A DNA stretch of 32,000 nucleotides from Delftia acidovorans NBRC 14950 (GCF_001598795.1 NZ_BCZP01000006.1:240001-272000), one strand, 5' to 3'. Positions 1-32,000 are shown, counted from the stretch's first letter. Notes: generated by a model from the letters alone, not told the origin. Translations and numbers: made by a program.

Positions 1-2
1 AG

Positions 3-854
3 GAGAACCGGCTGTTCGACGCCGGTGACGAGCAGGCCTACATGCGCCGCCAGCTGGATCTGGTGCACCAGCCCGCACGCCCGGGCATCGCCTTCCCGCT
101 GGTGCGCAAGCTGCTGGCCTTCAATACGCCCGAAGTGCAGCGCGTGGAGGTGATGATGCTGTCGCGCAACGACCCGGCCAGCGGCATGCGGGTCTTTGCC
201 TCGGCCAAGGCGGCCGACATGCACATAGAGCGCGGCGTGTTCACGCGCGGGCGCGATCCGTTTTCCTACCTGCGGCCACTGGGCGCCCACCTGTTTCTCT
301 CGGCCAATGAAGTCGATGTGCGCAGGGCGCTGTCCATCGGCTTTCCTGCCGCGCGCGTGATGGTCGACTCCACGCCCGCAGGCGACCGCTACCCGCAGGA
401 GGTGCGCATTGCCTTCGACGGCGATGCCGTGCTGTTCTCCGACGAGGCCGAACGCGTCTACCAGCAAGGCGGGCTGCCGGCCTTTCTGCGCCACGAGGTC
501 TCCCATGCCGCCACGCCGCTGGCGGAAGGGCCGTTCAAGCCGCTGCTGGTGGCGCTGCACCGGCTGCAGCAGCAGGCGGACTCGTCCCAGACCATGCGCA
601 TTCGCACGGCCCTGGTGACGGCGCGCAGCGCACCGGCGCACGAGCGTGCCATCCGCACGCTGCTGGAATGGGGCATTGCGGTGGACGAGGCCATGTTCCT
701 CGGCGGCCTGGAAAAGGGCCCGTTCCTGCGCGAGTTCGAGCCGGACTTCTTCTTCGACGACCAGACCGGCCACGTCAACTCGGCCGCGCGCCATGTGCCG
801 GCAGGCCATGTGAGCAGCGGCATCTCCAATCCGGACGCCGATCCGCCGAAGTAA
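3..854 (+). CDS. 5'-nucleotidase family protein (HAD-like bacterial 5'-nucleotidase family), 5' end cut by window edge
   Basis: The frame is open from base 3; ENRLFDAGDEQAY precedes the first ATG at 42, so the gene most likely starts upstream of the window. Segments PGIAFPLVRKLL, RVEVMMLSRND, IRIAFDGDAVLF and FFFDDQ match my recollection of this family. Strong GC3 bias. TAA stop at 852-854. Confidence 0.7.
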   Translation, partial: ENRLFDAGDEQAYMRRQLDLVHQPARPGIAFPLVRKLLAFNTPEVQRVEVMMLSRNDPASGMRVFASAKAADMHIERGVFTRGRDPFSYLRPLGAHLFLSANEVDVRRALSIGFPAARVMVDSTPAGDRYPQEVRIAFDGDAVLFSDEAERVYQQGGLPAFLRHEVSHAATPLAEGPFKPLLVALHRLQQQADSSQTMRIRTALVTARSAPAHERAIRTLLEWGIAVDEAMFLGGLEKGPFLREFEPDFFFDDQTGHVNSAARHVPAGHVSSGISNPDADPPK

Positions 855-916
855 ACAATTGCAAAGGGCGGGCGGGCCGTGCTTGCAAATGCCGGTTCCG
901 TGCCCAAATAAAGCCA

Positions 917-1381
917 ATGCATTTTCCCCTCATGAACCGCTCTGCCCTGCTGCGCCGGCCACCGCTGCTGCAGGCCGCCGTCGTCGTGCTGCTGACCAGC
1001 GCCTTCATGCTGCCCGCCGCGCGCGCGCAGGCGGCAGAAAACGCAGCCACCGAGCAGGCAACGGCCAGCCCGGCGCCGATGACCAAGGGGGAGATAAAGG
1101 CCCAGCGCGAATTCAAGATGCTGGACTTCAACAAGGACGGCAAGCTCAGCCGTGCCGAAGTGGCGCTGTTCCCGCGCCTGTCGGCAGCCTTCGACGAGGC
1201 CGACACCGACAAGGACGGATACGTCTCCTATGCGGAAGTGCAGGCCTTTGCCGTCAAGTACCGCGCCGAGCGCGACAAGGCAAAGGCCAAGGCGCGGGCC
1301 GAAGAGGCAAAGGCCGCCGAGCATGCGGCAGCAGCACCGGCAGCCAGGGACAAGAAGGAAGGCGAAGGCTCAAAGGACTGA
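917..1381 (+). CDS. Secreted EF-hand calcium-binding protein
   Basis: ATG at 917 (alternative ATG at 932). Signal-peptide-like N-terminus (LLQAAVVVLLTSAFMLPAARAQA). Two canonical EF-hand loops, DFNKDGKLSRAE and DTDKDGYVSYAE. Lys/Ala/Glu-rich tail. Confidence 0.8.
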   Translation: MHFPLMNRSALLRRPPLLQAAVVVLLTSAFMLPAARAQAAENAATEQATASPAPMTKGEIKAQREFKMLDFNKDGKLSRAEVALFPRLSAAFDEADTDKDGYVSYAEVQAFAVKYRAERDKAKAKARAEEAKAAEHAAAAPAARDKKEGEGSKD

Positions 1382-1405
1382 GCCTTCTTGCCCGGCCCCT
1401 GACAC

Positions 1406-1840
1406 TCAAAGACCGCCGGTACGCTTGACCTTGGGTTCCGAATAGGTCAACGGTTCGTCGCGCACCTGCATCTTGTTGCGGGCCACATCGTCGGCCTTGC
1501 TGACCTCCTGGGCCTGCTCCACCGCCATGGCGCTGGCACGCCACATGGACTGGATGAACTCGATGAGCTGCTTGGAGATCGGCTCCTTGGGCGGCTCCTC
1601 GACCTCTTCCTTCTGCTTGATCTCTTCGGCCAGCGTCCAGTCGCGGTTTTCCTGGTCCACCACGGACGGCTTTTCAGGATCGCGCACCACCCGGCCCTCG
1701 CCGATGCGGTCCGTGGATTCGACGGCGTTGGTGGCGTTCACAGGACGCACGGGCACCGCGCCCGACGCACCGGTGGAGTACAGATCGGCGCTTTGCGGGC
1801 GCCACGGTATGGGTGATCGGTCAACAGGTGGAATTGGCAT
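1406..1840 (-). CDS. Hypothetical protein (acidic, 144 aa)
   Basis: ATG at 1838-1840 (minus strand) is preceded by AGAGGG about 8 nt upstream. Strong GC3 bias, especially in the C-terminal two thirds. I recognise no family. Confidence 0.55.
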   Translation of the reverse strand: MPIPPVDRSPIPWRPQSADLYSTGASGAVPVRPVNATNAVESTDRIGEGRVVRDPEKPSVVDQENRDWTLAEEIKQKEEVEEPPKEPISKQLIEFIQSMWRASAMAVEQAQEVSKADDVARNKMQVRDEPLTYSEPKVKRTGGL

Positions 1841-1995
1841 GGCTCGACCCTCTTGCTGGATGTGTGCTGTGGGCGGGAATTTCCCGCCGTCGCCTCATCA
1901 TCGACAGAAGCTGAAAGAACTGAAGCGCTTTTTTTGAAAGACGCTTCGACCTGCCTCAAACCAAGGGTAAACCCTTTATTCGCCCCGACCAGGCG

Positions 1996-2499
1996 CTAGA
2001 GGAAGCGCTCCAGCAGCTTGCGCGAGGTGCGGTCCAGCGCCGTGCTGTCGGGCACGCTGAACTGCACGCCGTCCTGGCTGGTGATCATCAGATGCGTGCG
2101 GCCCGACAGGCGCCGGATGTCCTCCTCGGCCTTGAGCACGAGCTGCACGGGCCCCCGGTCGGTCTCCAGGTCCCAGGTGCTGGGCGTGGAAAAGCCGGAC
2201 ACCTTGTGGATGCGCTGGATGACGGGCACGAACTCGCGCACGGCCAGGTCTTCCTCGATCAGCGTGCGGGCCTGCGCCGGCAGGTGGTCCATGTGGTCCA
2301 CCCACAGCGCCTCCTTGCCATCGACGGAGACCAGGGACAGGCCTTCCAGCGGTGCGGCAATGGGAAAGGCGCGCACGGGCACCACGGATTCGTGGCGCGT
2401 GCCGTCGGCCAGGATCAGCACCAGGCGGCCATGGGCGTTGCGCTCCATGCGCACACCGCTCAGATCGGCGCCGGCAGCGGAATGTTGGGCGTTGGACAT
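1996..2499 (-). CDS. DUF1854 family protein (cyanophycin-locus associated)
   Basis: 167 aa. It starts 3 nt after the stop of the upstream ABC gene (2503), implying co-transcription. The sequence (GRLVLILADGTRHESVVPVRAFPI ... LDRTSRKLLERFL) matches my recollection of the DUF1854 family that accompanies this ABC transporter next to cphA genes. Confidence 0.8.
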   Translation of the reverse strand: MSNAQHSAAGADLSGVRMERNAHGRLVLILADGTRHESVVPVRAFPIAAPLEGLSLVSVDGKEALWVDHMDHLPAQARTLIEEDLAVREFVPVIQRIHKVSGFSTPSTWDLETDRGPVQLVLKAEEDIRRLSGRTHLMITSQDGVQFSVPDSTALDRTSRKLLERFL

Positions 2500-2502
2500 G
2501 GC

Positions 2503-4797
2503 TTATTCCTCGATGGTGGTTGCGGCCAGGGTCAGGCCTGCGGCCTGGGCATCTTCTTCGGCGCGCCGCGCCTGGGCCTGGTACAGGCGCCAGTAGGCGC
2601 CCTGCTTTTCCATCAACTCGTCGTGCGGACCCACTTCCACGATCTCGCCCCGGTCCATGACCACGAGGCGGTCGGCCTTGCGCAGCGTGGACAGGCGGTG
2701 GGCAATGGCAATCGTCGTGCGGCCCTGCACCAGATTGTCCAGCGCCTTCTGGATTTCCTTCTCGGTCTCGGTGTCCACGGCCGAGGTGGCCTCGTCCAGG
2801 ATCAGGATGCGCGGGTCGATCAGCAGTGCGCGCGCAATGGAGATGCGCTGGCGCTCGCCTCCCGACAGGCCCTGGCCGCGCTCGCCCACCAGGGAGTCGT
2901 AGCCATGCGGCAGGCGCAGGATGAATTCATGGGCGTGGGCCGCACGGGCCGCCGCCACGATTTCCTCGCGCGTGGCATCGGGCTTGCCGTAGGCGATGTT
3001 CTCGGCAATGGTGCCGAAGAACAGGAAGGGCTCCTGCAGCACCAGGCCGATGTTGCTGCGGAAGTCCGACACCTTGAGCCTGCGGATGTCCACGCCGTCG
3101 AGCTGGATGGAGCCCTCGCTCACGTCATAGAAACGGCTGATCAGGTTGACCAGGGTGCTCTTGCCCGAGCCGCTGTGCCCCACCAGACCGATCATTTCAC
3201 CCGGACGAATCTGCAGGTCCAGGTTCTTGATCACGGCGCGGCTGCCGTAGCGGAAGCTCAGGTTGTCCAGCGTGATGGCGCCCTGCACGCGCGGCAGCTT
3301 GACCGGGTTGACCGGGTCGGGCACGTTGCTCACGTGGTCGAGGATGTCGAAGATGCGCTTGGCGCCGGCCGCCGCCTTCTGCGTGACCGAGACGATGCGG
3401 CTCATCGAGTCCAGGCGGCTGTAGAAGCGGCCGATGTAGGCGATGAAGGCCGTCAGGATACCGACCGTGATCTGGCCGCCAGCCACCAGCCAGATGCCGA
3501 AGCCCCAGACCACCAGCAGGCCGATCTCGGTCAGCAGCGTCACCGTGGGCGTGAACAGCGACCAGGTCTTGTTGACCTTGTCATTGGCCTGCAGGTTGAC
3601 CAGGTTGGCCTGGGCGAAGCGGTCGGCCTCGCGCTTTTCCTGGGCGAAGGCCTTGACCACGCGGATGCCGGGGATGGTGTCGGCCAGCACATTGGTCACT
3701 TCGGACCAGACGCGGTCGATCTTCTCGAAGCCCGTGCGCAGGCGGTCGCGCACCAGATGAATCATCCAGGCGATGAAGGGCAACGGCACCAGGGTGACCA
3801 GGGCCAGCCACGGATTGATGGAGAACAGGATGACCGAGGTCATCACGATCATCAGCACGTCGGTGGCGAAATCCAGCGCATTCAAGGATAGAAACAAATT
3901 GATGCGATCTGTTTCCGCCCCGATGCGCGCCATCAGGTCGCCCGTGCGCTTGCTGCCGTAGTAGTCCAGCGACAGCGTCAACAGGTGGTTGTAGGTGGTG
4001 GTGCGCAGATCCGACCCTATCCGCTCGGACACCTTGGCCAGCACGAAGGTGCGCGCCCAGCCCAGGCCCCAGGCCACCAGCGCCGCCGCCAGCAGGCCGC
4101 TCAGGTAGAAGACCACGAGGCTGCTGTCGATCTGCTGCCCGTTCTGGAACGGGATCAGGATCTTGTCCACGATGGGAATCGTCAGGTAGGGCGCCACCAG
4201 GGTGGCGCCCGTGGAGGCCAGCGTCAGCAAAAAGCCCAGCAGCAGCTGGTGCCGGTAGGGATGGGCAAAGCGCCACAGGCGCAGCAGCACCCAGGTGGAG
4301 GTCTGCGGGCCCTGCTGGCGCGCGCAGGCCGGGCATTCGTCGGCCTCGGGCGGCAGCTCGGCCTGGCAGGCCGGGCAGCGGGGCACGTCGTCCTCGGGCT
4401 CGGCAAAGTCCTCGCCGCGTGCCAGGCGCTCGCGCTCATGGTCGAACTGCTGCAGCAGGCGCAGCACGGCCGCCTGGTGGCGCAGCGTGAAGCGCCACAG
4501 CGCCAGCCGCGCAGCAGGGCCATGCAGTTCGAGGTTGCCCACGCCGCCGTGGTCCAGCGTGCGCAGATTCTGATCAATGGATAGTGCCCACTCACTCCAC
4601 TGCTGATCTGCAGGATCACAGGCGAGGAGCCGCTGGTTGGTCAGCACAACCCAGCCTTCGCCGAAGCGCATATCGAGGGTCAGGTCAACCGGGACGAGGG
4701 CCAGCACGTTTTCATTGGAAGCGAGCTTGGCTCGCAGCCCAGCCCCGCGGGGGCTGGCAAGGAAGGCCGAAACGTCCACAGAATGGTGTTCTTGCAT
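2503..4797 (-). CDS. Fused ABC exporter (TMD+NBD) with N-terminal cytosolic extension and zinc ribbon; cyanophycin-locus associated
   Basis: Walker A GHSGSGKST, ABC signature LSGGERQR, Walker B ILILDEATSAVD, H-loop IAHRLST. Six predicted TM helices lie upstream of the NBD. The N-terminal ~200 aa hold a soluble domain plus CPACQAELPPEADECPAC (CxxC-x11-CxxC). I chose the ATG at 4795-4797 (MQEHHSVDV) over the ORF-track start at 4881. Confidence 0.9.
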   Translation of the reverse strand: MQEHHSVDVSAFLASPRGAGLRAKLASNENVLALVPVDLTLDMRFGEGWVVLTNQRLLACDPADQQWSEWALSIDQNLRTLDHGGVGNLELHGPAARLALWRFTLRHQAAVLRLLQQFDHERERLARGEDFAEPEDDVPRCPACQAELPPEADECPACARQQGPQTSTWVLLRLWRFAHPYRHQLLLGFLLTLASTGATLVAPYLTIPIVDKILIPFQNGQQIDSSLVVFYLSGLLAAALVAWGLGWARTFVLAKVSERIGSDLRTTTYNHLLTLSLDYYGSKRTGDLMARIGAETDRINLFLSLNALDFATDVLMIVMTSVILFSINPWLALVTLVPLPFIAWMIHLVRDRLRTGFEKIDRVWSEVTNVLADTIPGIRVVKAFAQEKREADRFAQANLVNLQANDKVNKTWSLFTPTVTLLTEIGLLVVWGFGIWLVAGGQITVGILTAFIAYIGRFYSRLDSMSRIVSVTQKAAAGAKRIFDILDHVSNVPDPVNPVKLPRVQGAITLDNLSFRYGSRAVIKNLDLQIRPGEMIGLVGHSGSGKSTLVNLISRFYDVSEGSIQLDGVDIRRLKVSDFRSNIGLVLQEPFLFFGTIAENIAYGKPDATREEIVAAARAAHAHEFILRLPHGYDSLVGERGQGLSGGERQRISIARALLIDPRILILDEATSAVDTETEKEIQKALDNLVQGRTTIAIAHRLSTLRKADRLVVMDRGEIVEVGPHDELMEKQGAYWRLYQAQARRAEEDAQAAGLTLAATTIEE

Positions 4798-5015
4798 GTT
4801 GAGTTGTTTTTCCCGCCCCTGGCGGCTCCTGGTGTCATGCGGGCAACCGCAGCTCCCCGGTGGATATCCCGCGCTTTGCACGGCATACCCTGCTCAACGC
4901 GCCAACCCTGGTTTAGGCTGACAGCACTGCGCATGGGCTTTCTGAGCGCACAATCCTCTCCCATTCTCCGGCGATCCGCACCCGGGTCGTCGCTCACGCT
5001 TACCCGTTGATCGAC

Positions 5016-7208
5016 ATGGCGAAATTCAAAGACATCCAACTCTTGCGCACCACCTACCTGCGTGGACCCAGCGTCTGGACCTACCGTCCCGTGCTGGAGG
5101 TCTGGCTGGATCTTGGTGAGCTGGAGGACTATCCCTCGAACAAGCTTGCCGGTTTCAACGAGCGCCTGACGGCCTGGCTGCCCGACCTGATCGAGCACCA
5201 CTGCGGCGTGGGCGAGCGCGGCGGCTTCATCCAGCGCCTGGAAGGCGGCACCTGGTGCGGCCATGTGCTGGAGCACATCATCATCGAGCTGCTGAACCTG
5301 GCGGGCATGCCGGCCGAGTTCGGCCAGACGCGCGAGATTTCCCAGCGCGGCATCTACCGCATGGTCTTCCGCTGCCCCGAGGAAACCGTGGCGCGCACGG
5401 CCCTGGCCTACGGCCACCGGCTGATCATGGCCGCCATCAACGACGAGCCCTTCGACCTGAAGGCCGCCGTCAAGGCCATCAAGACCGAGATCAACGACCG
5501 CTACCTGGGCCCGAGCACGGGCTGCATCGTCGATGCTGCAGGCGAGCGCCGCATTCCCCACATCCGCCTCAATGACGGCAACCTCGTGCAGCTCGGTTAT
5601 GGCGCCGCGCAGCGCCGCATCTGGACCGCCGAAAGCGACCAGACCAGCGCCATCGCCGAGGGCATTGCCCAGGACAAGGACTTCACCAAGCGCCTGCTGG
5701 CCGCCTGCGGCGTGCCCGTGCCCGAAGGCCAGATCGTCCACAGCCCCGAGGAAGCCTGGGAAGTGGCGCAGGACATCGGCTTTCCCGTCACCGTCAAGCC
5801 TTCGGACGGCAACCACGCGCGCGGCGTGACGCTGGACCTGCGCGACGAGGCCGACATCAAGACCGCCTTTGCGCTGGCCCAGCCCGAAGGCTCCGACGTG
5901 ATCGTCGAGCGCTTCATCGACGGCACCGAGCACCGCATCCTGGTCGTGGGCGGCAAGGTCGTGGCGGCCTGCCGTGGCGAGACCGTGAGCGTGGCCGGCA
6001 ACGGCAAGTCCACGCTGCGCGAACTGGTCGCCGTGGTCAACCAGGACCCGCGCCGCGGCCCCGAGCAGGAATACCCGCTGGACTGGATCAACCTCGAAGC
6101 CCCGGCCGTGAAGCTGGAGCTCAAGCGCCAGGACGTCACGCCCGACAGCGTTCCCGCCCAGGGCACCAGCGTGCTGCTGCAGCGCAACGGCAACATGGCC
6201 ATCGACTGCACGGATGAAGTCCACCCCGAAGTGGCCTACATGGCCACGCTGGCCGCCAAGATCGTGGGCCTGGACATCGCGGGCATGGACATGATCCTGC
6301 AGGACGTCTCGCGCCCCATGAAGGAGCAGGGCGGCGCCATCCTCGAAGTCAACGCCGGCCCCGGCCTGCTGATGCACCTGAAGCCCACCAGCGGCGCGCC
6401 GCGCCCCGTGGGCATGGCCATCGCCGACCACCTGTTCCCGCGCACCGAAGAGGGCACGGGCGCAGGCCGCATCCCCCTGGTGGGCATTGCCGGCACGCGC
6501 AACAACGGTTTCACGGCCCGCCTGGTGGGCTGGCTGCTGCAGCTGTCGGGCAAGCTCACGGGCGTGGCCAGCAGCGAGGGCATGTTCCTGTCCAACCGCC
6601 AGACCCAGAAGACCAACACCGCCAACTGGGCCGGTGCCCACCGCCTGCTGACCAACCGCCTGGCCCAGGCCGCCGTCATCCAGACCACGGCCCGCTCCAT
6701 TCTGGAGGAAGGCCTGGCCTACGATCGCTGCCTGGTCGGCGTGGTCACCGACATGGACGGCTTCGAGCAGTTGCCCGACCATGACGTGCACGAGCAGTCG
6801 CAGATGACGCGCGTGATGCGCACCCAGATCGACGTGGTGCTGGACGAAGGCGCGGGCGTCCTCAATGCCGACATCGAGCAGGTGGCCGACCTGGCCCGCC
6901 TGTGCGACGGCGAGGTGCTGTTCTATTCGATGCAGGCAGACAGTCCAGTGGTCGCGGCCCACCGTTCCGAGAGCGAAGGCCGCGCCGTCTTCGTGCGCGG
7001 CAACCAGGTGATCCTGGCCACGGGCGCGGCCGAGCGCATGCTGGGCACGCTGGACGCACTGAGCCTGCCCGGCGGCCTGCGCCCGGACACGCCGGCCCTG
7101 CTGGCCGCCATTGCCGCCGCGTGGTCCATGGACATTGCCCCCGACCTCATCGTCGCCGGCATCAAGACCTTCGACTACACGCCGGCCGCCGCAGCCACCG
7201 CCGCCTGA
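5016..7208 (+). CDS. Cyanophycin synthetase-like paralogue, shortened and with degenerate nucleotide-binding motifs
   Basis: The N-terminal domain and ATP-grasp region align well with the downstream cphA (KFKDIQLLRTTYLRGPSVW; IAQDKDFTKRLL; VKPSDGNHARGV; ILEVNAGPGLLMH). The Mur-ligase P-loop position reads GIAGTRNNGF (6483-6512) instead of GTNGKT. The protein ends after the central Mur-ligase subdomain, at 730 aa against 857 aa for the neighbour. ATG at 5016 is preferred to the TTG at 5007. Confidence 0.85.
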   Translation: MAKFKDIQLLRTTYLRGPSVWTYRPVLEVWLDLGELEDYPSNKLAGFNERLTAWLPDLIEHHCGVGERGGFIQRLEGGTWCGHVLEHIIIELLNLAGMPAEFGQTREISQRGIYRMVFRCPEETVARTALAYGHRLIMAAINDEPFDLKAAVKAIKTEINDRYLGPSTGCIVDAAGERRIPHIRLNDGNLVQLGYGAAQRRIWTAESDQTSAIAEGIAQDKDFTKRLLAACGVPVPEGQIVHSPEEAWEVAQDIGFPVTVKPSDGNHARGVTLDLRDEADIKTAFALAQPEGSDVIVERFIDGTEHRILVVGGKVVAACRGETVSVAGNGKSTLRELVAVVNQDPRRGPEQEYPLDWINLEAPAVKLELKRQDVTPDSVPAQGTSVLLQRNGNMAIDCTDEVHPEVAYMATLAAKIVGLDIAGMDMILQDVSRPMKEQGGAILEVNAGPGLLMHLKPTSGAPRPVGMAIADHLFPRTEEGTGAGRIPLVGIAGTRNNGFTARLVGWLLQLSGKLTGVASSEGMFLSNRQTQKTNTANWAGAHRLLTNRLAQAAVIQTTARSILEEGLAYDRCLVGVVTDMDGFEQLPDHDVHEQSQMTRVMRTQIDVVLDEGAGVLNADIEQVADLARLCDGEVLFYSMQADSPVVAAHRSESEGRAVFVRGNQVILATGAAERMLGTLDALSLPGGLRPDTPALLAAIAAAWSMDIAPDLIVAGIKTFDYTPAAAATAA

Positions 7209-7231
7209 GCCCGACCACACGATGACATGCA

Positions 7232-7257
7232 GGCAGGCCCGGCGACGCGGGCCTGCC
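7232..7257 (+). other. Intercistronic GC-rich stem-loop between the two cphA paralogues
   Basis: GGCAGGCCCG (7232-7241) pairs perfectly with CGGGCCTGCC (7248-7257); the loop is GCGACG. No T-tract follows. It lies 24 nt after the first stop and 18 nt before the second start. Confidence 0.5.
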
Positions 7258-7274
7258 CTCCGAAAGAAGACACT

Positions 7275-9848
7275 ATGCAGATCACCCGCATCCGAGCCCT
7301 GCGCGGCCCCAATCTCTGGACCCGCAGCACCGCCATCGAAGCCATCGTGCAATGCGAGCCCGGCGAGTGCGACTACTCGGCCCTGCCCGGCTTCGAGGAC
7401 CGGCTGCGCGCGCGCTTTCCCAAGATCGGCACGCTGCAGCCGCACGGCGCCGACCAGCGCCTGTCGCTGGCCCAGGTGCTGGAAGTCGCGGCCCTGTCGC
7501 TGCAGGCCCAGGCCGGCTGCCCGGTGACCTTCAGCCGCACGCATGAAACCGTGGAAACCGGCACCTACCAGGTGGTGGTGGAGTACACCGAAGAGGCCGT
7601 GGGCCGCCTGGCCATGGAACAGGCCGGCGAGCTGCTGCAGTCGGCCCTGGCCGACACGCCCTTCGACGCCGACAAGGTGGTCGCCCAGCTGCGCGAACTC
7701 GACGAGGACGAGCGCATCGGTCCCTCCACCGGCTCCATCGTCGATGCGGCCGTGGCGCGTGGCATTCCCATCCGCCGCCTGACCTCGGGCTCGCTGGTAC
7801 AGCTGGGCTGGGGCTCCAAGGCGCGCCGCATCCAGGCCGCCGAGCTGGACCAGACCAGCGCCGTGGCCGAGTCCATCGCCCAGGACAAGGACCTGACCAA
7901 GCGCCTGCTGCACGCCGCCGGCGTGCCCGTGCCGCTGGGCCGCCCCGTCAAGGACGTGGAAGAAGCCTGGCTCGTGGCCCAGGAAGTGGGCCTGCCCGTG
8001 GTGGTCAAGCCCCAGGACGGCAACCAGGGCAAGGGCGTGGTGGTCAACATCACCACGCACGAGCAGCTCAAGGCCGCCTTCGCCACCGCCTCGGAATTCG
8101 GCGACGACATCATGGTCGAGCGCTTCCTGCCCGGCCATGACTTCCGCCTGCTGGTGGTCGGCGGCCAGCTGGTGGCCGCTGCGCGCCGCGAGCCGCCCCA
8201 GGTGCTGGGCGACGGCCAGCACACCATCCGCGAGCTGGTGGACATCGTCAACCAGGACCCGCGCCGCGGCTCGGGCCACGGCACGGCGCTGACCAAGATC
8301 CGCCTGGACGACATCGCCATCGCGCGCATCGCCACCGAAGGGCTCACGCCCGAATCCGTGCCGGCCCAGGGCCAGCGCGTGGTGCTGCGCAACAACGCCA
8401 ACCTGTCCACGGGCGGCAGCGCCACCGATGTGACGGACGACGTGCATCCCGACATCGCCGCGCGCGCCGTGGAGGCTGCCCAGACCATCGGCCTGCACAT
8501 CTGCGGCGTGGATGTGGTCTGCGAGACCATGCTGCGCCCGCTGGAAGAGCAAAACGGCGGCATCGTCGAAGTCAACGCCGCACCGGGCCTGCGCATGCAC
8601 CTGGCGCCGTCCTTCGGCAAGCCCCGCAACGTGGGCGTGCCCATGGTCGATGAGCTGTTCGCGCCGGGCCAGGACGGCCGCATCCCGCTGGTGGCCGTCA
8701 CCGGCACCAATGGCAAGACCACGACCACGCGCCTGATCGCCCACCTGTTCACCTCGCATGGCTGGCGCACGGCCATGACGAACACGGACGGCGTCTACGT
8801 CAACGGCCGCCAGATCGACAGCGGCGACTGCTCGGGCCCGCGCAGCGCGCGCAACGCCCTGGCCCACCCCGAGACCGATGCGGCCGTGCTCGAATGCGCA
8901 CGCGGCGGCATCCTGCGCGAAGGCCTGGGCTTCGACCGCTGCCAGGTGGCCGTGGTCACCAACGTGGGCGCGGGCGACCACCTGGGCCTGAACTACATCA
9001 CCACGGTGGAAGACGTGGCCGTGCTCAAGCGCGTCATCGTGCAGAACGTGGCCGCCGACGGCTATGCCGTGCTCAACGCCGCCGACCCGCTGGTGGCGGC
9101 CATGGCCTCCACTTCGCCGGGCAAGGTCATCTATTTCGCGGCCGACCGCCACCACCCCGTGATGGCCACGCACCGTGCCCAGGGCAACCGCGTGGTCTAC
9201 GTGGACGGCGACAGCATCGTCGCGGCCGAAAGCTCGTGGCGCGAGACCATCGCGCTGCGCGAGATCCCCATCACGCGCAACGGCACCATCAGCTTCCAGG
9301 TGGAGAACGTCATGGCCGCCATCGCCGCCGCCTGGGGCGTGGGCATGCCCTGGCAGACCATCCGCCGCGGCCTGGCCGGCTTCGTCAACGACAGCGACAA
9401 CGCGCCGGGCCGCTTCAACGTCATGGACTACCGTGGCGCCACGCTGATCGCCGACTACGGCCACAACCCCGACGCCATTCGCGCCCTGGTCCAGGCCGTG
9501 GACGCCATGCCGGCCCAGCGCCGCAGCGTGGTCATCAGCGGCGCGGGCGACCGCCGCGACCAGGACATCACCGAGCAGACCCAGATCCTGGGCAAGGCCT
9601 TCGACGACGTCATCCTCTACCAGGATGCCTGCCAGCGCGGCCGCGCCGACGGTGAAGTCCTGGCCTTGCTGCAGCAAGGCCTGCAAGGCGCACCACGCAC
9701 CGACTACGTGACCCAGATCCAGGGTGAGTTCAACGCCATCGACCACGCGCTGGCGCGACTGACACCCGGCGACCTGTGCCTGGTGCTGGTGGACCAGGTG
9801 GAAGAAGCCCTGGAGCACCTGCGCCGCCATGTGGCGGGTGAGGCTTGA
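7275..9848 (+). CDS. cphA: Cyanophycin synthetase (full-length, canonical motifs)
   Basis: 857 aa. ATP-grasp motifs [28 protein letters not shown] and [13 protein letters not shown]. Mur-ligase P-loop [13 protein letters not shown] (from 8697). C-terminal Mur-ligase subdomain with DYGHNPDA and [13 protein letters not shown] at 7275 follows the purine-rich GAAAGAAGA. Confidence 0.9.
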
Positions 9849-9849
9849 C

Positions 9850-10332
9850 ATGAACGGCCGGGCCTTGCTCACGGCCGCTCTGGCCACGCTGCTGCTGGGC
9901 GCCTGCGGTGCGCGCGCCGAGCAGGTCGGCGCGGTGGACACGGTGTTCAAGTTCATAGGCCCGGACCACAAGATCGTGGTCGATGCCTATGACGATCCCA
10001 AGGTGGCGGGCGTGACCTGCTATGTCTCGCGCGCCAAGACCGGTGGCATCAAGGGCGGCCTGGGCCTGGCCGAGGACCGCGCCGAAGCCTCGATCAGTTG
10101 CGTACAGACCGGACCCATCCAGATCCCTGCGCCGCTCAAGCAGCAGGACGAGGTGTTCACCGAGCGCATCTCGCTGCTGTTCAAGCGCCTGCGCGTGGTG
10201 CGCATGGTCGATGCGCAGCGCAACACCCTGGTCTACATGACCTACTCGGACCGCGTGATCGAAGGCTCTCCGCAAAACAGCGTCACCGCCGTGCCCGTGC
10301 CGCGCAGCACGCCGATTCCGCTGGGCAAATAA
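9850..10332 (+). CDS. creA: CreA family lipoprotein/periplasmic protein
   Basis: ATG at 9850, one base after the cphA TGA (9846-9848). Signal peptide with LLLGAC lipobox-like motif. Conserved CreA-type core [29 protein letters not shown]. Confidence 0.8.
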
Positions 10333-10338
10333 CCCGCC

Positions 10339-11244
10339 TCAGTCCTGGGCGTGTTGGCGGCAGGCCTGCACAAAGGCCGCAAGCGCCGGCGAGCGGCGCT
10401 TGCCCGCCCGCTGCACCAGCGAGAAATCCCGCCACATGCGCGGCAGCGTGGTCGGCAGCACGGCCAGCTCTCCCGAGGCGACCAGGGCCTGCACCAGCAC
10501 GCGCGACAGGCAGCTGACGCCCAGGCCCTGCGCCACGCAGCGCGCAATCGCCTCCGAACTGCCCAGCGTGGCGGCGGCCGGCAGCTGGTGCAGATGCGGC
10601 AGCAAGGCATGCTCCACCATCTCGCGCGTGCCCGAGCCCGGCTCGCGCAGCAGCCAGCGCGCACCGCGCAAGGCGGCCACGCCCAGCGGGCGCTGGCCTG
10701 CGGCCTGCACCAGCGGGTCCTGTGCTGCAGCCACGATGACGAGTTCGTCACGCATCCAGGGCTCGACCTCCAGCCCGGGCCAGTGGCTGGTGCCCTCGAT
10801 CAGGCCCAGGTCCACGTCCAGCGATTCCACGGCCTGGCCCACCTCGCGCGTGTTGGCGATCTGCAGGTCCACGCTCAGGTGCGGATGGCTGCGCGCCAGG
10901 TGCGCGAGCACGGCTGGCAGCGCATAGGTGCCTATGGTGGTGCTGGCTGCCACGCGCAGACGCACGGGCAGGCTGGCGGCCCGCACCGAAAACGCCTGCT
11001 CTATGCCCCTGGCCTGCTCCAACAGCGCCAGCGCCTCGGGCAGCAGGGCGCGGCCCGCGTCGTTGAGCGCCAGCCTCCGGCCCACGCGCTCGAACAGCTG
11101 AGCGCCCATGGCCTGCTCCAGCTGCTGCAGCGCGGCGCTGGTGGCTGACTGCGACAGGGCCACGGCATCGGCCGCGGCCACGGTGGAGCCCGCCTGGGCG
11201 ACGGCGCAGAAGATTTCAAGTTGGCGCAGGGTGAGGTGCAGCAT
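10339..11244 (-). CDS. yeiE: LysR family transcriptional regulator (YeiE-like)
   Basis: N-terminal wHTH LTLRQLEIFCAVAQAGSTVAAADAVALSQSATSAALQQLE. The LysR substrate-binding domain includes REPGSGTREMVE and GLGVSCLSR, as in E. coli YeiE from memory. Divergent from a yeiH-family gene, as in E. coli. Confidence 0.85.
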   Translation of the reverse strand: MLHLTLRQLEIFCAVAQAGSTVAAADAVALSQSATSAALQQLEQAMGAQLFERVGRRLALNDAGRALLPEALALLEQARGIEQAFSVRAASLPVRLRVAASTTIGTYALPAVLAHLARSHPHLSVDLQIANTREVGQAVESLDVDLGLIEGTSHWPGLEVEPWMRDELVIVAAAQDPLVQAAGQRPLGVAALRGARWLLREPGSGTREMVEHALLPHLHQLPAAATLGSSEAIARCVAQGLGVSCLSRVLVQALVASGELAVLPTTLPRMWRDFSLVQRAGKRRSPALAAFVQACRQHAQD

Positions 11245-11300
11245 GGCGTGCAGTCTGGACGAGGCATCAACCTGTTTCCCCGGTTGATGCTACAAAAACT

Positions 11301-11315
11301 ATTCGTTATACGAAT
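11301..11315. promoter_or_regulatory. LysR-type T-N11-A box in the yeiE/yeiH divergent intergenic region
   Basis: ATTCGTTATACGAAT is a perfect ATTCG-N5-CGAAT dyad fitting the T-N11-A rule. It lies in an AT-rich stretch between the divergent regulator and transporter genes. Confidence 0.45.
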
Positions 11316-11376
11316 ATAGCCAAGAAATCTAAAGTGCCTCCCATGCACCGCGCTCCTGACGCGGCGCGCAGGCACC

Positions 11377-12462
11377 ATGAACACCACATCCCTCCCACGC
11401 CCCTCCCATCCGTCCGGCTGGCTGCGCCAGTTGACCGAGCTTGCGCCCGGCCTGCTGCTGGCCGGCGCCATTGCCGCAGCCGCCACCTGGGGCGCACGCC
11501 AGCCCCTGCTGGCCGGCTCGGGCCTGAGCGCGCTGACGCTGGCCATCTGCATCGGCCTGGTCATCGGCAACACCGTCTATCCGCGCCTGGCGCCCAGCTG
11601 CCATGCCGGCGTGGGCCTGGCCAAGCAGCGCCTGCTGCGCGCGGGCATCGTGCTCTACGGCCTGCGGCTGACCTTCCAGGACATAGGCCATGTGGGCATG
11701 GCAGGCGTGGTGGTCGATGCCCTGGTGCTGGGCAGCACCTTCTTGCTGGCGCAGTGGCTGGGCCGCAGCGTCTTCGGGCTGGATGCGCGCACCACGGTGC
11801 TGATCGGCGCGGGCAGCTCCATCTGCGGCGCCGCTGCCGTGCTGGCCACCGAACCCGTGATCAAGGGCCGCGCCGAAGACGTGGCCGTGGCCGTTGCCAC
11901 CGTGGTGGTCTTCGGCACCGTGGGCACCTTCCTCTACCCCGCGCTGTTCCACTGGAACGCTTCCCACGGCTGGCTGGACATGTCGCCCGCGCAGTACGGC
12001 CTGTACGTGGGCTCCACCGTGCACGAGGTGGCCCAGGTCGTGGCCGCCGGCGAAGCCATTGCCCCCGAAGCTGCGGACGTGGCCGTGATCTCCAAGATGG
12101 TGCGCGTGATGATGCTGGCCCCCTTCCTGCTGCTGCTGTCCATGGCCGTGGCACGCGGCAACCGCAGCAGCCAGGTGAGCGACGGCCAGCCGCGCCGCAT
12201 CACCATTCCCTGGTTTGCGCTGGGCTTCGTCGCCATGGCCGGCGTGAACTCGCTGGGTGTGCTGCCTGCTGCCGTGGTGCAGGTGGGCGTGCAGCTGGAC
12301 AACGCCCTGCTGGCCGTTGCCATGGCGGCCCTGGGCCTGACCACCCATGTCCGTGCCGTGCGTGCCGCAGGCACGAAGCCCCTGCTGCTGGCCGCCTTGC
12401 TGTTCGCATGGCTTCTGGTGGCGGGCCTGCTCTTCAACCGCTGGGTGCCCATCCTGCTCTGA
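11377..12462 (+). CDS. yeiH: YeiH/UPF0324 family inner-membrane protein (putative sulfate exporter family)
   Basis: 361 aa polytopic membrane protein. Family-typical segments are LLRAGIVLYGLRLTF and IGAGSSICGAAAVLA. Divergent from a yeiE-like regulator. Followed by a clean terminator. Confidence 0.85.
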   Translation: MNTTSLPRPSHPSGWLRQLTELAPGLLLAGAIAAAATWGARQPLLAGSGLSALTLAICIGLVIGNTVYPRLAPSCHAGVGLAKQRLLRAGIVLYGLRLTFQDIGHVGMAGVVVDALVLGSTFLLAQWLGRSVFGLDARTTVLIGAGSSICGAAAVLATEPVIKGRAEDVAVAVATVVVFGTVGTFLYPALFHWNASHGWLDMSPAQYGLYVGSTVHEVAQVVAAGEAIAPEAADVAVISKMVRVMMLAPFLLLLSMAVARGNRSSQVSDGQPRRITIPWFALGFVAMAGVNSLGVLPAAVVQVGVQLDNALLAVAMAALGLTTHVRAVRAAGTKPLLLAALLFAWLLVAGLLFNRWVPILL

Positions 12463-12483
12463 AGCCGTCCGCATCCATCGACC

Positions 12484-12517
12484 GGCCCTGCAAAGCATCG
12501 TCTTGCAGGGCCTTTTT
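12484..12517 (+). terminator. Rho-independent terminator downstream of yeiH
   Basis: GGCCCTGCAA (12484-12493) pairs perfectly with TTGCAGGGCC (12503-12512). 9-nt loop, followed by TTTTT (12513-12517). Confidence 0.8.
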
Positions 12518-12570
12518 CATGGACTGCCCGCCCCTGAACAAGGGAATACCCTTGAATCAAATGCAGACAC

Positions 12571-12604
12571 AATTAATTTGCAATGCAAATTAATTGCATT
12601 GCAA
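12571..12604. promoter_or_regulatory. Putative MarR operator / promoter region: 25-bp perfect palindrome plus second TTGCA-N-TGCAA box
   Basis: AATTAATTTGCA-A-TGCAAATTAATT (12571-12595) is a perfect 12-1-12 palindrome. TTGCAATGCAA (12578-12588) and TTGCATTGCAA (12594-12604) are two palindromic boxes whose starts are 16 bp apart. This is an AT-rich island in a GC-rich genome, 14 nt upstream of the MarR start codon. Confidence 0.5.
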
Positions 12605-12617
12605 AGATAATCGAGGC

Positions 12618-13079
12618 ATGTCCTTTGCCTCTGCTCCTCCCCGCGCCCGTCTCGGCTTTCTCATGGTCACCCTGGTACGCCAGTGGCGTCGCCAGGTCGA
12701 GGAGCAACTGCTGGCCGACGGCCTGACCGATGCCACCTGGGCACCGCTGATCCACCTGCGCGCCTGGGGCGACGGCGTCACGCAAAAGGAACTGGCCGAG
12801 CGCGTGGGACTGGACGGCTCCAGCCTGGTGCGCCTGCTCGACATTCTGGAAGGCCACGGCTGGGTGGAACGCCGCGCCGACCCCGGCGACCGGCGCAGCA
12901 AGCGCATCTTCCTGACCGATGAAGGCAACGGCGCCGTGGACCGCGTGCGCGCCACCATGCTGCAGGCCGAGCTGGCCATGCTGCAGGACCTGGACGATGC
13001 CGAGGTCGAGGCCATGCTGGCCGGCATGGCCAAGATCCAGGCGCGCATGGCCGCGCTGCGCACGGAAGGCGCGCCATGA
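12618..13079 (+). CDS. MarR family transcriptional regulator
   Basis: wHTH core GVTQKELAERVGLDGSSLVRLLDILEGHGWVERRADPGDRRSKRIFLT. ATG at 12618 is preceded by GAGG. The stop overlaps the next start (ATGA at 13076-13079). Confidence 0.85.
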   Translation: MSFASAPPRARLGFLMVTLVRQWRRQVEEQLLADGLTDATWAPLIHLRAWGDGVTQKELAERVGLDGSSLVRLLDILEGHGWVERRADPGDRRSKRIFLTDEGNGAVDRVRATMLQAELAMLQDLDDAEVEAMLAGMAKIQARMAALRTEGAP

Positions 13080-15061
13080 GCGCCCTCCACGATGCCTATG
13101 GCCGCCTGCTGAAGGCCTCGGTCCGCTGGGGCTTCGACCCCGTGCGCCTGCGCCAGCATCTGCGCACGGCCTTTGCCGCCTGCCTGGCGCTGCTGGCTGC
13201 CTGGCAGCTGGGGCTGGAGCATCCGCAGTGGGCTGCCATGGCCACCTGGGCCGCATCCCAGCCGCTGCGCGGGCAACTGCTCGAAAAAAGCTTTTTCCGG
13301 GTCGCAGGCACCGTGGCCGGCACGGCCGTGGGCGTGGGCCTGGTGCTGCTGGCCCAGGGAAACCTGCTGTGGCTGGTGTTGGGCCTGGCCGTGTGGCTGG
13401 GCCTGTGCGCGGGCGTGGGCAATCTGCAACGCAGCTTCGTGGCCTACGGCACCATGCTGTCCGGCTATTCGGCGGCCATGGTCGCGCTGCTGGACTTCGC
13501 CCATCCCGACCAGGTCTTCGCCCTGGGCTGGGACCGGCTGTTCACGGCGCTGACCGGCGTATTCGCAGCCCTGCTCGTGGGCTGGCTGTTCACGCCCAAG
13601 GGCAGCGGCATTCCCGGCAATGCCGAGGTGCGCCAGCTGTTCGCGCAACTGCTGCGCGATCTGGCCGGCAGCCTGCAGGCGCGCGGCCGTGCGTCACTGG
13701 GCTCGCAGGAGATCGCCGCCCGCCTGCTGGCCATGGCGGTGATCGAGGAGGGACTGGACCCGCACGCCGCTGGTTCGCAGCGCTCCCGCGAGGCCGTACA
13801 CGCGCTGCGCCGGCTCATGAATGCCCAGATCTCGGCCCTGCTGTGGCTGCGCGATGCTCCATCACAGGAGCCGCCTGCGGCCTTTGGCGAAGCGCAGGCC
13901 CTGGCCGCCGCGCAGGCGCTGCGCGAAGCCGCCGTGGCACTGGAGACGCGCGTGCAGTTGCACGAGGCTGCGGCGGCCCTGGTGCGCGCACGCCAGGCCG
14001 CCATGGCCTGGCCCGGCGCAGCCGACATGCTGGCCCCGATGGGCTTTGCGCTGCAGGCCCACCTGGCCGCCACCCATGACGTGGCCCTGCCGCCCGGCCA
14101 CCGCGCCCGCCAATGGCCCGTGGTGCTGCACAGCGACTGGCTGGGCGCGCGCCGCGCCATGCTGCGTGCCAGCGCGGCCATCGCCATCGTGGGCCTGCTG
14201 TGGGTGGTGACGGGCTGGAGCGGCGGTGCCTACATGCTGCTGGGCATGTCCATCATGCTGACCGTGTTCTCGGGCTTCGAGAACCCGTCGGCCACCATGC
14301 GCCATGTGACCCTGGGCCAGGCCATGGGCGTGCTGGTGGCCCTGGCCTGCCAGTGGCTGGTCTGGCCGTTCGCCGGCAGCCAGGCGGGCCTGGTGTGGCT
14401 GATGCTACCCTTTGTCTACGTGGGCGCGCTGCTGTTCTCGCACCAGCGCACCGCACTCTCGGGCTATGACTGCAACATGGTGCTGCTGCTCCTGCTGCAG
14501 CCCCACTACCCGCAGACGGCCAGCTTCGGCCATGCGCTGGCCCTGGGGCTGGCCGTGGTATCCGGGCCGCTGGCTGGCTGGGCGGCCTACCGCTTCATCC
14601 TGCCGGTCACGCTGCAGGGCAGGCTGCAAAGCCTGCGCTCCATGATGGTCCACGAGCTGCAGGACATGGCCGCCACGCCGGGCCATGCGCGCGATGGCCG
14701 CATTTGGCGCGCCCGCCTGTACCACCGGCTGCTGCGCCTGGTGCGCATGTCGGAGCAGGCCGGAGGGCAGCTGGGTGCGCAGGCAGCGGAGTGCGGCCTG
14801 GCCGCACTGCATGTGGGCCGTGCCATCCAGGCGCTGCACCAGCTGTCCGGGGAAGCGGCCCTGGGCGACGGCACCGCCCGCGCCGTGCGCGCCGCGCTGC
14901 TGCGCCTGCAGCGGCTGCAGCAGGCGCCCGGCCAGTGCCCGCCGCTTTTGCGCGCGCTGGCGCAGCGCGTGGCCGACCGCCATCCCGACCAGGCCCGCCA
15001 GCTGCGCCATGCCGCGCATGAGATCGCGCAACACGAAGCCTTCTTCCGCAACGCCGGCTGA
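13076..15061 (+). CDS. FUSC family (fusaric acid resistance / AaeB-like aromatic acid efflux) membrane protein
   Basis: 661 aa with two hydrophobic blocks separated by a soluble helical region. The N-terminus, LRTAFAACLALLAAWQLGLEHPQWAAMATWAASQP, is typical of FUSC/AaeB proteins. Translationally coupled to the MarR gene. Confidence 0.8.
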   Translation: MSALHDAYGRLLKASVRWGFDPVRLRQHLRTAFAACLALLAAWQLGLEHPQWAAMATWAASQPLRGQLLEKSFFRVAGTVAGTAVGVGLVLLAQGNLLWLVLGLAVWLGLCAGVGNLQRSFVAYGTMLSGYSAAMVALLDFAHPDQVFALGWDRLFTALTGVFAALLVGWLFTPKGSGIPGNAEVRQLFAQLLRDLAGSLQARGRASLGSQEIAARLLAMAVIEEGLDPHAAGSQRSREAVHALRRLMNAQISALLWLRDAPSQEPPAAFGEAQALAAAQALREAAVALETRVQLHEAAAALVRARQAAMAWPGAADMLAPMGFALQAHLAATHDVALPPGHRARQWPVVLHSDWLGARRAMLRASAAIAIVGLLWVVTGWSGGAYMLLGMSIMLTVFSGFENPSATMRHVTLGQAMGVLVALACQWLVWPFAGSQAGLVWLMLPFVYVGALLFSHQRTALSGYDCNMVLLLLLQPHYPQTASFGHALALGLAVVSGPLAGWAAYRFILPVTLQGRLQSLRSMMVHELQDMAATPGHARDGRIWRARLYHRLLRLVRMSEQAGGQLGAQAAECGLAALHVGRAIQALHQLSGEAALGDGTARAVRAALLRLQRLQQAPGQCPPLLRALAQRVADRHPDQARQLRHAAHEIAQHEAFFRNAG

Positions 15062-15141
15062 AGCACGGACCCATGCCAGAATGGCCGGCTCAGGCCGGCA
15101 GCGCCCCACGCTCCCTGTCCCCTGTTGCAAGGAAAGCATCC

Positions 15142-15675
15142 ATGTCGTGGAGCGACACCACCATCACCTCACAGCGCCTGGCGCTGCGCCCCTTCACTGC
15201 CGCCGATGCCGATGAGGCCTTTGCCTGCATCACGCCCACGCTGACGCGCTACCTGTCCTTCGAGCCGGCGTCGACTCCTGCCGAGTTCGAGGCGGTCTGG
15301 CGCGGATGGCTGCGGGAGATCGCAGCCGGCACGGACTTCAACTTCACGCTGCGCGAGCGCACGTCAGGCCGATTCACCGGCCTGCTGGGCCTGCACCGCG
15401 CGCGCGACGCCGAGCCCGAACTCGGCATCTGGATACGCGAGGACGTGCATGGCCAGGGCTACGGCCGCGAGGCCGTGGCCGCGCTGGCAGCATGGGCCCG
15501 AGCGACCTTTGCGCCACAGTCCTTGCGCTATCCGGTGGCCGAGCCCAATACCGCCAGCCGGCGCATTGCCCAGGGGCTGGGTGGCGTGGAGGTTGAGCGC
15601 CAGAGCCTTTCAAAGTACGTGCTCGTCGTCTACCGCATACCAGGGGTCGCCACGTCGGGCGTTGCCGCACCATGA
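15142..15675 (+). CDS. GNAT family N-acetyltransferase (RimJ/RimL-like)
   Basis: ATG at 15142 is preceded by AGGAAAG. The LALRPFTAADADEAF opening and acetyl-CoA motif HGQGYGREAVAAL are typical of the Acetyltransf_3 type. Confidence 0.75.
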   Translation: MSWSDTTITSQRLALRPFTAADADEAFACITPTLTRYLSFEPASTPAEFEAVWRGWLREIAAGTDFNFTLRERTSGRFTGLLGLHRARDAEPELGIWIREDVHGQGYGREAVAALAAWARATFAPQSLRYPVAEPNTASRRIAQGLGGVEVERQSLSKYVLVVYRIPGVATSGVAAP

Positions 15676-15710
15676 AAACAAAGGCCGTCCCACGCGAGTG
15701 GGACGGCCTT
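15675..15710. terminator. Bidirectional stem-loop terminator between the convergent GNAT and aldehyde dehydrogenase genes
   Basis: Perfect 13-bp stem AAGGCCGTCCCAC (15681-15693) / GTGGGACGGCCTT (15698-15710) with a GCGA loop. On the minus strand the stem is followed by TGTTTTC. There is no T-tract on the plus strand. Confidence 0.75.
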
Positions 15711-15732
15711 GTCCATGGGGCAGATGCCTGCC

Positions 15733-17175
15733 TTACACCGCCGCGATCGACACGGCCTTGGCGACCAGATAGGCCTCCAGCGCCTCGGGGCCGCCTTCGG
15801 AGCCATAGCCCGAATCCTTGACGCCGCCGAACGGCATCTCGGCCGAGGCCACGGCCGGCTGGTTGATCCACAGCATGCCGGTCTCGACCTGCTGGGCCAG
15901 CTGGTGGGCCGTCTTGATGGAGCGCGTGAACGCATAGGCCGCCAGGCCGTAGGACAGGCGGTTGGCCTCGGCAATGGCCTCGCCCAGATCGTCAAAGCCG
16001 CGGATCGCGGCCACGGGGCCGAAGGGCTCCTGGTTGAAGATCTCGGCGCTCAGCGGCACGTCGCCCAGCACCGTGGGAGCGAAGAAGTTGCCCGCGCCGC
16101 CCAGCGAGGCACCGCCCGTGAGCAGCTTGGCGCCCTGCTTTTGCGCATCCTCGATCAGATGGGACAAGGCCGTGACGCGGCGCGGATTGGCCAGCGGGCC
16201 CATCTGCGTGCCCTGGACCAGGCCATCGCCGACCTTGAGGCCTTCGGCATGGGCGACCATGGCGCGCGTGAATTCCTCGCGCACGCTGTTGTGCACCAGA
16301 AAGCGCGTGGGCGAGATGCAGACCTGGCCCGCATTGCGGAACTTGGACGCGCCTGCGGCCTTCACGGCCAGGGCCACGTCGGCATCCTCGGCCACGATGA
16401 CCGGCGCGTGGCCGCCCAGCTCCATGGTCGAGCGCTTCATGTGCTGGCCGGCCAGCGCCGCCAGCTGCTTGCCCACTGCGGTGGAGCCGGTGAACGTGAC
16501 CTTGCGGATCACGGGATGGGCGATCAGGTAGGAGGAAATCTGCGCCGGATCACCGAACACCAGGCCCACCACGCCGGCCGGCACGCCGGCATCGACAAAG
16601 CACTTGAACAGGGCTGCGGGCGCAGCCGGCGTTTCCTCGGGCGCCTTGCACAGGAAGGAGCAGCCCGTGGCCAGCGCCGCGCCGATCTTGCGCACGATCT
16701 GGTTGACGGGGAAGTTCCAGGGCGTGAAGGCGGCCACGGGGCCCACGGGCTCCTTGATCACCAGCTGCTGCACCTCGGGGCGGCGCGAGGGCACGATGCG
16801 GCCGTACACGCGCAGCGCCTCGTCGGCAAACCATTCGATGATGCCCACGCCGGCCAGGATTTCGCCCTTGGCCTCGGCCACGGGCTTGCCCTGCTCCTGC
16901 GTCAGGAGCGCGGCGATCTCGTCGGCGCGCTCCTTGAGCAGGGCGGCGGCACGGCGCATGGCGGCGCCGCGCTCATGGGCGGAGACATTGCGCCAGACCT
17001 CGAAACCGCGCTGCGCTGCGGCCAGCGCACGGTCCAGGTCAGCCACGTCGGCATGGGCCACATGGCCGATGACTTCGCCGCTGGCCGGGTTGCGCACGGG
17101 AATCTTCCTGCCGCTGGCGGCGTCCTGCCATTGGCCGTCGATCAGGAGTTGGGTGTCGGAGTAGGAATGGCTCAT
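15733..17175 (-). CDS. NAD(P)-dependent aldehyde dehydrogenase, succinate-semialdehyde dehydrogenase-like
   Basis: 480 aa. ALDH motifs [16 protein letters not shown], catalytic Glu in MELGGHAP, catalytic Cys in [11 protein letters not shown], and C-terminal [15 protein letters not shown]. It aligns along its length with my recollection of GabD. The substrate assignment is inferred. Confidence 0.85.
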
Positions 17176-17378
17176 GCTGGATCAGATCCTTGGTAGATGA
17201 CAGGGGGCAGATGTGTGGGGCAGGCACGGTCCTCGCAGTGTCCGGACCCGGCTGCCGCTGCAGCGCAGCGACCATTCTAGGAAGCGCCGGACGGCGGTGC
17301 CGTCACCGGGATGTCACGCACACAACACCTAAAATGCCCGGGTTTCGCAATATCCACCAATCCGTTGAGAGGGAGCTC

Positions 17379-25361: not shown

Positions 25362-26240
25362 ATGATGGACATGGAACTCTCCCAAAACTTTCTGCGTGCC
25401 AAAAGCCCCTGCGCGGCGGGCTTTCGCTGGTTCGTGCGCAACCGCCATGACGGCAACGACTACCAGCGCGTGCTCGACGCCCTGGTGGGCGATGGCCGCG
25501 TCGAGGATGCGCGCTGGCTCATGAACCAGTTCGGCCCCACCGACGCCGTGCTGGAGGTCGATCACCTGGAGGCCGATGCCGTGGTGTTCTCGGGCAGCGT
25601 CGTCGTGCATGGCGAGCTGCGCGTGCCCGGCCTGCTGGCCGTGGGCCGCACGCTGCAGGCCGGCGCCGGCATCCACGCCGGCCGCATCGAGGCCGGCCAG
25701 GACCTGCACAGCGGCGGCGCCATCTTCTGCAGCGGCCCGCTGCAGGCAGGGGGCCTGGTCAAGGCCGCCTGGAGCGTGGACGTGCACGAGGAACTGCGCG
25801 CCGAAGACGTGCGCGCCGGCTGGGAGCTGCGCTGCGGCGCCGACCTGCGCCTGGCCGGCGGCGCCCAGGCCGGCCAGGACATCGAGGTGCAAGGCGCCAT
25901 CCGCTGCGGCAAGGGCCTGCGCGCGGGCGGCAGCATCCGCGCCAGCGGCCTGATCGAGCTGGGCCACGGCCTGTACGCTGGCGCCGACGTGGAAGGCGGC
26001 AGCCACATCGAGGTGGACTGGGGCATGCGCGCGCTGGGCGACATCCGTGCGGCCTGCAGCATCCGCGCGGGCGAGACCCTGCATGCCGAAGGCGAGATCG
26101 CGGCCGGCCCCGGCTACGGCATCTATGCGGGCATGAACGTGCAGCAGGATGCCTGGCCGTCCTGTGCCTGGGTGCATGCGGCGCAGCGGCCCCCAGCCCT
26201 GCTCAGCGGCTGGTGGGAAGAGGCAGCGGCACCGGCCTGA
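25362..26240 (+). CDS. Hypothetical protein: small N-terminal domain plus Gly/Ala-rich beta-helix-like repeats (bactofilin/FapA-style)
   Basis: GGAG at 25355-25358 precedes ATGs at 25362, 25365 and 25371. The C-terminal ~200 aa show a quasi-periodic pattern: AGAGIHAGRIEAGQDLHSGGAIFCSGPLQAGGLV ... GKGLRAGGSIRASGLIELGHGLYAGADVEGGSHIEV ... IRAGETLHAEGEIAAG. High GC3. The start is uncertain; an in-frame ATG at 25254 lacks an SD. Confidence 0.6.
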   Translation: MMDMELSQNFLRAKSPCAAGFRWFVRNRHDGNDYQRVLDALVGDGRVEDARWLMNQFGPTDAVLEVDHLEADAVVFSGSVVVHGELRVPGLLAVGRTLQAGAGIHAGRIEAGQDLHSGGAIFCSGPLQAGGLVKAAWSVDVHEELRAEDVRAGWELRCGADLRLAGGAQAGQDIEVQGAIRCGKGLRAGGSIRASGLIELGHGLYAGADVEGGSHIEVDWGMRALGDIRAACSIRAGETLHAEGEIAAGPGYGIYAGMNVQQDAWPSCAWVHAAQRPPALLSGWWEEAAAPA

Positions 26241-26340
26241 TGCCCGCAGGGACACGCCGGCCTGCGCCCCCGCAGCGCAGCGCCGCGATGCAAAATACCC
26301 GCTTCGCCGCCGCACGGGCGGCTCCAAGGAATCCCACATC

Positions 26341-27045
26341 GTGTTCACCGGCATCATCCAGGCCGTGGCAAGCATTGCCGCGCTGCGCGACCAGAACGGC
26401 CTGCGCACCTTCACCCTCGACTTTCCCGAAGGCTTCTGCCAGGACCTGGCCATCGGCGCCAGCGTCTCCACCGATGGCGTGTGCCTGACGGTGACCGAGA
26501 TCCTCTCGCCCACGCGCGCCACGTTCGACGTGATGCTGCAAAGCCTGAACATCACCACGCTGGGCGGCTATGCCGTGGGCGGGCGCGTCAATGTGGAGCG
26601 CGCGGCAAAGGATGGCGCCGAGATCGGCGGCCACCCGCTGTCAGGCCATGTGGATTTCACCTCGCCCGTGCTGGAAGTGGCCTCCAGCGACACCAACCAC
26701 CGCATCCGCTTCGGCATTCCCGAGGGCTTTCGCCACTACGTGTTCGCCAAGGGCTACATCGCCATCAACGGCGCCAGCCTCACGGTGTCCGAGGTGGACC
26801 GCCAGGCCGGCTGGTTCGAGGTCTGGCTGATCCCCGAGACGCGCCGCATGACCGTGTTCGAGTCCAAGGGCGTAGGCGACCTGCTCAATGTGGAGATCGA
26901 CCGCAGCACCCAGGTCGTGGTGGACACGGTGCGCGAGACCGTGCAGCAAAGCCTGGGCCGCCTGCAGCCCGTGCTCGAGGCCCTGCTGAAAGAAAAGGGC
27001 CTGAGCCTGGACGACTTCATAGACGTCCCCAAGCTGCCCGGCTGA
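26341..27045 (+). CDS. ribE: Riboflavin synthase (alpha subunit)
   Basis: A GTG start at 26341 gives the canonical MFTGIIQ N-terminus; AAGGA lies 10 nt upstream. Two lumazine-binding repeats (GASVSTDGVCLTV and YIAINGASLTV). NVERAAK...EIGGH..SGH and NVEID..TQVVVDTV as in E. coli riboflavin synthase. Confidence 0.9.
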   Translation: MFTGIIQAVASIAALRDQNGLRTFTLDFPEGFCQDLAIGASVSTDGVCLTVTEILSPTRATFDVMLQSLNITTLGGYAVGGRVNVERAAKDGAEIGGHPLSGHVDFTSPVLEVASSDTNHRIRFGIPEGFRHYVFAKGYIAINGASLTVSEVDRQAGWFEVWLIPETRRMTVFESKGVGDLLNVEIDRSTQVVVDTVRETVQQSLGRLQPVLEALLKEKGLSLDDFIDVPKLPG

Positions 27046-27058
27046 CGCCCTTCGTCGT

Positions 27059-29578
27059 TCAGCGCCCTGCCGCCAGCGGCGGATTGAAACGCCGCAGGCG
27101 CAGCGCGTTGCTGAGCACGAAGACGCTGGACAGCGCCATGGCCCCGGCCGCGAACACGGGCGACAGCAGCGTGCCGTTGACGGGGTACAGCAGGCCGGCG
27201 GCCACGGGGATCAGGGCCACGTTGTAGGCAAAGGCCCAGAACAGGTTCTGCCGGATATTGGCCATGGTGGCCTTGGACAGCGCAATCGCATTGGGCACGC
27301 CGCCCAGGTCGCCCGACATCAGCACCACGTCGGCCGCCTCGATGGCGATGTCCGTGCCCGTGCCGATGGCCAGGCCCACATCGGCCTCGGCCAGGGCCGG
27401 CGCGTCGTTGATGCCGTCGCCCACATAGGCCAGCGTGCCGTGCTCGGCCTTCAGGCGCTTGACGGCATCGACCTTGCCGCCGGGCAGCACCTCGGCCACC
27501 ACCTCGTCGATGCCCAGCTGCCGCGCAATGGCCTCGGCCGTGCGGCGGTTGTCGCCGGTGATCATGGCCACCTTCAGGCCCAAGGCGTGCAGCGCGGCAA
27601 TGGCGGCCGGCGTGTTGTCCTTGATGGGATCGGCCACGGCGATCATCGCGGCCAGGCGTCCGTCCACCGCGGCATACAGCGGCGTCTTGCCTTCGTCGCC
27701 CAGGCGCGCGGCCTCGTCTGCCAGCATGTCCACCTGCAGGCCCAATTCGCGCATGAAGCGGTCGGCACCGATCTCCACGCGCACGCCGTCCACCTGGGCG
27801 CGCACGCCAAAGCCTGTCACCGATTCAAAGCGATCAACAGCACCCAGCGGCAGATCCTCGGCCTTGGCAGCATCCACGATGGCGCGCGCAATCGGGTGCT
27901 CGGAGCGGTCTTCCACGGCCGCCACCAGCGCCAGCACGCGGCTGCGCTCGCCCTCGAAGCCCGGGGCCAGCACCAGGTCGGTCAGTTCGGGGCGGCCTCG
28001 CGTCAGCGTGCCCGTCTTGTCCACGGCCACCACGCGGGCATCTTTCAAGGTCTGCAGGGCCTCGCCCTTGCGCAGCAGCACGCCCATCTGCGCGGCCCGG
28101 CCCGTGCCCACCATGATGGAGGTGGGCGTGGCCAGGCCCATGGCACAGGGGCAGGCGATGATGAGCACGGCCACGGCATTGACCAGCGCAAAGCTCAGTG
28201 CGGGCGACGGCCCCCAGGCCAGCCAGGCGCCGAAGGTCAGCAGGGCCACGGCCATCACGGCCGGCACGAACCACATGGTGACCTGGTCCACCAGCGCCTG
28301 TATGGGCAGCTTGGAGCCCTGGGCCTGCTCGACCATGCGGATGATCTGCGCCAGCAGCGTGTCCGCGCCCACCTTGGTGGCGCGAAAGGCCAGCGCGCCG
28401 TTCTGGTTCACCGTGCCACCAACCAGTTCGGCACCCGGGGTTTTCTCGACCGGCACGGGCTCGCCGCTGATCATGGATTCATCGACGAAGCTGCTGCCCT
28501 CGATGACCTCGCCATCGACGGGAATGCGCTCGCCGGGCCGCACCTCGATGGTGTCGCCCGCACGCACGGCGGCGATGTCCACTTCCTGCACGGCGCCGTC
28601 CTTGCGCACGCGCGCCGTCTTGGCCTGCAGTCGCACCAGGCGGCGGATGGCCTCCGAGGTATTGCCCTTGGCGCGCGCCTCCATGAAGCGGCCCAGCAGG
28701 ATCAGCGCCACGATCACGGCCGCCGCCTCGTAATACACATTCACCGTGCCGGCCGGCAGCCACTGCGGCACGAAGGTGGCCACCAGCGAATAGGCAAAGG
28801 CCGCCGAGGTGCCCACGGCCACCAGCGAATTCATGTCGGGCGCGCCGCGCAGCAGCGCGGGAATGCCTTTCTGGAAAAAGCGCAGGCCCGGCCCGAACAG
28901 CACGATGGCCGACAGCAGGCACTGCAGATACCAGCTGTTCTGGGTGCCGATGGCCTGCCCCACCCAGTGGTGGAAGGCCGGCACCATGTGGCCGCCCATC
29001 TCCAGCACGAACACCGGCAGCGCGAACACCGTGGCCACGACCAGCGAGCGCTTGAGCGACGCACGCTCGCGCGCCTGGCGCTGCTCCGTGCCGTCTTCGG
29101 CCGGCGACTGCGCAGCGCCGCCTTCACTGGCCGGGTTCGCGCTGGCGCCCAGCGGACGCGCTTCGTACCCGGCCTTGTGCACAGCCGCGACAAGGGCCGC
29201 CACATCTGCACTGCCAGCCAGCGTCACCACTGCACGTTCGGTGGCCAGGTTCACGCTGGCCGATTGCACGCCCTCCACCTTTTTCAGCGCCCGCTCCACG
29301 CGGCCCACGCAGGAGGCGCAGGTCATGCCCTCCACTTCCAGTTCCACGCTGGACTGGGGCACCTCGTAGCCGGCCTTCTCGATGGCGGAAATGGCGGCGG
29401 GCAGGTCGGCCGCGCCCTCGAAGCGGATGCTGGCCTTTTCGGTGGCCAGGTTGACCACGGCTTCCTGCACGCCCGGCAGCTTCTTGAGCGCGCGCTCCAC
29501 ACGCCCCACGCAGGAGGCGCAGGTCATGCCCTGAACGGGCAGGTCTATGGCCATGCCGGCCTTGGTCGATGCATTCAT
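27059..29578 (-). CDS. copA: Copper-translocating P1B-type ATPase with two N-terminal HMA domains
   Basis: Two [12 protein letters not shown] metal-binding motifs. Also SGEPVPV, CPC ([13 protein letters not shown]), DKTGTLT, SEHPIA and [11 protein letters not shown] chose the ATG at 29576-29578 because AGGAG lies 7 nt upstream, and because the upstream ATG at 29602 lies about 7 nt downstream of the inferred -10 element, roughly at the expected transcription start. Confidence 0.9.
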
Positions 29579-29608
29579 TGCCTGACTCCTTTGTTCTCGC
29601 ATGCAGGC

Positions 29609-29639
29609 ACTTTAGAGATTGCCACCATGTCAAGGTCAA
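29609..29639 (-). promoter_or_regulatory. MerR/CueR-type promoter with 19-bp spacer upstream of copA
   Basis: The minus strand reads CTTGACC-TTGACATGGTGGCAATCTC-TAAAGT. The -35 TTGACC is at 29634-29639 and the -10 TAAAGT at 29609-29614, with exactly 19 bp between them. The spacer holds an imperfect dyad (TTGACA..TGGCAA). An over-long spacer is the hallmark of MerR-family activated promoters. Confidence 0.5.
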
Positions 29640-29726
29640 GCCCCCTGCAAGGCGATTTCATCGCCGTGTCATCAGCCTTGCCCAGCATCGGCGGCCGTGA
29701 CAAACCGATACAGAGAGAACCCGTTC

Positions 29727-31637
29727 ATGTCCTTGACCTCCCATCGCCCCGCCCTGCGCCCGCTGGCCGTGGCCCTGGCTGCCTCCGCCCTGATCGCCGG
29801 TTGCGGCGGCTCCGGCAACGACACGCCCGCAGGCCAGCCGCTGGAGCTGCGCATTCTGCACATCAACGATCACCACTCCACGCTGGAGTCCAAGAGCAAG
29901 ACCCTGCAGCTGGACGCCGGCACGGGCAAGGCCGAAGCCGTGGCCGTGGACGCCGCAGGCTTTGCGCGCGTGACCCAGGCCATCGAGGAGCTGGCCGCGC
30001 AGTCGCCCAACGTGCTCAAGCTGCACGCCGGCGACGCGCTCACCGGCACGCTGTACTTCAACCGTGCAGGCGCCGACGGCGAGGCCGATGCCGCCCTCAT
30101 GAACACCGTCTGCTTTGACGCCTTCACGCTGGGCAACCACGAGTTCGACAAGGGCGACAGCGGCCTCAAGTCCTTCCTGGACCGCCTGCGCACAGGCAGC
30201 TGCAAGACGCCCGTGCTCAGCGCCAACGTGCGCTTTGGCGCCAACTCGGCCCTGAACGCGGCCAAGGCGCCCGGCTATGTGAACCCCTCCACCGTGGTGG
30301 AGCGCGGCGGCCAGAAGATCGGCATCGTCGGCCTGACCATTGCGGGCAAGACCAAGGCATCGTCCAGCCCCGATGCCGACACCACCTTCGAGGACGAGGC
30401 CACGGCGGCCCAGCGCGAAATCGACGCGCTGCGCGCCAAGGGCATCAACAAGATCATCGTCATGAGCCATGTGGGCTATGAGTACGACCGCCAGATCGTG
30501 CCCAAGCTCAGCGGCGTGGACGTGGTCGTGGGCGGCGACTCGCACACCCTGCTCGGCCCCGACGTGCTCAACACCACCGGCGTTGGCACACCGGGCGGCG
30601 CCTACCCCACGCGCCTGGCCGACAAGGACGGCAGCCCCGTCTGCGTGGTCCAGGCCTGGGAGTACGCCCAGGTCGTCGGCGACCTCAAGGTCCAGTTCGA
30701 CGCCGACGGCCGCGTCACCCAGTGCACGGGCACGCCCCATGTGCTGATCGGCGACAGCTTCACCATCGCCGGCAAGGCCGCAACCGATGCGCAAAAGACC
30801 GCCCTCAAGGCCAGCGCCGCCGCCACCGGCGTGCTGCGCGTGACCACGCCCTCGGCCAAGGCCACGGCCGCGCTGCAGCCGTTCAAGGACAAGGTCGCCC
30901 AGTTCAACCTCAAGCAGGTCGCCACCGTGCCCCAGGAACTGTGCTCGCGCCGCGTGCCCGGCGGCGTCGGCACCATGAACTACAGCCAGTCCAGCGCAGC
31001 CTGCAATGCCGAAGGCAGCGTGAGCGTGCGCGGCGGCGACATCCAGCAGCTCGTGGCCCAGGCCTACCTGGAAGAAGCCAACCGCCACTACGGCGGCGCC
31101 GACATCACCCTGCAAAGCGGCGGCGGCGTGCGCATCCCGCTGCTGGGCCAGACCACGGCCGCCCAGGTCATCCAGGTCCTGCCCTTCGGCAACAAGCTGT
31201 TCCGCCTGGACATCACCGGCACGGAAGTCAAGGGCATGCTCGAAGACGGCCTGCAGGCCGTGTACGGCCCCAGCGGCACGACCGGCCCCTACCCCTACAC
31301 GGGCGGCCTGCGCTTTGACGTGAATGCGGCAGCGGCGGCCGGCCAGCGTGTGTCGGGCATCGAGGTGTACGACAACGCGAGCAAGACGTGGAAGCCGCTG
31401 GATACGGCGCGCACGTACAAGCTGTTCGTGCTGAGCTTCAATGCCACGGGTGGCGATGGCTACAAGACGCTGGCGGCCGTGCCTGATGCGCGCCGTCTGG
31501 ACATTGGTGTGCTCGATTCCGATGTGTTCTTCAACTACATCGAGAGGCAGCCGGTGGATGCGGTGTCTGGTCTGCCGCTGCTGTCGCGGCTGCCGATGGA
31601 TCTGTACAGCACGCGTAGTTTTCAGGGTGGGCGCTGA
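29727..31637 (+). CDS. Bifunctional metallophosphatase/5'-nucleotidase lipoprotein (NadN/UshA family)
   Basis: Lipobox LIAGCGG. Calcineurin-like metallophosphatase motifs LHINDHHS, AGDALTG, GNHEFD, MSHVGY, GGDSHT. C-terminal 5'-nucleotidase domain (LPFGNKL, GGDGY). Confidence 0.85.
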   Translation: MSLTSHRPALRPLAVALAASALIAGCGGSGNDTPAGQPLELRILHINDHHSTLESKSKTLQLDAGTGKAEAVAVDAAGFARVTQAIEELAAQSPNVLKLHAGDALTGTLYFNRAGADGEADAALMNTVCFDAFTLGNHEFDKGDSGLKSFLDRLRTGSCKTPVLSANVRFGANSALNAAKAPGYVNPSTVVERGGQKIGIVGLTIAGKTKASSSPDADTTFEDEATAAQREIDALRAKGINKIIVMSHVGYEYDRQIVPKLSGVDVVVGGDSHTLLGPDVLNTTGVGTPGGAYPTRLADKDGSPVCVVQAWEYAQVVGDLKVQFDADGRVTQCTGTPHVLIGDSFTIAGKAATDAQKTALKASAAATGVLRVTTPSAKATAALQPFKDKVAQFNLKQVATVPQELCSRRVPGGVGTMNYSQSSAACNAEGSVSVRGGDIQQLVAQAYLEEANRHYGGADITLQSGGGVRIPLLGQTTAAQVIQVLPFGNKLFRLDITGTEVKGMLEDGLQAVYGPSGTTGPYPYTGGLRFDVNAAAAAGQRVSGIEVYDNASKTWKPLDTARTYKLFVLSFNATGGDGYKTLAAVPDARRLDIGVLDSDVFFNYIERQPVDAVSGLPLLSRLPMDLYSTRSFQGGR

Positions 31638-32000
31638 TTAGTTCACGCTCTTTTTTGAGACCCTGCCGGGGGGGTGTTTTTCGAGGCCGGGTCTCGGCCC
31701 GGCGGCCCACCTACCTTCTTTTGCTTCGCCACCGGTACGCCGGCCGAAAGAACGTAGGCCAAGAAAAGGCGACCCGGATGTCCGCGACCCCTTCGCTTCG
31801 CTGCGGGGCAACCTGCGTCGTGGCGGTTGCGGGGGAGTTTTTTCGGGCCGTCGCTGTGCTCGGCCTGGGGCTTTGGCCTCGCTTTTCTTTCAAAGCCTCT
31901 ATCATTCCGAGCGGCCCCTTGTACCGGGGCTGGTGCTTCAAAACACCTTTTCTCAAAGCGGTGCGGCCTCCCCGTCAACGAGGCCTTGTCACGTCTGGAT
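31638..32000. other. Structured non-coding tail region, possible repetitive extragenic element
   Basis: No credible ORF. Several inverted repeats: GAGACCC (31657-31663) / GGGTCTC (31689-31695), and AAGAAAAGGCGA (31761-31772) / TCGCTTTTCTT (31879-31889), which bracket a ~130-nt segment. T-runs at 31651-31656, 31677-31681 and 31838-31843. Confidence 0.35.

Follow-up and report, generated by a model that had tools for sequence, protein, structure and literature searches.

The locus described here raises the question of what an ABC transporter and a DUF1854 protein, encoded as a pair and divergently from two cyanophycin synthetase genes, contribute to cyanophycin metabolism. Do they replace or complement degradation of the polymer inside the cell, act as a regulatory sensor, or export what the synthetases make? 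We favour export as a hypothesis. The window, by which we mean the whole analysed stretch of 32,000 nucleotides from Delftia acidovorans NBRC 14950, holds all the genes where an initial annotation had placed them, and their architecture is as it had described, with a half-transporter-type ABC exporter bearing a cytosolic N-terminal extension (Table 1). It had also stated that annotation pipelines call the pair cyanophycin-metabolism-associated, and NF052233 and NF052234 do carry the name 'cyanophycin metabolism-associated'. Its further claim, that this link comes purely from neighbourhood, captures a real adjacency but is incomplete, because cofitness evidence is available in Price et al. By RB-TnSeq, these authors established cofitness of the DUF1854, ABC, cphA and cphA′ genes in two species, and mutants in the four genes had motility and stress phenotypes. 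Both the ABC/DUF1854 family and the export idea are therefore already published. Their paper, the one that a full-text literature search for DUF1854 returned, presents the transporter solely as a transmembrane domain joined to an ATPase domain, with no mention of a PH-like domain, a zinc ribbon or a duplication in DUF1854. What we add is the predicted PH-like fold, a ribbon that is deeply conserved but dispensable, the likely internal duplication of DUF1854 and the existence of DUF1854 members without an ABC partner.

Table 1. Positions of the features discussed, counted from the first nucleotide of the window
Feature	Position	Strand	Basis or remark
DUF1854 protein, 167 aa	1996..2499	minus	PF08909, NCBIfam NF052234
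ABC-DUF1854 junction, GAGGAA-TAA-GCC-ATG	2497..2511	minus	both genes in one frame
ABC half-transporter, 764 aa	2503..4797	minus	NCBIfam NF052233 and Pfam
ABC nucleotide-binding domain	2782..3228	minus	Pfam ABC_tran PF00005, aa 524-672
ABC transmembrane domain	3430..4245	minus	Pfam ABC_membrane PF00664, aa 185-456
Subfamily signature STWVLLRLWRFAxPY	4255..4299	minus	near-invariant in alignment A1 of homologues
Predicted Cys4 zinc ribbon, C141-x2-C144-x10-C155-x2-C158	4324..4377	minus	CPAC-QAELPPEADE-CPAC
PH-like domain (modelled), aa ~25-128	4414..4725	minus	AF2 model, Foldseek
Divergent intergenic region	4798..5006	none	209 bp, conserved blocks
cphA′, 733 aa	5007..7208	plus	N domain and ATP-grasp domain; no Mur_ligase_C
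cphA, 873 aa	7227..9848	plus	full-length cyanophycin synthetase

The ABC gene is taken to start at ATG 4797 because homologues begin at a conserved MQ(E/H)HH; the upstream extension of the open reading frame reaches a GTG at 4881. Its product matches the equivalog NF052233, 'cyanophycin metabolism-associated ABC transporter', with 1406.3 bits against a cutoff of 880 and from end to end (aa 6-752 on model positions 8-753 of 766). The Pfam matches span profile positions 1-268 of 274 (PF00664) and 2-137 of 137 (PF00005), and the ATPase motifs are all intact: Walker A at residue 540, the signature LSGGERQR at 644, Walker B at 664 and the H-loop at 698. With ABC_membrane followed by ABC_tran and every motif in place, the protein is by its sequence an ABCB-type half-transporter, and the nearest solved half-transporter structures are the ABCB-type exporters TM287/288, Sav1866 and MsbA. 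Membership in other ABC families was rejected on curated cutoffs in each case. The glucan exporter ChvA/NdvA and the polysaccharide exporter HepA are among the best general NCBIfam matches, at 410 bits (cutoff 733) and 403 bits (cutoff 725), respectively, and the MsbA lipid A flippase family (TIGR02203) scores 472.7 bits, below its equivalog cutoff of 602. The HlyB subfamily of type I secretion transporters (TIGR01846), also among the better general matches, reaches 446 bits against a cutoff of 725.55, the window protein has a PH-like N-terminus in its model, and the scanned window ORFs include no recognised partner gene. The subfamily signature listed in Table 1 lies at the start of a long helix, aa 168-199, through which the chain enters the membrane domain. 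In a one-genome-per-species collection, a pattern derived from it, ST[WL][VTG]L[LF]RLWR, had at least 600 matching stretches, 599 of them confirmed by tblastn. The window locus is an orthologue from a Delftia-like genome, with 98% (ABC) and 99% (CphA) identity to D. tsuruhatensis.

Ahead of the membrane domain, the protein carries a cytosolic extension, conserved across 90 database fragments, in which a modelled PH-like β-sandwich with a helix is followed by an acidic linker holding a predicted Cys4 zinc ribbon. The initial annotation was right about its presence but overestimated its length, which is about 165 rather than 200 residues, the elbow helix STWVLLRLWRF lying at aa 167. An AF2 model of the extension, obtained with a 55-sequence alignment, has a pLDDT of 87.7 overall and of 94-97 over aa 21-120, and places strands at 31-39, 45-53, 56-60, 67-71, 77-83, 86-92 and 97-104, followed by a helix at 105-127. 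When this model was compared with the PDB using Foldseek, all the listed matches of the domain were of PH type, PTB type or related (best E = 3.9e-4). The modelled domain, a seven-stranded β-sandwich capped by a C-terminal helix, is PH-like. Pfam bPH_3 (PF14470) scored 13.2 bits, short of its gathering threshold of 23 (E = 0.13), and matched over aa 25-63 only, while a sequence search for solved relatives of the extension gave only chance-level matches to L32 zinc ribbons (E ~1). We also considered the extension as a diverged DUF1854 and rejected this idea, since hhalign of alignments A1 and A2 gave a probability of 0.15%.

The putative ribbon sits within the acidic linker, which has a net charge of −8 over aa 129-165. 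Its two CPAC knuckles had been recognised before, with a spacing of x11 that we correct to x10. This C-x2-C-x10-C-x2-C arrangement is kept in 80/80 genome loci and in most ABC proteins of only 52-58% identity, and so is not a product of chance. Pfam zinc-ribbon models matched below threshold (Zn_Ribbon_1, E = 0.0018; DZR, E = 0.004), and we regard the two CxxC knuckles with conserved spacing as a predicted zinc ribbon. The motif is absent from L081-L084, L087 and P0476. Deeply conserved in sequence yet dispensable, it has been lost repeatedly and thus is not essential to the core function. Loss does not consistently track fusion of the transporter with DUF1854: L082 and P0476 are fused and have no ribbon, whereas L081, L084 and L087 have no ribbon and are unfused.

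The DUF1854 protein matches the full PF08909 profile (E = 4.5e-48; 162.8 bits against a cutoff of 26.8; profile positions 1-130 of 130) and the cyanophycin metabolism-associated equivalog NF052234 with 226.6 bits (cutoff 150). Its AF2 model (pLDDT 83.6, pTM 0.58) consists of two repeats, each of about five strands and a helix, and hhalign aligns the two halves of the sequence with E = 3.3e-5 and a probability of 72%, making an internal duplication likely. A TDRG motif is conserved. No PDB match was found by sequence at E up to 1, nor any PDB fold match by Foldseek (best E = 0.033, TM-score ≤0.27), where whole-chain matching would be hampered if the halves were mis-oriented in the model, as they may be at this pTM. 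The weak Foldseek similarities were to ribosomal protein chains and HIN domains.

Several observations tie DUF1854 to the transporter. Its gene directly follows the ABC gene in 66/66 genome loci, counted where at least 700 nt of sequence lie downstream of ABC. In the window the stop and start codons are, as had been noted, 3 nt apart; the two genes share one frame, and the GAGGAA ribosome-binding site for DUF1854 falls inside the last ABC codons. Natural fusions occur as well, namely the 866-aa protein P0476 and a single product on contig L082 that bears both ABC_tran and DUF1854. Taken together, adjacency, junction and fusions argue for a partnership. At the same time, DUF1854 is more widespread than the pair: nine metagenome loci have it without an upstream ABC gene. 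One of these (L100) has DUF1854 beside cphA with no ABC gene between, and the other eight have no cphA in the locus.

On the other side of the spacer, cphA meets the CphA1 equivalog TIGR02068 (981 bits against a cutoff of 850), probably starts at Met17 and encodes the N, ATP-grasp, Mur_ligase_M and Mur_ligase_C domains. cphA′ falls short of this equivalog (682 against 850), scores 1020 against the PRK14016 cutoff of 877 and has a degenerate Mur-ligase P-loop, GTRNNGFT versus GTNGKTTT. The divergent arrangement had been described as spanning some 210 bp, in agreement with the 209 bp that we measured; with ATG 5016 as the cphA′ start, the spacer would lengthen to about 218 bp. An alignment of 11 Comamonadaceae spacers reveals conserved blocks, GGCTGACA at 4916-4923 and GCGCACAAT at 4946-4954, and a conserved inverted repeat, CCGCCCCTGGCGG at 4813-4825, immediately 5′ of the ABC start. 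We found no sigma-70-like promoter in 1300-5100 and no Rfam family at gathering score in the whole window, the best hit being a chance-level sRNA match (E = 0.37). The spacer of single-cphA lineages, 0.9-1.2 kb long, contains no convincing ORF for an extra gene.

How general is the association? The initial annotation had reasoned that a pair occurring frequently without cphA would speak against a functional connection. We found the ABC+DUF1854 pair next to cphA in 77/77 informative genome loci and in 26/27 informative distant metagenome loci, so that its link to cphA is very strong. Divergent order prevails (76 loci against 1 co-directional in the genome set, 21 against 5 in the metagenome set), and in all 76 divergent genome loci the synthetase gene adjoining ABC is cphA′. 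The linkage is seen with three synthetase configurations: cphA′ with cphA, a single cphA, and a complementary pair made up of a protein without an ATP-grasp match and a cphA′-like protein. It also holds for ABC variants without the zinc ribbon, and persists at 52-58% ABC identity, at locus G+C values from 0.50 to 0.71 and with differing flanking genes. In the closest 80 genomes the entire block is syntenic, including orf144 and a 5′-nucleotidase gene.

In agreement with the initial annotation, which had seen neither cphB/cphE nor an isoaspartyl dipeptidase gene, no recognised family match to cyanophycinase, isoaspartyl dipeptidase or CphZ was found among the scanned window ORFs, that is, those with gene-like codon usage and a few other long ones. 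A Trypsin_2+DUF5648 protein is encoded at 17190-19307, about 7 kb off and beyond unrelated genes. More broadly, a recognisable cyanophycinase is present in only ~3% of cphA1-containing betaproteobacterial genomes, a finding that its authors called 'unanticipated' (PMC10206079). The same scan of window ORFs yielded no membrane-fusion (HlyD-type) or outer-membrane (TolC-type) partner gene, and export could therefore reach the periplasm only.

We propose that the ABC transporter and DUF1854 form an inner-membrane machine dedicated to exporting what the neighbouring CphA/CphA′ synthetase makes, be it cyanophycin or a multi-Arg-poly-Asp polymer or oligomer resembling it. The 764-aa protein would assemble into an ABCB-type homodimer that exports at the expense of ATP, and its N-terminal module (PH-like domain, acidic linker and Cys4 ribbon) would lie immediately ahead of the elbow helix, where membrane and cytosol meet. 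DUF1854, produced at a roughly equal level via translational coupling, would act with this module to capture either the chain as it grows or the synthetase, and to feed it into the transmembrane cavity, whereupon ATP binding and hydrolysis would move the product to the periplasm or envelope. Betaproteobacteria, nearly all without cyanophycinase, would in this way gain an extracytoplasmic use of the polymer rather than a store. We consider such an ATP-driven homodimeric exporter, with the PH-like domain, ribbon and DUF1854 as its cytosolic docking module, about equally likely to be right or wrong; we infer which way transport runs, what is transported and that these parts dock it, and any contacts that the PH-like domain, DUF1854 and CphA make with one another are conjectural.

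Support for export comes from the cphA linkage over two gene orders, three synthetase configurations and ribbon-less variants, from the partnership of ABC with DUF1854, from the four-gene cofitness in two species, from an ABCB-type exporter core with every ATPase motif intact, and from the rarity of cyanophycinase in betaproteobacteria together with its apparent absence from the window. By analogy, the PH/PTB-like domain is also placed where C39 or C39-like docking domains sit. Other considerations count against it. The ABCB-type fold also serves some importers, such as IrtAB, so the fold does not set the direction of transport. As a large polymer of low solubility at neutral pH, cyanophycin would be awkward to transport. 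It has not been reported from the periplasm or from outside the cell, and researchers state that no process for its export is known (PMC9974463). According to earlier work summarised by Price et al., C. necator CphA/CphA′ formed no cyanophycin. Finally, the zinc ribbon has been lost repeatedly, DUF1854 adjoins cphA without an ABC gene in L100, and eight DUF1854 loci have neither an upstream ABC gene nor cphA.

Some of these facts would suit a different arrangement, in which the polymer stays cytoplasmic and the ABC transporter and DUF1854 anchor or activate CphA/CphA′ at the membrane, or use the PH-like domain and DUF1854 as sensors of arginine, aspartate or polymer load, with ATP hydrolysis serving signalling or quality control. 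Cofitness shows only one shared pathway, binding of proteins or ligands is typical of both PH-like domains and zinc ribbons, and no outer-membrane or periplasmic partner gene was found beside the pair. CphA′, apparently impaired in catalysis, could act as a regulatory subunit, while L100, with its DUF1854 beside cphA and no ABC, indicates that DUF1854 may serve the synthetase rather than transport. Yet a complete, conserved transmembrane domain and intact ATPase motifs over deep divergence argue for real transport, and it would remain unexplained how organisms without cyanophycinase use an intracellular polymer. We judge this arrangement unlikely.

Transport of something smaller than the polymer is, in our estimate, similarly improbable. 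Here the cargo would be a pathway-linked compound, such as β-Asp-Arg dipeptides, short primers, excess arginine or a by-product, moved outward as overflow or detoxification or inward by an importer on an exporter fold. The closest solved or curated relatives (TM287/288, Sav1866, MsbA and SmdA) are indeed ABCB exporters of small molecules, lipids or peptides, no genes for channel-tunnel partners were found beside the pair or among the scanned window ORFs, and the full polymer would be hard to carry given its size and solubility. However, nearly all the taxa concerned lack a cyanophycinase that could generate dipeptides, loss of an overflow pump should not produce the mutant phenotypes of the synthetases, and an elaborate conserved docking module with an obligatory partner would be unusual for a small-molecule ABCB pump. 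That the pair is merely a conserved neighbour of cphA in Burkholderiales, without a functional tie, is very improbable and close to refuted: synteny of the whole block in the closest 80 genomes does mean that part of the signal is vertical inheritance, but the linkage outlasts changes of flanks, gene order, synthetase configuration, G+C and ABC sequence, and cofitness is independent evidence.

Among these readings export by the ABC/DUF1854 module thus remains our favoured one, and a bolder version of it can be put forward tentatively. The module might be the first pathway dedicated to exporting cyanophycin or a polyamide like it, in which a synthetase-coupled ABC exporter would recognise a non-ribosomal branched polymer via its PH-like domain, ribbon and DUF1854. 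Betaproteobacterial 'cyanophycin' would then be delivered to the envelope as structural or matrix material, not as a nitrogen store, and DUF1854 would represent a new polymer- or synthetase-binding family that would also work outside the ABC context, since stand-alone members exist. Its subfamily signature has at least 599 confirmed matches and the module is almost always beside cphA, which makes it the obvious export candidate. If the polymer is exported, cyanophycin would have an envelope or matrix role in the bacteria possessing the module, the motility and stress phenotypes of mutants would be explained, and production of secreted cyanophycin in biotechnology could become possible. Concrete targets now make the export hypothesis directly testable, namely Walker B, the predicted PH-like domain and Cys4 ribbon, and, in DUF1854, the conserved TDRG motif and the likely duplication.

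Among the closest known systems, the four-gene system of Price et al. has the same equivalog-level families and the same four genes, and nothing essential differs in the window locus. Acidovorax loci, with 77-82% ABC identity to the window protein, are identical in layout. IrtAB resembles the transporter in adding a cytosolic N-terminal functional domain, there a siderophore-interaction domain, to an exporter-type fold, and this heterodimeric importer with its flavin reductase domain calls for caution on direction only. HlyB and PCAT1, transporters of type I secretion and bacteriocin export, dock their polypeptide substrates by means of a C39 or C39-like domain at the N-terminus. The window protein would be analogous, as an ABCB-type half-transporter with an extra cytosolic domain ahead of the membrane domain, but this domain is modelled as PH-like, with a predicted zinc ribbon, rather than of the C39 fold, and what it carries would be branched and of non-ribosomal origin. 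ChvA/NdvA (cyclic β-glucan) and HepA (heterocyst polysaccharide) are likewise half-transporters annotated as exporting a polymer made in the cytoplasm; their cargo is carbohydrate, not polyamide, and their matches begin at aa 256 and aa 228, leaving the N-terminal extension uncovered. Poly-γ-glutamate systems offer the complementary likeness. In PgsBCA/CapBCA, an ATP-dependent synthetase of the Mur-ligase type of amide ligases is coupled to a route by which a non-ribosomal poly(amino acid) reaches the cell surface. The components of that route are unrelated to those here, with no ABC transporter, and synthesis takes place at the membrane complex itself, yet by analogy PgsBCA/CapBCA may serve as a conceptual precedent for an exported polyamide.

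The association of the ABC exporter/DUF1854 gene pair with cyanophycin synthetase genes is near-universal and accompanied by cofitness, and a functional link of the pair to cphA is strongly supported. In a collection of one genome per species, at least 600 stretches matched the ABC signature and 599 were confirmed; the labels of the best 80 of at least 599 matches are almost all of Burkholderiales- or Rhodocyclales-type betaproteobacteria. The closest genome in the collection is that of Delftia tsuruhatensis (98% identity for the ABC protein, 99% for CphA). Among these best 80 loci, cphA genes adjoin the ABC gene in 77 of 77 informative cases (in the other three the contig stops too soon): 76 are divergent, in all of which the adjoining synthetase gene is cphA', and one (locus L067) is co-directional. 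DUF1854 directly follows the ABC gene in all 66 loci with sufficient downstream sequence. Metagenome loci were anchored on distant DUF1854 proteins, 34-60% identical to that of the window. Here cphA accompanies the ABC and DUF1854 genes in 26 of 27 informative loci (21 divergent and five co-directional), and the sole exception, L092, has a close relative, L097, that does possess cphA. The initial annotation would have taken frequent occurrence of the pair without cphA as a refutation; these counts show the reverse. It is very improbable that the pair sits beside cphA by mere synteny.

Published genetics and surveys likewise make the association known. DUF1854 is treated by Price et al. (bioRxiv 10.1101/072470; full-text search on 'DUF1854'), where the genes of the module are important for motility or show pleiotropic stress phenotypes, cphB is described as missing from many betaproteobacteria, and fusions are on record. 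A recognisable cyanophycinase was found in just 3% of cphA1-containing betaproteobacterial genomes, a result termed 'unanticipated' (PMC10206079), and a survey of activated sludge reported clusters in which two cphA genes accompany an ABC transporter and cphB is missing (PMC10687191). Genetics and neighbourhood thus both support the association. The suggestion that the names of these families derive purely from neighbourhood was incomplete: neighbourhood is part of the basis, and published cofitness supports the link too. As for degradation genes, noted earlier as absent from the window, no scanned window ORF matched a recognised family of cyanophycinase, isoaspartyl dipeptidase or CphZ.

Linkage to the pair holds across three synthetase configurations, namely cphA' with cphA, a single full-length cphA, and a complementary pair of 798 and 726 aa. 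In the window, CphA' differs from CphA in a Mur-ligase P-loop that is degenerate (GTRNNGFT, where CphA has GTNGKTTT), a 5-residue deletion within one ATP-grasp loop, and the lack of the Mur_ligase_C domain. CphA and CphA' probably work together as a heteromer, whose product could be something other than classical cyanophycin. The complementary pair occurs in L097, L101, L102, L105, L106, L114, L119 and L127 (for example, L101:2907-5303 and L101:377-2557, both on the minus strand). Its 798-aa member has Mur_ligase_M and Mur_ligase_C and no ATP-grasp hit, while the 726-aa cphA'-like member has the N domain, ATP-grasp, a partial Mur_ligase_M and no Mur_ligase_C. This complementary domain content suggests that in these lineages the two ligase activities may be split between separate polypeptides. 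In the single-cphA lineages (L094, L111, L120, L126 and L137) the cphA-ABC spacer is 0.9-1.2 kb long and holds no convincing ORF.

Window genes, listed in the table with other features, were picked by ORF listing and codon-position G+C. In the ABC protein the ABC_membrane domain spans aa 185-456 and the ABC_tran domain aa 524-672. End to end, the protein matches the NCBIfam equivalog NF052233 ('cyanophycin metabolism-associated ABC transporter'), scoring 1406 bits where the cutoff is 880. Its Walker A, signature motif, Walker B and H-loop are all intact; the protein is a complete ABCB-type exporter with a predicted competent ATPase. ATG 4797 is its likely start, because a conserved MQ(E/H)HH opens the homologues. 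At the junction with DUF1854 (GAG GAA TAA GCC ATG), the ABC stop and the DUF1854 start are separated by 3 nt, the two genes share a frame, and a GAGGAA ribosome-binding site for DUF1854 lies within the final two ABC codons. Such a junction implies translational coupling, and the shared frame means that a single stop-codon change is enough to create a fusion. DUF1854 is an obligatory partner of the ABC protein, translationally coupled to it and at times fused, as in P0476, an 866-aa database protein.

Features of the window and their coordinates
Feature	Coordinates	Strand	Basis or remark
5'-nucleotidase-type gene	42-854	+	PF06189; syntenic with the module in Comamonadaceae
144-aa ORF	1406-1840	-	155 nt downstream of DUF1854, same strand
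DUF1854 protein, 167 aa	1996-2499	-	PF08909, NF052234
ABC half-transporter, 764 aa	2503-4797	-	ORF listing, codon-position G+C, Pfam, NCBIfam
Inverted repeat CCGCCCCTGGCGG	4813-4825		conserved in four genera; ABC start about 15 nt away
Spacer block GGCTGACA	4916-4923		conserved in four genera
Spacer block GCGCACAAT	4946-4954		conserved in four genera
cphA', truncated synthetase, 733 aa	5007-7208	+	Pfam, NCBIfam
cphA, complete synthetase, 873 aa	7227-9848	+	Pfam, NCBIfam
creA	9829-10332	+	overlaps cphA 3' end by 20 nt
Trypsin_2 + DUF5648 protein, 705 aa	17190-19307	+	domain scan
Three consecutive Hsp70-like or associated genes	19401-26558	-	domain scan
5'-nucleotidase-type gene	29619-31637	+	Metallophos + 5_nucleotid_C; unrelated to gene at 42-854

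The divergent spacer (4798-5006) contains blocks common to Delftia, Comamonas, Acidovorax and Diaphorobacter, and within it we found neither a sigma-70-like site nor an Rfam match. Most Comamonadaceae loci have creA immediately 3' of cphA, an arrangement missing from the loci of Polaromonas, Aquabacterium and Rhodocyclales; the creA product carries a lipobox-like signal (LLGAC) and could act in the periplasm as a lineage-specific part of the system. The 144-aa ORF matches nothing in Pfam or NCBIfam and is kept in place, at about 41-97% identity, in many genome loci, mostly of Comamonadaceae. Farther away, the Hsp70-like trio consists of a 957-aa HSP70 + DUF3731 'DNA-K related' protein, a 623-aa HSP70/MreB-like protein and a 792-aa protein with DUF2760 at its C-terminal end. 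The Trypsin_2 gene is located in a stretch whose G+C is lower, at 0.63-0.66 against about 0.70 around it.

The predicted PH-like domain and zinc ribbon of the ABC protein are cytosolic and lie just ahead of the elbow helix. When aa 1-195 were used as a query, all 90 database fragments recovered were N-termini of ABC proteins. Conserved features are a beta-rich part with a DL motif, DH(A/G)GVG and W..FTL, followed by a helix; STWVLLRLWRFAxPY, at aa 167, is a nearly invariant signature of the subfamily. An AF2 model based on a 55-sequence alignment (mean pLDDT 87.7; 94-97 across aa 21-120) has seven strands (aa 31-104) and a capping helix (aa 105-127), then about 40 residues at lower confidence and a long helix (aa 168-199) leading into TM1. 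Foldseek matches listed from the PDB are PH- and PTB-type domains throughout, including Lam6, the p190RhoGEF PH domain, Sin1, the talin F3 PTB domain and the Vps36 PH domain (best E = 3.9e-4; target-normalised TM-score up to 0.64), while Pfam hits are all sub-threshold (bPH_3, E = 0.13; Zn_Ribbon_1, 0.0018; DZR, 0.004). Therefore, the modeled domain is PH-like in fold and outside every curated sequence family. Among solved ABC transporters, none spans aa 1-160.

Within the acidic linker (net charge -8 over aa 129-165), C141, C144, C155 and C158 form a predicted zinc ribbon. The feature described in the initial annotation is real and its description mostly accurate, with small errors such as the spacing between the cysteine pairs, which is x10 rather than x11. 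The C-x2-C-x10-C-x2-C pattern is retained in all 80 genome loci (the best 80 of at least 599) and in ABC proteins of mere 52-58% identity (including L086, L092, L094, L111, L118, L120, L126, L127, L137 and L138). In L081-L084, L087, P0476 and roughly 20 of the 90 fragments, a cysteine-free acidic linker takes its place; three such ribbon-less relatives, looked up by exact protein, all have cphA'/cphA alongside. Deep conservation combined with loss in several lineages indicates that the putative ribbon is old and under selection, yet dispensable.

For the DUF1854 protein, PF08909 gives E = 4.5e-48, and NF052234 ('cyanophycin metabolism-associated DUF1854 family protein') scores 226.6 bits where the cutoff is 150. 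A sequence search found no relatives in the PDB, and Foldseek with the AF2 model (pLDDT 83.6, pTM 0.58) returned nothing significant (best E = 0.033, TM-score <=0.27). The model contains two similar units, aa 17-88 and 93-166, each of about five strands and a helix. Comparison of the halves in a 69-sequence alignment gave a match (E = 3.3e-5, probability 72%) that covers the helix together with the two strands before it, and DUF1854 therefore likely arose with an internal duplication. Among the positions with complete or nearly complete conservation are R43, F45, P46, W109, T113, G116 (in the TDRG motif) and R129. The N-terminal extension was ruled out as a DUF1854 relative, there being no profile similarity.

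DUF1854 on its own is more widespread than its pairing with the ABC gene. An exhaustive search yielded 1223 clusters at 50% identity (E up to 1e-3), with P0476 among the top 150, and nine metagenome loci have no ABC gene upstream of DUF1854. At L100:4502-8447, DUF1854 is directly divergent from a full-length cphA, and an ABC exporter is found neither between them nor elsewhere in the 16-kb locus; glgC (ADP-glucose pyrophosphorylase) adjoins here, as it does in L092. Stand-alone DUF1854 genes having neither a cphA-type ABC upstream nor cphA in the locus occur in L108 (2908-3402), L103, L107, L122 and L131. The one in L108 has a DUF1501 gene on one side and a solitary ABC ATPase on the other, FG-GAP/ASPIC and PD40 neighbours also being present, and that in L131 is preceded by two proteins without a Pfam match.

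What might the module do? We consider it about an even call that the ABC homodimer exports the CphA/CphA' product, either polymer or oligomer. The intact exporter architecture and the linkage to cphA agree with such a role. Against it, extracytoplasmic polymer is unreported, no periplasmic or outer-membrane partner gene turned up among the scanned window ORFs, full-length polymer is a difficult cargo, and L100 ties DUF1854 to cphA without an ABC protein. Alternatively, the pair could be a scaffold or regulator, which seems rather unlikely for a protein with every ATPase motif preserved. The ABCB-type fold also serves importers, a further point against export; that the pair transports a small molecule is, in our judgement, similarly doubtful. 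If the product is exported, the PH-like domain, ribbon and DUF1854 might act as a docking module, and the acidic linker could touch arginine side chains. The proposal is modelled on the C39 and C39-like docking domains that ABC transporters for type I secretion and for bacteriocins carry. The module bears on an acknowledged open question of cyanophycin biology and is readily testable.

Among known systems, type I secretion ABC proteins, MsbA, ChvA/NdvA and HepA were rejected as identities of the ABC protein: scores fall under cutoffs, and defining partners or domains are absent. The equivalog-level families, together with orthology to loci with a proposed function, place the pair in an already catalogued family for which the export hypothesis is published; it is thus not a new discovery. 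Newly described here are the predicted PH-like fold at the N-terminus of the ABC protein, the exact spacing of a deeply conserved yet dispensable Cys4 ribbon, the likely duplication within DUF1854, which has no solved relative, the persistence of the linkage whichever synthetase configuration is present, and the occurrence of DUF1854 outside the ABC context.
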